In this document: positions 1-64,000 of the stretch, one piece after another
Layout of the letters: each line of letters starts with the position of its first letter
Position numbering within the stretch: position 1 is the stretch's first letter
Assembly: GCA_963765765.1 (NCBI GenBank)
Contig: CAVXYC010000018.1
Coordinates: 32,001 to 96,000, forward strand
Length of the DNA: 64,000 nucleotides
DNA from: an uncultured Chloroflexia bacterium
GTDB lineage: Bacteria > Chloroflexota > UBA6077 > JACCZL01
Direction: 5' to 3'
The notes under the pieces: model-generated
What the model saw: only the letters and a program-made list of their open reading frames with translations
Database searches by the model: none
Told to the model about the DNA's origin: nothing
Translations under genes and position numbers: made by a program

Positions 1-75
1 CTGGAGCAAGCCGTCGAAGCGCTAAATGCCGTGCATCGCGGGGAATCAATGGGGAAGGTCATTCTCACCGTTTAG
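1..75 (+). CDS. 3' end of a probable zinc-binding/medium-chain dehydrogenase (partial)
   Basis: Frame 1 reads LEQAVEALNAVHRGESMGKVILTV*; GKVIL is the typical MDR-family C-terminus. Confidence 0.6.
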   Translation: MEQAVEALNAVHRGESMGKVILTV

Positions 76-167
76 CTCAGGGGTGCGATCCGCGAGGATG
101 TGGCATGTATCTCTCGTCAACCCGGGCTCATCGACGATGATTCCGGTGAGCAATCGCATCAGCCGCG

Positions 168-1289
168 ATGGATTCTTCGATAGAATCCCACGACTGGATG
201 GCGCGGAGGTGCCGTAACACGTCCAACGCTGAGGGGCGCGAAGTAGAAATTGAGACGGAAGGCGCTCAGATCGAGGCGCCACTCAGTCGTGAGGCCGTTC
301 GACGCCTCGAGGCCGCCGCGCGGCTCCTGGAGCCGGCGATCCGGGCCACGGAGCTAGCCGGAGTAGATGCTGTCCCTCTCCAGGAAACCCTCACGGAAAT
401 CGTGGAGCGACACCGCGGTGCCGCTAGCTCCCCCCTTCCGCCCGCTGCCCGCCGGGGCAAACCCGCCGCGCAGCGGCAATGGTCTTCAGATGTCCCTCGA
501 CCGCAATACGGCCTTTTTGTCGATGAGTCGGGCGGTAGGCGCTTAACCATCGGTAAGGACGGGGCTTACTTTGCCGTCGGCGGACTCCTCGTTTCGGAGT
601 GGGAGTACCCCGATCTCGAGGCCGACTGGTTGGAATGGAAGCGCGAATGGATCGGCCGTGAGGACGCCAGCATGCACTCAGCTTCACTCAGTCGTCGGAG
701 CATCCGGCACTACGCGATCCACGGCGAGCCGGAAGAAGCGTTGGCCTCGCTTGAGTCATTGATGTTGAGGATGCCGGCGACGCTCTTCATCGTTGCGCTG
801 GACAAGCGAACCTTTGGCACAGTCTATCAAGACGTCGTCACAGAGGAGTTCCTGCCGGACTATCACTACGCGTTATGCGTGGATCTTCTACTCGAGCGCG
901 TCGTGCACTGTCTTCTGGCCCGAGATGATGCCCACGCGCAGGTCATCGCCGAATCGCGGAATCGGCTGGAAAACGCCAAGGTCCAGCTCGAGTATCAACG
1001 CCTGCAGATCGAGGGGACTGCTCTCCACGCCGACACCTGGTTCCGATACCAGCTTGCGCCCCATATCCGCTTCCGCGACAAGACAGATAACGTCGCCGGA
1101 TTGCAAATCGCCGACATACTCCTGCGCGCCGTCATGGAAAAGCTCAACGACCCGGACAGCTCACCTCTCCGCTGGCCTGTCGCCGAGCGCATGTTCTACC
1201 GCGACGTTCACGGCAACGCCGGAGATTGGGGACTCACCATTTTTCCGGACGATTCTGAAGGTCTCGCCAGAGTCCTGGCTACCAGCTGA
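168..1289 (+). CDS. DUF3800 domain-containing protein with N-terminal extension
   Basis: LFVDESG motif, FAVGG strand and C-terminal GLQIADIL motif; start codon uncertain. Confidence 0.8.
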   Translation: MDSSIESHDWMARRCRNTSNAEGREVEIETEGAQIEAPLSREAVRRLEAAARLLEPAIRATELAGVDAVPLQETLTEIVERHRGAASSPLPPAARRGKPAAQRQWSSDVPRPQYGLFVDESGGRRLTIGKDGAYFAVGGLLVSEWEYPDLEADWLEWKREWIGREDASMHSASLSRRSIRHYAIHGEPEEALASLESLMLRMPATLFIVALDKRTFGTVYQDVVTEEFLPDYHYALCVDLLLERVVHCLLARDDAHAQVIAESRNRLENAKVQLEYQRLQIEGTALHADTWFRYQLAPHIRFRDKTDNVAGLQIADILLRAVMEKLNDPDSSPLRWPVAERMFYRDVHGNAGDWGLTIFPDDSEGLARVLATS

Positions 1290-1291
1290 CC

Positions 1292-1654
1292 TTAGCCAGG
1301 CTCCTCGTCTTCGATTCCTTCGGTATTAATGATTGCTTCGAGCTGCGGCACCAGCTCCAACAGCTCGACCGATACGATCTGCCAGAGCACGTCGTTATCC
1401 ACGCTGAAGTAGCCGTGAATCAACTGATCTCGCGTCCCCGCAATTGCACGCCACGGGACAGCGGGGTATCGATCACCGAGCGACCTCGGCACATGCTTGG
1501 CCGCTTCACCAATGATCTCCACTGCCCTGGCAAGTGCGAGTGCGAGCATGGCGTCTTCATCAACATCATCGCGCGTACGCCCCTGAGCCAGCTCGATTGC
1601 TAGCCGAGCACTCTCAAGCATATCGAGTACGCGAGTTAGCCGATCACGCGGCAT
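1292..1654 (-). CDS. hepT: HEPN/DUF86 ribonuclease toxin (HepT-like)
   Basis: EIIGEAA, VPW and RDQLIHGY (RX4HXY) motifs; overlaps the upstream MNT gene. Confidence 0.9.
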
Positions 1655-1955
1655 AAAGCGGCTGAGACTCTCGAAGCACTCGCTCCCGATATCGCTGATG
1701 CAGCGATTGAGGAGTGTTCAAGTCAACCGCTCTGCCGAAGAGCTCCGAAAGCTCGTCCGCAATAGTTGCGTATCCGAATCCCGGAACGTGCCCTTCCTCG
1801 AATTCCACGAGAATGTCCACATCGCTCTCGGGGCGAAACTCATCCGTTAGCGCAGAGCCAAAAACCGAGAGCCGATGGATGTGATGGCGTCGGCAGATGT
1901 CTTCGAGCTCATCGGCAGGCGGAAGCAGCATTTCCTCGTTGATCATGATGATCAA
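1644..1955 (-). CDS. mntA: Minimal nucleotidyltransferase antitoxin (MntA-like)
   Basis: FGS-x10-DVD motif ([21 protein letters not shown]), about 100 aa, directly upstream of the HEPN gene. Confidence 0.9.
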
Positions 1956-2038
1956 TGATAGTCCGAATTGGCAATGGCCTTGATTCGCGGTGAGTGCGGC
2001 GAGTCGCTCTAACCATCGGATCGAAAAACGTCACCAAT

Positions 2039-3277
2039 CTATCTAAGCGGCAGCGTGAAATGAAACGCCGCCCCTCCCGCCGCCGAGCGGTCTGCCCAGA
2101 TACGACCTCCGTGTGCCTGGACCAGCGCACGCGCGATAGCCAAACCAAGTCCTGCACCCGCGGCCTGACTGCCTGACTGGACCGCGCGGGACCGGGCAGT
2201 CTCGCCGCGATAGAACTGATCGAAGACGCGCTCCATCTCGGTAGGCGACAACCCGGGTCCGCTGTCGATCACCGAAACGAGGGCCGCATCACCGTCGACT
2301 TGGGTCTGAACGCGGATGGTACCTCCTGGCGGTGTATAGCGCAGAGCATTGTCCACAAGGTTGCGGAGGACCCGTTGGAGGCGCGCGGCATCAGCGTTGA
2401 TTGGTGGGATGCCGGGAGCTTCATCCAGCTCCAGCGCCACTCCTTGCTCAGCGGCTTGAGCATGGTACGCGTCAAGCGTCTGCTCTACCAGAACCGGAAG
2501 CTGTGTCGGCGCGCACTGTAGCTCCAGGGCACCGCTTTCGATCTGGCTCAACCAGAAGAGATCATCAATCAGGCGGCTCAAATGCTGTGTCTCCGCCCGG
2601 ATCAGATGAAGATATCGATCGACCTCCCCTGGTTCGGTGACCACTCGGTCGGTCAGTGCTTCCACCATGGCGCGCGTCGTGGCCAACGGCGTGCGCAAGT
2701 CATGCGAGACCGTGACGATGAGGTTGCGGCGACTGGACTCGAGATCCCGCTCACGGTTAAACGCCATTTGAAGTTGACCGGCCATGTGGTCGAACGTGGC
2801 GCCAAGCCGTGCGATCTCATCGCGGCCGCGTAGGCCAACGCGGGCATCGAGATCGCCCGCTGCCAAGCGCCCGGCGGCACGAGCAAGCCCACCGAGCTCG
2901 GACGTGAGGCCGGACGCCACACTGTGTCCAAAGGCCAGTGAAATAGCCGCCGAAAACAAGAGAAGGCAGATAAGCAGCGAAAGATCGTGATCGTTCAAGA
3001 ACATCAGCAGCGATGTGGCCAGGATGTTGATGAGGGCTACGACCAGGCCGATCACGTAGGCCATCATCAGCCGAACGCGCAACCCACCGATCCATCCCTG
3101 AGCCCAACGCATGAGTAGCGCCCCAAGAACGAGCGAGCCGGCGCCGGAAGCAGATAAGAAATAGCCGAGCTGCTCTACATCCGCCGCTGGCGCGCCCATG
3201 ACAATCTGGACGTAGGTCACCGCGCCGACGACGGCCAGAACGAGGACGGCGCCAACGAGGAATGATCGGTCTTTCAC
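2039..3277 (-). CDS. HAMP-domain sensor histidine kinase
   Basis: N-terminal TM helices, HAMP (DEIARLG), H-box SHDLRTPL, N-box NLVDNA, DSGPG, GAGLGL. Confidence 0.95.
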   Translation of the reverse strand: MKDRSFLVGAVLVLAVVGAVTYVQIVMGAPAADVEQLGYFLSASGAGSLVLGALLMRWAQGWIGGLRVRLMMAYVIGLVVALINILATSLLMFLNDHDLSLLICLLLFSAAISLAFGHSVASGLTSELGGLARAAGRLAAGDLDARVGLRGRDEIARLGATFDHMAGQLQMAFNRERDLESSRRNLIVTVSHDLRTPLATTRAMVEALTDRVVTEPGEVDRYLHLIRAETQHLSRLIDDLFWLSQIESGALELQCAPTQLPVLVEQTLDAYHAQAAEQGVALELDEAPGIPPINADAARLQRVLRNLVDNALRYTPPGGTIRVQTQVDGDAALVSVIDSGPGLSPTEMERVFDQFYRGETARSRAVQSGSQAAGAGLGLAIARALVQAHGGRIWADRSAAGGAAFHFTLPLR

Positions 3278-4002
3278 GAACGGACGGATGGATCGAACTT
3301 GTATCCCTGCCCCCAGACAGTTTTGATGTGCGACGGACGATCGGGATCCGGCTCGATTTTCTCGCGCAAGCGACGAATGTGCACGGTCACGGTACTCGGA
3401 TCACCCTGGAACGATGGATCCCAGACCGTGTCGAGCAAATCATCGCGTGAGAACACTTCGCTGGGATGCTCCATCAGGTGGTGCAGGAGATCAAATTCAA
3501 GAGGCGTGAGCGTGATCGACGCGCCATTGGCTTCACAGCTTCGTTGCCGTGGATCGAGCGTCACCTCGCCACCACGAAGCCGACCATCCGGTCGCGGTGG
3601 TCGTATATCCAATTGGACTCGTCGGAGGTGCGCCTTGACGCGTGCAACGAGCTCACCCGGACTGAACGGCTTCACTACATAGTCATCTGCACCGATGGAC
3701 AACCCGCCAATACGGTCATGCTCGTCCCCACGCGCAGTAAGGAGAATGATCGGCATCGTGACGCGGGCATCGGTCCGAAGGCGCCGACAGACTTCTACGC
3801 CATCGATACCCGGAAGCATGACATCCAGCACCACGAGATTTGGTGGCGTGTCTTCGTCGGTGGCCCGATCAAGAGCTTCCTGCCCGGTTGTGGCGGTGAC
3901 CACGCGATACCCCTCGCGCAGAAGGTAGCGCTGAACGACCTCAACGACCATAGGCTCGTCGTCCACCACAAGAATCGTGGGCTTGGAATCTAGTGTGGGC
4001 AT
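3274..4002 (-). CDS. OmpR-family response regulator
   Basis: VVDDE, LDVMLP, GADDYVVKPF, TVHIRRLREKIE winged helix; 4-nt overlap with the kinase. Confidence 0.97.
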   Translation of the reverse strand: MPTLDSKPTILVVDDEPMVVEVVQRYLLREGYRVVTATTGQEALDRATDEDTPPNLVVLDVMLPGIDGVEVCRRLRTDARVTMPIILLTARGDEHDRIGGLSIGADDYVVKPFSPGELVARVKAHLRRVQLDIRPPRPDGRLRGGEVTLDPRQRSCEANGASITLTPLEFDLLHHLMEHPSEVFSRDDLLDTVWDPSFQGDPSTVTVHIRRLREKIEPDPDRPSHIKTVWGQGYKFDPSVRS

Positions 4003-4093
4003 GATGTGAGGATACGGCCCTCGGCGACGGGGTCGGTTACATTACTTACGGGATCTGCGAAGGATATTCGCGGCGATATCCCGCAGACCACGA

Positions 4094-5413
4094 CTACCTA
4101 ATACGCGAATACGGCTTATACAACACGGCCACCGCCAAGACACTCAGCGCAACGATGACTCCAGAGACGGCTACCGTCGTCTGAACGCCCACATGGTCGG
4201 CAATCCATGAAGCTGGAAATGTACCCAGCGGCATCGCGGCGAATGTCAGCATGTAGACACTCATCACTCGACCGTAAAGCCGCGGCTCAGTATTGCCCAT
4301 GATCAACGTATTGTTGAGCGCCTGATACGCGGCCGAGGTGAATCCCACCACCGCCAGCAGAACCAATGCAACCAGGTATGTCGGCGCAAGTGCGAACCCA
4401 GTCAGCGACACGCCAAATCCCACACCGAGACAAAGTTGGATCGCCGCCGGCCGTGAGTGCCCAGAAATCGTTGCCACACCAATCGCACCAAAAAGCGCGC
4501 CCACGCCCACGGCGGCCATCATGGATCCCAGCCCCGTGGCGCCAACGCCATAGACTTGATCAGCAAAGACGGGCATGAGTGCCTGAAACGGCATTCCTAC
4601 GATCACCGGAATCAGCGCCAGGCCGAGAAGCGCCATTAAAACGGGCGATGCGCGCACATATCGCAGACCATCCAAAAGCTCTTCCCAACCACCCTTGCGC
4701 GCACCCGAGGTAGACGGTACCGCGTTCGTCGAAGACGGCAACCGAAAGAGTGACGCTGTCACGATGCCGTAGAGAACCGTCATCGTCGCGAACACTCCGC
4801 CCACACCCACGGCTGGCATAGCCAACAGCGCCCCCGCTAAAGCCGGGCCCGCTATCCGGTTGAAATTCATCCCGGCGTTATTTAGAGCGACGGCGTTTCG
4901 GAGAAGCTTTGGGCCGACCAGATCACCAATGAGCGCCTGCCGCGAGGGCATATTGAAGGCAAATGCGCAGCCCTGGACGAACGCGGTGACCACCAGGTGC
5001 CACACCTGGAGCGAGCCTGTGAGAGCGAGAATCGCCAGGACCAACGCAACCATGGCGAGAGTGGACTGGGTGCCCAGCAGCACGGCCCGACGCGACATCC
5101 GATCCGCCGCAACCCCACCAACTAACCCCAGGGTCAACTGCGGAAGCCCACTGGCCAGGCTCACCACTCCCAGCGCCGCGGCTGAGCCGGTGAGTCCGAA
5201 CGCTGCGTACCCAACAGCAACCTGGCTCATCTGGAAGGCGATGTTGGCGGGTAACATGCCCAGCCAGAGAAGCCGAAACGAGGGCACGCGCAAGGACGGA
5301 TAGAGGTCCAGGAGGCGAGAGAGCCAGCGGGACTGGCTGGAGGTACGGGCCTCTCCTTGCTGCTTTGCGGACTCGGCGGAAGGAGGCGTAACCGAAGTCT
5401 CAAAAACAGTCAT
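4094..5413 (-). CDS. MFS transporter
   Basis: About 12 hydrophobic segments; GGVAADRMSRR motif A. Confidence 0.93.
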   Translation of the reverse strand: MTVFETSVTPPSAESAKQQGEARTSSQSRWLSRLLDLYPSLRVPSFRLLWLGMLPANIAFQMSQVAVGYAAFGLTGSAAALGVVSLASGLPQLTLGLVGGVAADRMSRRAVLLGTQSTLAMVALVLAILALTGSLQVWHLVVTAFVQGCAFAFNMPSRQALIGDLVGPKLLRNAVALNNAGMNFNRIAGPALAGALLAMPAVGVGGVFATMTVLYGIVTASLFRLPSSTNAVPSTSGARKGGWEELLDGLRYVRASPVLMALLGLALIPVIVGMPFQALMPVFADQVYGVGATGLGSMMAAVGVGALFGAIGVATISGHSRPAAIQLCLGVGFGVSLTGFALAPTYLVALVLLAVVGFTSAAYQALNNTLIMGNTEPRLYGRVMSVYMLTFAAMPLGTFPASWIADHVGVQTTVAVSGVIVALSVLAVAVLYKPYSRIR

Positions 5414-5680
5414 TCGGTTCGCTTCGGCTCCTTCGGCCCTGGATGCTCACCACCCTTTCGCAGGCATAAGACACCTGGATGCGTGGACTCTACGGGGGCT
5501 CTGCTCGCATTCTACTCTCCCGGCGAATGACCGGAATCTGTCGTGACCCGACAATCGAATGTGTACATAATCACCGCTCGTGTGTATCTACTCGTCAATA
5601 GATTCTAGATGCGACCGTAGATTCGCAAGTCAGCTGACTGTTCCCAAATCTCGACGATGAATGCCGCGAAGCGCCCGACG

Positions 5681-7377
5681 TTAGACCGTTTTCACGTCGA
5701 TTTGATGCCGACCGGAGCCACCATCTGGCTGGGGAAGCTTGAACTCCTCCGTTTGCACCTCACCGTTGCCATCAGTGGCTCGGACAACGAGCGGGATGGT
5801 GGAACCTGCCCGGAAGATCAATTACAAGCTCCCAACGCACCCAGGCGTCCTTCCCAGCCGCCAGCTCAAGGAAACTTGCCGGGAGCCAGGTCTTCCCCTC
5901 GTCGGAGCTGAGCTCGACTGTGCGAATACCACGGTCGCCAGCGTAGGCCACGCCCGCGATTCGTTGCGGCCCCGCGGCAAGGCTAGCGCCGCCCGCTGGT
6001 ACGTCTATCCGTGCCATTGTCTTGACGATGCCATCCTTATTCCAATTGCGCTGCTCGTACCAGCCGAGAAACTCCTCGCGGACTGGACGGATCACCGCGA
6101 GCCACTTAGGGCTCTTCATACCGTAACGCCCGGGCACCAGCAGCCGCGCGGGGTACCCATGCTCCCGAGGAAGAACATCACCGTTCATCTCGTAGACCAC
6201 GATGGTATCGGGATCCTTGATGATCTCCAGCGGCAGGCCTGACGAGAACTCATCGACGGAGACCACCGAAAGGTATGCCGCGGAGGACTTGAGTCCACCC
6301 GCCAGATCGATGATGTCGCTGAGACGAACGCCCTTCCAGCGAGCCGTGCTGATCAAATCGCAGCCGAACGACGTCAACTCGCACATCGCGGTGAAGTTTG
6401 AGATGCATTCGATGGTCTTGGCGGTCTCCACCGAGGGAAGCTGCCGCAGGGTGCGGTAGTCGATCTGGACTGGTCGCTGGACCTCACCGTCGACGATGAG
6501 CCGCCAGCTCTCCGGGTCTACGACTGGATCAGCGACGGCATTCTTTGTCACAACGTAGAACTGCTCGTTCGTCGTGATTGGCTCTGGGAGAGTGCCCTTA
6601 GGCCGTTGGGCGGCCGTTAGCGCTCCGTCCTTATCCCGCTCGAGCTTACGCGCGGGCGCCGGCACGGGCAGCGGCTCTAGAGTCGGCACGGTGGTAGGCG
6701 CGATCGCCGGAGCAGCCGCGATTGTGGTGGCATCCGTGGCCGGTACAGGTTGTTGAGTGGGCGGGGACGCTACCTGTGCCAGAGGCAGCTCACTCGTGAT
6801 GCTTCCTCCCGAGCGTCCAAGCCAGAGAGCGCCAAGCCAAGCGCCCACGGCCCCCATCGCGGCGATACCGAGCTCTCGGCGTGAGCTAGAGTATCCGGCG
6901 ACGCGCACTGAGTCGATCGACTGCCAGACCGAGACGCCTAAGAGAAGCACCACCGCATAGATGAGGAAGACCGAGAGGTACGCCGCACTAACCAGCAGCG
7001 GCGATTGAAAGAGAGCCGTGCCAAAAACGCCCCCGCCTGTGATCGGAATGATCACGACCATGGCCAGAAGCCAGAGCGCCACGGAAACGCCAAGAATCAC
7101 GCCGCCCGAGGCGCGCTGACGCAGAAGCACATAGCCTATGAGCGCAAGCGAGATGGCCATGCCCAGCACGTTCCCGACGAGCGCGAGCTCCTTCGCGTCT
7201 CGGGCCGAATTGCTGGATTCCACGCTCGAAAAGATCGAGCGGAATGAACAGAAGCGACCATTCCATCACTCGCTCGGGGAGCGATCGAATTTGCCACATG
7301 GCGCGTGCCAGGGACTGAACCCACATTGCGGCGCCGGCGGCGATGAGACTGACGATTGCGGCGAATATGCGTGACAT
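5681..7377 (-). CDS. Membrane-anchored molybdopterin oxidoreductase (sulfite oxidase family), with two apparent frameshifts
   Basis: TIECISN (Mo-ligand Cys), WKGVRL, HGYPARLLVPGRYGMKSPKW. The N-terminus MSRIFAA (ATG 7377) and the C-terminus VVRATDGNGEVQ...PDGGSG (stop 5681) lie in other frames, with shifts near 7200 and 5810. Confidence 0.88.
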
Positions 7378-7470
7378 GGTGCTTTCCGCGACTATCGTCT
7401 CACAGGCTTGGCGCGCGCGTCTTACACATATAACCCAAAGTGAGCGCCGGCAATGGATCAACTGCCATGA

Positions 7471-7507
7471 ATCCGTAGCGGCGGGCATCTTGCCCGCCGC
7501 TACGGAT
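7471..7507. repeat. Perfect GTAG-type palindrome (REP-like or terminator)
   Basis: atccgtagcggcgggca-tct-tgcccgccgctacggat, just downstream of the Rieske gene. Confidence 0.7.
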
Positions 7508-7532
7508 GTGGAACGACTGTAAGTAGCTCGGT

Positions 7533-8732
7533 CTAGACCTCGGAGCCCGTAAGCTCCTTCAGGTTCGCGCCGATGAGATCGCGTCGAGCTTCGAAACCTT
7601 GCAGCGCCCGGCCCTCGCGCGGAATGTCGATCCACGGCGCGTTCCTGGACGGATCGCGGAGGACACCGAGCGGGTCTTCGCCGCGGGCGACTTTCTCCAT
7701 CTCGCGCATGAGCAAGCTGCGATAAAGGATGACGCCCTTGTCAGAATTACCGAGCCGCTCAGTCGTGCGATCGGATATCTCGCCCTGCGTGATCCACGCC
7801 ATCATATCCTGGCCCTGCACCGTCTCTACCACAATCTTTCCGTTGGGGTGCACGTGCGGGTAGTCGTAAATTGGCACTGAATTCTGCTTGGGCGCACCCG
7901 GCTGGCGAGGTACCGCGCGATACCAGAAATGCAGGGTGGAAGTGTCGTCTCGGGGCACACGAATCTGGAAGCTCGGCCGTGTGCTGTCCCCTACGGCGAG
8001 AATCGATGGGAATATCACCGGATGGCCCACTGTCCAGTCATCGGAGTCCTCGGTGTCGCCCTCGAGCAGCCGTCGCTTGGAGATACCAAACTCGAACTCG
8101 TCGAAGGCGATTCGCAGGTGCTTCTTGGCGGTCATCGTCTCCGGTTTGCCGTTTCGCCGCTGTACGTAGTTGCCGTAGACGGCGTGGAGCCACTCGAAAT
8201 GGATCGGGTCCATCGAGTTCTCCATTGGCTGGAGCCAGTTGCACGGGATCTGACTGATGCCGATTTTCCGCTCATACTCGTCGCTGACGAGTATGTCCCA
8301 GCGCGGAAGCAGCGGCACTGGCTCGGGACCGAGGTAAGCCCAAATCAGTCCGCCGAGCTCCTGGACAGGGTAGGCGGGAATGCGCACTCGATGTTTGAAG
8401 GTGCTGTTCTCCGGCTCCGCGGGTTGCTCCAGGCACACGCCCTCATCGGAGAACTTCCAGCCGTGGTACGGGCATCGGAGACCGCCGTCCTCGGGAATGC
8501 CGTAGACCATGCTGGCGCCGCGGTGCGGGCAGCGCTCGGCCATGAGCCCGAGGTCGCCGTTGGGAGAGCGGTACAGCGCCAGGTTCTCACCGAGGATCTT
8601 CACGGCCAGGACCGGCTCCTTGTCCAGCTCGGCGGTCGCCGCAACGGCATGCCAGTATCGCCGTAACAGATTCCCCATCGGCGTCCCGGGACCGACTTGA
8701 GTGAGTCGCTCGTTCGCCTCTCTGGTGAGCAT
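7533..8732 (-). CDS. Rieske non-heme iron oxygenase alpha subunit (phthalate 4,5-dioxygenase-like)
   Basis: CPHRGA...CPYHGW Rieske motif; ENSMDPIHFEWLH mononuclear Fe site; QVGPGTPMG N-terminus. Confidence 0.95.
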   Translation of the reverse strand: MLTREANERLTQVGPGTPMGNLLRRYWHAVAATAELDKEPVLAVKILGENLALYRSPNGDLGLMAERCPHRGASMVYGIPEDGGLRCPYHGWKFSDEGVCLEQPAEPENSTFKHRVRIPAYPVQELGGLIWAYLGPEPVPLLPRWDILVSDEYERKIGISQIPCNWLQPMENSMDPIHFEWLHAVYGNYVQRRNGKPETMTAKKHLRIAFDEFEFGISKRRLLEGDTEDSDDWTVGHPVIFPSILAVGDSTRPSFQIRVPRDDTSTLHFWYRAVPRQPGAPKQNSVPIYDYPHVHPNGKIVVETVQGQDMMAWITQGEISDRTTERLGNSDKGVILYRSLLMREMEKVARGEDPLGVLRDPSRNAPWIDIPREGRALQGFEARRDLIGANLKELTGSEV

Positions 8733-8913
8733 GGATGTCCTCCCTCCGCAGTTCCGAGACTTACTCTAGCGCCGCCGACGGAGGAGTGCAACAGCACAAT
8801 CGGAAACAGAGCCGCAACTCGTGAGAGCGCGGCTCCTCTCACGACGTTCCGGAGCCCCGGGAGATCGAAGGAGGAGTCGCACCCTTACACGTTGCGGCTC
8901 TGATCTTGGACGG

Positions 8914-10936
8914 TTACACGGCAAGCATCCGCGCCGCGACCAGCTCTCCCCCGTCAAACCCTTCCACGCGTATCAAGTGCGCACCTGGCACTCCCGAGAC
9001 GGTGAACGTTGCCGCGCCGCCAACGACATCAGCGGTGCCACGCGGACGGCTATCCACGTAAAGGTCCACGCGAGCAACATTCGTCGCCTGCACACCGACC
9101 GTCAAGGCTCCTGCCGCATTCATCGTCGCCGTTACCTCGAGCCGCCGCACCGGCATCGCGGCCAGCATCTCACCAGCCCGGTTCAACAGATCGACATTCC
9201 CGTTGATCACGTCGTTCCTGGTCAGCAGATGACGCTTGTCGGGCGTGACCCCGAGATCTTCCACCGGAGTCCCCGCGGATGCCCCGACCCGTAATGTGCG
9301 TCGAATCGACACGCGCATGTTGGCGTTTTTCGGCAATTGTTTGTACGGCGAAGCCGTATCTGCCGGCGCCACCGCTAGTAGAGTCCGCAGTAGCTCGTGC
9401 GTCCAGACGTTCGCTCCGCCGGCCCCGGTATTCTCATGGACACCGAGAATTTTGCCGACCTTGTGGTCCTTGAACCCGGCCGCGAAGATGTCGGTGGCTG
9501 AGTAGCACAGCGCGTTGGTGATCAGGATGACCGGTCCGAAATAGCGCTGGCCGATACCATTGGCTCCGGACGTTGGGGTGATCGAGAACCCACTCGAGAA
9601 CGCTGCGCCGGTCTCGGTAGCCTGCTCCATCGAGGGAAACCAGGGTCCCAGGTCGATCTGACCCGTTGGATCGTCCTTGTGCTTGCGAACGATCCGTAGA
9701 TTTAGCGGCGTGTTGATGAACTGCGTCGGCTCGGGCTCGATACGTCTCGGACAGAGTGTCTGAAGCAGAAACTCGCTCGCGTAGATATGTCCGCCGCCAT
9801 TTCCCCGCACGTCAAGGATCAACCCGTTCTGCGGAAGCAGCTCAACGAGCCGGACGAACTCCGCCACAAACGCATCCGGATCATCGACGCTGAAGGTGAA
9901 GATGCGGATGTGACCGAACGTACCGGACGGGGTCGTGACAGTCCGCGCTCGAAACACGCCAGGCATGGTCGAGGAGATATCGGCACCCTGAAGTGCCTCC
10001 TGGACATCGCCGGTGGCCGCCCTCGCCTCGGCAGCAACAACCTGCGGTGCAAACAGCATCTTCTTCGCGCGACTTGCCTCGTCCAGGTCGATATCGAGGC
10101 CCAACGAAGTGGAAGTCACGCTCACGTCGTTGACGTTGCCGACGAACGACGGCAGATTCTCCGAAACCAGCCACTTCTCTCGCAACTCACGCGCGGTCCC
10201 ATCGGTGCCTACATAGCTCACCGTCACCCACTCTTCGTCCGGCGGGAGGTGCGACCGAAGTGGGCGAATCGTGAGCGACTCCACGCCGCGCGCACGACGG
10301 GCTGCCGCGTTGCTTCCGGCAAACCGGGCCGCGTGAATGTCGACGGCTCGGGCAATCGGGATTCCCGACCAATGCGTGACCTCGGCTCCTGAGCCGAAAC
10401 CCGGCGCTGAGAAGCCCGAGACAACGTGGGTGATCAGGAAGCGAGGCTTCCCCGGCCTGAAAGTACTCCTCCACCAGGAATGGCAGGTACGCCACTTTCC
10501 CGCGGAATGGATCCGGCAACAGGTAGTTGGTGTGCAGATCACGCACGGAGTGGAAGATCTCGGCCATCTCGGCGTGGAACATCCACTCGGGGTCCATTGT
10601 CGCGGTCTTTTGGCGCTCGAGTCTCGTCCGAAGAAGCTGGAGCCGTTGGACCGGATTGACGGCGTACATCGCGGCCTTGAGCGGAAGGTGCACGTAGTTC
10701 TGTTGAAAGAGCACCAGCGCCTGATCTACCAGCAGCTTACGCTCGTTGAATGTCAACGTCCCTGCGGTACGCAGGAAGTCGGGCAACTCCACCGACGCAG
10801 CGAGATGATCTCGAATCGGCGCGGCCACATCCGCCAGAAATGATGCCGCGAGCTTAACCCGTCCTGAACCGGCTGCACGGGATCCATCGCTGGATTTCCG
10901 TCGTGAGGGGCGCCTCGCCCTTGTCTGCGTTGCCAT
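8914..10936 (-). CDS. S41-family peptidase with C-terminal Ig-like segment (one frameshift near 10452)
   Basis: Two overlapping ORFs join: DLHT, LDVRGNGGG, CYSATD (catalytic Ser), TGAGG, VEDLGVTPD; GGAGG RBS before ATG 10936. Confidence 0.85.
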
Positions 10937-11257
10937 GATGACCTCCTGCCCAAGCAAGGTTCCCGGGAAGCGTACTCGTTACGTCAAAGTGGGCAATCAG
11001 CCATTAGGGGGATTTCGACAGCCCATTCCGGCGGGATTGATGCCAGCCTCCTCCCCGAAGTCATCGCGAGTAGGAGCGCCATTCGGGTGGGCTGAAGGGT
11101 CGCGGACCAACTGAGCCGGCGACGGCCGAAGACGATGTCAGAACGCTTCCCCGACGATTCCACCCCGCGGAATTTCGAACATTGCCCTGCTACGGTCAGG
11201 GACCCTTTCGCAAGTGCACCAAGCGGGTACGGATTACGTACCATGGAAGACAGCGTT

Positions 11258-11489
11258 ATGGCTGAACAGCAGTCGATTTTTCATATCAATTACGAGGAGC
11301 GCCCGCCGCCGTTGGTTACGGTCCCAACACCTACCAGCGAATCCACCGTTTCCAGCATGCGCTGTCTATCGCCGAAGTCCAATGAGCCGGTGCACAAATC
11401 TTGCCTGGCTTGCCGGCGAGGCCGGCTACACAGACCAGGCGCACATGGCTCGGGAGACGTCCGACCTCTCGGGTCGGTCGCCCACGTAA
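11258..11489 (+). pseudogene. Internally deleted AraC-family regulator remnant
   Basis: YEERPPP N-terminus fused out of frame to AAVGYGPNTYQRIHRFQHAL and LAGEAGYTDQAHMARE (second AraC HTH). Confidence 0.7.
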
Positions 11490-11640
11490 TTGATCCCGCG
11501 GGCCTATAGCACGCTCATCATGGCTTCCCTGATTGCGACGGAGCCGAGCAACGATGAGAATCCGAATGCTAAGAGCGGACCGCCGGTATAGTTCCATCTC
11601 AGGTTGATCAGTCAGCCGCGCTGGATGAGAGGTGGAGGCA

Positions 11641-12510
11641 ATGAAGTTTGGCGTGGGATTTCCACATGATCAGACGATGCTCGATCCGGGCGCCGTGCGT
11701 GCGCTTGCGCAGGCGATCGAGGGGCTCGGCTACAGCTTTCTCACCGCCTCGGACCATGTGGTCGGCGCGGATTTGACCAATCGGCCTGACTGGAAGCTAC
11801 CGCACTCGCTCGCCAACATCAACCGCGAGCCCCTGATGCTTCTGAGCTACATCGCGGCGTGTACAGAGCGGATTGTCCTGGGAACATCCGTCGTGATCAT
11901 GCCGCAGCGTCAAACTGCGCTGGTGGCCAAGCAGATGGCGGAGCTTGACATTCTGAGCGGCGGACGAGCCATGCTGGGTGTCGGCGTGGGTCGCGTGGAA
12001 CTGGAATACAAGACGCTCAACGAAGACTTCAAGACTCGCGGACGCCGACTCGAGCAGCAGATCAAGGTGCTTCGTGCATTCTGGACGGAGCGATCGGTTT
12101 CAATCGAAGACGAGTGGCACCATATCGATGCGGTCGGGATCAATCCGTTGCCAATCCAGCAGCCAATCCCTATCTGGATGGGAGCATCCGCGGAGCCTGC
12201 CCTGAAGCGGATTGCCCGACTAGCGGACGGATGGCTTCCCAGCAGCAGTACTGCCGCGGACTTCCCCAGTCTGCTCGAACGGTTTAAAGGGTGGATGCGT
12301 GAAGCTGGCCGTGACCCATCGTCCATAGCTATCGCGCCGCGCATGGAAGTCGATCCCTCGAATGCCAATTCCTGGGCTGAGCAGGTTCAAAGTTGGGACG
12401 CATTGGGCGTGACTCACCTCGGCGTCAACCTGGGCAGAGGTGTAAGCCAGTCCGTAGACGCACGAATCGACGTGCTGCGTCAGTTCGCCGAGACCGTGAA
12501 AATCAAATAG
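11641..12510 (+). CDS. LLM-class (probably F420-dependent) oxidoreductase
   Basis: SDHV, PQRQTALVAKQMAELDILSGGR, PIPIWMG, ARLADGW. Confidence 0.93.
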   Translation: MKFGVGFPHDQTMLDPGAVRALAQAIEGLGYSFLTASDHVVGADLTNRPDWKLPHSLANINREPLMLLSYIAACTERIVLGTSVVIMPQRQTALVAKQMAELDILSGGRAMLGVGVGRVELEYKTLNEDFKTRGRRLEQQIKVLRAFWTERSVSIEDEWHHIDAVGINPLPIQQPIPIWMGASAEPALKRIARLADGWLPSSSTAADFPSLLERFKGWMREAGRDPSSIAIAPRMEVDPSNANSWAEQVQSWDALGVTHLGVNLGRGVSQSVDARIDVLRQFAETVKIK

Positions 12511-12520
12511 CGCTGTTTAC

Positions 12521-12559
12521 CCATGAGTAGCAATGGCCAAAGGCCATTGCTACTCATGG
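12521..12559. terminator. Perfect 18-bp hairpin between convergent genes
   Basis: ccatgagtagcaatggcc-aaa-ggccattgctactcatgg. Confidence 0.75.
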
Positions 12560-12566
12560 ATGGGCG

Positions 12567-13784
12567 CTAGCTCGGAGTCTCCGCTTTCACCATCGAGTCA
12601 ATGCGATCGATCAGGTCCTTTGGCGTCTGCATGTACTCCGTCACGAGCTGCTGCAGGCGATCCCCCGGGATGTGATCGATATCGAATCTGAGCTGGGCGG
12701 CATCCTGCAAGAGCTCGGGGTCAGACATCGTCTCCGTCAACGCTGCTCGCATTCCAGCGAGCACGTTCGGAGGCGTCGACGGTGAGACGATGAACGGTCG
12801 AAACCACTCCAGCGGACGTTCAGTCAGTGTCAGGCTTTGACGCGCCTCGGGTGCCCCGTTTGCCATCAGCTCACGTGCAGCCGGAGCGTTTGCCAGTAAC
12901 GGGTCGTTGAGCTTCGGCCCTACCTGGACGAGCGGAACGATTGCGCCAGAGCGAAGGTCGTCACCCTTTTGCTGAAGGGCTGAGTCCCAGGGAAGAAACA
13001 TCGCATCGACCTCTCCGCGATCGATGCCCAGGGCAATCTCGCGAGTCCCTGTGTAGCCGAAGATCGGCGTACCGATCTGCCAGCCAAGTCCTTCGCGCAG
13101 TGTGAGGTTGATACGATGACCTACCCCGCCGGGGGACTGATCACCAATGCGAATAGACTTCCCGGCGAGATCCGCGCCGGCCCTAACTCCGGTTCGGCTG
13201 TGTACCAGGAGCACATAAGTGGTGGAGCCAGCCGAGCCCAGCCAATTGATCTTGGTTGCGTCGTACCGAATGGCCTCCCGCTCATCGCCAGCCTGGAGCT
13301 GGAACGTGGGAATGTCAGGGCTCACCTCGCCGATGTTGAGGCCATCGCCCGGAGCTTGATAGATCTGGTTCGTAGCTACCACGCTCACCGCACCGGGAAC
13401 ATTCTGCACGACCACTGTTGGCGTTCCCGGAAGGTGCCTTCCCAGGTGTCGAGCCACCAGCCGCGCCCATGCGTCATGACCGCCTCCGGGGGGCTGACCA
13501 ACAATCATGTTCACGGTTTTCCCCTGCCACACCGATGCGAGAGCGGGGTCAGGTCGGGCCGGTGCAGCCGCCGCGGCCTGCGGGGATGCGGCCGGTGACG
13601 CCGCTGGTGCAGCGCCTGGAGATGGCGCGGTCGCGGGCGATGAAGCTGCCGCCGGCGAAGTAGCTGCCGTCGGCTTAGCGGGTGCAGCCGTCGGCGCCGC
13701 GGCGGGACTTGCGCATGCCGCCAGGATCAGACTCAAGCCACCTAGCAGGGCCGAGCGCATCGTCAAACCATTCCATGTGCTCAC
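12567..13784 (-). CDS. Tripartite tricarboxylate transporter substrate-binding lipoprotein (TctC/Bug family)
   Basis: Lipobox LAAC, Ala/Pro linker, PPGGGHDAWAR, VVQNVPGA, RGEVDA. Confidence 0.9.
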   Translation of the reverse strand: MSTWNGLTMRSALLGGLSLILAACASPAAAPTAAPAKPTAATSPAAASSPATAPSPGAAPAASPAASPQAAAAAPARPDPALASVWQGKTVNMIVGQPPGGGHDAWARLVARHLGRHLPGTPTVVVQNVPGAVSVVATNQIYQAPGDGLNIGEVSPDIPTFQLQAGDEREAIRYDATKINWLGSAGSTTYVLLVHSRTGVRAGADLAGKSIRIGDQSPGGVGHRINLTLREGLGWQIGTPIFGYTGTREIALGIDRGEVDAMFLPWDSALQQKGDDLRSGAIVPLVQVGPKLNDPLLANAPAARELMANGAPEARQSLTLTERPLEWFRPFIVSPSTPPNVLAGMRAALTETMSDPELLQDAAQLRFDIDHIPGDRLQQLVTEYMQTPKDLIDRIDSMVKAETPS

Positions 13785-13895
13785 AGGCTATTAACTCACC
13801 TTCCGAATGAAATCAATAGCCGAGTGTACGAAATCTGGGAGTGACTGATCTGAATTGGTTCACTGGTTAGGAAGACATATGAGTCTGGGGAAGTT

Positions 13896-13933
13896 AGAAA
13901 GGGCCTCTGGCGCAAGCGCCAGTGGCCCTTTCT
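13896..13933 (-). terminator. Hairpin downstream of the bicupin gene
   Basis: agaaagggcctctggcgc-aa-gcgccagtggccctttct. Confidence 0.65.
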
Positions 13934-13952
13934 TACAACTAGAGGAGCGAGA

Positions 13953-15171
13953 TTACTTCTCGTCGCCCCAGGCGCCTGCCTTTGTCGGACCTTCGATGCC
14001 CGTGCAATACGGGATGTAGCCCTTCATCCGGACACTGGATGCCGCGCTCGGCGAGCTCTTTCTCGAAGATCTCGTGGACGATGCGCTCCTCGTCCTCGTA
14101 CTCAACCTGGATGCCGCCCTTCTTGACACTCAGATCGGCGGTGTTGCGGTCCGTGGCGTCATTGGCAGTCCATCGGCTCATGGCATAGCGACGAGCCGGG
14201 TGCACACCGAGAACGAGGTACTCAGCCGGGGTCGCGCCAACGTTGAAGTGCTGGTGCAGCCACGTGCCAGGGCCTGCGCCCGAGATGTACATGCTGCCCT
14301 CTTGCCAGTCGCACTTGACGAACTCCTCACCCTCGCGGCGCATGAGCACGTAGCCCTCACCCTGGGTGATGTAGAGGTGCGCTGTTGGGCCGTGCCAGTG
14401 ACCCTTCTTGTACGTGCCTGACTGGAAGCGGGACACGTGCGAGTTGATGGCGCCGCCAGCGAGCATGAAAAACGCGTTCGTTCCGCCGCCGCCGCGCTCT
14501 TTCCACTCCCAGAGTCGCATTTCGCGCATGTTGGGGACGAAGTTCGTCTCCCAGATGCGGCCGCGATACAGCTTGCCCTGGCCGTCGAAGTAGTTGCCCT
14601 CGCCACCGAAGCGATCTTTGAAGTCGTAGTCGCAACCGAAGACGAAGTCCTCATTGCCGTGGAACTGTCGAATGATCGCGGGGCAATTGGTGACCGAGAA
14701 GAACCGGCAGGGCTCCGTGCCGCTACCGTTGTGGTACTGCACAGTGGCGTTGAGTGGGATTGCGAAGAACGCGCCCTCGCCAAATTCAAACGTCGTCTTG
14801 GCGCCGTCTCTCTGCGAGATCGTGCACGCCCCGCGGCCGTTCAGAATGTAGACAGCCTCGTCGTACATGTGGTGCTCGGGGATGGTCGATTTTCCCGGGG
14901 GGATCTCGACGACGTGCTCGTCGGTGTTGTCATCGCCATCCAGGTAGCAGTGCGCGCCCAGCACGCCCTTGCGGGGCCAGGGGCCCACTTCCATCGTCTT
15001 GAGGTTGCGATGGTACACGCCACCAACCAGTGGCACGCCTTCCCTCTTGCGCCACTCCTGAAAGGTGTCGACTCTCTCCAGATACGGGGCCTCCGCGGCT
15101 TCACCCGTGTACTGGTTTTCATTCGTGAATATCTGGTTGGTATTCGCGTTAGTTACTGCATTAGATGCCAA
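13953..15171 (-). CDS. Long bicupin protein, paralog 1 (C-terminal frameshift near 14030)
   Basis: EHHMYDE, YKKGHWHGP, WLHQHFN; probable TTG start after GAGGAG; corrected end reads MKGYIPYCTG...GDEK*. Confidence 0.85.
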
Positions 15172-15451
15172 GGTGCTCTCCTCACTCCCCGTTTGCCCTC
15201 TGCGCGGGACTCCCACATCTGAGCGCACCGGGTTCGTATTTTGCTCGAATGTACCGAGTCTCAGCGCATCAGTCCTTTCGAATACTCGCCCTCCTCTGGC
15301 AGTCAAGAATAATTGGTCAGGTTCTACTCTAGTACGACAGGCCAAAGAGCGCAAATCCCCATCGTCAGCGTAATAAACATTCCAATGAGTTCAGTTGCCA
15401 GAGGCGCGGTCACGCGTTAGCCTTCTGAACACCGCAGACCAGGAGGCAGTC

Positions 15452-16546
15452 ATGAATCGTTATCGCGCCGACCAGGTTGGCAGTCTGCTACGACCGGCTT
15501 CGGTGCTCGCGGCCAGGGCGGCCCGCGAACGAGATGAGATCGGGCAGGCAGAGCTTCGACGGGTAGAGGACGCGGCGATCCTGGAGACGCTCGAGATGCA
15601 GCGCGCCACGGGCATCGACGTGCTTTCCGATGGCGAATTCCGGCGGGGAAGCTGGCTCACGTCCATGGCTCAGTCCGTGGAGGGGTTCGTGCCGGCAAGC
15701 ACGATGCTGCACTGGCACGGTCCCGGCGGCGGGGAGGAGGCCAGCACCTCTCAGATTGTCGGCGCGCCGCTACGCAAGCGGCAGCGGCTCACCGAGATCG
15801 AGTCTGGGTTCCTGGGCCAGTACGCCAACGGCCCGTACAAGGTGACCTTTCCCAGCCCAGCGGTGTTTCAGGTGTCCAGCTTCCGCTCCGGCGTCACCGA
15901 TCAGGTCTACCCAACTCGACGCGCCTTACTAGAAGCGCTGGCACCCATCGTTCGAGCCGAAATCGAGGCCCTGGTCGCTGAAGGGACCCCGTACATCCAA
16001 TTGGACGATCCGTTCTTGACTGTCTATCTCGATCCCGAGGTTCGAGAGCGCATGACTCGAGACGGCCGAAATCTCGAAGTAGAAATCCAGGATGGTATCG
16101 ACGTCGTCAACGCCTGCCTTGACGGCCTGGACCGCCCAAACACAGTGATAGGCTTGCACATTTGTCGCGGTAACTCGAAGAGCCGTTGGTTCACCAACGG
16201 CGGGTACGAGCCGATTGCCGATCGGGTGTTCAGCTCCTTGCACGTTGACCGATTCCTTCTGGAGTTCGACGACGAGCGCTCCGGTGGCTTCGAGCCGCTG
16301 CGCTTCATGCCCGCGGGGAAAACGGCGGTGTTAGGCCTTGTGACCACCAAGCGGCCAGACCTCGAGAGCATGGATGAGCTCCGTCGATCCATCGATCAGG
16401 CGGCCCGATACGCCACCATGGAAGATCTAGCACTCAGCCCGCAGTGCGGTTTTGCCTCGGTCGCAACAGGTAATCTCGTCTCGGCTGATGATCAGCGTCG
16501 CAAGCTGGAGCTAGTGGTGGAAACGGCAAGGTCAGTCTGGGGCTGA
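15452..16546 (+). CDS. Cobalamin-independent methionine synthase II family protein (single barrel)
   Basis: DQVGSLLRP, DGEFRR, HICRGN, LEFD, SPQCGF (Zn ligands); AGGAGG RBS. Confidence 0.93.
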   Translation: MNRYRADQVGSLLRPASVLAARAARERDEIGQAELRRVEDAAILETLEMQRATGIDVLSDGEFRRGSWLTSMAQSVEGFVPASTMLHWHGPGGGEEASTSQIVGAPLRKRQRLTEIESGFLGQYANGPYKVTFPSPAVFQVSSFRSGVTDQVYPTRRALLEALAPIVRAEIEALVAEGTPYIQLDDPFLTVYLDPEVRERMTRDGRNLEVEIQDGIDVVNACLDGLDRPNTVIGLHICRGNSKSRWFTNGGYEPIADRVFSSLHVDRFLLEFDDERSGGFEPLRFMPAGKTAVLGLVTTKRPDLESMDELRRSIDQAARYATMEDLALSPQCGFASVATGNLVSADDQRRKLELVVETARSVWG

Positions 16547-16656
16547 GGCGGGAGACATGCGGCCCGGGCGCCGGACGGTGCCCTTCCGCGGAGGATCTCC
16601 TGCCCCATAGCGCTTCCCTGGTAGGGTGCGGATACTGCCCGGTCGTGTTGGCGGCT

Positions 16657-16848
16657 CTATTGCCAGCAGGACTTTAGCCCGCACATCGTACAGACCAGGG
16701 TGCGATCCGGCTCCACGGTCGCCTGCGAGTCGGACTCGCGCTTCGCGGTGCTCACGAGCGTCGGGTTGGTCCGCGCATCATGCTCCGATTGTGTGGACCG
16801 AGCGTCGTCTTTCACCGAGGACGTGTGAGTGTGGCGACTCGCCATCAT
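16657..16848 (-). CDS. Small hypothetical protein with C-terminal CxxC-x4-C
   Basis: ATG directly follows the hydrolase stop (TGAATG); ends VCTMCGLKSCWQ. Confidence 0.4.
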   Translation of the reverse strand: MMASRHTHTSSVKDDARSTQSEHDARTNPTLVSTAKRESDSQATVEPDRTLVCTMCGLKSCWQ

Positions 16849-17586
16849 TCAGCTCGCCAGCGCGGGCGCATTGGCTCGCAGGAAGCTGCGAACACGCTCC
16901 GTGGCGCTTGCCACCGAAGCGTCATCACGCCAGTTCTCCACGCGCTCAATATCGGGGACGAGCGCTGCAATCTCATTCGACGTGCCTTTGGGGTGCGGCT
17001 TATCGTCGCCATCCAGGAGCAGCAACGGGGTTTGAACGGTTCTCAAGAACTCTCGATCCACACTGAAAGCGAATCCTGAGTCAAAGAGACCATGCCCGAA
17101 AGCGTCAACGTCCGCCATGGTGAACGAAGCGCCGTTCTGAATCAGGTTTTCACCCCACGGACGCCACATTGCTTCGCCAAAGTAGCCCGGATTGGTCTCG
17201 TCTTCGCCAATCGGTTGCATCAGCACACCCGCCACAATACGGTTAGGGTGCCGCTTCACCTGCTCGAGAATGAACGAGCAGCCGATGCAGCAGCCAATCA
17301 TCAGCGCCTTATCCACGCCCACGTCATCGAGCACCGCCACCTGGTCGTCGGCGTACATGCCCCAGGGATCGCGTGTGTCCAATGGCCCACTGGAGCGGTC
17401 GGCATTACGCTGATCCATCGCAATGACCTGGAACTCATCCTTGAAAAGCTCGAGCGGCCGAAGCGGAAGCCGCTCCCAGAAAGTAATCGTGGAATTCAGG
17501 CCGCCGGGCGCCAGCAAGAGAAGCGGAAAACCGCTGCCGTGGACTTCGTAGTAAATCTTTGCGCCATCGCGCTCGACGTAGGGCAT
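16849..17586 (-). CDS. Alpha/beta hydrolase
   Basis: IYYEVHGSGFPLLL, AMDQRN, nucleophile elbow GCCIG, DDKPH; GGAGG RBS. Confidence 0.92.
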   Translation of the reverse strand: MPYVERDGAKIYYEVHGSGFPLLLLAPGGLNSTITFWERLPLRPLELFKDEFQVIAMDQRNADRSSGPLDTRDPWGMYADDQVAVLDDVGVDKALMIGCCIGCSFILEQVKRHPNRIVAGVLMQPIGEDETNPGYFGEAMWRPWGENLIQNGASFTMADVDAFGHGLFDSGFAFSVDREFLRTVQTPLLLLDGDDKPHPKGTSNEIAALVPDIERVENWRDDASVASATERVRSFLRANAPALAS

Positions 17587-17671
17587 GGAACCACCTCCCC
17601 GATGCGGGTCAGCCTACCGGATCGAGAGAATGCACGCAATTGATGCAACCGCATTGGCAGAGCCCTGGAGG

Positions 17672-18745
17672 CTACAGTCCGTAGAGCGCTCGACCGTTGT
17701 CGTCCACGATCTTCTGGTACTGAGCTTCCGTGATCCCAGTGCGCTCTCGGAGGATCTGTAGGGCGTTCAGCTCGGTGGATGGATCGGTGTGACCGTAATC
17801 CGTCCCGATGACGAAGTTGTCGTCTCCGGCGTAGTCCAGGATGTACGGCACGTTGTCATCGACCTGAACCGTGACGAAGCAGTTCCATTGTTTCATCGGG
17901 TGCTCGGGTAGCTCCTCGCCACGCTGAGCAAAGCGCCGCACAAGATGCTTCACGGTGTATGGCACCCACTCCGCGGATGCCTCGATCCAGCCCCAGCGGA
18001 GCGTCGGGAACTGTTTCGGCACCTCGCTGCAGATCATCGCGTGGAATGCGCCCACTGTTCCCAGCCGCAGCGGCCAGAACCCGCCGCCAAAATGGTGCTG
18101 ACCCAGGAGGTCGTTGAACCAGGGATTGGCGCTGGCTACGTGCACGCCCATCGCCATGTTCAGCCGAACGGCCTCATCGAACATAGGGTAGAAGTACGGG
18201 TCGTGCATGAGCCGATTGCCCTCGAGCGGCCGCATGAACACCGCCACCGCCCCATGCTCATGGCACCAGCGTAGCTCTTCAAGGGACTCGCTCATACTGA
18301 GCAATGGCAGGACAGCCGTCCAGCGAAGTCGGTTGTCGCTCTGCTGCCAGATGTCCGCCATCCAGCGATTCCATCCCTGGCAAATGGCGATCTCGGCTCG
18401 GGGGTCATCGGTGACCTGCAGGATGAAGATGGTCGGGTAGAGCACCTGCACGTCGATACCGAGCTCATCCATGTGTCGAATGCGCACCGCCACGTTCTCC
18501 ATCTCGCGCGCTTCCTGCGGGCTTTCCATGTACCGACCGCCAACCCGGGTCAAAGCAGCGAACTTTTCGCTGGTCATCACCTGCCGGGCGAGGCCGCGAA
18601 TTTTGTCGCCCACCACCCAGTACTGAGTGCCGTCAGGACCATCGGGTGCCACAAGCTTCGGACGGTACTTGCGGTCGCCCGGCTCCATGAACTCCCAGGT
18701 CTGCTCCGATTCGACAACGTGCGCATCGCAATCAACGGTCGGCAT
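17672..18745 (-). CDS. Amidohydrolase_2 family protein
   Basis: DCDAHVVE, MDELGIDVQVLYP, FPTLRW, GTDYGH. Confidence 0.93.
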   Translation of the reverse strand: MPTVDCDAHVVESEQTWEFMEPGDRKYRPKLVAPDGPDGTQYWVVGDKIRGLARQVMTSEKFAALTRVGGRYMESPQEAREMENVAVRIRHMDELGIDVQVLYPTIFILQVTDDPRAEIAICQGWNRWMADIWQQSDNRLRWTAVLPLLSMSESLEELRWCHEHGAVAVFMRPLEGNRLMHDPYFYPMFDEAVRLNMAMGVHVASANPWFNDLLGQHHFGGGFWPLRLGTVGAFHAMICSEVPKQFPTLRWGWIEASAEWVPYTVKHLVRRFAQRGEELPEHPMKQWNCFVTVQVDDNVPYILDYAGDDNFVIGTDYGHTDPSTELNALQILRERTGITEAQYQKIVDDNGRALYGL

Positions 18746-18883
18746 GAGACACGTGCTCCTGGATCTCTAAGCTGCGCCCGCGGCAGGCTCCTAGCATACC
18801 TCGGGCGCAGTTTGATGGCGTGGCTCGCGGAATGCAGATGACCTCTCACGCGTTCTCCGAGGTAAGTCCCGGGAGGGAATGTC

Positions 18884-19357
18884 ATGTTTACGATCAAACG
18901 TTTAAACCACGCGGTGCTGTACGTCCGCGACGCTCAGCGAAGCCATCAGTTTTACCGCGATGTCATGGGATTCCAGGTAGTGGAATCTATGGGTGAGCAG
19001 GCGGTCTTTCTCCGCGCCAGTGGAAGTGACAATCACCACGATCTGGGCCTCTTTGGCATCGGCCACAACGCGCCGCCGCCAACGCGCGGTCAACAGGTGG
19101 GCCTCTACCACCTGGCCTGGGAAGTTGCTGAGATTGAGGATCTCGCAAGGGCCAGACAGACGCTGCTGGAAGCCGGCGCACTCAGCGGCGAATCCGACCA
19201 CGGCAACAGTCTGAGCCTCTACGCACAGGACCCGGATGGCAACGAGTTCGAAGTGTTCTGGATGGTCCCGCGTGAGGAATGGGAATCGCGTGGATTTGGC
19301 ACGCGGCGACTGGATCTTGAAGGCGAGTTGGCCAGGCGAACGAGCGCGGTTGCCTGA
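18884..19357 (+). CDS. VOC/glyoxalase family protein
   Basis: LNHAVLYV, HHDLGL, GLYHLAW, DPDGNEFE. Confidence 0.93.
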   Translation: MFTIKRLNHAVLYVRDAQRSHQFYRDVMGFQVVESMGEQAVFLRASGSDNHHDLGLFGIGHNAPPPTRGQQVGLYHLAWEVAEIEDLARARQTLLEAGALSGESDHGNSLSLYAQDPDGNEFEVFWMVPREEWESRGFGTRRLDLEGELARRTSAVA

Positions 19358-19362
19358 ATTTG

Positions 19363-19407
19363 CGCATCCGGTGGTGACGAGCATTTTGCCCGTCACCACC
19401 GGATGCT
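19363..19407. terminator. Hairpin between convergent genes
   Basis: gcatccggtggtgacgagca-ttt-tgcccgtcaccaccggatgc. Confidence 0.7.
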
Positions 19408-19412
19408 CTGGA

Positions 19413-20900
19413 CTACTTTGCTGAAGCGGGGAATACTAGCGACTTGATCACCACCGGCACCGCGCCAGACGCTGGTAGGAGCGCACCGATATCGATGTAG
19501 TCGAACTCGCGCAGCTCGATACCGTCGATGGAGACGACTTTCAAGTCCAGACCCATCTCTTCTCGGATGTGGATGCCCAGCAGACCGCCGATGTCGCCAT
19601 CATTCACCAGAACGAGCGGGTTCCCGCGATCAGTAATCCGTTTTAGCCCTCGCGTTACGCCAGAGCAGAAGTCATCCAGGCGCTGCCAGGTCGCTGAGCC
19701 GCGCCATTTGAACGCCAAAGCCACGGGCGTGTCGGTCTCCAGCAGATCGAAACGGGTCAGCGCATCCACGATTGCCCAATCAATCGCGTCCGGATCCAAC
19801 GTGTCGGTCTCGATCGAAATGATCGGCGCAACGACTGGCATATTCCGGAGCGGCACGACGTCGAGTGGCGAGAGAAAAATGGTGCTGCCGCTCACCTGGA
19901 TGGTGTATTGCGATGCGCCGATCACCGTGGCTCGAATACCTGCTGGCGGCTCGAACACCGTGAAACCCGTCTGGGCGAGCCTTGTCCGAATCTCCTCAGC
20001 CAGCACCATCCCAAGATCGTTGAACGCGGTCTTCTGGCGCTCGTAGACGAATTCTGACACGCCGCCTGAGAACGTTACCTCGTTGACCGGGCCGCGATAG
20101 CTGAGATTGGGCGTACGAGTGAGATGTGTACCTAGCGCTCCGTCAGGCCCAGGAATCGCCTTGAAGAGCTCATCAGTCATGTAGTGCGCCATCTTGCGCA
20201 TGCCATCGGTATCCAGGCTCCCGCCGACCTTCAGATCAAGTCCCACGGCTTCGCCGATCTGGCGGCCAGCGGGCTCCAATCGAACGATGGTCCCGCCCTC
20301 GTCATAGGCCACGAGTCGCGCGCCGACGTCGATAGCCGCCAGCTCCTCGGCGCGGCCTCGTCGGCAAACCACGAGCTTCGTGGTACCGCCGCCGATGTCA
20401 ACGTTGATCACCACGCCGTCTATCTCGCGGGAACGTTCGGCCGCGCCAGAGCCATATGCTGCCATCGTGGACTCGAGGTTATCGCCCGCGGAGACGGCTA
20501 CGAACTTTCCGGCTTCCTGGGAGAAGAGATCGCCGATCGATCGCGCGTTCTCGCGCAGCAGGGCCACTCCTGTAAGGATCAGTGCACCCGTATCGACGTC
20601 GGAGCGGTGCAATCGCGCCAGGTCATACTGACGTGAGATGAAGTAGCCAAGCTTGTTGCCGTCAATGGTGGTCTCGTCGATATACGGCGTGAATAGAATG
20701 TCTGACTCGTGCAGCACGCGGCGCTCCACGGTCTGGTAGCGGTTGTCCACACGCTCCAGAACGATGCGCGAGAACAGCAGATGGGAAGTGGACGAACCAA
20801 TGTCGACGCCCACGCTCGTAAGCTCAATGCGGTCTTCGGCGCCCATTTCGCGCTCAGGGGCGGTGAAGCCTCCCCTTGAGGCGGCGTCAGCCATGGTCAT
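19413..20900 (-). CDS. EutA-like reactivating-factor ATPase (ASKHA fold)
   Basis: SVGVDIGSSTS, TGALILTG, AGKFVAVSAGDNLES, NVDIGGGTT, FSGGV, IRATVIGA, PVVIKSL. Confidence 0.92.
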   Translation of the reverse strand: MTMADAASRGGFTAPEREMGAEDRIELTSVGVDIGSSTSHLLFSRIVLERVDNRYQTVERRVLHESDILFTPYIDETTIDGNKLGYFISRQYDLARLHRSDVDTGALILTGVALLRENARSIGDLFSQEAGKFVAVSAGDNLESTMAAYGSGAAERSREIDGVVINVDIGGGTTKLVVCRRGRAEELAAIDVGARLVAYDEGGTIVRLEPAGRQIGEAVGLDLKVGGSLDTDGMRKMAHYMTDELFKAIPGPDGALGTHLTRTPNLSYRGPVNEVTFSGGVSEFVYERQKTAFNDLGMVLAEEIRTRLAQTGFTVFEPPAGIRATVIGASQYTIQVSGSTIFLSPLDVVPLRNMPVVAPIISIETDTLDPDAIDWAIVDALTRFDLLETDTPVALAFKWRGSATWQRLDDFCSGVTRGLKRITDRGNPLVLVNDGDIGGLLGIHIREEMGLDLKVVSIDGIELREFDYIDIGALLPASGAVPVVIKSLVFPASAK

Positions 20901-20969
20901 CCTCCTCATAGGTACAAAGGGGTAACTAGAGTCCAGTTAGGATTTAAAGGGTCGGAATAGAGGAACGAA

Positions 20970-21038
20970 ATGAAGAATGCAGAATTAAGAATGAAGAATT
21001 ATCGCTTGGAGCTTCATTTCTAATTCTGCATTCTTCAT
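20970..21038. repeat. Inverted repeat built of 7-mer units
   Basis: Units tgaagaa/tgcagaa/ttaagaa/tgaagaa and their reverse complement; 27-bp arms with 2 mismatches. Confidence 0.8.
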
Positions 21039-21042
21039 CACG

Positions 21043-22257
21043 TCAGGGCCACTCCACGCCGTCGGGCTTGACGTAGAGCGAATCCTTCATATCGCACTGC
21101 ACGCCGTGCTTGCCAAGCTGCTTGGCGTAGTACTCACGAATGTACGGATCTTCTTGCCAGTAGAGAATGGTGCGACCGCCCTCGTGAATGCCGTACAGAT
21201 TGCCCGGCTTTCTCTTCCTCATCGCGGTCGTTGATTCCCCAGCGTCCGTGGGGTCCTCCCCAGTAATTGATGACCCGCATGGGCTCTGAGCCGCAGCTGA
21301 AATGCTGATGGAACCAGTTGCCCCGCCCGGCGCCGCGGCTACCAGTCCGCCTTGCTTGTACTCCTGAATTTTCACACGGTCACCGTGACCGGTTTCCCAC
21401 GGCCGCGGTCCGAGATCCACAGGCCAGTTGAACGTGTATCCCTCGCCGCGTAGACACACCAAGATTGCGCCCGACGCGTGATAGTGGGCCTTGGAATAGC
21501 GTCCCTGCGGATATTGAGCAATGAATCCGCCGGTACCCGCGTCCGGAATGAATCCGTGGAAGTAGGGTTGGATGCGTCGGTAGCCCGGTGCCCGCTGATT
21601 ATCCAGAGGAAGCTCACAGCGCATGATGTCCGGGAAAACGTTGCTCCGGACGGCAGCACGCCCACGCACCTGATCGGCCTCGATGTCGTTTTTTGGCTTG
21701 AAGTAGTCTTCGCTCTCGTCAAAACGCCACTTGGGCTGATAGGGGTTCTCGAAGATGAACGCCGGGTCCTGGAAAATGTTGAAGATCGGCGGCGCGTTAT
21801 TCGCGGCCACCAGGACGGCGGTCGAGCTTCCCGCGTTCACGAAGCGGAAGTTGGCGTTCATGGGAATCATGAACAGCGAGCCTTCTTGCCACTCAAACGT
21901 ATGCTTCTTGCCGCTCTCACCCCAGACCTCGGTAGTGCCACGACCTTCGATCACGACGTAGAACTCGTCATACATGTGTCGGTCGGCCTTCGTCGCCCCG
22001 CGTCCCGGAACGCCCAGGATGAACATCCCCTTGATGTCTTCGTGGCCAGCGAGATAGAGGAAAGCGCCCCGCGCGCCAAGACGGCTCCAGTCGCCCAGCT
22101 CGACCTCGCGTGTGTCATAGACGCCGATTCCGCGAATGATCGGAATCCCCTGCTCATCCATGTATCGCTCGTAGGGGCTGTTAGAGCGATTGTATTTGTG
22201 CAGACCAGCGGCCTGATCTTCACCGCTCGGCTCAACCCAGCTCGCCGTTTGTGCCAT
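21043..22257 (-). CDS. Long bicupin protein, paralog 2 (compensating frameshifts near 21325 and 21205)
   Basis: DRHMYDE, FEWQEGS, YSKAHYH; NWFHQHF is readable in an alternative frame. Confidence 0.88.
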   Translation of the reverse strand: MAQTASWVEPSGEDQAAGLHKYNRSNSPYERYMDEQGIPIIRGIGVYDTREVELGDWSRLGARGAFLYLAGHEDIKGMFILGVPGRGATKADRHMYDEFYVVIEGRGTTEVWGESGKKHTFEWQEGSLFMIPMNANFRFVNAGSSTAVLVAANNAPPIFNIFQDPAFIFENPYQPKWRFDESEDYFKPKNDIEADQVRGRAAVRSNVFPDIMRCELPLDNQRAPGYRRIQPYFHGFIPDAGTGGFIAQYPQGRYSKAHYHASGAILVCLRGEGYTFNWPVDLGPRPWETGHGDRVKIQEYKQGGLVAAAPGGATGSISISAAAQSPCGSSITGEDPTDAGESTTAMRKRKPGNLYGIHEGGRTILYWQEDPYIREYYAKQLGKHGVQCDMKDSLYVKPDGVEWP

Positions 22258-22313
22258 TGACTACTCCCTCGTGTTGCACAGTCAGTGATCCAATGATAGG
22301 AGGTAAGGACAAA

Positions 22314-22348
22314 ATGGGACGGAGGGACCGGCCAGCCCTCCGTCCCAT
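22314..22348 (-). terminator. Hairpin after the BON gene
   Basis: atgggacggaggg...ccctccgtcccat. Confidence 0.55.
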
Positions 22349-22376
22349 GCGTCCTCCGGGTCGCTTTTGTCCTTGA

Positions 22377-23537
22377 TTAGCGAGCTCCGGACTCTCCCGT
22401 GGGTGCCCCAGTGAGATCTGGGGTCGCCCACCCCTGGTCATCTACCTCGTCTGCTCGAATGTTGAGCATGACCCAATTTCCGCTCATCGACCGAACGCCC
22501 GCGAACGGGACGAACACGTCCCGATTGGTGGGGCGATGAACCAGGAAGGAGTTGTTGGAGATCTCTCTTACGTCCCCAATGGACGCACCGTCGCTGCCCA
22601 CCGCCTCCATACCTTCGCGCATCTGGGCGCGGTACTGACTACCGGGCGAGCTAATGAAACGCCCCTCACCGGGTTGGGACACTGGCTCGCCCTCAGAGCT
22701 TGACGTGGCGCTAGGCTGTGACTCTCCACGATGATTGTAACGGCGCCACTCATCGTCCCGGACCCGGGCTTGATACGATGACGAATCAGCACTGTTCGTA
22801 CGGCTCAGCGTGCCTCTCTCTGTTTGATCTACGCTGAGCTCATTGCGCACGTCCTTTACGCCTGTCACATCATCAATCACGTCCTCGATGAGCCGTTTTG
22901 TGTGGCGCCCATCAACCGAGCCGTGCAGCGTTACGACGCCATGTTCCACGCTGACGTCAACGTCACTCGCGTCGATCTGTCCATGGCGTGTCAATAATTC
23001 GCAGACATCCTCGTGGATCCGAGAATCGGGACGCCGATAGCCCCTTGGTCCGCGACCGACATACGGTCCCGACGAAGCCGACGCGACAGATTGCTTGTAA
23101 TGAGTGAGCGGGCGGTCGCCAGAGGTTCGTTCCCAGTCCTCGTGACCTCGCATCTCGCGCGGGCTCCATGAATCTCTGCTCCAGTGATGACGCGGACTCC
23201 AGTCCACGGTGCGGCTATACTCCGCATCCCAGTCCCACGCTTGAGATCGACGTCGATCCTCCGTATCCGAGAAGCGCCGGCCTCGTTCAGGTTCATATCC
23301 CGGGTCGCGGTAGCCGCGGGGCAGGGGGCCTCCCATCGGCTCTCGCTCATGCTCGCGATAGCCCCGTCCACGCTCACGGGACGCCGAGTGCCCTTCCTCC
23401 GAGCGATTGAAATGCTGCTCACGTGGATCGGCGAATTCTCGACCGCGACCCGTCCAGTGATGTTGACGCGAATCGTCATCCCGCCAGTCGCCAGAGTGTC
23501 CCCGCTCGTCGTCGTGCTCGAGATCATGTCGCGCCAT
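22377..23537 (-). CDS. BON-domain protein with charged low-complexity N-terminus and C-terminal DUF2171/PRC-like domain
   Basis: GRGPRGYRRPDSRIHEDVCE...VTLHGSV...GVKDVRNEL; REGMEAVGSDG..IG.V. Confidence 0.88.
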   Translation of the reverse strand: MARHDLEHDDERGHSGDWRDDDSRQHHWTGRGREFADPREQHFNRSEEGHSASRERGRGYREHEREPMGGPLPRGYRDPGYEPERGRRFSDTEDRRRSQAWDWDAEYSRTVDWSPRHHWSRDSWSPREMRGHEDWERTSGDRPLTHYKQSVASASSGPYVGRGPRGYRRPDSRIHEDVCELLTRHGQIDASDVDVSVEHGVVTLHGSVDGRHTKRLIEDVIDDVTGVKDVRNELSVDQTERGTLSRTNSADSSSYQARVRDDEWRRYNHRGESQPSATSSSEGEPVSQPGEGRFISSPGSQYRAQMREGMEAVGSDGASIGDVREISNNSFLVHRPTNRDVFVPFAGVRSMSGNWVMLNIRADEVDDQGWATPDLTGAPTGESGAR

Positions 23538-23726
23538 GACATACCCCTTCGTCCATTGGTCCGAAGCCCGCTTCTGGACTGTGCCGAATTGCACGCATGA
23601 TGCATGCCTCTCGCCCTTCGGCCAACTCGTTTATGGCGTGCCTTTACGAGTCCTTGATATCCTTCCGTTCGCCTGTTCCACGGACAGGCTCCGCCACTCA
23701 GCCGGCCTGCTATTCGAGACGCCCCT

Positions 23727-24470
23727 GTGTCACCATCTATATCCGCCTTTTTCCCTGCTTACAACGATGCCGGCACGATTGCGTCCATGGTCGTGTCCAC
23801 CGACGCCACACTGCGGACGCTCACTGATGACTACGAGATCATTGTGGTCAACGACGGCAGCCCCGATCACACGGCGCAGGTCCTCGCGGATCTGGAGCCA
23901 CACTATCCGCATCTGCGAGTGATCACTCACCCGCGCAATCGCGGTTACGGAGGAGCGTTGCGGAGCGGTTTCGCCAATGCTTCCAAGGACCTCATCTTCT
24001 ATACCGATGGTGACGCTCAATATGACCCGCGCGAAATCCGCCTGCTCTTCGAGCGTCTGGGAGACGACGTGGACGTGGTCCAGGGGTACAAGATTCAGCG
24101 CCATGACCCCGTGGAGCGGATTCTCATTGGCCGGATGTATCACCACGTGGTGAAATCAGCGTTCGGACTCAAGCTGAGGGATGTTGATTGCGATTTCCGA
24201 CTCATCCGCCGCGACATGTTCAATACGGTCGAGATCACTTCTGACAGCGGGGTCATCTGCGTTGAGCTGATGAAAAAGCTGCAAGACGCTGGCGCGCGAA
24301 TGGTGGAGGTTCCAGTGCACCACTATCATCGGGTGTACGGCAAGTCTCAGTTCTTCAATTTTCGTCGCGTCGCTCGCGTCGGCTGGGACCTTCTGGGGCT
24401 CTGGTGGCGCCTGGTGCCTCGACAGGAGCAGGTTCGTCGATCGCGAGGGAGTGCGAAGCATGCTAAATAA
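23727..24470 (+). CDS. GT2 glycosyltransferase (polyprenol-phosphate/DPM1-like)
   Basis: FFPAYND, VNDGSPD, NRGYGGA, TDGDAQ, DVDCDF. Confidence 0.93.
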   Translation: MSPSISAFFPAYNDAGTIASMVVSTDATLRTLTDDYEIIVVNDGSPDHTAQVLADLEPHYPHLRVITHPRNRGYGGALRSGFANASKDLIFYTDGDAQYDPREIRLLFERLGDDVDVVQGYKIQRHDPVERILIGRMYHHVVKSAFGLKLRDVDCDFRLIRRDMFNTVEITSDSGVICVELMKKLQDAGARMVEVPVHHYHRVYGKSQFFNFRRVARVGWDLLGLWWRLVPRQEQVRRSRGSAKHAK

Positions 24471-25473
24471 CCCGGCACAAGCGTATGCGGGCCGCCAGGT
24501 CATGATCACCGGCGGACTGGGCTTCATCGGGTCCAACCTGGCGATTCGACTGGTGAACGCGGGCGCCAAGGTGCTGTTGGTGGATCGCATGGTCACCGAT
24601 CACGGCGGAGATGAAACTAACATCGAGCCCATCCGCGATCGAGTCACGGTCAATATCAATGACGTCGGCGACACGAAGGCAATGTCACGCCTGCTACGCA
24701 ACCAGGAAGTGATCTTCAACCTCGCGGGCCAGGTCTCGCATATCGATTCGATGCTTGACCCGTTCCGCGATCTTGACGTCAACTGCCGATCGCAGCTCGC
24801 CCTGCTCGAGACTTGCCGCACATCGAACCCCGAAGCCAAAGTGATTTTTGCTTCCACCAGGCAGATTTACGGGAAGCCAGATTATCTGCCCGTGGATGAG
24901 CGACACTTGTTGCATCCCACTGACGTAAACGGCATAAACAAGATGGCCGGCGAGTGGTATCACATCCTGTACAACCAGGTGTACGGGATCCGCGCGACCT
25001 CCTTGCGACTCACCAACACCTACGGGCCGCGGCAGCTCATGCGCCACAATCGCCAGGGCTTCATTCCATGGTTCGTCCGCCTGATTATTGAGGGCAAGCA
25101 GATCCAGATCTTTGGCGACGGCTCGCAGCTCCGCGACATGACCTACGTGGACGACGTTGTCGATGCGTTTCTACTCGCGGGAAATTCCGACGCTGCCAAC
25201 GGCCAGATCTTCAACCTCGGCGGACCACCGCCCATCTCGTTACGCGAGCTCGTCGCACTGATGATCGATGTCTATGGCAGCGGTAGTTTTGAGCTGATTC
25301 CGTTCCCGGACGAAAAGAAGGCGATTGATATCGGCTCGTTCTACGCCGACTATCAGGCGATTCACCGGACGCTTGGCTGGGAGCCGCGCACGTCACTTCG
25401 AGAGGGGCTGGCGCAGACGTTCGAGTTCTACAGGAAGTACCAGGACCGCTACTGGACGCCGGCCCCCGAATGA
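24460..25473 (+). CDS. NAD-dependent nucleotide-sugar epimerase/dehydratase
   Basis: TGGLGFIGS, NGINK at the YxxxK position, NTYGPR, RDMTYVDD. Confidence 0.93.
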   Translation: MLNNPAQAYAGRQVMITGGLGFIGSNLAIRLVNAGAKVLLVDRMVTDHGGDETNIEPIRDRVTVNINDVGDTKAMSRLLRNQEVIFNLAGQVSHIDSMLDPFRDLDVNCRSQLALLETCRTSNPEAKVIFASTRQIYGKPDYLPVDERHLLHPTDVNGINKMAGEWYHILYNQVYGIRATSLRLTNTYGPRQLMRHNRQGFIPWFVRLIIEGKQIQIFGDGSQLRDMTYVDDVVDAFLLAGNSDAANGQIFNLGGPPPISLRELVALMIDVYGSGSFELIPFPDEKKAIDIGSFYADYQAIHRTLGWEPRTSLREGLAQTFEFYRKYQDRYWTPAPE

Positions 25474-25480
25474 AGGCGGC

Positions 25481-26590
25481 ATGTCGATGACGCCAGTCCC
25501 GTTCAACGACCTACGTCCGGGCATTGCCGCCCTTCGTGGCGAGATCGACGCCGCCATATCCGAAGTCCTGAATTCCGGACGATCGATCCTTGGCCCTCAG
25601 GTCACGGCATTCGAATCGGAGTTTGCTTCTTACTGCGGCGCGGCGGAGGGGGTTGGTGTGGCGTCCGGGACGGACGCGTTGAGCCTCGGACTGATGGCGC
25701 TCGGCGTGGAACCGGGCGATGAAGTGATCACCGTGGCTAACGCGGGAGTGCCTCCGGTAGCAGCGATCGAGCTGGCACATGCCACGCCGGTCCTCGTGGA
25801 TATCGACCCTAGAACACACAGCCTGGACGCCGAACAGGTGCGGCAGGCGGTCACGCCGCGAACTCGCGCGCTGATCGCGGTGCACCTGTACGGTCAGCCC
25901 GCGAGCATGGACCCCATCCTGACGCTGGCGCGCGAGCATGGCTTGCGTGTGCTCGAGGACTGCGCCCAGGCACACGGTGCGCTCTATCAGGGCCACCGTT
26001 GTGGAAGCATGGGCGACGCGGCCGCGTTCAGCTTCTACCCGACCAAGAATCTCGGGGCCATTGGCGATGGTGGAATGATCGTCACGTCGAAATCGGACGT
26101 GGCGCATCGAGCCCGTCTCCTGCGTCAATACGGCTGGGAAAAGCAGTACCACAGCGTCATGCCGGGCACGAACTCTCGCCTCGATGAACTGCAAGCAGCG
26201 ATCTTGCGCGTGAAACTACGCCATTTAGATGAGTCGAACGATGCCCGCAAAGCGATAGCCCGCCGCTACACCGATTCACTCTCGGAGTTTCGACCGATCG
26301 GCCACCAGGCAGACCAAGAATCCGTCTACCACCTCTACGTCGTCCAATCGACCGAGCGCGATGCGCTGAAGTCCTGGCTCGAAGAACAACAGATCGGCGC
26401 GGGTATCCATTATCCGAGTCCGGTTCATCACCAACCAGCATACGCTGACGTCCGCATCGGCCCGGGCGGGCTGGGGCACACGGAGCGGGCCGCGCGCGAG
26501 GTGCTTTCCCTGCCCCTGTTCCCCGAACTGGACGATGAGAGCGTGGACCGTGTAATCTCAGCCTGCCAGGAATTCGTGGCGACTCGGTGA
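25481..26590 (+). CDS. DegT/DnrJ/EryC1/StrS sugar aminotransferase
   Basis: VHLYGQ, EDCAQAHG, SFYPTKNLG (PLP Lys), NSRLDELQAA. Confidence 0.95.
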   Translation: MSMTPVPFNDLRPGIAALRGEIDAAISEVLNSGRSILGPQVTAFESEFASYCGAAEGVGVASGTDALSLGLMALGVEPGDEVITVANAGVPPVAAIELAHATPVLVDIDPRTHSLDAEQVRQAVTPRTRALIAVHLYGQPASMDPILTLAREHGLRVLEDCAQAHGALYQGHRCGSMGDAAAFSFYPTKNLGAIGDGGMIVTSKSDVAHRARLLRQYGWEKQYHSVMPGTNSRLDELQAAILRVKLRHLDESNDARKAIARRYTDSLSEFRPIGHQADQESVYHLYVVQSTERDALKSWLEEQQIGAGIHYPSPVHHQPAYADVRIGPGGLGHTERAAREVLSLPLFPELDDESVDRVISACQEFVATR

Positions 26591-26615
26591 CCACCGCCCG
26601 GGGCGCTCGGCGCTA

Positions 26616-27386
26616 ATGGATCTCGAACAATATGATGTGATGTTCCAGCAGGAAGAGCATCATTGGTGGTACCGCGGAATGCGCCAGATTACCGGAGCCC
26701 TGCTGGATCGGTGGTATCGTGGACCCAGACCTGCCAATATCCTGGATGCGGGCTGTGGAACCGGGGGCATGGTTCACTGGCTTGCTCGTTACGGCGCGGT
26801 GTCTGGCATTGACATCGCGGAAGCGGCGCTCAGTCGAGCGCATTCCCGCGGACTTGGCTCTCTCACACGCGGCTCTGTAGATGCCCTCCCTTTTCAGAGC
26901 GGCTCATTCGATCTGGTCACCAGCTTCGACGTGCTCTACCACCTGGACGTGAAAAATGACCTTCAAGCACTTGGTGAGATCCATCGCGTCCTCCGCCCAG
27001 GTGGTACGTTACTGATCCGAGTCCCCGCGCACGATTGGCTGCGGGGGCGCCATGACGTGTCAGTACATACCCGGCATCGCTACGGAAGTGGAGAGCTGCG
27101 CGCGAAACTCCGGCGAGTGGGCTTTCAAACTCGGCACGTCACGTTCGCCAACTCGGTCCTCTTTCCTCTGGCGCCAGTGAAACGGCTGCTGGAACGGACT
27201 GATCAGGAAGGCGTGCCGGATCTCTGGCGACCGCCGCGGCCTATCAACGATGCTCTAGCAGCCTTACTGGGCATGGAACGATTCATGGCGAGCACAAAGT
27301 CGATACCTGTCGGGCTGTCGCTTATCGCGGTGGCTGAGCGGTCAATAAAGGAGACCCGCCCGGATGCTCCGGGCGGGTCAACGTAG
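26616..27386 (+). CDS. Class I SAM-dependent methyltransferase
   Basis: HWWY, LDAGCGTG, LPF, DVLYH, VLRPGG. Confidence 0.93.
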   Translation: MDLEQYDVMFQQEEHHWWYRGMRQITGALLDRWYRGPRPANILDAGCGTGGMVHWLARYGAVSGIDIAEAALSRAHSRGLGSLTRGSVDALPFQSGSFDLVTSFDVLYHLDVKNDLQALGEIHRVLRPGGTLLIRVPAHDWLRGRHDVSVHTRHRYGSGELRAKLRRVGFQTRHVTFANSVLFPLAPVKRLLERTDQEGVPDLWRPPRPINDALAALLGMERFMASTKSIPVGLSLIAVAERSIKETRPDAPGGST

Positions 27387-27400
27387 TCGTGCGAAGGTTG

Positions 27401-27616
27401 TTACCGCGCGGCGGGCGAAGCGGCGGGCGAAGCGGCGGGGGATGCCGCGGCTCCCGGACTTGCAGCGGGCGAGGCAGCCGGCTTCGCGGCGGCGCTAGTC
27501 GCGGCGGCAGTCGGCTTGGCGGTTGGGCTGGGTGCGTTGCCGCCGCAGGCAGTGAGAACCACCGAGCTCGCCAATCCAACCGTAACGGCGAGTCGTTTGA
27601 TAACTGTCGGACTCAT
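27401..27616 (-). CDS. Small lipoprotein made only of an Ala/Pro/Ser/Thr repeat
   Basis: Signal peptide with lipobox LTAC, then PAASPAASP-type repeats to the stop; AGGA upstream. Confidence 0.75.
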   Translation of the reverse strand: MSPTVIKRLAVTVGLASSVVLTACGGNAPSPTAKPTAAATSAAAKPAASPAASPGAAASPAASPAASPAAR

Positions 27617-27835
27617 GACTTCCTACTCTCCGAAGGCGCAGATTGTTAAGATAATCGTCCGCCTCCTTAACAACGGTCCATCGTAACGGAGTCAATTCAT
27701 TCAATTCAAGCTGCGATTCAATGTGTCGCTCAACACGATTCCCTTCCTTACAGGGAAGCGGGGCGTTCTGGGTCTATCGTTTTCCCGTGGGCGGGCGACT
27801 GGCGTGAGAGCGGTTTCCCCGAACAGCACGAGCCT

Positions 27836-30811
27836 ATGACTACTCCCGCGATCGATCTTGGCGAGGTCGCCCCGATGGCCTCAGCTCCACCAGAGGCGGC
27901 AGCCCCCGAGGTCCTCGCAAAGGCGCCGACGCGCGGCGGCTGGTGGCTGGAGATACCACCGCTGCTCATACTGATCGCTGGTCCGCTGATTCTGTTCCGG
28001 ACCAGCTTGCTCGGCTCGGACATCTTCTACGAGCGAGACACGTACGTCTTTTATTACCCGCTGGTGGAGTGGGTCGCTTCACAATGGCGCGCCGGGGTGT
28101 TCCCGCTCTGGACGCCGATGATCTTTGGTGGATACCCCATTTTCGCCGACGGCGAGATCGGGATGCTGTACCCGCTGAACTGGCTCTTCTATCTCACGCT
28201 GCCTACGCCTTTCGCGTTTGAGCTGCGACGAATTGTCCACTTCATCATCGCCGCCTGGGGCATGTATGCCCTGCTTCGAATACACGGCGTCGGTCGCGCG
28301 GGGGCGACCGTGGGCGGCATTAGCTTCTCACTGGGCAGCTTCTTCGTGGCCCAAATGCACCACGAGAACATCATTCTGACGGCAGTCTGGCTTCCGACAA
28401 TACTGACGCTGATTGAGCTCGCATTCCGACGTCGAGGCATCGCACGGCAGCGCTGGCTGGTCTTTGCGGGCGCGCTCTACGGCATGTCCGCGCTCGGCCT
28501 TCACGTACAGGCAGTAGCTATGCAGGCCATCATCATTTGCGTCTACATGACCTACCGCGCACTTCTTGGACCAATCGAAGCAAGCTGGCGAGAGCGCCTC
28601 TTTCACCTCGTATGGGCGCCATGCCTCGTGATCGGAACCGGGGCCTGGATCGCCTCCGTGCAGCTTATCCCGCTCTTCGAGCTAGGACGGACCACGTACC
28701 GCGGCGCAGGGCTGACCTATGAATCAGCGAGCGCGTACGCTCAGACCATTCAGAACCTGCCTACAGCAATCCTGCCCTTCCTATTCCGCAGGCCAGACGC
28801 GGGACGATGGTGGACACTCTGGGACCCGTGGGAGACGCACCTCTACACCGGCATCGTACCGCTCCTCCTGGCCGGCTTCGCCGTGCTAGCGGTGCGACGA
28901 CGGATCGTCGGTCTCTTTGCGCTCATAGCGATAGGCGGACTCTTGATCTCGCTCGCGGATGAGAGCCCTATCAAGCTGTTCAAGCTGATGTGGCAGCTTC
29001 CAGGTTTCTCGGCACTCAGGGCGCCGGGCAGGTTTAGCTACTTTGTCGTCTTCGGCGTGGCCGGCCTGGCTGCGCTCGGTGTCGACCACTGGATGCGGCG
29101 TGCCAGAATGGCACGTCCGCCGCGCTGGCTGGGAATCACGAGTATCACCGCCGGCATCGGACTGGCTGTGGGTCTCCTCGCGTTCCGTTGGCGACTGCTG
29201 CATGACACCGATCGCGGCGAGGAGTGGGTCATCGTACGGTACCTCTCCGTCCGCAACGGCCTCCTCGACAACAACGCGGAGCGGGTACTCCAGGACCTAG
29301 TAACCTCGCTTGACCCACTGGCTCCGAAGAACGCACTTCAGATCGGCCTATTCGTCGTTATCGGTGTTTTGCTTCTGGCCTGGTGGAAGCTACCAAGACA
29401 CGCAACTGGGTGGTGGGCCGCTTTGGTCACGGTCACCATGGTGGATCTGCTGCTCTTTGCGTCTGACTTTCACCCGAAAGCGCCTTTCGATCAAGTCTTC
29501 AAACTGCCCGAGGTGAGCAGCTACATCAGTTCCAATCTGCGCGATGAGCGCATCAGCGTGAATGGTGCACTGACGGGGTTTGAGCCGAACCGAGTGATTC
29601 GTACCGGTGCGCAGGATGTGGCAGGATACAGCTCGCTTCCGAGTCAGCGGCAATTCGACTACTGGTCTAGCTTGAACCGCCAGGATAACGAGCTGCTGGA
29701 TCTGTGGGGCGTGCGGTATGTTGTCTCACCGCTCATTCCCGCTGACATTCGTTTGTTGGAAGGCACCGCTTTTCGTCCTTACGGCCGGCTCATGAGCGGT
29801 CCGCTTGGAAACCCAACCGGGCGAGCGAACTTTCGCATAGATCCGTTTCCGACGCATGAGATTCGCGCCCTCGTCTCCGCGGGTCATGCTGTCGACATCG
29901 AGCAAGGCGTGCCAACGGCAGAGATCGAAGTGCGGTCCACCGATGGGCAGAGTCGAACCTTCACCCTCGTTATGGGAGTGCACTTTGCCGAGCATGCCTA
30001 CAATCGCCCGGACCTTCAGCCCGATCTACGGCATTTAAACCCGCCAGTAGTGGCCACCGTACCCGATTTAGACCCGACCGGAAGATCAGAACAGGTGAAT
30101 GTGTACCTTGCTCGATTCACGCTGGATCCACCGATGGATATTCAGTCCGTGCGCGTCCGCCACACCGCGGCCGAAGGGACAACCAATGTCTATGGCATTG
30201 GTCTCGTCTCGCCGGTCAACGACGAGGTTCGCTCAATTATGCCCACGGACCGCGCCCAGTATCGGCGGGTCTATCAAGATCCGCAATCAATAGTCCTGGA
30301 GAACACGGAGGCGTATCCGCGGGCATTCGTGGTTCCTGATGCAATGGCACGCCGGGACCGACGCGAAAGGACCGCCCTTGACTGGCTCGCCATCGAGCCG
30401 TTCGACGCGCGCCTGACGGTGGTGCTGGAAGACGGGCCCTTCGATGGCCTACGTCTCACCGGAGTACCGACGCCCGACATCGGCGAAGATCTTCGCCCGG
30501 AAGCTGCCAGCGTTCAAGATCTTGATGTGGATCACGTGCGAGTGATGGTCAACTCGCAACGGGGCGGCTTTCTCGTCCTGACAGACATGTATCACCGTGG
30601 CTGGCGGGCCGAGGTGGACGGACAGTCATCGCCTGTCTACTTAGCCGATTTCCTGTTCCGCGCAGTTCGCGTGGCTCCCGGAGAGCATGTGATCGATCTC
30701 GTGTTTGATCCGCTTTCGATCCGTCTCGGTGCCACGTTGACGATCGCCGCGCTTATATTCGTGTGCCTCGTCGCGTTCATTCTGCCGCTGTTTACGCGGC
30801 GATCCGCATAA
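27836..30811 (+). CDS. YfhO-family polytopic membrane protein (GT-C-like)
   Basis: PLWTP..FGGYP..AD, LYP, RAPGRF, YPRAF, C-terminal GW.A.VDG...FRAV.V.PGEH. Confidence 0.9.
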   Translation: MTTPAIDLGEVAPMASAPPEAAAPEVLAKAPTRGGWWLEIPPLLILIAGPLILFRTSLLGSDIFYERDTYVFYYPLVEWVASQWRAGVFPLWTPMIFGGYPIFADGEIGMLYPLNWLFYLTLPTPFAFELRRIVHFIIAAWGMYALLRIHGVGRAGATVGGISFSLGSFFVAQMHHENIILTAVWLPTILTLIELAFRRRGIARQRWLVFAGALYGMSALGLHVQAVAMQAIIICVYMTYRALLGPIEASWRERLFHLVWAPCLVIGTGAWIASVQLIPLFELGRTTYRGAGLTYESASAYAQTIQNLPTAILPFLFRRPDAGRWWTLWDPWETHLYTGIVPLLLAGFAVLAVRRRIVGLFALIAIGGLLISLADESPIKLFKLMWQLPGFSALRAPGRFSYFVVFGVAGLAALGVDHWMRRARMARPPRWLGITSITAGIGLAVGLLAFRWRLLHDTDRGEEWVIVRYLSVRNGLLDNNAERVLQDLVTSLDPLAPKNALQIGLFVVIGVLLLAWWKLPRHATGWWAALVTVTMVDLLLFASDFHPKAPFDQVFKLPEVSSYISSNLRDERISVNGALTGFEPNRVIRTGAQDVAGYSSLPSQRQFDYWSSLNRQDNELLDLWGVRYVVSPLIPADIRLLEGTAFRPYGRLMSGPLGNPTGRANFRIDPFPTHEIRALVSAGHAVDIEQGVPTAEIEVRSTDGQSRTFTLVMGVHFAEHAYNRPDLQPDLRHLNPPVVATVPDLDPTGRSEQVNVYLARFTLDPPMDIQSVRVRHTAAEGTTNVYGIGLVSPVNDEVRSIMPTDRAQYRRVYQDPQSIVLENTEAYPRAFVVPDAMARRDRRERTALDWLAIEPFDARLTVVLEDGPFDGLRLTGVPTPDIGEDLRPEAASVQDLDVDHVRVMVNSQRGGFLVLTDMYHRGWRAEVDGQSSPVYLADFLFRAVRVAPGEHVIDLVFDPLSIRLGATLTIAALIFVCLVAFILPLFTRRSA

Positions 30812-30878
30812 GACGAACCGTACAACCAGCCAGCAGACTTTCCTAGAATTGAAGCGGTACGCCCGATCAGGAGGAGAC

Positions 30879-31523
30879 ATGGAAGCATCCGATTACGCGG
30901 ACCAGCTTCGAGAATCTGTGGAAGACGAAGGACCCAGCTCGGGCCAAGTGGACCGCTTCAAGACTCGCGCGGCAATTTGCATCGGGATCATGGCCATGCT
31001 TCTCGCCATTGCCAGCTTAGGCGGTGAGAATTCCATGAAGGCGATGATCGACTCGAATATTCACGCGAGCGACACGTGGGCCTTCTATCAGGCCAAAAAT
31101 ATTCGGCAAACTGCTAACGAGCTCGCCGCGAATGACCTTGAGGCCATGCTGATTGTCCAGGGCCCGACCCTGTCGGACGATGCGCGACAGCAGATTCAGC
31201 AGAGGATCGATCGCTACCGAGCCACCGTCGCGCGTTATGAGTCGGAGCCGGACCCCACTGACCCGACCAACCCGCTCAAGGGCGAGGGGAAACGAGAGCT
31301 CACCGCCAGGGCCCGGGATTGGGAAAGCCAGCGCGATCTAGCACAGCGGCAGGACCCGAACTTCGATTTCTCGATCGCGCTTTTTCAAATCGCGATCGTT
31401 CTGGGCTCCGTCGCGATCATCTCAGTAAACAGCCGCTTGTTGATGCTGGCGGTATTCGCCGGCTGCGTTGCCACCCTGCTGATGATCAACGGCTTCTTCC
31501 TGATAGTTGATCTGCCAGGCTAG
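30879..31523 (+). CDS. DUF4337 family membrane protein
   Basis: SDTWAFYQAKNIRQ, LFQIAIVL.S; GGAGG RBS. Confidence 0.85.
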   Translation: MEASDYADQLRESVEDEGPSSGQVDRFKTRAAICIGIMAMLLAIASLGGENSMKAMIDSNIHASDTWAFYQAKNIRQTANELAANDLEAMLIVQGPTLSDDARQQIQQRIDRYRATVARYESEPDPTDPTNPLKGEGKRELTARARDWESQRDLAQRQDPNFDFSIALFQIAIVLGSVAIISVNSRLLMLAVFAGCVATLLMINGFFLIVDLPG

Positions 31524-31529
31524 CTCACC

Positions 31530-31592
31530 AGAAGTCAGAGGCTAGAGGTCAGGGATCAGAGAGCGGCAATCGGAGCCGATCCCTGACCTCAG
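31530..31592. repeat. 7-mer-unit imperfect inverted repeat between convergent genes
   Basis: gtcagag/gctagag/gtcaggg/atcagag ... gatccctgacctc. Confidence 0.6.
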
Positions 31593-31596
31593 GTGC

Positions 31597-32493
31597 CTAC
31601 GAGCCCAGGTGCTGCTTGAAGAAGGCTAGCATATCGTTCCAGGCAACGGGTGCCTGCTCGGCGTTGTAGCGTTCGGCGTTCGTATCGTTGTTGAAGGCAT
31701 GCTGTGCGCCAGGGTAGATCTTCTTCTCAAAGCTCTTACCCGCGGCGGACATCTCTTGCGTGATCTTGTCGATACCGGCGTTGATCCGCTCGTCAAGCTC
31801 GCCGTAGATGGCAAAGACCGGCGCGGCGATGTTTTCGACCCCCGACTGTGGAGCCGGTCCGTACCACGGCACTGCCGCTCGGATCCGAGTGCCAGCCAGG
31901 GTTGCCACGCGCCAGGTGTAACCGCCGCCCATGCACCAGCCGGTCACGCCCATTCGGCCGCCGTCCACGTCGGGCTGATTCGTTAGCCAATCGAGGGCCG
32001 CCACCAAATCGCGGGCGTTCTGTTCAGGATCACTCTGGCCCAACGCGGCGATGGCGTCGTTCGTATCGGCGAAGGCACCGGTGCCACCCTGTCGTGAAAG
32101 CAGATCTGGAGCAAGGACGATGTAGCCTTCTGAAGCAAGGCGTCGAGCACAATCCTTGGTGTGCTCCACGAGCCCGCGGTTCTCGTGAATCGCGACAATG
32201 GCGGGAAAGCTGCCGTATTCCGTCGGTCGAGCGAGATATCCCTGCAACTCGCCCTGCCCCAGGGCAATCTGCACGTCCATGCTCTCCAGCTCCGCACCGC
32301 CGATGATGGGCCGGATGGCGGCCACACGGGGACGAGTGGAGCCGCCGCGTTCTGCGACCGAGCTAAGTACAAGCGCGGCCTGAGCCTCACCAACCATGCC
32401 CCGTACGCGATGCTCGAGGTCCGCTCGACTGAGAGCGCCGTCCTCGTACTCCTCGATAAATTCATCGATGAGATAGGCCTGGAGATCGTTCAT
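31597..32493 (-). CDS. Dienelactone hydrolase family protein
   Basis: HENRGL, APDLLS, GWCMGG, AQHAFNND. Confidence 0.93.
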   Translation of the reverse strand: MNDLQAYLIDEFIEEYEDGALSRADLEHRVRGMVGEAQAALVLSSVAERGGSTRPRVAAIRPIIGGAELESMDVQIALGQGELQGYLARPTEYGSFPAIVAIHENRGLVEHTKDCARRLASEGYIVLAPDLLSRQGGTGAFADTNDAIAALGQSDPEQNARDLVAALDWLTNQPDVDGGRMGVTGWCMGGGYTWRVATLAGTRIRAAVPWYGPAPQSGVENIAAPVFAIYGELDERINAGIDKITQEMSAAGKSFEKKIYPGAQHAFNNDTNAERYNAEQAPVAWNDMLAFFKQHLGS

Positions 32494-32695
32494 TCCTTGC
32501 CTCCTTCGTTGCAAAGGCCCATTATATTGCAGGGTTTGACGTTCCCGCGCTGGCAGCAGGACACGATATGATGCACCATGAGCCCCTCAAGCGGACTATT
32601 CGCCTGCTGGGTGCCCTGTATTGACAGCGCTGCGAGCGACGTTGAATCTCGAGCGCTGAACGCGATGGCAGCGCTGCCAATGAGGAGGCGTTTGA

Positions 32696-33676
32696 ATGGC
32701 TGAGATCGTCCTGGGTCTTGGGACCTCACATAGTCCACAACTGAGCACCCCGCCAGAGCAATGGAACCTGCGGGCCGACGTGGACCGGCGGAACCCGCGC
32801 CTTCTCTGGGAGGACGGCGAGTACTACAACTTCGAGCAGCTCCTGGAGAAGGTGGACCGACAGGCCATCGCCAAGGAGATCGACACGGAGACCTTCAAGA
32901 AGCGCTGGCAGGAATGCCAGGACGGCATCGCCAAAGTGGGTGAGGTGTTGACCGAGGTTAATCCGGACGTTGTGCTCCTCTTCGGTGACGATCAGGAAGA
33001 GGTCTATAAAAACGACAACATGCCGGCCATTAATGTGTACTGGGGCGAGACCGCACTCCAGAAGCCGCGCGCATATAGCAACAACCAGGCAATGAACGTG
33101 GCCGCCTGGGCCTATGGCGACAAGCTGCGTGACGCGCCGATAGCATCAAACCTGGGCCTGCACATCATCGAGTCACTCATCGACCAGGAGTATGACGTCG
33201 CTCACTCGCGTGAGCTCCCGCCGGATAAGGGCATCGGGCACGCCTGGACGTTCGTCTTTCACCGGGTGATGCACGACAAGGGTATTCCGGTCGTGCCGAT
33301 CCACATCAACACGTACTATCCGCCGAACCAGCCGCGTGTAAACCGGTGTTACGAACTGGGTCAGGCGGTCAAGCGCGCGGTGGACGACTGGAAAGGCAAC
33401 GAGCGCGTTGCCGTGATGTCCTCGGGCGGCCTGAGCCACTTCGTCGTGCTCGAGGAGTTCGACCGCAAAGTCATCCACGCCATGCAGGAGCGGGACGGCG
33501 ACGCGTTACGCAGCCTTCCAGAAAACCTGTTCAAATCAGGCACATCCGAGACCAAGAGCTGGATCGCCATGTCGGCGGCGACGGAGCATCTAGACACGAA
33601 GTGGCTGAACTACGTGCCCTGCTACCGTTCTGAGGCTGGCACCGGCTGTGGGATGGCCTTCGGCCACTGGGCCTGA
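32696..33676 (+). CDS. LigB-like extradiol ring-cleavage dioxygenase family protein
   Basis: GTSHSP, GDDQ.E, GHA, SGGLSH, SGTSE; GAGGAGG RBS. Confidence 0.9.
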   Translation: MAEIVLGLGTSHSPQLSTPPEQWNLRADVDRRNPRLLWEDGEYYNFEQLLEKVDRQAIAKEIDTETFKKRWQECQDGIAKVGEVLTEVNPDVVLLFGDDQEEVYKNDNMPAINVYWGETALQKPRAYSNNQAMNVAAWAYGDKLRDAPIASNLGLHIIESLIDQEYDVAHSRELPPDKGIGHAWTFVFHRVMHDKGIPVVPIHINTYYPPNQPRVNRCYELGQAVKRAVDDWKGNERVAVMSSGGLSHFVVLEEFDRKVIHAMQERDGDALRSLPENLFKSGTSETKSWIAMSAATEHLDTKWLNYVPCYRSEAGTGCGMAFGHWA

Positions 33677-33699
33677 TTCGCCAGCAATCAAGAGACTGT

Positions 33700-33738
33700 A
33701 AATTGGCTCGGGCGGGAATCCTCGCCCGAGCCAATTTT
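33700..33738 (+). terminator. Rho-independent terminator
   Basis: aaattggctcgggcg...cgcccgagccaatttt. Confidence 0.75.
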
Positions 33739-34521
33739 CTATGCTCGGTGTTCTACTCCAGCTGGTCGCACTCACGACACGTGCCGCGTGGATGAATGAC
33801 CACCAGATTAAGACCGTTGGGCTCCCCATAGCGTTGTGCCACGCGAAAAACGTCTCCCCCGTGACGTCGCGAACTGAATCGAGATATTGGGCAGTTCGGG
33901 CCGTCGGGCGAATGTGAGCGATCGGCAAGGACCTGCGCCTGGGCAACACTGCTTTGCAATGCAAGCGCCTGCTTCCTTCAATGGATCGGTGTGCAGACGA
34001 GACTTCATCTGACAACGGTGGTGCGCTCCTCAAAACCCTGAGCTCCGATAGCAAAGCCTCAATGGGCCTCATCGAGCCGATCTGGTCGCACACCCATCGT
34101 GATTTCGACGAGTCCGATGTCGCTTGGATAACGAGAGCTGACATTACGTCCGTTACCACACGCGAATCCTCGCGCAGCGTGGTCTCGAGGCGACGTCCAG
34201 AGGTGCCGAGGACGCTCGCCATTCACATCCAAAGCGGCGCTCCGGGGACGTAATCCTTGACGCTTCGCGCACGCTACTCACCATGACTCCAACTTGATGG
34301 ATGTGTGAACACTGACGCTGGTCGAGCGAAGAATCGGGATTACTAACCTAAACGCTTGCGCGTCTGAAGGGCTCCGAATTGATCCTCAATTGCATGGCCA
34401 CCATGGAGGTGTGACTTGCAATGCATCGAATCATCCTCAACACAAGAAAACACCGGACGGGTACTAGACCCAGCGGTGCAAACCTGGCACACTGAGTCGG
34501 AGTTGCGCAACGGAGCTTCAA

Positions 34522-35214
34522 GTGCCCGGTAATGTCGATCTTGACGCCCTCGCTCAATCGGTGGTGCTTCGCGGCCTACCGCGCACCGAGCTCGAGCGGC
34601 TTGCCGCGGTGATGCGCCGCCGTACCTATCGGCGGGCCGAAGTCATCTTCCATCAAGGCGATCCCGGCGAATCGCTTCACGTCGTCTGCCAGGGAAAGTT
34701 GAAGGTCGTCATCACCGGCGACAACGGCGAAGAGGCGGTGCTGGCGATTCTCGGTCCGAGCGACGTCTTTGGAGAAATGGCGATTCTTGACGGCGGTCCC
34801 CGCTCCGCGACAGTGACGGCATTGGAGCAAGTGGAGACCGCGGTTCTGAACCGATCGGATTTCATTCAGCTCCTACGGAGCGCTCCAGCCATGGTGGATG
34901 GACTGCTTGCATCGCTAGCACGAACCATACGACGGGCAGACGAGGATATCGAGGGTCTGATGTTCCTTGACCTCCATGGTCGACTTGCGAGGAAGCTTCT
35001 CGAGCTCGCCAAGACGCACGGGGTGAACGCGGATGGTCGAGTCCTGATTCGTGTTCAGCTCACGCAAGAGGAGCTCGCAGGAATGATTGGGGCCTCACGC
35101 GCAAGCGTGAACAAGATCCTCGGCTACTTCGAGGATCGCGGCGCAATCGAGCGGCAGGGACGCCAGATTCTTGTCTGCAAACCTGACGTTTTGGAACGCC
35201 GCGCGGCTGTTTGA
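34522..35214 (+). CDS. Crp/Fnr family transcriptional regulator
   Basis: IFHQGDPG, FGEMA, PRSAT (cNMP site), LTQEELA.MIGASR HTH. Confidence 0.95.
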   Translation: MPGNVDLDALAQSVVLRGLPRTELERLAAVMRRRTYRRAEVIFHQGDPGESLHVVCQGKLKVVITGDNGEEAVLAILGPSDVFGEMAILDGGPRSATVTALEQVETAVLNRSDFIQLLRSAPAMVDGLLASLARTIRRADEDIEGLMFLDLHGRLARKLLELAKTHGVNADGRVLIRVQLTQEELAGMIGASRASVNKILGYFEDRGAIERQGRQILVCKPDVLERRAAV

Positions 35215-35416
35215 GTCGTTTCCGTTGGGATCCATCGCCACGGTCGGCTTCACATCCTGCTTCAGACTGTCACCATCTCCACAAAGCAGCATGCTGGTGC
35301 ACGGGGCCCGGCTCAGCCTGCGCCACGGGTGATCGAGTGAGTACCATGCTACATCCTGGAGAGTCCGCTTCTGGGATCGACCCGATGGCGGGCGTCGCGC
35401 GGCTGTTCTGGCGGCG

Positions 35417-36691
35417 CTAATTGTCCTGCTGGTCCGCCGGTGAAGCCAACGGCACTTCAGTCATCTGCCAGACGCCCAGGAGCGCAGATACGCTGTGCTG
35501 CACAAAGTCCATCCGCACATACGGCTTCACAACGTCTTGACTCCAAGCCCCGATAAGGCGGTCCGGCCGACGGAATGGAGCCGAATTCTCGTCTGTGTAC
35601 TGAACGCGCATCAGGAACTGGACCGTGCGGCGAGCACCGTTTGCGAGTCGCGACTCGAGCTCGGCGTCACCACGGAGACGCGCTAGCTGCCACGCCGCGA
35701 TGAGCGCTTCCGCCTTGGTAGCCGTTGACGTGTAGTTGACCGGATTTCGCAGTCGAGACGCACCCACCGCCCAGGCATTGCCGTCTCCCTGCGTGTACTG
35801 GTGTCCGAGCATGCTTTCTGCCTGCAGGGAAACAACCTGCACATACGCGGGGTCAGGGACAATCGGGTAAAGCTCAGCCAGCGCCATGGTGAGCCAGTGA
35901 TCCTCGCGTGGGACGCTCATGAGGGAAGGTAGATCGCCATCGCGCACGTGGACGAGATAGTGGGCGGCGCGCTGGGCGTACTTCAGGTAAGGTCCGTCTG
36001 GAAACTGCTGGTCCAGACGAACGAGCGCAAGAAGGGCTTCACCGGGGTAGTAGTCGGAGAACGGTGTGTAGAGACGCCCTCCCTGCGTGGTGCTGTATGA
36101 CTGAAAGTACCTGCCCGGCTCTTCCGGAATTTCCATGGAGAGGAGAAACTCGGCCATCTCTCGAATCTCGCCATCGTAGAGGCTATCTCCTACAACACGG
36201 CGCCGCTCGAGTAGCGCAACCAGCGCAAGGGCCTGAGCACCGAGCTTGCTTCGGTTCGCAAAGACAAACGCGCGACGCCCGTCTTCAACGAGGGGCGATG
36301 AATCGATCATGAAGCGCGTGGCCTTTTCGGCCGCGATTCGTAACGAATCATCACCGAATGCCTCCGTGGCCTGGAACAGCGAATAGGTGACACCGGCATG
36401 CCGGACAGGGTTGTACTTCCCGTTCTCGTATCGATTCGCCTCCGGGTCATAGACATACTGGTACTTGCCGCTGGGCCGAACATTTCTCGCCAGCCACCGC
36501 GCACCGAGCCGCGCGCGCTCGTAGGAGAGGTCCGCGAGCGCCCGGGCGTCGAGCGCCGCCGTGCCGTCGAGGATGGCCTCATCTGCCGGCCCCGCGAGGA
36601 TCGGCGGTGTGACGGCCGAGACGCTGCCCAGCGCCAGAAGTAGTGCGAGCGCCGCGAGGATCAAGCGCCGCATGGGCCCAGCCGTGGTCAT
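35417..36691 (-). CDS. Secreted protein, probable (alpha/alpha)6 toroid fold, function unknown
   Basis: Signal peptide MRRLILAALALLLALGSVSA; motifs YNPVRHAG, LGAQALAL, YYPGEALLAL, DHW, RMDFVQH; ATGA overlap with the upstream gene. Confidence 0.8.
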   Translation of the reverse strand: MTTAGPMRRLILAALALLLALGSVSAVTPPILAGPADEAILDGTAALDARALADLSYERARLGARWLARNVRPSGKYQYVYDPEANRYENGKYNPVRHAGVTYSLFQATEAFGDDSLRIAAEKATRFMIDSSPLVEDGRRAFVFANRSKLGAQALALVALLERRRVVGDSLYDGEIREMAEFLLSMEIPEEPGRYFQSYSTTQGGRLYTPFSDYYPGEALLALVRLDQQFPDGPYLKYAQRAAHYLVHVRDGDLPSLMSVPREDHWLTMALAELYPIVPDPAYVQVVSLQAESMLGHQYTQGDGNAWAVGASRLRNPVNYTSTATKAEALIAAWQLARLRGDAELESRLANGARRTVQFLMRVQYTDENSAPFRRPDRLIGAWSQDVVKPYVRMDFVQHSVSALLGVWQMTEVPLASPADQQDN

Positions 36692-38907
36692 GAAGAGGGT
36701 ACCAGTCCTCGGCCGGCTTCCCAGGTCAGCCGTGGCCCAAGAATAGTACTGACCCGTTGAGCCTCGGCATCCTTGCACGGGCGAGGCTGGAAGCCCACCA
36801 CGCCAGGAGCCGTCACGATGCAGGCTAGCTCAATCGGCTCCAGTCCGTTGGGCCCGAACGCGGTCCGAGCGACCACGCCGTAGCCCGGAAACTCCTCGGT
36901 GAAACGTCCCCTCGAGCCGAAGGTGAAATTGCCGAGCGAGTAAACGACAGGCATGCCGTTCACGACTTCGACCGGCTGCAAACTGTGGGAGCCGTGTCCG
37001 ATGACGAGGTCATAACCGGCCTGCGCCATCTCCTCGGCCAGGCGGCGCTGCTTTGCCGTCACCGGCTCGTAGTTATCTCCCCAATGCAGGTAGCCTACTA
37101 CCCAGCGCGCTCCGGCCGCCTTGGCCAACTCTCGGCCTCGGACCACCGATTCGCTGTCGGCGCTCCTGACGCCGGGTTTCCCAGGGCCGGCAGTCGGGCT
37201 ATTTGGACCGGTCGGACCGAGGGCGACCACGGCGATCCAGCCGTGCGGCGTATCGATGAGGAGTGGCCTGGCTGCCTCGTCGTCGTCCAGGCCGGCGCCG
37301 ACTGCCTGGATGCCGACCTCGCGAAGGTACCGGGTGGTATCCGAGAGGCCCTCCGAGCCTCGATCCAGTGCGTGGTTATTGGCCAGGGTAACGGCCCGGA
37401 ACCCCACTTCGCGCAGCGCGACGGCCGCCCGCGGGTCGATGTTGTAACTGTACCGCGCCTCCGGGACCCGCGGGGTCTGGAGGGTCGTGATCGGCCCTTC
37501 GGCGTTGCCAATGGCGAAGTCGCCGGCCAGCAGTCCGCGGACACGCTCGAAGGGCCAGGTGTAGCCGTGCTCATCGAGGGAGCGCTGCGCGTCATCCCCG
37601 AGCAGGATGTCACCCACCCAGACGACGCGGAAGGGCTCGGCCGCAGGCTGGGCTGAGCCGGCAGTCACGGCGGCGGGCTGACTCTGAGCCGTGGCCGACC
37701 TGGACGCTGAACGACTCTGTGGCTTGGGCACACCGCTGGCTGAACCATTCTGCACATTAGCCGCCGCCGAGCTCGACCGGCTCTCCGCGTTGGCAACCCG
37801 CGGGGCCGGCTGGACGGGTACGCCGGCCCCGCGGGTTGCCCCGTAGTGCGATCCGGCCGCGAATGAGCCGGCGCACAGCAGCGTCACCAGGCCCAACAGG
37901 GCCGCCCGCCGGCCCATGGCTGACGTCCACGCCGGTGAGAGCCGAGGCGGTCGGATGCGGCCAAGCCACTCCCTGACAGAGGCCGGGCGCATCAAGGCCC
38001 CCACGCCCTCTAAGGAGAAGAAGGAGGCATAGGCTATCCCCCACAAGTAGTACTTGAAGGAGATGCCCATGATGAAGTAGATGCCCCAGTGCATTGGAAA
38101 CGCGGCGAGGACCCACAAGTACCCGAGGCGCCGGTTCAGGAGCGCGAGCGGTGCGCCCAGCTCCACGATCAGCGACCCGACGGCGAGGACGGTGAAGAGC
38201 CAGACGTGCTGGTAGAGGACCGCCGCCTGGGCCGGCGGGGGCTGGGCGAGCAGCTCTTTGCGCAGGCCATCCCAGGCCACCTGAAGCAGCAGGGCCTCGC
38301 CGGTTGCCCACCCCCAGCCGTGGGAGCTCGACACCTTGGCGATGCCCGCCAGGAGGTACGATGTGGCTGTCACGGCACAGATCAGCTTGATGGCAAACCC
38401 ATACTGCCACGCACCGGCTGGGTCGGGAAGCGTGGCCGAGGTCGGCCGGCCGCCCCGGCGGCACCAGGCTCTAATCAGGGCATCCAATGAGACCGCGTCG
38501 GCCGCGCGTGTGAGCCCCAGGACTAGAACGTGCGCGGTGACCAGAGCGTCGGGGTGGTTCACGCTGCCCCACGAGGCGAAATACGTCAGCACCGCTAGAA
38601 GCAGTACGGCGAAGAGCGGTCCGGTCACGCGGTACGCAAAGCCGAGAACAAATAGTACGCTGACGATCATCGCCAGCGTGAGCAGGCCAGAGATGGCCTG
38701 TGACGGAAGGGGCGCGGTCAGGAACGAGGTCACTCCGACCGGCTGAAACTGGCTCGCCGGGAGGCGGGCCAGCTCAAGGATCTCGTCGGATCGCCAGTGC
38801 AGCAGCCATACCGCGTACGAGCCGACCAGAATCCGAAGCGCGGCCAGGCGCGCCGCCGGCGCCTCCGCGAACCAGAACCGGTCCAGCCGCCCGATGATAC
38901 TGCCCAC
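36688..38907 (-). CDS. HTTM (vitamin K-dependent carboxylase-like) membrane domain fused to a CapA/PGA_cap metallophosphoesterase domain
   Basis: N-half: LAALRI, VNH, SLD, YLLAGIAK, W..G, ELG, H.GI...MG. C-half: VGD, NAEGP, LANNHALD, HWG, IGHGSH, YSLGNF. Confidence 0.88.
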   Translation of the reverse strand: MGSIIGRLDRFWFAEAPAARLAALRILVGSYAVWLLHWRSDEILELARLPASQFQPVGVTSFLTAPLPSQAISGLLTLAMIVSVLFVLGFAYRVTGPLFAVLLLAVLTYFASWGSVNHPDALVTAHVLVLGLTRAADAVSLDALIRAWCRRGGRPTSATLPDPAGAWQYGFAIKLICAVTATSYLLAGIAKVSSSHGWGWATGEALLLQVAWDGLRKELLAQPPPAQAAVLYQHVWLFTVLAVGSLIVELGAPLALLNRRLGYLWVLAAFPMHWGIYFIMGISFKYYLWGIAYASFFSLEGVGALMRPASVREWLGRIRPPRLSPAWTSAMGRRAALLGLVTLLCAGSFAAGSHYGATRGAGVPVQPAPRVANAESRSSSAAANVQNGSASGVPKPQSRSASRSATAQSQPAAVTAGSAQPAAEPFRVVWVGDILLGDDAQRSLDEHGYTWPFERVRGLLAGDFAIGNAEGPITTLQTPRVPEARYSYNIDPRAAVALREVGFRAVTLANNHALDRGSEGLSDTTRYLREVGIQAVGAGLDDDEAARPLLIDTPHGWIAVVALGPTGPNSPTAGPGKPGVRSADSESVVRGRELAKAAGARWVVGYLHWGDNYEPVTAKQRRLAEEMAQAGYDLVIGHGSHSLQPVEVVNGMPVVYSLGNFTFGSRGRFTEEFPGYGVVARTAFGPNGLEPIELACIVTAPGVVGFQPRPCKDAEAQRVSTILGPRLTWEAGRGLVPSS

Positions 38908-38915
38908 CTTAGCTC

Positions 38916-39476
38916 CTACCGCACCACCGCGCAGGATGCCCGAACCGTCTCCGACCTGGGCAGCTTATTGCCCTTGAGATATTCCGACAGGCTAAAGGTG
39001 CCGGTCATGATCTCTATGCTGACAACCGATCGCAGGGACCGCGGATTCCTCTCGGCTATCCGGGCGCTGACGTTTTGACACAACTGCGCCGACTGTCCCT
39101 GCCTGACCATTTCCCGGACGGTCTCTCGACGGACGCGTGGCAAGCTCCCGCCTGGAGCGATATTGTTGTAATGGATGGCGTACCGCTGGCCCCGCGCGTC
39201 CCGTCCCACGACAAAGTGCTCCGTGTGCCGATCATCGATCTTAGCGGTGAACATCGGGAAATACGAGAGCGGGAAGCTGTCCCGAGGCCGAGCTTGCCAG
39301 TTCTGCACCACGGCCGACAGCATGGCACCGATCAACGCGATGCTGAAAGCGGCCGCTGGCAATTTGCCCATTTCGGCACGCCGCACTGGCCGCGCGGCTA
39401 CATCAGCGGTGACAACGCCTTGCGATGGCTGGACTACCGCGATATCGCTCATAGCGAATTCCGAGCTTGGGGCCAC
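38916..39476 (-). CDS. Membrane-anchored HTTM partner protein (SdpA-like), copy 1
   Basis: One TM helix, then DSFPLSYFPMF; two Cys; ends 8 nt before the HTTM start. Confidence 0.75.
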   Translation of the reverse strand: MAPSSEFAMSDIAVVQPSQGVVTADVAARPVRRAEMGKLPAAAFSIALIGAMLSAVVQNWQARPRDSFPLSYFPMFTAKIDDRHTEHFVVGRDARGQRYAIHYNNIAPGGSLPRVRRETVREMVRQGQSAQLCQNVSARIAERNPRSLRSVVSIEIMTGTFSLSEYLKGNKLPRSETVRASCAVVR

Positions 39477-39681
39477 GATAGCGCAGTATATCGTCCCTTC
39501 CCCGAGTCATGCTGCCGCATACGGAACGCTGCTCTGCTCCCTCTAGTTGTCGTCATCATAGTCACCTGATGGCCATCCAGTGAAGCGCGTAGCCGTCGAC
39601 GATGACTCGAAGAAGCGCCAGCCTGGCCGGGCGCGCATCCCTAATCCAAGAGCGACCCGGCGGTTCGAGTCCAGTCCCACA

Positions 39682-40230
39682 TTAACGTCGCCGCGCAACC
39701 TGACACGTCTCGCGGACGAGCTCGGTTTGAGGATCCTTACTGGCAGTGAAAAACTCATGAAGGTCAAACGTACCGGTGAGAATCTGCACGCTCTGAATTC
39801 TCGAGAGAGCGCCGGTTTGGCGCTGGGCAACCCTCGCGCTTACCAGATACCAGAGCTCTGCAGCTCGACCGGCGCGCACGAATGAATTGATCTGCCGACG
39901 TACCTGGTTCATGACACCGGGCCAGGCCAGCGTGTACGGAATGAGGCTGCGATTGCCCCGTGCATCAACGCCCATAAAGTAGCTGAGCTGCTGCGCATCC
40001 GATCACCCATACGAGAACATCGGATAGTGCGAAAGCGGGAAGTTATCCGCCGGTTCCGGTCGCCAATTCTGAACGACTGGCGACATCACGACGAGAACCG
40101 CCAACAGGCTGAACAACCCGGCGCGCGCCTTCTCTGGATTGACTCGGCTAGCGCCCTCAGCCTCGGCGGCCAGGCCCTCGGTAGCAACCGTAAACTGGCC
40201 GATCACTGAACCACTCATTTTCCGCACCAT
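39682..40230 (-). pseudogene. HTTM partner paralog, copy 2, with in-frame TGA at 40003-40005
   Basis: VVQNWRPEPADNFPLSHYPMF, G.DARG.R and I.TGTF.L.E align to copy 1; the two ORFs are in the same frame. Confidence 0.75.
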
Positions 40231-40355
40231 AACAGAAGCGACGTGTCAATCCCGACACGTCGCTTCCTTGTATCTGGGGACTCATCAACCTAGGCTGACG
40301 GTCCCAACACAACAGCGCTAGCCTGCTCTCAACGAGAACTGCCGACTAGAGATGA

Positions 40356-41048
40356 TTAGTCGTCGTCGTCATCGTCGTCATCGTCGTCATCATCGTCATC
40401 GTCGTCATCATCGTCATCATCGTCATCATCGTCATCATCGTCATCGTCATCGTCGTCATCGTCGTCATCATCGTCGTCATCATCGTCATCATCGTCATCG
40501 TCGTCATCATCGTCATCATCGTCATCATCATCGTCGTCATCATCGTCATCGTCATCATCGTCATCATCGTCATCATCGTCATCATCGTCGTCATCATCGT
40601 CATCGTCATCGTCGTCATCATCGTCGTCATCATCGTCGTCATCATCGTCGTCATCATCACCCGCAGGAGCCGGGACGACGCTGCCGGTCTTGCTCACCAG
40701 GCTCGCTATGAACACTTTCCTGCCTACGTCGTATTGGCCCGTGACTGTGACGACATCGTATAGCGCGGGAGCGAACGGGGGCGCGTTCTGGATAGTGACC
40801 TGCTCAAGCTCGGCCGGATTGGTCAGCGCCGGACGTTCAAGGTTGAAGGTACCCGGCCCCCCTAGACCCAGTGAGACGATTGTCCCCCCGGTGGTCTCCA
40901 CCGGGCCCAGCTGCGCCGCCGGTGCGGCATGGACGTGCTTGATTGCCGGCGCCATGCCAAACGACACGGCGAGAACAACACCAAATATTGCCAGCGCGCG
41001 GCTTCCCGCGAGGGGCAACAGACGGAAAGCGGGGATGAACTTCCGCAT
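40356..41048 (-). CDS. Secreted protein with a C-terminal homopolymer of 100 Asp
   Basis: GGAGG RBS, ATG 41048, signal peptide ending VHA-A, about 85-aa beta-rich domain, then 100 GAC/GAT codons and TAA. Confidence 0.88.
   Translation of the reverse strand: MRKFIPAFRLLPLAGSRALAIFGVVLAVSFGMAPAIKHVHAAPAAQLGPVETTGGTIVSLGLGGPGTFNLERPALTNPAELEQVTIQNAPPFAPALYDVVTVTGQYDVGRKVFIASLVSKTGSVVPAPAGDDDDDDDDDDDDDDDDDDDDDDDDDDDDDDDDDDDDDDDDDDDDDDDDDDDDDDDDDDDDDDDDDDDDDDDDDDDDDDDDDDDDDDDDDDDDDDDDDDDD
40359..40658 (-). repeat. 300-bp (GAY)100 trinucleotide tract
   Basis: Only GAC and GAT triplets, irregularly mixed. Confidence 0.97.
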
Positions 41049-41378
41049 GCGATAAACCTCCACGTCCCAAAAGCTTGGGCGTACATAATGTGCTGGGGAC
41101 GGGACAGCTAGGTCGTCCGACTTCCCCGCTTCTACCATATTAGCTGAACGTCCATGGCTTTACTGCATCCGCTAGTATCAATTTCGTTGCTAAAGGAGCC
41201 ATTTCACCTCGAGCTCGGTATCAACATCATGGGTGAATTCCACCGCTCTCATCGTCATGCGAGAAGACTCCGACCCGCGCACATAGCCCCTTCCAGTCGC
41301 TTCGGTGGCGGTAGCCAGAGAGCCCTTCTGCTTCGATTACGCAGGGATCGCTTACGCGTTCTGGTACCATCGGCGCGT

Positions 41379-41778
41379 ATGAGTCCGCCTAGCCTGATCC
41401 TGCTCTTCGACGGCACCTGAGGGTTCTGCACTCGCACCGTGCGCTGGGTTCGGGCGCACGATGCCGCCGGCCGTGTGCTGGCCCTCCCGAATCAGACCCC
41501 CGGTATCCTCGAGCGCTACAGGATCACCCGCGAGGATGCAGACCGTGAGGTTTGGGCCGTGGACATCACCGGCCGGCACGTTCGGCGGCGCCGCGGCAAT
41601 CAACAGGGTGCTCGTGGATCTCGCCGGCCCATGGGCAATGCTCGGCGCCGCGTATCGGCTGCCGCCCGTCCGCTGGGCCGAGAACCTCGGGTATGCGTGG
41701 GTTGCCCGGAATCGGCACCGGTTTAGCCGCTGGGGCGTGACGCCGGAGTGCCAGGAGCCTGGCGTCTCCTGCGGTTGA
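41379..41778 (+). CDS. DCC1/DUF393 thiol-disulfide oxidoreductase, candidate selenoprotein (one frameshift near 41575)
   Basis: LILLFDGT(TGA)GFCTR.V.W...HD matches DxxCxxC; GAAA...L and Y.WVARNRHR in the next frame. Confidence 0.85.
41438..41460 (+). promoter_or_regulatory. Candidate bacterial SECIS hairpin
   Basis: Stem cgtgcgct / ggcgcacg with loop GGGUUCG; stem begins 17 nt after TGA 41418-41420. Confidence 0.6.
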
Positions 41779-42128
41779 ATCTCCCGGGCGTTGGCTCTCG
41801 GCTCGTGCCGCATCCCCATCCTTCTGTGCATGCGCTTGCTTGTGTCCGCCAGCACCCATGCGATGAGCGCCGCGCCTATAGCCCGCTAGCCGACCTGGAG
41901 ATGATCCACGCCCCGGCCAGCACCCACATTTGCCCGGGACATGCTCACCGGTACCCCGCTCGTTGTCTTGATGTTATTTACAGTCGGCTCGCGGGCTAGC
42001 TCCCTGGCTGACTCAAGAGTCGCTCGTGCCAACGCATGGGATCCCACTTCCTGGCTAGTGGACGAGTGCCGGTGAAAGCACCGGATCCGCAAACAACGAG
42101 GATAGGGCTGGGTCTCTCAAACAACAAC

Positions 42129-42158
42129 AGGGGTCGGCGTGTGCACACGCCGACCCCT
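42129..42158 (-). terminator. Rho-independent terminator of the D/N/G-tail gene
   Basis: aggggtcggcgtgtgcacacgccgacccct followed on the minus strand by gttgttgttt. Confidence 0.75.
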
Positions 42159-42184
42159 TGAAGTATCCCGCGAACGTTTGCTCG

Positions 42185-42673
42185 TTAGTCGTTATCGTTG
42201 CCGTCGTCGTTATCGTTTCCGCCATCGTCGTTGTCATCGCCGCCGTCGTTGTCGTTGTTGTCCCCGCCTCCGCTACTCCGTACCGGGGCGGGGGCGGCGT
42301 TGCCCGACGAGGTCATGGACGTCGCCCGGAAGATCTTGGTGTCCGTATCATAATTGCCCGTGATGGAGAGAATTTCTGAGGGAATAACCAACGACGCCTG
42401 CGCCGTCTCGACGACCAGCTCCTCGAGCTGCGCCGGGTTGGTGATCGCCGGCCGCTCGGCATTGAAGCGAACCACACCTCCCGCCGCAATGATTGTCCCA
42501 GGAACCACCGTTGCGGTGAACGTCTCCACCGGGCCGATAATGGCTGACGGGGCCGCGTCGGCGCGCGTAGCCACCGATGCGGCTACGCCACCAATTGCCA
42601 TGGCAAAAATGCCTGCCACGGCGATTGCGGCACGCAATCCACTCATCATCTTATCCACTCCAGCGATACGCAT
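42185..42673 (-). CDS. Secreted paralog of the poly-Asp protein with an Asp/Asn/Gly tail
   Basis: Signal peptide ending ADA-A; shares GPVET, FN.ERPA.TNPA.LE and TG.YD...K.F.A; tail GGGDNNDNDGGDDNDDGGNDNDDGNDND. Confidence 0.85.
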   Translation of the reverse strand: MRIAGVDKMMSGLRAAIAVAGIFAMAIGGVAASVATRADAAPSAIIGPVETFTATVVPGTIIAAGGVVRFNAERPAITNPAQLEELVVETAQASLVIPSEILSITGNYDTDTKIFRATSMTSSGNAAPAPVRSSGGGDNNDNDGGDDNDDGGNDNDDGNDND

Positions 42674-42832
42674 CACTACCTCATAAGCTCCGCGCATGTG
42701 GACCCTCTCGGTCCAGACATATACACCCTTGAGCCATCTTACCGGGATGACGGTGCCCGGCCAGACTAACTCGAGCTGGGATTGACTCTCCTGCAGGAAA
42801 CGCTCAGGATCCGGGCGCCACGGCAGTGGAGC

Positions 42833-44278
42833 CTAGCGGGCGCCGCCTGCGGCCATGGCAACGCCTGACGTTCGGCGAGAGGGGGCGCTTACGCCCAGCA
42901 GCCCCAGCCCTAGGAGTATGCCCATCGCGGTGGCCGCCTGGGAGAAGCCCATGAGATACCCCGGCACCCCTGGCATCGCGGCGATGGCGGCACCGAGGAA
43001 CGCACTGGATAAGGAGACGCCTATCGCGTGTCCGAACTGGCGCGTGAGCTCCGTGAGTCCGCCAACGAACCCGCGCTGATCAACCGTGCGCAAGGCCGAT
43101 CACGTAGGTGTTGTTGATCGACGTAAATGCGCCCAGCCCGGCGCCCAGCATGGCGCTAATCGGGAACAGCATTGGATAGGGCAGCCACGCGCCGAGCTGT
43201 CCCAGGAGAATCAGGCCAGTCGCCATCATTCCCATTGTGATGAGCGCCAGGACGAAGGTTGGTCTGCGGGAGTAGATCCAACCACCGAGCACTGCCGAAA
43301 CGAGCATGAACATCTGCTGTACCAGCACGAGATGCCCCGTATCAGTGGGCGTCATGCCTCGTCCCCGCTCGAGAAGAAATGGCAGTAGAACGCCAGTAGC
43401 CAACATGCTCATGTGAGCAAGACCGTTGGCGATAACTCCACCCGTCAGTTTCCAATCACCGAGCAATGAGAAGCGCACTAGCGGAACTTTCATGTGGAGC
43501 TGGCGATACACAAACGCGGTGAACAACGCCAGACTCGCGAGGTGCATAGAGATGTGGTAGGGAGCGCCAGCTTCGAACGTCTCCGGACCGTCATGCAAAT
43601 GATTCATGCCCGTAAGAAGCAATCCGACCGCGCCAAAAAGCGTAAGAGCACTCAACCAGTCCACTCGCACCTTGTCAGCGCGACGCGGCACCAGATCGTA
43701 GCGAGAGCAAATGTACGCGGCGGCGATACCAACGGGGACTGGAATGAGAAAGGAGAGGCGCCAGCCAGCGCCCTCTGCGAGCAGCGTGCTCAACCACACG
43801 CCCGTCAGAGACGCAAGCCCGGAAGTCATGGTCAGTAGGCCCACCGCCGTGGCTCGGCTACTCCCCGGGAACGTCTGCGCAATAATGGCCAGCGTACTGC
43901 CCAGAATCATTGCCGAGCCCACGCCCTGAATAGCGCGGGCCGTGAGAAGCATGACGAAATCCGGCAACAATGCCGCGATGACACTCCCTACCGCGAAGAC
44001 GAGTGCGCCACTTCCGAAAACACGACCGTGCCCCACGCCATCGCCCAGCCGGCCGGTCAGCACCGAACCCACGAGAAACAGGAAATAGGCGTTCATTACC
44101 CATGCGCCGCCCTCAACGGGCACGTTCAGATCATGTGTGATGGTGGGCAAAATGGCAGAAACCGGTGCCATGGCCCAACCGGCAATGAAGTAGCCGGCGC
44201 ATACAGTGGCCAGGACGGCTCTGGGAGAGGAGGGAGGGAGACGGATCTGGGAGCGAGAGAGAGGTTCACAAAAGTCAT
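42833..44278 (-). CDS. DHA2-type MFS transporter (frameshifted near both ends)
   Basis: WVMNAY, GRLGDGVG, ARAIQGVGSA; C-terminal RQFG.AIG in another frame. Confidence 0.85.
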
Positions 44279-44391
44279 TGTGGCACAGGTATGGGCGACC
44301 GGTCTATGACCAGATCCCAGCGATCAGTGCCGAGTCATGAGCGATGAGCACTCCGAGTGCTACCATCGGCAGCGCGAGGAGAGCAGCTCTG

Positions 44392-45463
44392 ATGACACGT
44401 TCGCATCGTATTGTGGTGATTCCGGGCGACAGCATTGGCCCGGAAATCGTCGAGTCCGGATTACGCATTGTGGAAGCCGCCCGCGAGCACGTGGGCGGTT
44501 TCGACCTGCAGATCGATCAGCACTCCGCTGGCGCGGGCCACTATCGCCAGTACGGTCGGAATATCGATCCGGAGACGCTCGAGGCCTGCCGAACCGCGGA
44601 TGCGGTGATCAAGGGCCCGGTAGGGCATCCTGACGTTCGCAACCCGGACGGCACCGAGGCAGGTCTGTTGGGCGGCGTACTACGACTGGGCCTGGATCTC
44701 TTTGCCAACATCCGCCGGTTAAGCTCTGGCCGGGCGTGAAGGCGCCGGTCACCTGGCAGCCGGGCGAGATCGACTACGTAATTGTCCGTGAGAACACCGA
44801 GGGTCTGTACGCCTCACGAGGCCTGGGCGTCTCCAATAACTGGGCCGCATCAGACATTCTGTTCATGACTCGGCCTGGCGTGGAGCGCGTCTCCCGAGCG
44901 GCGTTCGAGCTGGCGCGCAAGCGCCAGGGGGCACCCTCGGACGGTGCGCATCGCGTCACATGTGTGGAGAAGAGTAACGTGCTCAAGAGCATGGCGTTCT
45001 TCAAGGCCATATTTCTCGAGATCGCTGAGGAGTATCCGGATATCGAGCATGAGACCCTCTACTCCGACGCGGCTGCGCAAGCACTGGTACTCAACCCCAG
45101 CCACTTTGACGTGCTGGTGATGGAGAACTTTCTCGGCGATTTACTGAGCGACCTGGGCGGCGGCACCGTTGGGCGGGATCGGCATGTGCCCGTCCGGTAA
45201 TATCGGCGCCGACGCCGCGGTATTCGAGCCAATCCACGGGAGCGCGCCCTCGCTGGGCGGCGTTAAACCGAGCGAACCCTGTGGCTCAGGTACTGTCGTT
45301 TTCGATGCTGCTCACGCATATCGGAGAGGGCGATGCCGCAGCTGCGGTTGAACACGGCGTGGGAGCCGCGCTGGCTGACGGCTCACTCACCATCGCGCCC
45401 GACGGCTGTCCCGTGGGCGGAACGCGCGCGGCCGCAGACGCCATCATCGAGCGCATCGCCTGA
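44392..45463 (+). CDS. Isocitrate/isopropylmalate/tartrate dehydrogenase family protein (3 apparent frameshifts)
   Basis: [50 protein letters not shown] across successive frames. Confidence 0.88.
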
Positions 45464-45477
45464 CAGAGGCGCATCCC

Positions 45478-45510
45478 GTAGGGTGCGGTGCCTCCGCGAA
45501 CGCCCTACGA
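45478..45510. repeat. GTAG-type REP-like palindrome
   Basis: cgtagggtgcg...cgccctacg between convergent genes. Confidence 0.5.
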
Positions 45511-45568
45511 GAGTGCCATCATCAACCACGGGATCTAGTGCGGTCGCGAACGAAGAGGCGTTGGGGAC

Positions 45569-45903
45569 CTAGAACACCCGCCCGCCCAGCGGCGCATCGC
45601 GCTCAGGCTCCAGCAAGATGACGTTGCCTTCGGCATCTGAACGCCCAGCACGAGCACCTCTGACTTGAATCCAGCGATGCGTCGCGGGGGCAGACTCACG
45701 ACCGCTATGACGAGGCGACCAACCAGCTCGTCCTTGGCGTAGTAGACAGTGATCTGCGCACTGGATCGGCGTATCCCCAGTTCGCCAAAGTCGATTGTCA
45801 GCTTGAACGCTGGCTTCCGAGCTTCGGGAAAGTCATCGACCGCCACAATGCGTCCCAGCCGCATGTCGACTTGCTGGAAATGCTGGAGTCCGTCTTCACT
45901 CAT
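45569..45903 (-). CDS. csaA: CsaA/Trbp111 tRNA-binding or export chaperone (frameshift near 45640)
   Basis: FPEARKPAFKL.IDFG, SSAQIT..Y, IAGFKSEVLVLG; corrected end GNVILLEP...PLGGRVF*. Confidence 0.9.
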
Positions 45904-45987
45904 TCATTTGCCGCATCAGTCCTGCGATCCCCGAATCTCCAGTGCGCACTTGATACACTCAAACTACGGGATGAACAGGATACTGCC

Positions 45988-46425
45988 ATGATGCTGCACA
46001 ACAATGAGAGCCACCAGCTCGCTGTCCAGTCTGGAGAGATCCAGGGCGACGCGCTCTACGAGGGAGAGGGGTTCGACATCGATCTGCTCCATCTGCCGGA
46101 CGGTGCACATTATTTCGCCTTGCGGTCGCACGATCGTCTTGTCAGCATCTGGCTGGAACCGGGCCTACTGCGGGAGCTCGATTACAGCATCGAGATGGCA
46201 TTGGGCGGGTCGGCGGAGGCTGGCGACGAGCGCGTTGGCGTGCAATTCGTCCCCGGTGATCCGCCGTTCTGGGACATCGAGATCAACCTGGGCGATGGCG
46301 CGGTGCCCTTCATTACCATGGCTCTGGATGCGGATGAGATGGAGGAGCTCCACGGGGCGTGCAAGGCATCGCGCCCGGTCATGATCGATCTTCCCGTGGA
46401 GCTAGACGAAGAGGAAAGCAAATAG
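45988..46425 (+). CDS. Acidic hypothetical protein
   Basis: Fills the gap between csaA and the LLM gene with gene-like codon usage; no recognised motif. Confidence 0.7.
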   Translation: MMLHNNESHQLAVQSGEIQGDALYEGEGFDIDLLHLPDGAHYFALRSHDRLVSIWLEPGLLRELDYSIEMALGGSAEAGDERVGVQFVPGDPPFWDIEINLGDGAVPFITMALDADEMEELHGACKASRPVMIDLPVELDEEESK

Positions 46426-46428
46426 CGG

Positions 46429-47280
46429 CTAACGGGCTCGACGTAGGTCAGGAAGCGCCTGCTGAGCGATCTTCGTAAGCGCGTCCCAGTGTCCGCCTTC
46501 GATAAGGAATTCACTGGCACCGACTCGCGCGTAGCTGTCAACAGCTCGCTTGAACTGATCCGATGACTCCACGGCATCACCACTGAGGGTCACCGACCAG
46601 CGAATCTCCGTCGGGTCGCGACCGATCTCATCGCAATATCTACGCAACAGTGCGCCCCGATCAGCAATGCGCTGCGGCGTCCCGAACGTGTGCCATGCGT
46701 CCGCCCACTTCGCCACTAATCGCAGCATCCGCGTGCCCGAGCTACCTACGAGGATCGGAATCCGCGGCTTCTGAACAGGTTTTGGAGAGAATGGCGCTTT
46801 GCTTACGGTGTAGTACGCGCCCATGACGGTCGGATGATCCTCTCGCATGAGTGCATCCAGGATCGATATCGCGTCCTGAAAACGATCGACACGCTCCCTG
46901 GCCGAGGGGAAAGGGATTCCGAAGTAACGGTGCTCCTGCTGATGCCAACCAGCACCCAGACCAAGCTCCAGACGGCCGTCGCTGATGTGGTCAACTGTGA
47001 CAGCCTGCTTGGCCAGTACCCCGGGGTTGCGATAGGTAGTACTGGTTACCAGGGATCCGATTCGGATGCGACTGGTGTGCGCGGCGAGACCGGCCAGGAG
47101 TGTCCAGGCCTCAAGTGAATCGCCATCCGTGTCGCCCGAGAGCGGAACGAAATGATCCCAATTCCAGGCGCTGTCAAACCCGAGGTCCTCGGCGCGCCTC
47201 CACTCATCAAGAATGATCTGCCACGTACGGTGGTGCTGCGGAAGCTGCACTCCAAATCGAAACGGCTGTGAGTCGGTCAT
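46429..47280 (-). CDS. LLM-class F420-dependent oxidoreductase
   Basis: WDHF, EAWTLLA, YRNP.VLAK, VDHISDGRL. Confidence 0.93.
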   Translation of the reverse strand: MTDSQPFRFGVQLPQHHRTWQIILDEWRRAEDLGFDSAWNWDHFVPLSGDTDGDSLEAWTLLAGLAAHTSRIRIGSLVTSTTYRNPGVLAKQAVTVDHISDGRLELGLGAGWHQQEHRYFGIPFPSARERVDRFQDAISILDALMREDHPTVMGAYYTVSKAPFSPKPVQKPRIPILVGSSGTRMLRLVAKWADAWHTFGTPQRIADRGALLRRYCDEIGRDPTEIRWSVTLSGDAVESSDQFKRAVDSYARVGASEFLIEGGHWDALTKIAQQALPDLRRAR

Positions 47281-47438
47281 TCGGCCTCCCTACCATCATT
47301 CTAGACAGGCCCAACCTGGGAGCGCGGGCGGGACGCCCTACCCCTCGGCCGTAGAGGCCGCATTTCAGCCGCGCGAATGGCTGGATGGGGAACTGGGCGC
47401 GGCCTCGACGGCCGACAGGACGCCCGCGCTCCCGGGCT

Positions 47439-49742
47439 CTACGCTCGCTGGAGCGGAGCAAAGGCCATGGAGAGCTTCTTGGAGATATTGCCCTTGAAGA
47501 GCACCTCCACCTGCTCGTCATCGCCGGTCATGCGACTGGCAACGACGACGCCCTCGCCGAACGAAGGATGGGTGACGCGGTCACCCGCCTTGAACTGCTG
47601 TTCAGAGACAACTTTTCGGACTGGAGTCGGCTCAACGTCGTCTATCTCGTCCATCTCATCCAGCTCGCGATGGCGCGCGGCAGGGCGAGCCGCCACCCTG
47701 GTCTGCGACCAACCTTCGTCGGCTCGCCGCGTCACGACCGGGCCGGGTCGCTGCGACGATGGGATGAATGAGCCCATGGAGGATGATCCACCGGAAGTGA
47801 TCTTGAGCAGGTTGGGGGGGATGTCTGCCAGGAACCGCGATGGGTCACTTGGACGGCTGGCGCCCCAGAATCCGCGACGGAATGCGTGAACCAGATACAA
47901 CCGCTCCATGGCCCGCGTGATCCCGACGTAGAAGAGCCGCCGCTCCTCTTCCATCTGATTGAAGTCTTCCAGGGAGCGCGAGTGAGGGAAGACTCCGTCT
48001 TCCAATCCCGTTATGAACACGATCGGATACTCGAGTCCCTTTGCCTGGTGCAGCGTGATCAGCGTGACAACACTGGCGCCTGACTCCATCGTGTCAACGT
48101 CCTGGACCAGCGAGACTTCCTCCAGCAAAATCGGAAGTGACTCTTCGGCTAGCATGCCTTCATAGTCCTCGGCCTTTGTCCGCAGCTCGCCGACGTTGCT
48201 CCAGCGATCCTCACCTTCGTCCGATCCGTCACGCAAAAACCGCTCGTATCCGGTGCGATCGAGGATCTGATCCAGCAAGTCGACCAGCGTCATCTTTCCG
48301 AGCTCAGCGCGCAAACCCGCGATGAGGTCATGAAAGGCGACCAGTCCCTTCTCGGCGCGTGCAGCAAACGGGGCGTTGCGCATCCGCTCATCCAGCGGAG
48401 CATCTGGACTGGCCATGATCTCCAGGGTTTGAAATGCTGGCATGCCCAGTTGTCGCGACCAGTTGGCCAGATCAGTGACGGTTTTCGCGCCGAGTCCTCG
48501 AGGCGGCACATTGATCATCCGCTCAAAGCTCACGATGTCATGTGGATTCTGAACGAGCCTCAAATAGGACAAGACATCTTTGATCTCTTTGCGCTCGTAG
48601 AACCGCGTGCCGCCAACCAATCGGTATGGCACTCCCGCCCGCACGAGGCCATCTTCCAGAGCTCTGGATTGAGCGTTCGTGCGATACATAATGGCGACAT
48701 CCGCCAACGACGCCTCACCCTGATGGATCAAGCGTGAGATCTCGCGAATCACGTACGCCGCCTCATCGCGCTCGTCAAAGGCATCGTGGAGAACGATGGG
48801 CGCACCGGACGGGTTCTCCGTCCAGAGATTCTTCGGCTTGCGTAGAGTGTTGGCCGAGATGATGGATTGAGCCGCGTCCAGAATCTTCTGCGTGGACCGG
48901 TAGTTCTGCTCCAGCGTGACCACGTTGAGGCCCGGGAAGTCGTCCTCGAAGTTGAGAATGTTGCGAATGTCGGCGCGGCGCCAGCCATAAATCGATTGGT
49001 CGGGATCGCCCACGACAGCGATGTTTTTATCCCGTGAGGCCAGAATCTTGACGAGCTGGTACTGGGCTACGTTGGTGTCCTGAAACTCGTCCACCATGAC
49101 GTATCGATAGCGATCCTGGTAGCGAGCGAGCGTCTCTGCTGACTCCCGGAAGAGGCGAACGGCCATTCCAATGAGATCGTCGAAGTCCAAGGCGACGCTC
49201 TCATGGAGGAGCTGCTGATAGCGCCGATAGATCGTGGCCGTCTGCTCTTCGAACGGACCCTTGGCATGCTCGGCATACGAGTGAACGCCCAGGAGCTCGC
49301 TCTTTGCCGATGAGATGCCGCTCAGAAACGCGCGTGGGTTAAACCGCTTCTCGTCAATGCTCAGCTCACGCATGATTCGCTTGACCAGATCCATCTGATC
49401 GTGATCGTCAAAGATAACGAAGTTACGATCGAGTCCTATCTCCTCGCCGTCCCGACGCAACCAGCGGGCGCACGTTGAGTGGAACGTGCCCATCGTCAAA
49501 TAGCGCGCTCGGGCCTCGCCGACCAAACTGTTGATGCGCTCGCGCATCTCACGCGCGGCCTTGTTCGTGAAGGTGACGGACAGAATGTTGGCGGGGTGAA
49601 TCTCCCCATCCATCATGTACGCGATGCGGTGAACGATGACCCGCGTCTTCCCCGATCCCGGCCCCGCCAGGATCAAGAGCGGCCCATCAATTGACCGCAC
49701 CGCCTCCTGCTGCGCCGGGTTCAAACCTTCAATTGAGAGCAC
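47439..49742 (-). CDS. pcrA: ATP-dependent DNA helicase PcrA/UvrD
   Basis: AGPGSGKT, TFTNKAA, VDEFQD, GDPDQSIY, NYRS, TLHQAKGLE, EERRLFYVGITRA, C-terminal Tudor-like HPSFGEG. Confidence 0.97.
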   Translation of the reverse strand: MLSIEGLNPAQQEAVRSIDGPLLILAGPGSGKTRVIVHRIAYMMDGEIHPANILSVTFTNKAAREMRERINSLVGEARARYLTMGTFHSTCARWLRRDGEEIGLDRNFVIFDDHDQMDLVKRIMRELSIDEKRFNPRAFLSGISSAKSELLGVHSYAEHAKGPFEEQTATIYRRYQQLLHESVALDFDDLIGMAVRLFRESAETLARYQDRYRYVMVDEFQDTNVAQYQLVKILASRDKNIAVVGDPDQSIYGWRRADIRNILNFEDDFPGLNVVTLEQNYRSTQKILDAAQSIISANTLRKPKNLWTENPSGAPIVLHDAFDERDEAAYVIREISRLIHQGEASLADVAIMYRTNAQSRALEDGLVRAGVPYRLVGGTRFYERKEIKDVLSYLRLVQNPHDIVSFERMINVPPRGLGAKTVTDLANWSRQLGMPAFQTLEIMASPDAPLDERMRNAPFAARAEKGLVAFHDLIAGLRAELGKMTLVDLLDQILDRTGYERFLRDGSDEGEDRWSNVGELRTKAEDYEGMLAEESLPILLEEVSLVQDVDTMESGASVVTLITLHQAKGLEYPIVFITGLEDGVFPHSRSLEDFNQMEEERRLFYVGITRAMERLYLVHAFRRGFWGASRPSDPSRFLADIPPNLLKITSGGSSSMGSFIPSSQRPGPVVTRRADEGWSQTRVAARPAARHRELDEMDEIDDVEPTPVRKVVSEQQFKAGDRVTHPSFGEGVVVASRMTGDDEQVEVLFKGNISKKLSMAFAPLQRA

Positions 49743-49817
49743 GCGGGGAGGAGCCTCCTGTTTGGGGTGGGACGAGAGAGTATAGCAACCAATCCGGCAG
49801 GGTCGTGCCTCATAGGA

Positions 49818-49889
49818 TCAAGGACACAAGAGACGTCAGGGACCTAGAGCACCGTCCCTGTGTCGCTGTTGTCTCTTTGGCCCCTTCCG
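49818..49889. repeat. Imperfect inverted repeat of about 9-mer units
   Basis: aaggacaca/agagacgtc/agggaccta versus gtccctgt/gtcgctgtt/gtctctttg. Confidence 0.45.
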
Positions 49890-49891
49890 CG

Positions 49892-50788
49892 CTAATCCAC
49901 TCTGACCTTTGTCTGCGCACGCTCTTCCTGGAGCATCCAGATCGCCGAAGAATCCTTGGAGTCCCACCCTCTTGAGAGCCCCTCGATCAGAGCTTGCTCT
50001 GCGAGGTTGGACACGTTCATTGGCACGTTGTACTCGCGTCCCAGCTCCGTAGCGAGGCCCACGTCTTTGCGGGCCAGAGCAAGGTAGAAGTCGGCCTGAT
50101 CAAACCGGTCCTTGAAGATGATGTTCGGCAGGCGATGCTTGAGCAGGTTCCCCTGACCGAATGCGCCACCCTGAATCGCTTCCAGAAGCTTCTCCGGTTT
50201 CACACCCGCCTTCACACCGAGAGTGAATACTTCCGCCATGGCCACGGCGGTCGCGTAGCTCAGCGTGTTGTGGCACAGCTTGGCGATCTCGCCAGCGCCG
50301 ATCTCGCCGATGTAGCTGACCTTGTCGCCAATCCCAAGGAGCGCCGGGCGGATTCGCTCGTAGATCTCTTCATCGCCACCAACCATGACCTGCAGCGTGC
50401 CGCGCTCCGCGCCGCCCGGACCACCACTCACCGGCGCATCGAGCACGTGGATGCCTTGAGTGCCAAGCTCTTTGTAGATGCGGCGAATGAGCGTGGGCGA
50501 GCTGGTAGAAAGGTCTGCGTATACCGCTCCGGAAGCAGCGCCCTGAAGGATGCCTCCTTCGCCCAGCGCGACTTCCTCAACCTGCTTCGGCCCGGGTAGC
50601 GACGTGAGAATGAGCTCGGCGCCCTGAGCCGCCTCGGCTGCGCTCTCGGCAAATCGAGCGCCGCTTCTCACGTGCGAATCGGCGGCGGCTCGATTCACGT
50701 CGTGTACCACCACGTCGTGCCCGGCCTTCTGCAGGTTGGCGGCCATGTGCCGCCCCATGTTCCCCAATCCGATAAATGCAATGCGCAT
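49892..50788 (-). CDS. Beta-hydroxyacid dehydrogenase (3-hydroxyisobutyrate/tartronate semialdehyde family)
   Basis: FIGLGNMG, DAPVSGG, KLCHN, KD.LA. Confidence 0.95.
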   Translation of the reverse strand: MRIAFIGLGNMGRHMAANLQKAGHDVVVHDVNRAAADSHVRSGARFAESAAEAAQGAELILTSLPGPKQVEEVALGEGGILQGAASGAVYADLSTSSPTLIRRIYKELGTQGIHVLDAPVSGGPGGAERGTLQVMVGGDEEIYERIRPALLGIGDKVSYIGEIGAGEIAKLCHNTLSYATAVAMAEVFTLGVKAGVKPEKLLEAIQGGAFGQGNLLKHRLPNIIFKDRFDQADFYLALARKDVGLATELGREYNVPMNVSNLAEQALIEGLSRGWDSKDSSAIWMLQEERAQTKVRVD

Positions 50789-50917
50789 GGTTCAGGTCCT
50801 CCGGAAGCGTGTCCGAACCAGTGTAATCCCGACTGGTAACCCGCGCTCGGCGGTTCATTGCGAGCCACGGATGCGCTCCCTAGACTGTCTGTCACTATCG
50901 ACACGAGGAGAGAGCAC

Positions 50918-51451
50918 ATGCCTGGGAAAGCCCGACGCATCGTCACAGCGGTCAATGAGCAGGGCCGTTCGTACATCCTGTCCGACATGGAGTTTCCAGC
51001 AGGTGACATCGACCCGGCGCATGGGGTGCGTGCGGGGCTGTGGCTGACAGACCGCGCCAGGCCCTCGAACGCGGGAGCGCACGATCCCGCACCAGACGGC
51101 GTCATCACCCAGACCCCGCCAGAGCATCGTGGCGGCACGGTGATTCGTATCTCTGACGTGTTGCCCGATGGAGTTCGCAAAGTAGATGCAGCCGAGATGC
51201 AGCGTCGCGGAGCTCAGACGACCCCGGACCGCTCAGCGATTCATCCCAACTTCCACAAGACCAACACCATCGACTACGCGATCTGCCTGGAAGGCGAGGT
51301 CTACGCCGTGATGGATGAAGGCGAGACGCTGATGAAAGCCGGCGACGTCCTGATCCAGCGAGGCACCTTCCACGCCTGGTCAAACCGCAGCGACACGATC
51401 GCAAGGATGTGCTACGTGCTCATCGACGCGGAGCCGTTAGAAGGCCACTAG
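50918..51451 (+). CDS. Cupin domain protein
   Basis: RRIVT...GRS, HKTNTIDY, GDVLIQRGTFHAWSN. Confidence 0.92.
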   Translation: MPGKARRIVTAVNEQGRSYILSDMEFPAGDIDPAHGVRAGLWLTDRARPSNAGAHDPAPDGVITQTPPEHRGGTVIRISDVLPDGVRKVDAAEMQRRGAQTTPDRSAIHPNFHKTNTIDYAICLEGEVYAVMDEGETLMKAGDVLIQRGTFHAWSNRSDTIARMCYVLIDAEPLEGH

Positions 51452-51476
51452 AGTCGAGTCAACAGGTTGGGCGTAG

Positions 51477-51590
51477 GAAGGACCCCACCCCAGCCCTCCC
51501 CGCTGCGGCAGGGAGGAGCCGGTGACCAAGAAAGCTGGAGAATCCGGCTCCCTCCCTGCCGCAGCGGGGAGGGCTGGGGTGGGGTTCTTC
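51477..51590. repeat. Long GC-rich inverted repeat (REP-like) between convergent genes
   Basis: accccaccccagccctccccgctgcggcagggagg... and its near-perfect reverse complement; arms about 41 bp. Confidence 0.85.
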
Positions 51591-51615
51591 CGCGAAAAGC
51601 TGGGGCCCTGCAAAA

Positions 51616-52776
51616 CTACTTCCCAAACGCCGGCAGCACGTGCTTCCCGAATAGCTCGAGCTGCTCCAGGATGTACTTCTGCGGAGTCCCGACGGCGTGG
51701 CCGATGTTGATCTCCTCACAGCCGGGGAAACGGTCCTGAACTTCCTGGAGCTTCTCGATAATGCGCTCCGGCCGACCCACCAGCCACGAGCCATTCTTCA
51801 CGGCTAGCTCCGGTGTGGGAAGGCCGGCTGCGCGGGCACGCTTCGGATCGGCGGCAGCGTCTACCTGCTCCGGCGTGAGGCCCTTCACGAAGCCGAGCGG
51901 CGCGAACATCTTGACGTTCTCTTCGAAGAACGGTGTGACCTCGCGGATGGCATCCTCCTCGGAGTCAGCGATCCAGACGCTGTAGGTGATGACCAGGTCG
52001 CCACCAAGCTCGGTCTCTCGGCCGTGCTGCGCAAGCGTCTCCTGCCAGGCCTGAACGACCCTGGGGTCCGCTCCGCCGGCCGCGGCGCCACCGCCGATAA
52101 TGCCCTTCATCCCGTGCTTCGCCATGAATGACATGCCCCTCGGGCTGGCGCTCACGATGGGCTGGTAGCAGTCCACTGGCCGTGTGCGCGGACGGGGCAC
52201 CAACGAGAGGTTCTCCAGCTCATAACCGCGATACGGCACACGCGGCGGAAGGGTGTAGTGCTTGCCCTGGTGCGAGAAGGAGCGCTCGTTGAACGCCTTG
52301 AAGATGATCTCGGCTTGCTCCTCAAAGAGCTCGCGATTGAAGTCGGCGTCCAGCATCGGGGCGCCAAATGTCTCCACCTCGCGCGTATGGTAGCCCCGGC
52401 CGATGCCGAACGTAACGCGGCCGCCGGTCAGGATGTCCGCCACCGCGTAATCCTCGGCTAAGCGTAACGGGTGCCACATGGGGTTAATGTTGAAGCCGCA
52501 GCCAAATTTGAGTCGTTCCGTCTGATTGGCCAGGTGCAAGGCCAGCATCAGAATGTTGGGGATGACCTCGTAGCCCTCGCGCTGGAAATGATGCTCGGCC
52601 ATCCAGAGTGTGTAGAAGCCGAGGCGATCCATGGCCTTCGCCATGGCGGTGGTCTTGTCGAAGACTGTGTTGAGGTGCTCGTCAGAGAGCCAGCGATCGT
52701 TGACCGGCGTAGCCTCATAGCCGAGATCTTCGAAGTCCACGTGTCCGGCAAAGAGGCTATCGAATCGCTTGATCAT
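51616..52776 (-). CDS. LLM-class flavin-dependent oxidoreductase
   Basis: MAEHHF, HPLRLAED, GRVTFGIGRG. Confidence 0.93.
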   Translation of the reverse strand: MIKRFDSLFAGHVDFEDLGYEATPVNDRWLSDEHLNTVFDKTTAMAKAMDRLGFYTLWMAEHHFQREGYEVIPNILMLALHLANQTERLKFGCGFNINPMWHPLRLAEDYAVADILTGGRVTFGIGRGYHTREVETFGAPMLDADFNRELFEEQAEIIFKAFNERSFSHQGKHYTLPPRVPYRGYELENLSLVPRPRTRPVDCYQPIVSASPRGMSFMAKHGMKGIIGGGAAAGGADPRVVQAWQETLAQHGRETELGGDLVITYSVWIADSEEDAIREVTPFFEENVKMFAPLGFVKGLTPEQVDAAADPKRARAAGLPTPELAVKNGSWLVGRPERIIEKLQEVQDRFPGCEEINIGHAVGTPQKYILEQLELFGKHVLPAFGK

Positions 52777-52793
52777 ATTGGGAGCCTCCAGCT

Positions 52794-52880
52794 CAGTGAA
52801 GAGTTAAGAGTGCAGCGTGAAAATGCATACCTAGAACATTCGATCAACACTCTTCACTCTGCACTCTTAACTCTTCACTG
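52794..52880. repeat. Inverted repeat built of 7-mer units
   Basis: cagtgaagagttaagagtgcag ... ctgcactcttaactcttcactg; 22-bp perfect arms. Confidence 0.85.
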
Positions 52881-52907
52881 CCCCTACGGGCCATAATTGC
52901 CCCTGTC

Positions 52908-54128
52908 AATGTTCGCCGTTCCCTGGACCCGGTACCTCTTCGTGGTGCTGCTCACGTCAAGCGAGAGCATCGCATACATACTTATCCCGCCGTATTTGCA
53001 GGAGCAGGGCTTTGACTATTCGCTCATTGGCCTACTGGTGGGCATCACCGGCGTGGCATCGCTCGGCTCCAGGTTTCCATCTGGCATGATCTATCGGCGT
53101 CACCGCGCCCAGCTTTTCACCAGCCTGGCATTGGCGCTGGTGGGCGTGTCGTATCTCTGCTACCCGCTAGCGGACAATGTCGGCTGGATCGCGCTCGCCT
53201 TGGGCGCCATTGGCTTTGGCTCGGGAGTGGCCACAACGCTCAACATGGCGATGTTCATGGACGCCATGCCGGCCGGCGCGGACAAGCACAACGCGATGTC
53301 CTTTTATGCAGCCACGATCTCTTTCGGACACTTGCTGGGCGGTCTCATCGGCGGGAATGCGGCGGATGCGTTCGGCTTCATTCCCTCGTTTCAGCTCGCC
53401 GCGGGATCCACCCTCGCAGCCATCGGCATTCTCTGGCTGGATCGCCTTCCCGCCGTATCCATCACCCGGCGGCGCATCACGCCCGCGGTTCCCAGCACGC
53501 GAGTCGACGCGATCGCTTCGTCGCGCTCATGCGCGTCTTTGCCGAACCGAAGATGGTGGTCATCTCCACCGTTGCGTTCTTGCTGAACTTCCTGCACGGC
53601 ATCGTCACCACGTTCTTCCCACTGTACGGCCTCGCGGCCGGCATGTCGCTCTCTGAGATAGCCTGGCTCAAGAGCGCACATTCACTCACCAACACATTTG
53701 CCCGGCCCGTAGCGGGAACGCCTATCCGATGGTTGGGAGCGGATCGCGCTTCCTACATCAGTCTGGCGCTGCTTGCGGGACTCATCACGTTGCTGCCCGG
53801 CCAGAATCAGTTCTGGATATTCGCCGCGCTGCTGGCGGGCATTGGTTTGATGCGCGCAATTGTCATGGTGGCTAATACCGTATCCATGGCAGACATGGAC
53901 GAATCGCGGATCAGTCGCGGCACAGCATCAGGCTTCTATCACTCCAGTAAGGACATGGGCAGCTTGAGCAGCCCTGCTATATGCGGCGCGCTGGCCTCCG
54001 CGGTTGGGTTGGGAACGATGCTAGTTGCGGCTCCAGTGGCCGCCACGGGTATCTTCTTCGGGATGGTAGGGCTGATGAGTCGCCGCAGGCTGGCGCGGCT
54101 GGAGAAGCCGGAGCCATTAACGACGTAG
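52908..54128 (+). CDS. MFS transporter (frameshift near 53500)
   Basis: Two overlapping hydrophobic ORFs, each with about 6 TM segments. Confidence 0.8.
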
Positions 54129-54204
54129 AGGTCCTCGGGCACATTGGGACACCTTATGCGGGTACGTCGCAGATACTATGAATGCGTTCGAGCGAGGAGG
54201 GAAC

Positions 54205-55350
54205 ATGGTTGACACGGCCGGTGAGAAGAAGGTGAAAGCTCCGCTGCAGCAACGCGATCTCCAGCCGCGCTACCTCTATGACGAGTGGATGGAGTCGCAG
54301 GGCGTCCCAGTAGTCAAGGGCTACTACGTGGAGGACTTGCGCAACGTGGAGGTGGGCTGGTGGGAAGCGCGCCAGTGTAACGCCGCCTTCATCCAACTCA
54401 TGGGCTCAGAGGGCGTCAATGAGGTCCGCATCACCGAGATTGGCCCGGGAAAAAGCTTGCCTTCCTTCCAGTTTGCGCTGGACGAGATCTGCTACGTAGC
54501 CGCCGGCAATGGTGTGACCACCGTCTGGGAGAGTGACGGCGCCAAGCCACAGACCTTTGAGTGGCAGCCGCATTCCATGTTCATGATCCCGCGTAATTGG
54601 AAGCACCAGCACGTCAATATGCGCGGCGATCAGTCCGCCCGGATCATGCACTACAACTACCTTCCCATGGCGCTCTGCCTGGTCCGCGACCCGGAGTTCT
54701 TCTTCAACAATCCTTACCAGGAGAGCGCGGCCGTAGCTGCCCAGCGCGAGTTCTACTCTGAAGCCAAGATGGAGGCGGACTGGGAAAAGAGCTGGAGGGC
54801 GCGCGGCGCCTACTGGTACGGCAACTTCTTCCCGGACATGCGCGCCTGGGACCAGCTTGTGCCGCACAAAGGCCGTGGCGCGGGCGGTCATCGGTTGGAC
54901 CTGCAATTCCCCAGCTCAGACATGTCCGGCCATATGTCCGTGTTTCCCCCGCTTACCTATAAGAAGGGTCACCGTCACGGACCAGGCCGAGCCATAATCA
55001 TCCCCAAAGGCGAGGGCTACTCGGTCATGTGGCCTGAGGGCTCGGAGAAGATCGTCATCCCGTGGCATGAGCTGAGCATGTTCACTCCGCCCGACCGCTG
55101 GTTCCATCAGCACTTCAACACCGGTGCGGAGCCGGCGCGCTACCTGGCGCTGCATCCACTGCCGCAGTTCTCCGGTCACGCCGAAAAGGTCGAAGACCGG
55201 GCGAAGGACATGTTCGAGTACCCGGATGAAGATCCCTGGATTCGTCAGAAGTTCGAAGAGGAGCTCGGCAAGAAGGGCCTGAAATCGCTCATGCCCGAAG
55301 AGGCGTACCAGAATCGCGACTACGTGTGGGCTTATAAGGAAGACGAATAA
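54205..55350 (+). CDS. Long bicupin protein, paralog 3
   Basis: YDEWM..QGVP, FEWQ, YKKGHRHGPG, WFHQHFN, YPDEDP; GAGGAGG RBS. Confidence 0.9.
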   Translation: MVDTAGEKKVKAPLQQRDLQPRYLYDEWMESQGVPVVKGYYVEDLRNVEVGWWEARQCNAAFIQLMGSEGVNEVRITEIGPGKSLPSFQFALDEICYVAAGNGVTTVWESDGAKPQTFEWQPHSMFMIPRNWKHQHVNMRGDQSARIMHYNYLPMALCLVRDPEFFFNNPYQESAAVAAQREFYSEAKMEADWEKSWRARGAYWYGNFFPDMRAWDQLVPHKGRGAGGHRLDLQFPSSDMSGHMSVFPPLTYKKGHRHGPGRAIIIPKGEGYSVMWPEGSEKIVIPWHELSMFTPPDRWFHQHFNTGAEPARYLALHPLPQFSGHAEKVEDRAKDMFEYPDEDPWIRQKFEEELGKKGLKSLMPEEAYQNRDYVWAYKEDE

Positions 55351-55605
55351 CCGCCGCCCGGTGGGAAGGACATCAGTGCGCCGTGTGGCCGCGGGCAGCC
55401 TACCCCTTCCGAAACTGGGGATCGGGCGGACGAGATCCAACTGCGCTCGCATGAACACAGGCAACCAACCTGCCTAACGCATCGGTTCACCGCCTCAGTT
55501 CAGCGCCACCGTTCACGGTGGCGCCCCGCATGGGACAATAATCACGCGGGCCAATCGGCGAGACCGCTGCCAACAGCTGCTCGACACCGATATAAGCCAG
55601 CCGAT

Positions 55606-56712
55606 CTAATGGATGATCGGCTGGCTAGTGATCCAAGCGTCGCGCCACATGTGGCGAGCGTTACTTGCGAGCTCCTCGAAGAGGTAAATTCCGCCGTCGA
55701 CATTTGCGAAGAAGAGAAGACCTCGGCTCGTGTGCTGCACTGCGACGCCAGAAATGGGGCTGAGCTCATCCTCTAGCGGGTCGCCTAGCAGGTCCGGTTC
55801 CAGGCGCGCCCACCGCTCGAAGCCGAACTGGAACCGGGGCTCCGTCGGCTCAGTCCCGGGTAGCGTCTGCGGTCCGCCACACCGGCGCTGGAACTCCCGG
55901 CAGGCATCCCGCCAATGGCCGTTCTCCTCGACGAGACCGAAGGCTCCCTCGCCCGGGATCCCAATGCGGTCCTTCCAGGCGAAGTAGCAGAAAAACTCCA
56001 CTACATCCTGGGGCAGGCGGGCCATGAGCCCGAATAGCCGCCGTACGTACTCAGCCTGGCCGCTTTGACCTCCGGCTTCTCCAACTTTTACTCCGAGCTC
56101 CGTGAGGACCAGCGGCCGGCCGGCCAGCCCCCGCGCCCGGGCAACCGCTTCGGCAAGCTCTCCCCAGTCCTCATGCGCGGGGTGGCCGTCGATCTTCTGT
56201 CCGTATGGGTGAAATGCCTGAAAATCGGCTGCGTCACCCATCGCGCCAGTCATGGCTTCCAGGTACTCCTGCCAGCGCCCACTGGCGACCGATGGCGCGA
56301 TCACTCGCATGTTCGCATCGCGAAGGTGAGGTGCGGCGTCGAGAACCAGCTGGGCGGCGAATTCCGGGGTCAGCAACGGATTGGGCTCGTGGCCTTCAGG
56401 CGGCTGCCAGTGCCAGATGTCAAGCTCGTTCGCGCACTCTACGGCGTGGACCCGTCCGGAGAACCGTTGGGCGAAGTCCGCAATGGTCGCTTGCCAGCCA
56501 CTGAAGTCGCCTCCAATTCCTATCGTTTGGCCCTCCAGGAGGACGCACAGCTTCACCGATGACGGCCATGGAGACGCGCCGAGCTCCCGATCGAACTGGT
56601 CGATGTCCTTGACAAGGCAGCGGATCCAGCCGTTGAGCAATCCGAGGTTCGCCAGATCCTCCGCGGTTGGCAGGGTCGTTTGGTTGATGACCAGGCCTGC
56701 CCTCAAATGCAT
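55606..56712 (-). CDS. Clan GH-A-like glycoside hydrolase with a C-terminal LGFP-like repeat
   Basis: ANE acid/base, FHPY, LTELG nucleophile, FAW, FGL; tail F.FGF...LGDPL..E...Q..RG. Confidence 0.75.
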   Translation of the reverse strand: MHLRAGLVINQTTLPTAEDLANLGLLNGWIRCLVKDIDQFDRELGASPWPSSVKLCVLLEGQTIGIGGDFSGWQATIADFAQRFSGRVHAVECANELDIWHWQPPEGHEPNPLLTPEFAAQLVLDAAPHLRDANMRVIAPSVASGRWQEYLEAMTGAMGDAADFQAFHPYGQKIDGHPAHEDWGELAEAVARARGLAGRPLVLTELGVKVGEAGGQSGQAEYVRRLFGLMARLPQDVVEFFCYFAWKDRIGIPGEGAFGLVEENGHWRDACREFQRRCGGPQTLPGTEPTEPRFQFGFERWARLEPDLLGDPLEDELSPISGVAVQHTSRGLLFFANVDGGIYLFEELASNARHMWRDAWITSQPIIH

Positions 56713-56749
56713 GCGGACTTCTCCTTCCAGAGCTCTGCTCGGCCCGCCG

Positions 56750-57823
56750 TCAGCCGCCCCACACCCACGGCTCTATCCACACGTTCCCACTACCGCCGCG
56801 ATGGCCCCGGTTGATATTGCCATCGGTGGCAATGGCCAGATGGAGGTGCGGCTCGGTACCTCCGCCCGACGCATAGCCGCCGGGCCCGGTCCCGGTACTA
56901 CCGACGCGTCCGATGAGCTGACCTCGCTCCACGCGCCCCGCCGTGAAGGGCACCGAGCCGTGCGCCAGGTAGTACGTCCGGCCGTCGTCGCCCTGGATCG
57001 TCGTCGCATAGCCACCGAATCGGAAGAGGGCGGAATTTGAATGCCCACTGCATGGTGCGTAGATGGGCGTACCCTCCGGGGCAAAGATATCAGCGGCCGG
57101 GGAACCGCCGTGGGTACCCTGATCGGTGCAGTACGCCGAGATGGCGTGCTCAATGACTTGACCGTGGCGCATGGCGGGTGCCCCAGCCGCATCTCGCACC
57201 GCTCCTCGCACCGCTCCCAGTGCCTCGAATCGCCGCACCATGCAAATAAATCGATCCCACCCATTCATTCCGCCGTTGACCAAGGTGCGGACGCGTACCC
57301 AGTCGCCCTGTGCCGCCGCGCGGGGAATGTTGCGGTCGCGGAAGTAATCAAGCAGCACAGGGACGGCAACCTCGGGCAGCATGGCCAAATCAGGCGATTC
57401 TTCGAGTGGTAGGCCGAGTTTCCCGCCATAGCTTCGATAATTTGCTCGCCCCGTCAGTTGGATAAACCCGCGGCCACAGAACTTTGCCCCATCACCCGGC
57501 CGCGTATTCCCCAGGTCCGCGCGGTTCTCGTAGTGTTGGGTGAAATAGCCGATATCGCCGATCTCCCGGATCGGGCGGAACGAGGAAGTCTCGACGCCAA
57601 TCGTCGCGAGCACGGCGATCACGCAGCTCAGGTCGTCAATGCCTCGGGTCCGTAATTCAGCCTCGATCGACGGCCAATACAGCGCGACATCAGTCGGCGA
57701 GCACGCGTTTCCGCCCCACGCTTCGTTAATGACTTGAGCGATCTCGCCGGGTGAAAACCATGTGGCCGCCACTTGCGGGGCGGTCCGTCGGCGCTGCTGT
57801 TGAGCAATGACCGCGGCGCTCAT
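56750..57823 (-). CDS. GH19/lysozyme-like domain fused to an M23 peptidase domain
   Basis: LAT..VET, LGN..PGDG..F.GRGFIQLTGRANY, VNGG.NG..DR; H....AD, YYLAH, PHLH; ATGA overlap. Confidence 0.88.
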   Translation of the reverse strand: MSAAVIAQQQRRRTAPQVAATWFSPGEIAQVINEAWGGNACSPTDVALYWPSIEAELRTRGIDDLSCVIAVLATIGVETSSFRPIREIGDIGYFTQHYENRADLGNTRPGDGAKFCGRGFIQLTGRANYRSYGGKLGLPLEESPDLAMLPEVAVPVLLDYFRDRNIPRAAAQGDWVRVRTLVNGGMNGWDRFICMVRRFEALGAVRGAVRDAAGAPAMRHGQVIEHAISAYCTDQGTHGGSPAADIFAPEGTPIYAPCSGHSNSALFRFGGYATTIQGDDGRTYYLAHGSVPFTAGRVERGQLIGRVGSTGTGPGGYASGGGTEPHLHLAIATDGNINRGHRGGSGNVWIEPWVWGG

Positions 57824-58062
57824 AGAGCTTCCGGGCCATTCGGTGTCCACTTCACTATCCCATTTGCGAACGCCTGGTAAACGAGCTCACCATCGACGTG
57901 CTCCTGGCCGACCGGAGACCCAAGCTCCTTCCAGTGCTCCAGCCAGTACTTGTAAATCCCGGCTTCGGGATTGAGAACAAGCTGCTGTTCCGTCCGCACT
58001 GCGAACCATACGTCCCGAAGCGCTTGCTCAAGTCCGGCTTCCATCATCGTCCTCCCTGACAA
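57820..58062 (-). CDS. Small protein with a single LGFP-like repeat
   Basis: GIYKYW...LGSPVGQE...YQAFANGIVKW; translationally coupled to the GH19-M23 gene. Confidence 0.75.
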   Translation of the reverse strand: MSGRTMMEAGLEQALRDVWFAVRTEQQLVLNPEAGIYKYWLEHWKELGSPVGQEHVDGELVYQAFANGIVKWTPNGPEAL

Positions 58063-58315
58063 TCCCGCAACGCGACTCCGCTCAGGCCCTGACGCAGCCC
58101 CTCGCCGTATCCGCTATGAGCGGCGCTCGAGCTCGGACCGTCCAAAACTTTCACCCAAATTGCCAAAAGTGGCTCAGTCTAGCACCAAAAAATCGCCGCA
58201 ACAATAGGTCAATTGGCCGAGTGCGAAACCAAATCGTTGTCGACAATTGCAGGGTGGCCGACCAGGGCGCTACCCGGGAGATCGCTCGCCGTTGGGAGAT
58301 TCGCCGTACGGTCGA

Positions 58316-58612
58316 CTACGGCCGCGGCACAGGCACATGATCCAGCGGCGGGTTGACGAAACCGGCGCCATCGGCTCCTTCGCAGGCAATCCCGTTGCGG
58401 CTGCGATCGATGTTCAGCGGATCGGCCGGATTTGCGCGTAGGTACGCTTGCGCGGCAGCATGGTTCGGGAACCTTGAGCAGGCAGCGCCGGGAGCTGCTC
58501 CTGCTGGAGCTTCCGCGCTGGCGGCAGACCTCTGGATAGTCGCGCTCGATCCAGCAGGGGGAAGCGTCCAGACACTGACGCATATGTCTATCGTTGGCGT
58601 GTTCGCAACGAC
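58316..58612 (-). pseudogene. Excalibur-like calcium-binding domain fragment without a start codon
   Basis: Manual translation: CSRFPNHAAAQAYLRANPADPLNIDRSRNGIACE; bounded upstream by in-frame TAG 58613-58615; absent from the ORF track. Confidence 0.65.
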
Positions 58613-58678
58613 CTACCCGGGGCCAGGGATCAATCGTTCGACTAGTGATGGTTCGACTAGTCGGTGAGTGCGAACGAC

Positions 58679-59635
58679 TCAGCGAGATCCAACAGGCGAA
58701 CCTTCCGAAACCTCAGTCACCGTAAAGCTGCTCCACTGCCACTGCAGGAAAAAGCTCTTCACGCTGTTCACTTTGTCTGGCAGCCTGCGATTGGTGTGAA
58801 CAAGGTGCCAGACCTGCCGAGCAGGGAATCCCTCGACGCGCAGCAGCGAGAGCTGTTCCGCGGCGATGCGGCGAACCGCGGTGGGATAAGCGATCGCGGT
58901 GATGCCGTATCCGTGCAGCACGGCCTGCATGACCGAATCAGCGTCATCGAGCTCGAGGACATCCTGGATCTGTATCCCGTTCTGCCCCGCCAGGTCATCC
59001 AGGACACGGCGTCCCGCGTTTGGCGCAACCGGCAGCACAAATCGTTCACCTCGCAACGAGCTGAATGCATGCACCGGCCCGCTGGACAATGGGTGTCCAG
59101 GTGGCCCCACAAGGACAAGATCGAACCATACAAATGGCACCGCCTGAATGCCTGGATCTTCGGGCGCCCACGAGACCACGCCAAGATCCAGGCTCCCGTT
59201 GCGCACGCCCTCGAGAATTGCCGGCCGAAGGGCAACGGAAACCTGCAGGTCAATGTCAGGATAGGCTCGCTGAAACGCCATGTGGGACGGCGCCAGGAAA
59301 TAGCCGAAGAATGACGATCCTGTCCCTAAGCGGATGGCTTGCCGCCCACCTTGCCTCAGTGTCTCGAGCTGGGACAGCCCAACGTCAAAAGCGCCAAAGA
59401 CTTCGTCGCAGGTTCTGACGAGAATCTTCCCACCCTCAGTCAGCTCAACACCGCGGCGGCCGCTGCTGCGCTCGAAAAGCCGCAGCCGCAGTGTTTGTTC
59501 GAGATTCTTGATGTGCCCCGAGACTGATGGGGCCGCGATGGAGAGCGCCTCTGCAGCGCGCTGGAAGCTGCCGTGTCGCGCCGCGGCCGCGAACACTTTG
59601 AGCTGGTACAGAGTGATCGAGGACAGATAGTCCAC
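58679..59635 (-). CDS. LysR-family transcriptional regulator
   Basis: TL.QL.VF, SF..AA..L, VS.HIK.LE, LTEGG. Confidence 0.93.
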   Translation of the reverse strand: MDYLSSITLYQLKVFAAAARHGSFQRAAEALSIAAPSVSGHIKNLEQTLRLRLFERSSGRRGVELTEGGKILVRTCDEVFGAFDVGLSQLETLRQGGRQAIRLGTGSSFFGYFLAPSHMAFQRAYPDIDLQVSVALRPAILEGVRNGSLDLGVVSWAPEDPGIQAVPFVWFDLVLVGPPGHPLSSGPVHAFSSLRGERFVLPVAPNAGRRVLDDLAGQNGIQIQDVLELDDADSVMQAVLHGYGITAIAYPTAVRRIAAEQLSLLRVEGFPARQVWHLVHTNRRLPDKVNSVKSFFLQWQWSSFTVTEVSEGSPVGSR

Positions 59636-60004
59636 TGCGGATCCTCACACGGGTCAGGCTCGAGCAGAAGCTTCCTGTCTCATTCTTGAGCGCCGCGGAC
59701 GTGTTGAGCAATGACTTCCGCATCGAATGACCTCTCAGACCCCCCAAAATGGCCCGCTCGGATCCCGCGCATTGGCTCTGGATTACTTCGGAGAAAGTCG
59801 ATGTTTTTGTTCGGCAGATTGCGAGCGCACGCTGGCCCGACCACCGGTAGCCTATCGAGGGATCTGGGCCGAGGGCGAAGCGCCAGCTTCGATGTGCACA
59901 CGGCGATACGAGAGATTGGCGGATCAGAAGATTGCCCGAGCGAGATCTTCGGGCCGCTGGCGAATAGCGGTTGCCTCCAGCAACGGACTGGATAGGAGGA
60001 CCAT

Positions 60005-61201
60005 GTGACCAACACGGAGCTCAGCCGTCGCGCCTTTTTGCGATCAGCTAGCCTGGCCGGCGCCGCTGCACTTGCATCGGCCTGCGCGCCTGCGGCGACG
60101 GCGCCATCGCCTACCGCGAAGGCGCCCGCGACGGCAGCAAGCGCCCCAGCCACGACCGCGGCGGCTCCAGCGGCCCCCACCGTGGTGAGCTCGCAACCGC
60201 CAGCCTGGCAAAAGGAATGGGATGACCTGGTAACGGCCGCCCGCAAGGAAGGCCAGGTGGTTTACGACATTACGCGGTCAAACCAGGGTGCTAAGGAAGC
60301 AATCGCCGACTTCAAGAAATCCTTCCCGGGCATCGAGGTGGAGCAGACTACATCCGCGTCAGCCTCCCCCTTCGCGGAGCAGGTGAGACGTGAGCAGCAA
60401 GCCGGCATCTACAACTGGGACGCGTACATCGGAGGCAGTCTGACTACCGTCTACGCCGATGGCTCCGTTGCGCCCATCAAACCAGTGTTTACGCGGCCCG
60501 ACGTTCTGGACAACTCGCTCTGGCGCGATGGTTTCGATGCCGGTTGGGTGGACCCAGAGAAGCAGTGGGGATACCTTTTCCAGCTCCACATCGAGCCGGG
60601 GTTCTGGATTGACAAGAACCAGGTCAACCCGGACGAGATCAAGAGTCCCACCGATCTGCTCAGCCCGAAATGGAAGGGCAAGATTCTGATGGCTGACCCG
60701 CGAATCAACGGGTACGGATCAGTGCCAACAACGGCGTTTCGATTGAAATACGGTGAGGATGCCTTTGTGAAGCTCCTGAAGGAGCAGGATGTGGCGCTAA
60801 ATCGCGACACGCGTCAGATCACCGAGTGGATGATTCGCGGTCAATATGCCATTGGCTTCGGGGTGGTCCAGACCATCCTGGACGAATTCAAGCTGGAGAA
60901 TCTGGGCAACAACCTACAGCCAATGCCGATGCTAGGCATCGATCTGGCCAAGCCGATCTGGCTTCCCAAGCAAGTGCCACACCCCAATGCCGCCAAGGTC
61001 TTCATCAATTGGTTGATGACCAAGGATGGACAAGAGGCCTGGTGCAAGGCGGTTGGCACTAACAGTCGTCGGACGGACGTGCCGGTGATTGCCCCGGCCT
61101 TCTATCCGAAAGATGGAATGGAGTTTCACTCCAGCAACGATGAAAAGGGAGCCGCCGAAACCCAAAAAACGCAGGATATCGCGAAAGAGATCATTGTCTA
61201 G
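60005..61201 (+). CDS. ABC-type solute-binding lipoprotein (Tat signal, Ala/Pro linker)
   Basis: SRRAFL, ASAC lipobox, AARKEG, DLL.PKWKGKI, PHPNAAKVFINW. Confidence 0.92.
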   Translation: MTNTELSRRAFLRSASLAGAAALASACAPAATAPSPTAKAPATAASAPATTAAAPAAPTVVSSQPPAWQKEWDDLVTAARKEGQVVYDITRSNQGAKEAIADFKKSFPGIEVEQTTSASASPFAEQVRREQQAGIYNWDAYIGGSLTTVYADGSVAPIKPVFTRPDVLDNSLWRDGFDAGWVDPEKQWGYLFQLHIEPGFWIDKNQVNPDEIKSPTDLLSPKWKGKILMADPRINGYGSVPTTAFRLKYGEDAFVKLLKEQDVALNRDTRQITEWMIRGQYAIGFGVVQTILDEFKLENLGNNLQPMPMLGIDLAKPIWLPKQVPHPNAAKVFINWLMTKDGQEAWCKAVGTNSRRTDVPVIAPAFYPKDGMEFHSSNDEKGAAETQKTQDIAKEIIV

Positions 61202-61227
61202 GACCAACTCTCTAAGGGGATGACACC

Positions 61228-61707
61228 ATGGCCATTGAAACCGAGCCCAAGGCTCAGACATTCACGCTCAAGACGCCGCTGCTGTCCAAGGGAGCGAGCA
61301 ACAACGTGGTCGTCGACTCTGATCTGCTCTGGATCTGGGTCAAAGTCTATGCAGAGGGTGGCGAGAACTTTCTTCACAAGCATGTGACCGAGGATCACGC
61401 CTTTGTGGTCCTGGACGGTCAGGCGACGTTCCACGATAAGGATGAGAACCTCACAGTGCTCAACAAGTACGACGGCATATTCATGCCACGCGGGACGTTC
61501 TACTCATTCACCAGCACCGGCGATGGTCCGTTGGTCCTGCTGCGCGCGGGCGCGGGCAAGGACGGAACCGGCTACTCAGAGAATCGCGAGTGGTTCCCGG
61601 GTGTGGTCGATACACGCATTGCCGCTGGTGAGCGACCCATTCAGATCCCGGGCAAGTTCTTCGGAGTCAACACCGATGCCAGGCTGATACCACCGCGTAC
61701 CCACTGA
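61228..61707 (+). CDS. Cupin domain protein (true stop probably near 61687)
   Basis: GGEN.LH.H..EDH.F.VL.G, MPRG..Y.F. Confidence 0.88.
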   Translation: MAIETEPKAQTFTLKTPLLSKGASNNVVVDSDLLWIWVKVYAEGGENFLHKHVTEDHAFVVLDGQATFHDKDENLTVLNKYDGIFMPRGTFYSFTSTGDGPLVLLRAGAGKDGTGYSENREWFPGVVDTRIAAGERPIQIPGKFFGVNTDARLIPPRTH

Positions 61708-62744
61708 TCTCATCTGACTCCCATGTGATCGAGCCGCCGGGGCTGTGGGAAGAGCGCTTGCCGGCCGCCATTCGGGAGAGGGCGCCGAAGTATCCGGGCC
61801 TCGAAGTAGGCAGCCCGTTTCAAGCGCACGATGGCGGCTGGGATCCGGTAGCGCGAGTCAAGGAGATGGCCGTGGATGGGGTGAGCGGTGAGGTGCTTTA
61901 CCGAAGCCTCGCGATGGACCAGTATGGCATCGAGGACGCGGCGATCCAGGAAGCGTCCTTCCGCGTTTACAACGATTGGCTCATAGAGTACTGCGCTTAT
62001 GCGCCCGATCGTCTCTTCGGTGTGGGGATGATTGCCACATATGACATGCAGGCCGCTGTCGCGGAGCTTCAGCGTTGCAAGCACGCTGGCCTTCGAGGCG
62101 CCATGATCTGGCAGGTTCCTCCGGACGAGCTATCGTTCGCCTCGGATCACTACGATCCGTTCTGGGAAGCGTGCCAGTCGCTGGGGATGCCTGTGAGCCT
62201 GCATATCCTGACCGGCAAGCCCTACCCACCCGGAGCCGTAGGCGGCGGCGGACGTCGTACCGCAGTACAGGGATTGCGCATGGCCGTGAATACCAAGGTT
62301 TTCTACGCCATGAACGCGCTCAGCGACATCATCTGTTCCGGAGTCCTCGAGCGATTCCCGCGACTGCGGGTGGTCCTGGTCGAGAACGAGGTGAGCTGGC
62401 TGCCGTTCGTCTTGACGCAATGGGACAAGTACTGGAAGCGGGGCATTATGGATAGCCCGCTCACCGCTCCGCCAGGCGAGTATTTCCAGCGCCAGGTCCA
62501 GGCCACATTCTTCAACGACCCGCCCACACACATGCTGTTTCCGGATTGGGGAGTTGACAACTGCATGTGGTCCAATGACTTCCCCCACCCGAACTCCACC
62601 TGGCCGCATTCGCGCGACGTGATCGATCGCGACCTCGGTCACCTTGGCGCGGAGACCCGCAAACGCCTGTGCCATGACAATGTGGTGGAGCTATACAAGC
62701 TGCCCGGCTATTGCTCCTCTTGCGGAGATTGTTGGCGTGGGTAG
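61676..62744 (+). CDS. Amidohydrolase_2 family protein (probable +1 error just after ATG 61676)
   Basis: ISSDSHVIEP upstream of the ORF-track start; YNDWL, VSLH, ERFP.L, SNDFPH. Confidence 0.9.
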
Positions 62745-62865
62745 AGAGCTTCAGAGGCTAAGCGTTGAAGGCTGGCGTGATCTGCTTCTCCGAACCTAAA
62801 TCCCTCACGCCCCTTCCCAGGCTTCTGTTGTATGGTGGCCTCAGTCGTTTGGGAGGACGCATTCA

Positions 62866-63888
62866 ATGAGGAAGATCGACGTATTCCCCCATATCTTCCC
62901 CAAGCCGCTCCTTGATAAGGCCTCGGAAGTGGCCGTGGAGCCCGCGCTGGGGCAGTTCAAGCGCAACAACGGCATCCCGGTGCTCTATGACCTGGATGCC
63001 CGATTCAGGGCCATGGACAACTTTGGCGATTATGTCCAGATCCTGACGATCTCAAATCCGCCTATTGAGTCCATCGGCGCGCCGCCGCTCTCAACGGAGC
63101 TGGCCAAGCTGGGCAACGACATCCTGGCAGATCTATGCGTCAAGCACCCGGACCGCTTCGTCGGATTCTCGGCATCCATGCCGATGAACGATCCGGAAGG
63201 CACGCTCAACGAAATCGATCGCGCCATCAATCAGCTCGGCGCGCTGGGCGTTCAGATCTACACCCACGTGAACGGACGCCCGCTGGACGATCCGATGTTT
63301 GAGCCGTTCTGGCAGAAAATGTCCCAGATCGACAAGCCGATCTGGGTGCACCCCGCACGTGGCCCGGGCATGCCCGACTACCCTACGGAAGACCACTCGA
63401 AGTATGAGATCTGGTGGACCTTTGGCTGGCCGTATGAGACCGCCACGTTTATGGCGCGCGTGGTCTTCTCCGGCATCCTGGATCGCTACCCGAATCTCAA
63501 GATTCTGACGCACCACGGCGGCAGCATCGTCCCGCATCTCTCCGGGCGCATAGGCCCTGGCATGGAGAACCTGGGCAACCGCACGCCCGGTGAGGAAGGT
63601 GACCAGCTCGTCCACCTTCGTCAAACGATGGCGAAGAAGCCTACCGACTACTTCAAGATGTTCTACGGCGACACGGCACTCTTCGGCGCGGGCCATGCCA
63701 TGCGCTGCGCCATGGAGTTTCTGGGCCTCGATCGCATGATGTTCGGCAGCGACATGCCGTTTGATCCTGAGCGAGGCACGGCGTTTATCCGCTGGACCAT
63801 GGAGAACATCGACGAGCTCGGTCTCACCCAGGCGCAGCTCGCCGATCTCTATGAGAACAACGCGAAGCGGATTCTGGGGCTCAAGTAG
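62866..63888 (+). CDS. Amidohydrolase_2 family protein (decarboxylase-like)
   Basis: IDVFPH, IWVHP, THHGG, FGSDMPF; GGAGG RBS. Confidence 0.93.
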   Translation: MRKIDVFPHIFPKPLLDKASEVAVEPALGQFKRNNGIPVLYDLDARFRAMDNFGDYVQILTISNPPIESIGAPPLSTELAKLGNDILADLCVKHPDRFVGFSASMPMNDPEGTLNEIDRAINQLGALGVQIYTHVNGRPLDDPMFEPFWQKMSQIDKPIWVHPARGPGMPDYPTEDHSKYEIWWTFGWPYETATFMARVVFSGILDRYPNLKILTHHGGSIVPHLSGRIGPGMENLGNRTPGEEGDQLVHLRQTMAKKPTDYFKMFYGDTALFGAGHAMRCAMEFLGLDRMMFGSDMPFDPERGTAFIRWTMENIDELGLTQAQLADLYENNAKRILGLK

Positions 63889-63901
63889 TTAGGGAGATAA
63901 T

Positions 63902-63955
63902 GGACTACAGGGCCATCGAGGACGACAGCGAACGTCCTTGATGGCCCTGTAGTCC
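63902..63955. terminator. Long hairpin after the amidohydrolase gene
   Basis: ggactacagggccatcgaggacg / cgtccttgatggccctgtagtcc. Confidence 0.7.
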
Positions 63956-64000
63956 CTTACGTCACTTCTGACGTCCTCGCCAGAATGGCGGCCAGGTTCC

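Follow-up and report, generated by a model that had tools for sequence, protein, structure and literature searches.

A polyaspartate gene beside genes of putative tailoring enzymes in an uncultured Chloroflexota-like bacterium

Introduction

Cyanophycin has a polyaspartate backbone. In poly-gamma-glutamate (PGA) systems CapA controls the D-Glu content of PGA, according to a section of PMC6029982, and is proposed as a polymer epimerase in a section of PMC8179263. A run of 33 C-terminal Asp is described for the chicken muscle laminin-binding protein in a passage of PMC2115193. GGCX targets Glu-rich regions, and MloH adds a carboxyl group to an aspartyl residue, as stated in parts of PMC12647623 and of preprint 10.64898/2026.08.19.745780. 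Bacterial HTTM systems include MloH (malonomycin), SdpAB (Bacillus), linaridin HTTM proteins and DUF5819 with HTTM-DCC pairs; a section of the same preprint predicts that the small protein encoded upstream and HTTM rebuild a GGCX-like complex.

Here we analyse a window of 64,000 nucleotides, the whole stretch of DNA, from an uncultured Chloroflexota-like bacterium and compare it with a same-genus (sister) genome from an independent assembly. The genome with the cassette is 92% complete, with 6.85% contamination of the bin; the sister genome is also 92% complete. That a secreted protein ending in exactly 100 Asp is encoded next to membrane enzymes related to the human vitamin K carboxylase (GGCX) and to capsule-polymer epimerases points to a gene-encoded polyanion whose chemistry may be changed extracellularly.

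Results

In the exported polyAsp protein (40356..41048, minus strand) a putative signal peptide precedes a conserved domain of roughly 95 aa, and the Asp tract forms the C-terminus. The reading frame is open from 41138 (40356..41138, minus strand, 260 aa), and the start is likely M31 at 41048, followed by a segment that looks by eye like a signal peptide. Residues 161-260 of the open frame are an unbroken run of exactly 100 Asp, encoded by 300 nt (40359..40658, minus strand) that run straight into the stop codon. The 53 GAT and 47 GAC codons are mixed irregularly, hence the tract is not a simple DNA repeat. The tail of the sister-genome ortholog has 67 Asp.

The protein is a member of a new family, in whose alignments (A4 and A5) A42, P43, E51, R72, P73 and E82 are invariant. 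The acidic tail is a family feature, as D-rich tails are present in every member examined (23 database matches and 7 aligned sequences, in overlapping sets). Long pure polyAsp is confined to the two cassette-adjacent orthologs; Asp runs reach at most 18 residues in the other paralogs of the genome and at most 11 in the 23 database relatives. Three further family members in the genome or window (the D/N/G-tailed paralog, C14 and C26) have no such enzymes nearby. The D/N/G-tailed paralog lies beside the cassette, as first described (42185..42697, minus strand; identified from the ORF and the family alignment), and is followed by its own strong terminator-like hairpin (42129-42158). Its sister-genome ortholog adjoins an MFS gene.

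The minus-strand order is polyAsp protein, two small membrane-anchored proteins, HTTM-PGA_cap fusion and an exported helical protein. The preliminary description of a polyAsp gene beside putative tailoring-enzyme genes is confirmed by the ORFs and Pfam matches, and the sister genome keeps the order polyAsp, partner, HTTM-PGA_cap on one strand, which speaks against a chance arrangement. In that genome the whole block has the opposite orientation to its conserved surroundings (Crp and 11 kb upstream, 73-88% identity) and hence moves as one piece; the proposed conserved unit holds within the genus. On the other side the cassette is flanked, as noted before, by a Crp/Fnr-family regulator (34522..35214, plus strand), which adjoins it in both species in differing relative orientation. 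The genes further downstream follow one another closely, with 8 nt before the HTTM-PGA_cap gene. A strong stem-loop of 13-15 bp separates the polyAsp gene from the first partner gene (40235..40266; z = -4.8 for the region, with 0 of 200 shuffles folding equally well) and could serve as an attenuator or a 3' stabiliser. At the equivalent position the sister genome carries two strong hairpins of different sequence. The four large ORFs (polyAsp protein, partner 1, HTTM-PGA_cap and helical protein) are intact; partner copy 2, the DCC gene, an MFS gene and an isopropylmalate-dehydrogenase-like gene, in or near the window, are broken, reflecting either assembly errors or a decaying locus.

Partner copy 1 (38916..39476, minus strand) has an N-terminal membrane helix and a domain of about 140 aa with the motif FPLSY(F/Y)PMF, and belongs to an unnamed family. 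Its paralog, copy 2 (39682..40230, minus strand), shares the N-terminal membrane helix; of the two, it stands closer to the single orthologous copy in the sister genome (52-56% identity). The label "SdpA-like" is not supported: the proteins are recognised by neither the SdpA nor the DUF5819 HMM and match no family in Pfam or NCBIfam, and the best 30 of the Atlas clusters nearest to copy 1 are all unnamed. A partner homolog is encoded directly upstream of HTTM in all 20 loci compared. We also note that copy 2 has an in-frame TGA at 40003-40005, absent from the earlier reading, in a column that is Arg in at least 90% of 14 aligned relatives.

The fusion gene (36688..38907, minus strand) encodes 739 aa. 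Its HTTM domain (residues 1-318; 37954..38907, minus strand), the only one in the genome, reaches 29.5 bits in Pfam when scanned alone (cut-off 27.7) and 24.7 bits on the whole protein. The domain model (pLDDT 82.7) adopts the fold of the GGCX transmembrane core (VIA-align Z 18.2 and rmsd 3.8 Å over 266 residues against GGCX residues 41-330), and the best 15 Foldseek matches are all GGCX. The predicted fold thus supports the proposed relation to the vitamin K-dependent gamma-carboxylase core. Sequence identity to GGCX is 17-21%, and a sequence-level search of the PDB gave no match. H118 and K191 are invariant among 12 relatives.

The PGA_cap domain of the fusion (CapA/MslH-type calcineurin fold; residues 428-664; 36916..37626, minus strand; Pfam E 1e-57) lies C-terminal to an extra membrane helix and a linker rich in Ala, Pro and Ser, and is also encoded once in the genome. 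Its sole PDB relatives are the MslH structures 8gq9, 8gqa and 8itg (profile E 1.9e-39). By comparison with PMC10406935, seven of the eight MslH catalytic and metal residues are aligned and kept (D11, E44, N87, H88, D91, H259 and H295), and His261 has no counterpart; the domain scores 69.5 bits against the MslH equivalog, whose cut-off is 700. PgsB was not found in the 92%-complete genome. Because of the kept residues and with PgsB not found, the domain, named CapA before, is better read as a peptide epimerase of the MslH/CapA type than as a capsule part.

The gene of the exported all-helical protein (35417..36691, minus strand) begins with an ATG at 36691 that overlaps the TGA stop of the fusion as ATGA, in line with the suggested translational coupling. 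Judged from its relatives, which weakly match (alpha/alpha)6-toroid families, the protein is probably such a toroid; its own single-sequence model (pLDDT 40.9) is too poor to use, and the earlier label "helical barrel" is weakly supported. The closest of its 2898 representative relatives carry, as fusion partners, ATP-grasp ligases resembling cyanophycin synthetase, PGA_cap or Mur-ligase domains, all of them poly-amino-acid machinery. ATP-grasp was matched in 6 of the 17 scanned among the 18 closest, and four of these six also match the cyanophycin-synthetase N-domain. The same modules recur in other combinations: HTTM-PGA_cap in four full-length metagenome proteins (P0003-P0006, 48-59% identity), HTTM-toroid in P0009 (55% identical to the toroid protein across 386 aa), toroid with PGA_cap in P0086, and both with a Mur ligase in P0106. 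At locus L051 the toroid adjoins a stand-alone PGA_cap, both with lipoprotein-like leaders. A search of the genome for a CphA-like gene found none, and the control of that search was also silent.

The divergent DCC1-like thiol-disulfide oxidoreductase gene (41379..41778, plus strand, from the ATG at 41379) is the only DCC in the genome. At 41418 a TGA stands in for the first Cys of CxxC, as described before, and the genome encodes tRNA-Sec, selA and selB; downstream of the TGA, folding is no stronger than in shuffled sequence (z = +0.8). The frame changes between profile positions 57 and 63 (about 41565-41580), a frameshift overlooked in the earlier reading. DCC was not found in the 92%-complete sister genome. 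Since the gene is frameshifted and carries an in-frame TGA, and no counterpart was found there, it is a weak candidate for an obligatory redox supplier; supplying thiol redox was the role proposed before.

Outside the genus, the partner+HTTM pair has a wide distribution across phyla, and the genes next to it are unrelated. The expectation of acidic-tail neighbours was not borne out there: none was seen at 19 partner+HTTM loci, several of whose contigs are too short to show the upstream gene. ABC exporters are present at 7 of the 12 loci scanned, and further loci carry S8 or M14 peptidases or DCC. Without a D-tail neighbour and with these genes instead, the HTTM pair therefore has another, more general substrate class. 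The tail and the enzymes are linked in one genus, by two related genomes, which in effect amounts to a single evolutionary event.

Discussion

From the observed gene content, conservation, folds and families and fusion network we infer the tail as substrate, the chemistry and the physiological role. The best reading, to which we give slightly less than even weight, is that an extracytoplasmic complex tailors the polyAsp tail. Of the preliminary interpretation, the conserved unit and the GGCX-like fold are retained; the SdpA-like label is not supported, and the role of DCC and the reading of CapA as a capsule part are weakened.

We suggest the following mechanism. The substrate would be the Sec-exported protein, a small conserved domain with a homopolymeric tail of 100 L-Asp residues, and the stem-loop after its gene would keep this structural protein in excess over the enzymes. 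All globular parts of the cassette proteins plausibly lie outside the cytoplasmic membrane. There HTTM, with its GGCX-core fold, would work with the membrane-anchored partner, which probably replaces the missing GGCX cap and lumenal part.

The PGA_cap domain fused to HTTM would act as a metal-dependent peptide epimerase of the MslH/CapA type; together with the toroid it would bind the acidic tail and convert L-Asp to D-Asp. The HTTM and partner pair may add a modification that depends on quinone and O2, for example carboxylation. What results would be a polyanion that binds cations and resists proteases, either exposed on the cell surface or released from it.

All cassette modules point to acidic peptides as substrates. 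The tail as substrate is favoured by the linkage within the genus, by the fusions that connect the three enzyme modules, by long pure polyAsp being confined to the two cassette-adjacent orthologs and by the finding of no alternative polymer source in the 92%-complete genome (no PgsB found; one PGA_cap, one HTTM and one DCC), and the kept residues of PGA_cap and the invariant His and Lys of HTTM argue for tailoring. Against it, the linkage is limited to one genus, none of the 19 loci outside it has a D-tail neighbour, the partner copy orthologous to the sister one carries a TGA, the DCC gene is frameshifted and three other family members stand away from any such enzyme. Epimerisation is further opposed by MslH acting on the C-terminal residue only and by the score of the domain, far below the MslH equivalog cut-off.

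It is quite possible, though we rather doubt it, that the D-tail proteins work alone, as secreted proteins for cation binding or hydration, and that the enzymes act on something else, for example an unseen small peptide, envelope polymer or lipid. The pair occurs across phyla with no D-tail gene at the 19 loci outside the genus, three of the four family members in the genome (counting the D/N/G paralog of the window, with its own terminator) are not beside such enzymes, and the D-rich tails of all 23 database relatives make the tail a family trait independent of the cassette. However, the block from polyAsp to HTTM-PGA_cap stays intact through the inversion in the sister species, long pure polyAsp is found only in the cassette-adjacent orthologs, and elsewhere the toroid and PGA_cap modules go with synthetases of acidic poly-amino acids, none of which was found in the genome. 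It is very improbable that misassembly of low-complexity DNA produced the run or that the cassette is a pseudogene cluster in decay: the broken genes and the contaminated bin would fit this, but the independent sister assembly has the same architecture with 67 Asp, the mixed GAT/GAC codons are in frame with the conserved N-domain and end at a stop codon, and the four large ORFs are intact.

Asp carboxylation is a possible chemistry of the tail, not favoured over epimerisation. We consider it unlikely that HTTM carboxylates tail Asp to beta-carboxyaspartate with menaquinol, O2 and CO2, while a DCC selenoprotein recycles the quinone epoxide and PGA_cap is only a polymer-handling part. The GGCX-like fold, the invariant H118 and K191 (of the AGIAK motif), the aspartyl carboxylation by MloH (in sections of PMC12647623 and preprint 10.64898/2026.08.19.745780) and the Sec machinery speak for it. 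So do the spacing A187-K191, equal to that of Ala214-Lys218 in a section of PMC12647623 when compared without residue-level superposition, the common HTTM-DCC fusions (3 of 12 relatives in one set and six proteins in another) and the position of the genome's sole DCC and sole HTTM genes, 2.5 kb apart. On the other hand, DCC is frameshifted here and was not found in the sister genome, and its TGA is followed by no fold better than shuffled sequence. GGCX beyond residue 330, with Tyr395 and Met401 of the active site (a section of PMC12647623), has no counterpart in the HTTM domain, and bacterial HTTM also occurs in systems without acidic substrates, such as linaridin crdG in the part of PMC9927463 that describes it.

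The cassette resembles GGCX in the fold of residues 41-330, the extracytoplasmic or lumenal active side, the invariant His and Lys and the acidic, secreted protein substrate, here a candidate. However, unlike GGCX, the cassette has no cap/lumenal domain and encodes a separate membrane-anchored partner instead, its candidate target is Asp rather than Glu, and no propeptide-like recognition element was identified in its substrate. With the bacterial HTTM systems it shares the small membrane-anchored protein encoded directly upstream of HTTM and the associated DCC, but the partner is outside the SdpA and DUF5819 models, HTTM is fused to PGA_cap rather than to DCC, and the candidate substrate, instead of being a small peptide or a hybrid of polyketide and peptide, is the homopolymeric tail of a protein of 230 aa.

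PgsBCA(E)/CapBCA(E) and MslH have the PGA_cap domain in common with the cassette, here membrane-tethered and extracytoplasmic, and the former share the logic of an acidic homopolymer as substrate, as outlined in sections of PMC6029982 and PMC8179263. Here the domain forms a fusion with an HTTM enzyme and does not count as an MslH ortholog, the polymer would be polyAsp with alpha linkages made by the ribosome, and PgsB was not found in the genome. The chicken laminin-binding protein is also secreted with a C-terminal homopolymeric Asp run, but it comes from a eukaryote, its run has one third of the length and no modification genes are linked to it.

A further comparison is with cyanophycin synthetase (CphA1), which makes a homopolymeric alpha-polyaspartate backbone and whose N-domain is fused, with ATP-grasp, to the closest relatives of the toroid protein. 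Unlike in CphA1, polyAsp here is gene-encoded, exported and attached to a folded domain; if the proposed tailoring is true, it would be a ribosomal counterpart of poly-gamma-glutamate or of the cyanophycin backbone.

Proteins with aspartate-rich tails

The polyAsp protein is encoded on the minus strand by a 260-residue ORF (40356..41138), found in the ORF list and in the sequence. Residues 161-260 are exactly 100 consecutive aspartates, up to the stop codon, in agreement with the secreted Asp100 protein of the preliminary description. They are encoded by 53 GAT and 47 GAC codons in irregular order. A signal-peptide-like segment starts, as judged by eye, at M31 (41048). The stop codon is followed by a stem-loop of 13-15 bp (40235-40266), and when this region is compared with shuffles z is −4.8 and 0 of 200 shuffles fold equally well. 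The D/N/G-tailed paralog was likewise recovered (42185..42697, minus strand); it has its own strong terminator-like hairpin and aligns within the same family.

Searched as a single sequence against 5.8 billion proteins, the polyAsp protein has one relative. Scanning the whole genome for D/E runs revealed more polyAsp-tailed ORFs on contigs C14, C26 and C17. The C14 and C26 proteins can be aligned with the Asp-tail proteins of the window, and A42, P43, E51, V58, F68, R72, P73, P78, E82, G104 and F113 are invariant in the resulting alignment of seven sequences. With a profile of the conserved domain without the tails, the family is confined, among 66 genomes of the class, to two of this genus (four copies here, two in the sister genome G001), and 23 proteins of a large database also match. 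The ends of all 23 are rich in D/E/N/G/S, which make up 63-100% of the last 30 residues (D/E, 23-97%). Their longest Asp run is at most 11, and in the other paralogs of this genome at most 18; hence, long pure polyAsp (100 and 67 residues) occurs only in the two cassette-adjacent orthologs. Judged by sequence, the Asp-tail proteins are a new family of predicted secreted proteins with D-rich tails, which is of note in itself. Literature searches found no bacterial poly-Asp-tail system. The reading of the D/N/G tails as repeated DxDxDG calcium loops was rejected, with at least one such motif in just 12 of the 23 relatives.

The tails of the other two paralogs in this genome contain runs of 18 and 11 Asp (G000:C14:375530-376249, locus L074) and of 10, 11 and 13 Asp (G000:C26:32510-33214, locus L075). 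Both proteins have an insertion of 30-40 residues, and their neighbourhoods are unrelated and fragmented. The C17 product (G000:C17:71594-72184, locus L076) is a membrane-anchored, Cys-containing protein that ends in 13 Asp and is unrelated to the Asp-tail family. C-terminal polyAsp in this organism therefore spans more than one family.

Conservation of the cassette in the genus

The window belongs to contig C18 of a bin that comprises 6.49 Mb in 33 contigs, with 91.8% completeness and 6.85% contamination. G001 is syntenic with the window over about 11 kb upstream, at protein identities of 73-88%. The Crp/Fnr regulator described on the flank is present (34522..35214, by Pfam), and the Crp gene also borders the block in G001, where it is followed by a polyAsp ortholog, a single partner gene, an HTTM-PGA_cap fusion and then the contig end. 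These genes are on the plus strand, so the cassette block is inverted relative to the flank. The tail in G001 is 67 Asp (40 GAC, 27 GAT), up to the stop codon, and two strong hairpins of different sequence lie at the same intergenic position. The D/N/G-tailed paralog is also kept and adjoins an intact MFS gene.

HTTM domain

The HTTM-PGA_cap fusion (739 residues, 36688..38907, minus strand) begins after an 8-nt gap from partner copy 1. The proposed homology of HTTM to the vitamin K-dependent carboxylase core is supported by the family HMM and by the predicted fold. Residues 1-336 alone score 29.5 bits against PF05090 (cut-off 27.7; 24.7 for the whole fusion), and matches at E≤0.01 are obtained for 7 of the 12 relatives in the alignment. 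In the HTTM model (pLDDT 82.7, from a 12-sequence alignment) the top 15 Foldseek hits are GGCX throughout, at TM 0.54-0.60. With VIA-align, 16 GGCX entries reach Z 13.1-18.2, against 8.9 for the next unrelated chain; the best superposition (Z 18.2, rmsd 3.8 Å, 266 residues) covers GGCX residues 41-330, and the part of GGCX beyond residue 330 is without counterpart in this HTTM domain. Neither the domain sequence, nor its profile, nor a Bacteroidota relative finds a match in the PDB at sequence level, and GGCX is recognised as a relative only by fold comparison. H118 and K191, the latter in the motif AGIAK, are invariant among the 12 relatives; they are candidate equivalents of His160 and of the catalytic base Lys218 of GGCX, with a spacing that agrees with the residue numbers His160 and Ala214/Lys218 given in PMC12647623.

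The genome encodes a single HTTM, a single PGA_cap and a single DCC. Both domains of the fusion gene have a G+C content of 0.67 and the linker one of 0.72 (window, 0.61; partner and toroid genes, 0.59-0.62). An HTTM relative of 912 residues (P0011, 37% identity) is fused to Peptidase_M48, which, like other HTTM fusions, points to peptide substrates. No link between HTTM and CapA was found in literature searches.

PGA_cap domain

Residues 428-664 of the fusion match PGA_cap (PF09587) with E 1e-57 and 196 bits (cut-off 27), over profile positions 2-254 of 255. The CapA assignment thus stands as far as the domain is concerned, and its extension to a capsule system is not supported: in this genome, at 91.8% completeness, TIGR04012 finds no PgsB, the amide ligase of such systems, with a positive control in B. 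subtilis. The MslH entries are the only solved relatives of the domain (phmmer E 3e-14, profile E 1.9e-39). According to PMC10406935, MslH is a Ca-dependent epimerase acting on the C-terminal residue of a peptide, with the catalytic dyads His88/Asp91 and His295/Asp11 and the Ca ligands Glu44, Asn87, His259 and His261. The alignment shows seven of the eight conserved in the present domain, and the exception is His261, in a three-residue MslH insertion without counterpart. Against the equivalog NF038314 the domain scores 69.5 bits (cut-off 700) and does not qualify as an ortholog of MslH.

The MslH discoverers propose that CapA epimerises Glu within PGA (PMC8179263). The D/L ratio of B. subtilis PGA is 5/95 with pgsBC minus pgsA and 75/25 with pgsBCA (PMC6029982). 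We suggest that the PGA_cap domain is better read as a putative epimerase. A PGA_cap homolog in a genome of the same family (G009:C29:29531-30655, locus L007) is read through three in-frame TGA codons.

Partner protein

The two partner copies are paralogous small proteins on the minus strand. Copy 1 (38916..39476) is intact; copy 2 (39682..40230) has an in-frame TGA at 40003-40005, in a column that is Arg in at least 90% of relatives. An N-terminal hydrophobic helix is evident in the family alignment. The partner was previously called SdpA-like. Its description as a small membrane-anchored protein directly upstream of HTTM holds in all of 20 HTTM loci (15 in reference genomes that span several phyla, 5 in metagenomes), and the SdpA assignment fails, with no match of the SdpA model at E≤1 in any of 14 aligned relatives. 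The partner proteins match nothing in NCBIfam at E≤1 or in Pfam at E≤10, their profile finds chance-level matches alone in the PDB (E≥0.54), and the 30 nearest Atlas clusters are all unnamed.

A DUF5819 protein and an HTTM-DCC protein are predicted to rebuild a GGCX-like complex in a 2026 preprint (10.64898/2026.08.19.745780). The present partner shares the architecture of that pair, but not the HMM match: DUF5819 (PF19136) is matched by 0 of the 14 relatives at E≤1. A DUF5819 search of 151 genomes of the phylum, the present one included, gave no match, with the search controls also silent. On these profile comparisons the partner of HTTM is an unnamed family, and a finding in its own right.

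Putative toroid protein and its fusions

The fusion stop codon overlaps the start of the toroid gene as ATGA (36688-36691). The encoded protein (424 residues, ATG at 36691, minus strand) has a signal-like N-terminus, consistent with the translationally coupled secreted protein proposed before. It has no Pfam or NCBIfam match, and its single-sequence model (pLDDT 40.9) is unusable; the toroid fold, or helical barrel of the preliminary description, is therefore only weakly supported, through weak (alpha/alpha)6-toroid matches in relatives.

HMMER finds 2898 relatives at E≤1e-3 among 1.84 billion representatives, and 88 of the best 150 were scanned with Pfam. Of these 88, seven have an ATP-grasp domain, four of them together with a cyanophycin-synthetase N-domain; six of the seven belong to the 18 closest relatives (45-55% identity), 17 of which were scanned. 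PGA_cap is present in two (P0086 and P0106, the latter with Mur-ligase M and C domains as well), AMMECR1 in three and a peptidase domain in one. The rest give nothing, or only weak matches to (alpha/alpha)6-toroid families, GH127, pectate lyase and GlcNAc 2-epimerase among them.

Six toroid-ATP-grasp fusions (P0021, P0022, P0025, P0028, P0032 and P0036) have about 1000-1100 residues, with two of them at 721 and 920, and the cyanophycin-synthetase-like N-domain is found in 4 of the 6; P0025 and P0032 are Thermomicrobiales MAG proteins by name. By its domain matches, the combination of toroid, cyanophycin-synthetase-like N-domain and ATP-grasp is an undescribed putative synthetase architecture, and the predicted toroid-synthetase link is a finding in its own right.

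The toroid domain is fused to HTTM in the public nr protein P0009 (55% identity over 386 residues) and again in the unpublished genome G006, which also has two DCC genes and a CphA-like ORF. In the metagenome locus L051 a toroid protein adjoins a stand-alone PGA_cap protein, both with lipoprotein-like leaders. Full-length HTTM-PGA_cap fusions are rare, with four clusters outside the genus (P0003-P0006). Through these fusions and adjacencies HTTM, PGA_cap and toroid thus form one network, and two of its three modules occur elsewhere joined to enzymes of acidic homopolymer synthesis.

DCC gene and broken genes

The DCC1-like gene starts at 41379 on the plus strand. It was previously read as a UxxC oxidoreductase, and its TGA at 41418 does stand at the expected first Cys of CxxC; what had been overlooked is a frameshift, with the DCC Pfam match split over two frames at profile positions 57-63 (~41565-41580). 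A hairpin lies 18-46 nt past the TGA, in a region that folds no better than shuffles in the SECIS check. The genome has a tRNA-Sec (anticodon tca, G000:C15:168062-168147) together with selB and selA (C14:159641-162949), so that UGA can be decoded as selenocysteine in this organism. Across 34000-44500 no Rfam family matches, and the sigma-70 promoter scan, with 1 site against 1.9 expected, is uninformative.

An MFS transporter in two frames (42833-44171) and an isopropylmalate/tartrate-dehydrogenase-like gene in four ORFs (44344-45463) also lie in the window, and UvrA-like pieces on C14 look similarly broken. There are either many assembly indel errors or many pseudogenes. Since other genes of the window are broken, either assembly errors or decay may account for the TGA of partner copy 2 and for the frameshift of DCC.

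HTTM loci outside the genus

It had been expected that HTTM neighbourhoods would contain acidic-tail secreted proteins. The survey went against this: a D-tail gene is present in 0 of 19 partner-HTTM loci outside the genus, with the upstream contig too short to judge in L050, L004/L031, L019, L027 and L052. The loci outside the genus speak against HTTM being generally linked to acidic tails. Among 12 scanned HTTM loci, a fused ABC exporter is present in seven; S8 subtilase, M14 peptidase, CHAT/TPR proteins and DCC, the last fused or adjacent, occur in others.

In two Bacteroidota loci (L020:1-11076 and L025:1-11088) a conserved operon comprises CHAT/TPR, DUF2490, an unknown 348-residue protein, the partner, HTTM-DCC and an ABC exporter. 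Beside it is a trio of sigma factor, TPR protein and S8-subtilase lipoprotein, the last with a polyAsp linker of 20-30 residues after the lipobox. These tracts were discarded as support: they are N-terminal linkers, not tails, encoded 5-7 kb from HTTM in the sigma-factor operon next door, and the two loci are mutually related. ABC-exporter genes with acidic tails of ~10 D/E lie directly upstream of the partner in L018:5611-7503 and L052:1-1449 (ABC domains by Pfam in L018, by eye only in L052).

Proposed function of the cassette

We suggest, as the most economical account and with a confidence that falls a little short of even, that the cassette enzymes act outside the membrane to tailor the polyAsp tail once it is exported. 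The main rival, that the polyAsp gene and the cassette enzymes are merely adjacent, is a good deal more than a formality, though we hold it for less likely than not. The 0 of 19 count sits well with mere adjacency; the block shared with G001 and the restriction of long pure tails to cassette-adjacent orthologs sit better with tailoring. An artefact is very unlikely. Broken genes do occur in the window; against an artefact, the tail recurs in G001 with its own length and codons.

For a tailored tail, epimerisation by the PGA_cap domain would be the best-founded chemistry, and the HTTM domain may add an oxidative modification or a carboxylation. The scheme proposed initially, carboxylation of the polyanion with DCC supplying thiol redox, has the HTTM fold and the presence of the Sec machinery in its favour; however, DCC is frameshifted here and was not found in G001, and we regard this scheme as unlikely.

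To our knowledge, bacterial vitamin K carboxylase relatives are widespread and a substrate is known for almost none of them. The 100-Asp tail is a concrete and easily assayed candidate substrate for such an HTTM enzyme, and the locus is a test bed for CapA/PgsA-type proteins as polymer epimerases. The uncharacterised toroid family, with its 2898 representative proteins, would be tied to acidic poly-amino-acid biology, and gene-encoded polyaspartate of set length would be of interest for biomineralisation, scale inhibition and metal binding.

Going further than tailoring as such, we propose, tentatively and with more doubt than belief, that ribosomal polyAsp serves as a polyanion of the PGA or cyanophycin kind, carrying D-Asp and/or beta-carboxy-Asp introduced by HTTM-PGA_cap with the toroid protein. 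The Asp100 tail would first be exported; outside the cell, a GGCX-like enzyme with a fused CapA-type epimerase would then alter it, aided by the putative polyAsp-binding toroid protein. If so, a bacterial HTTM enzyme would for the first time have a protein as its assigned substrate, and a ‘capsule polymer’ would for the first time be gene-templated, with a ribosomally encoded homopolymer in place of the non-ribosomal polymerase of PGA- or cyanophycin-like polyanion systems.
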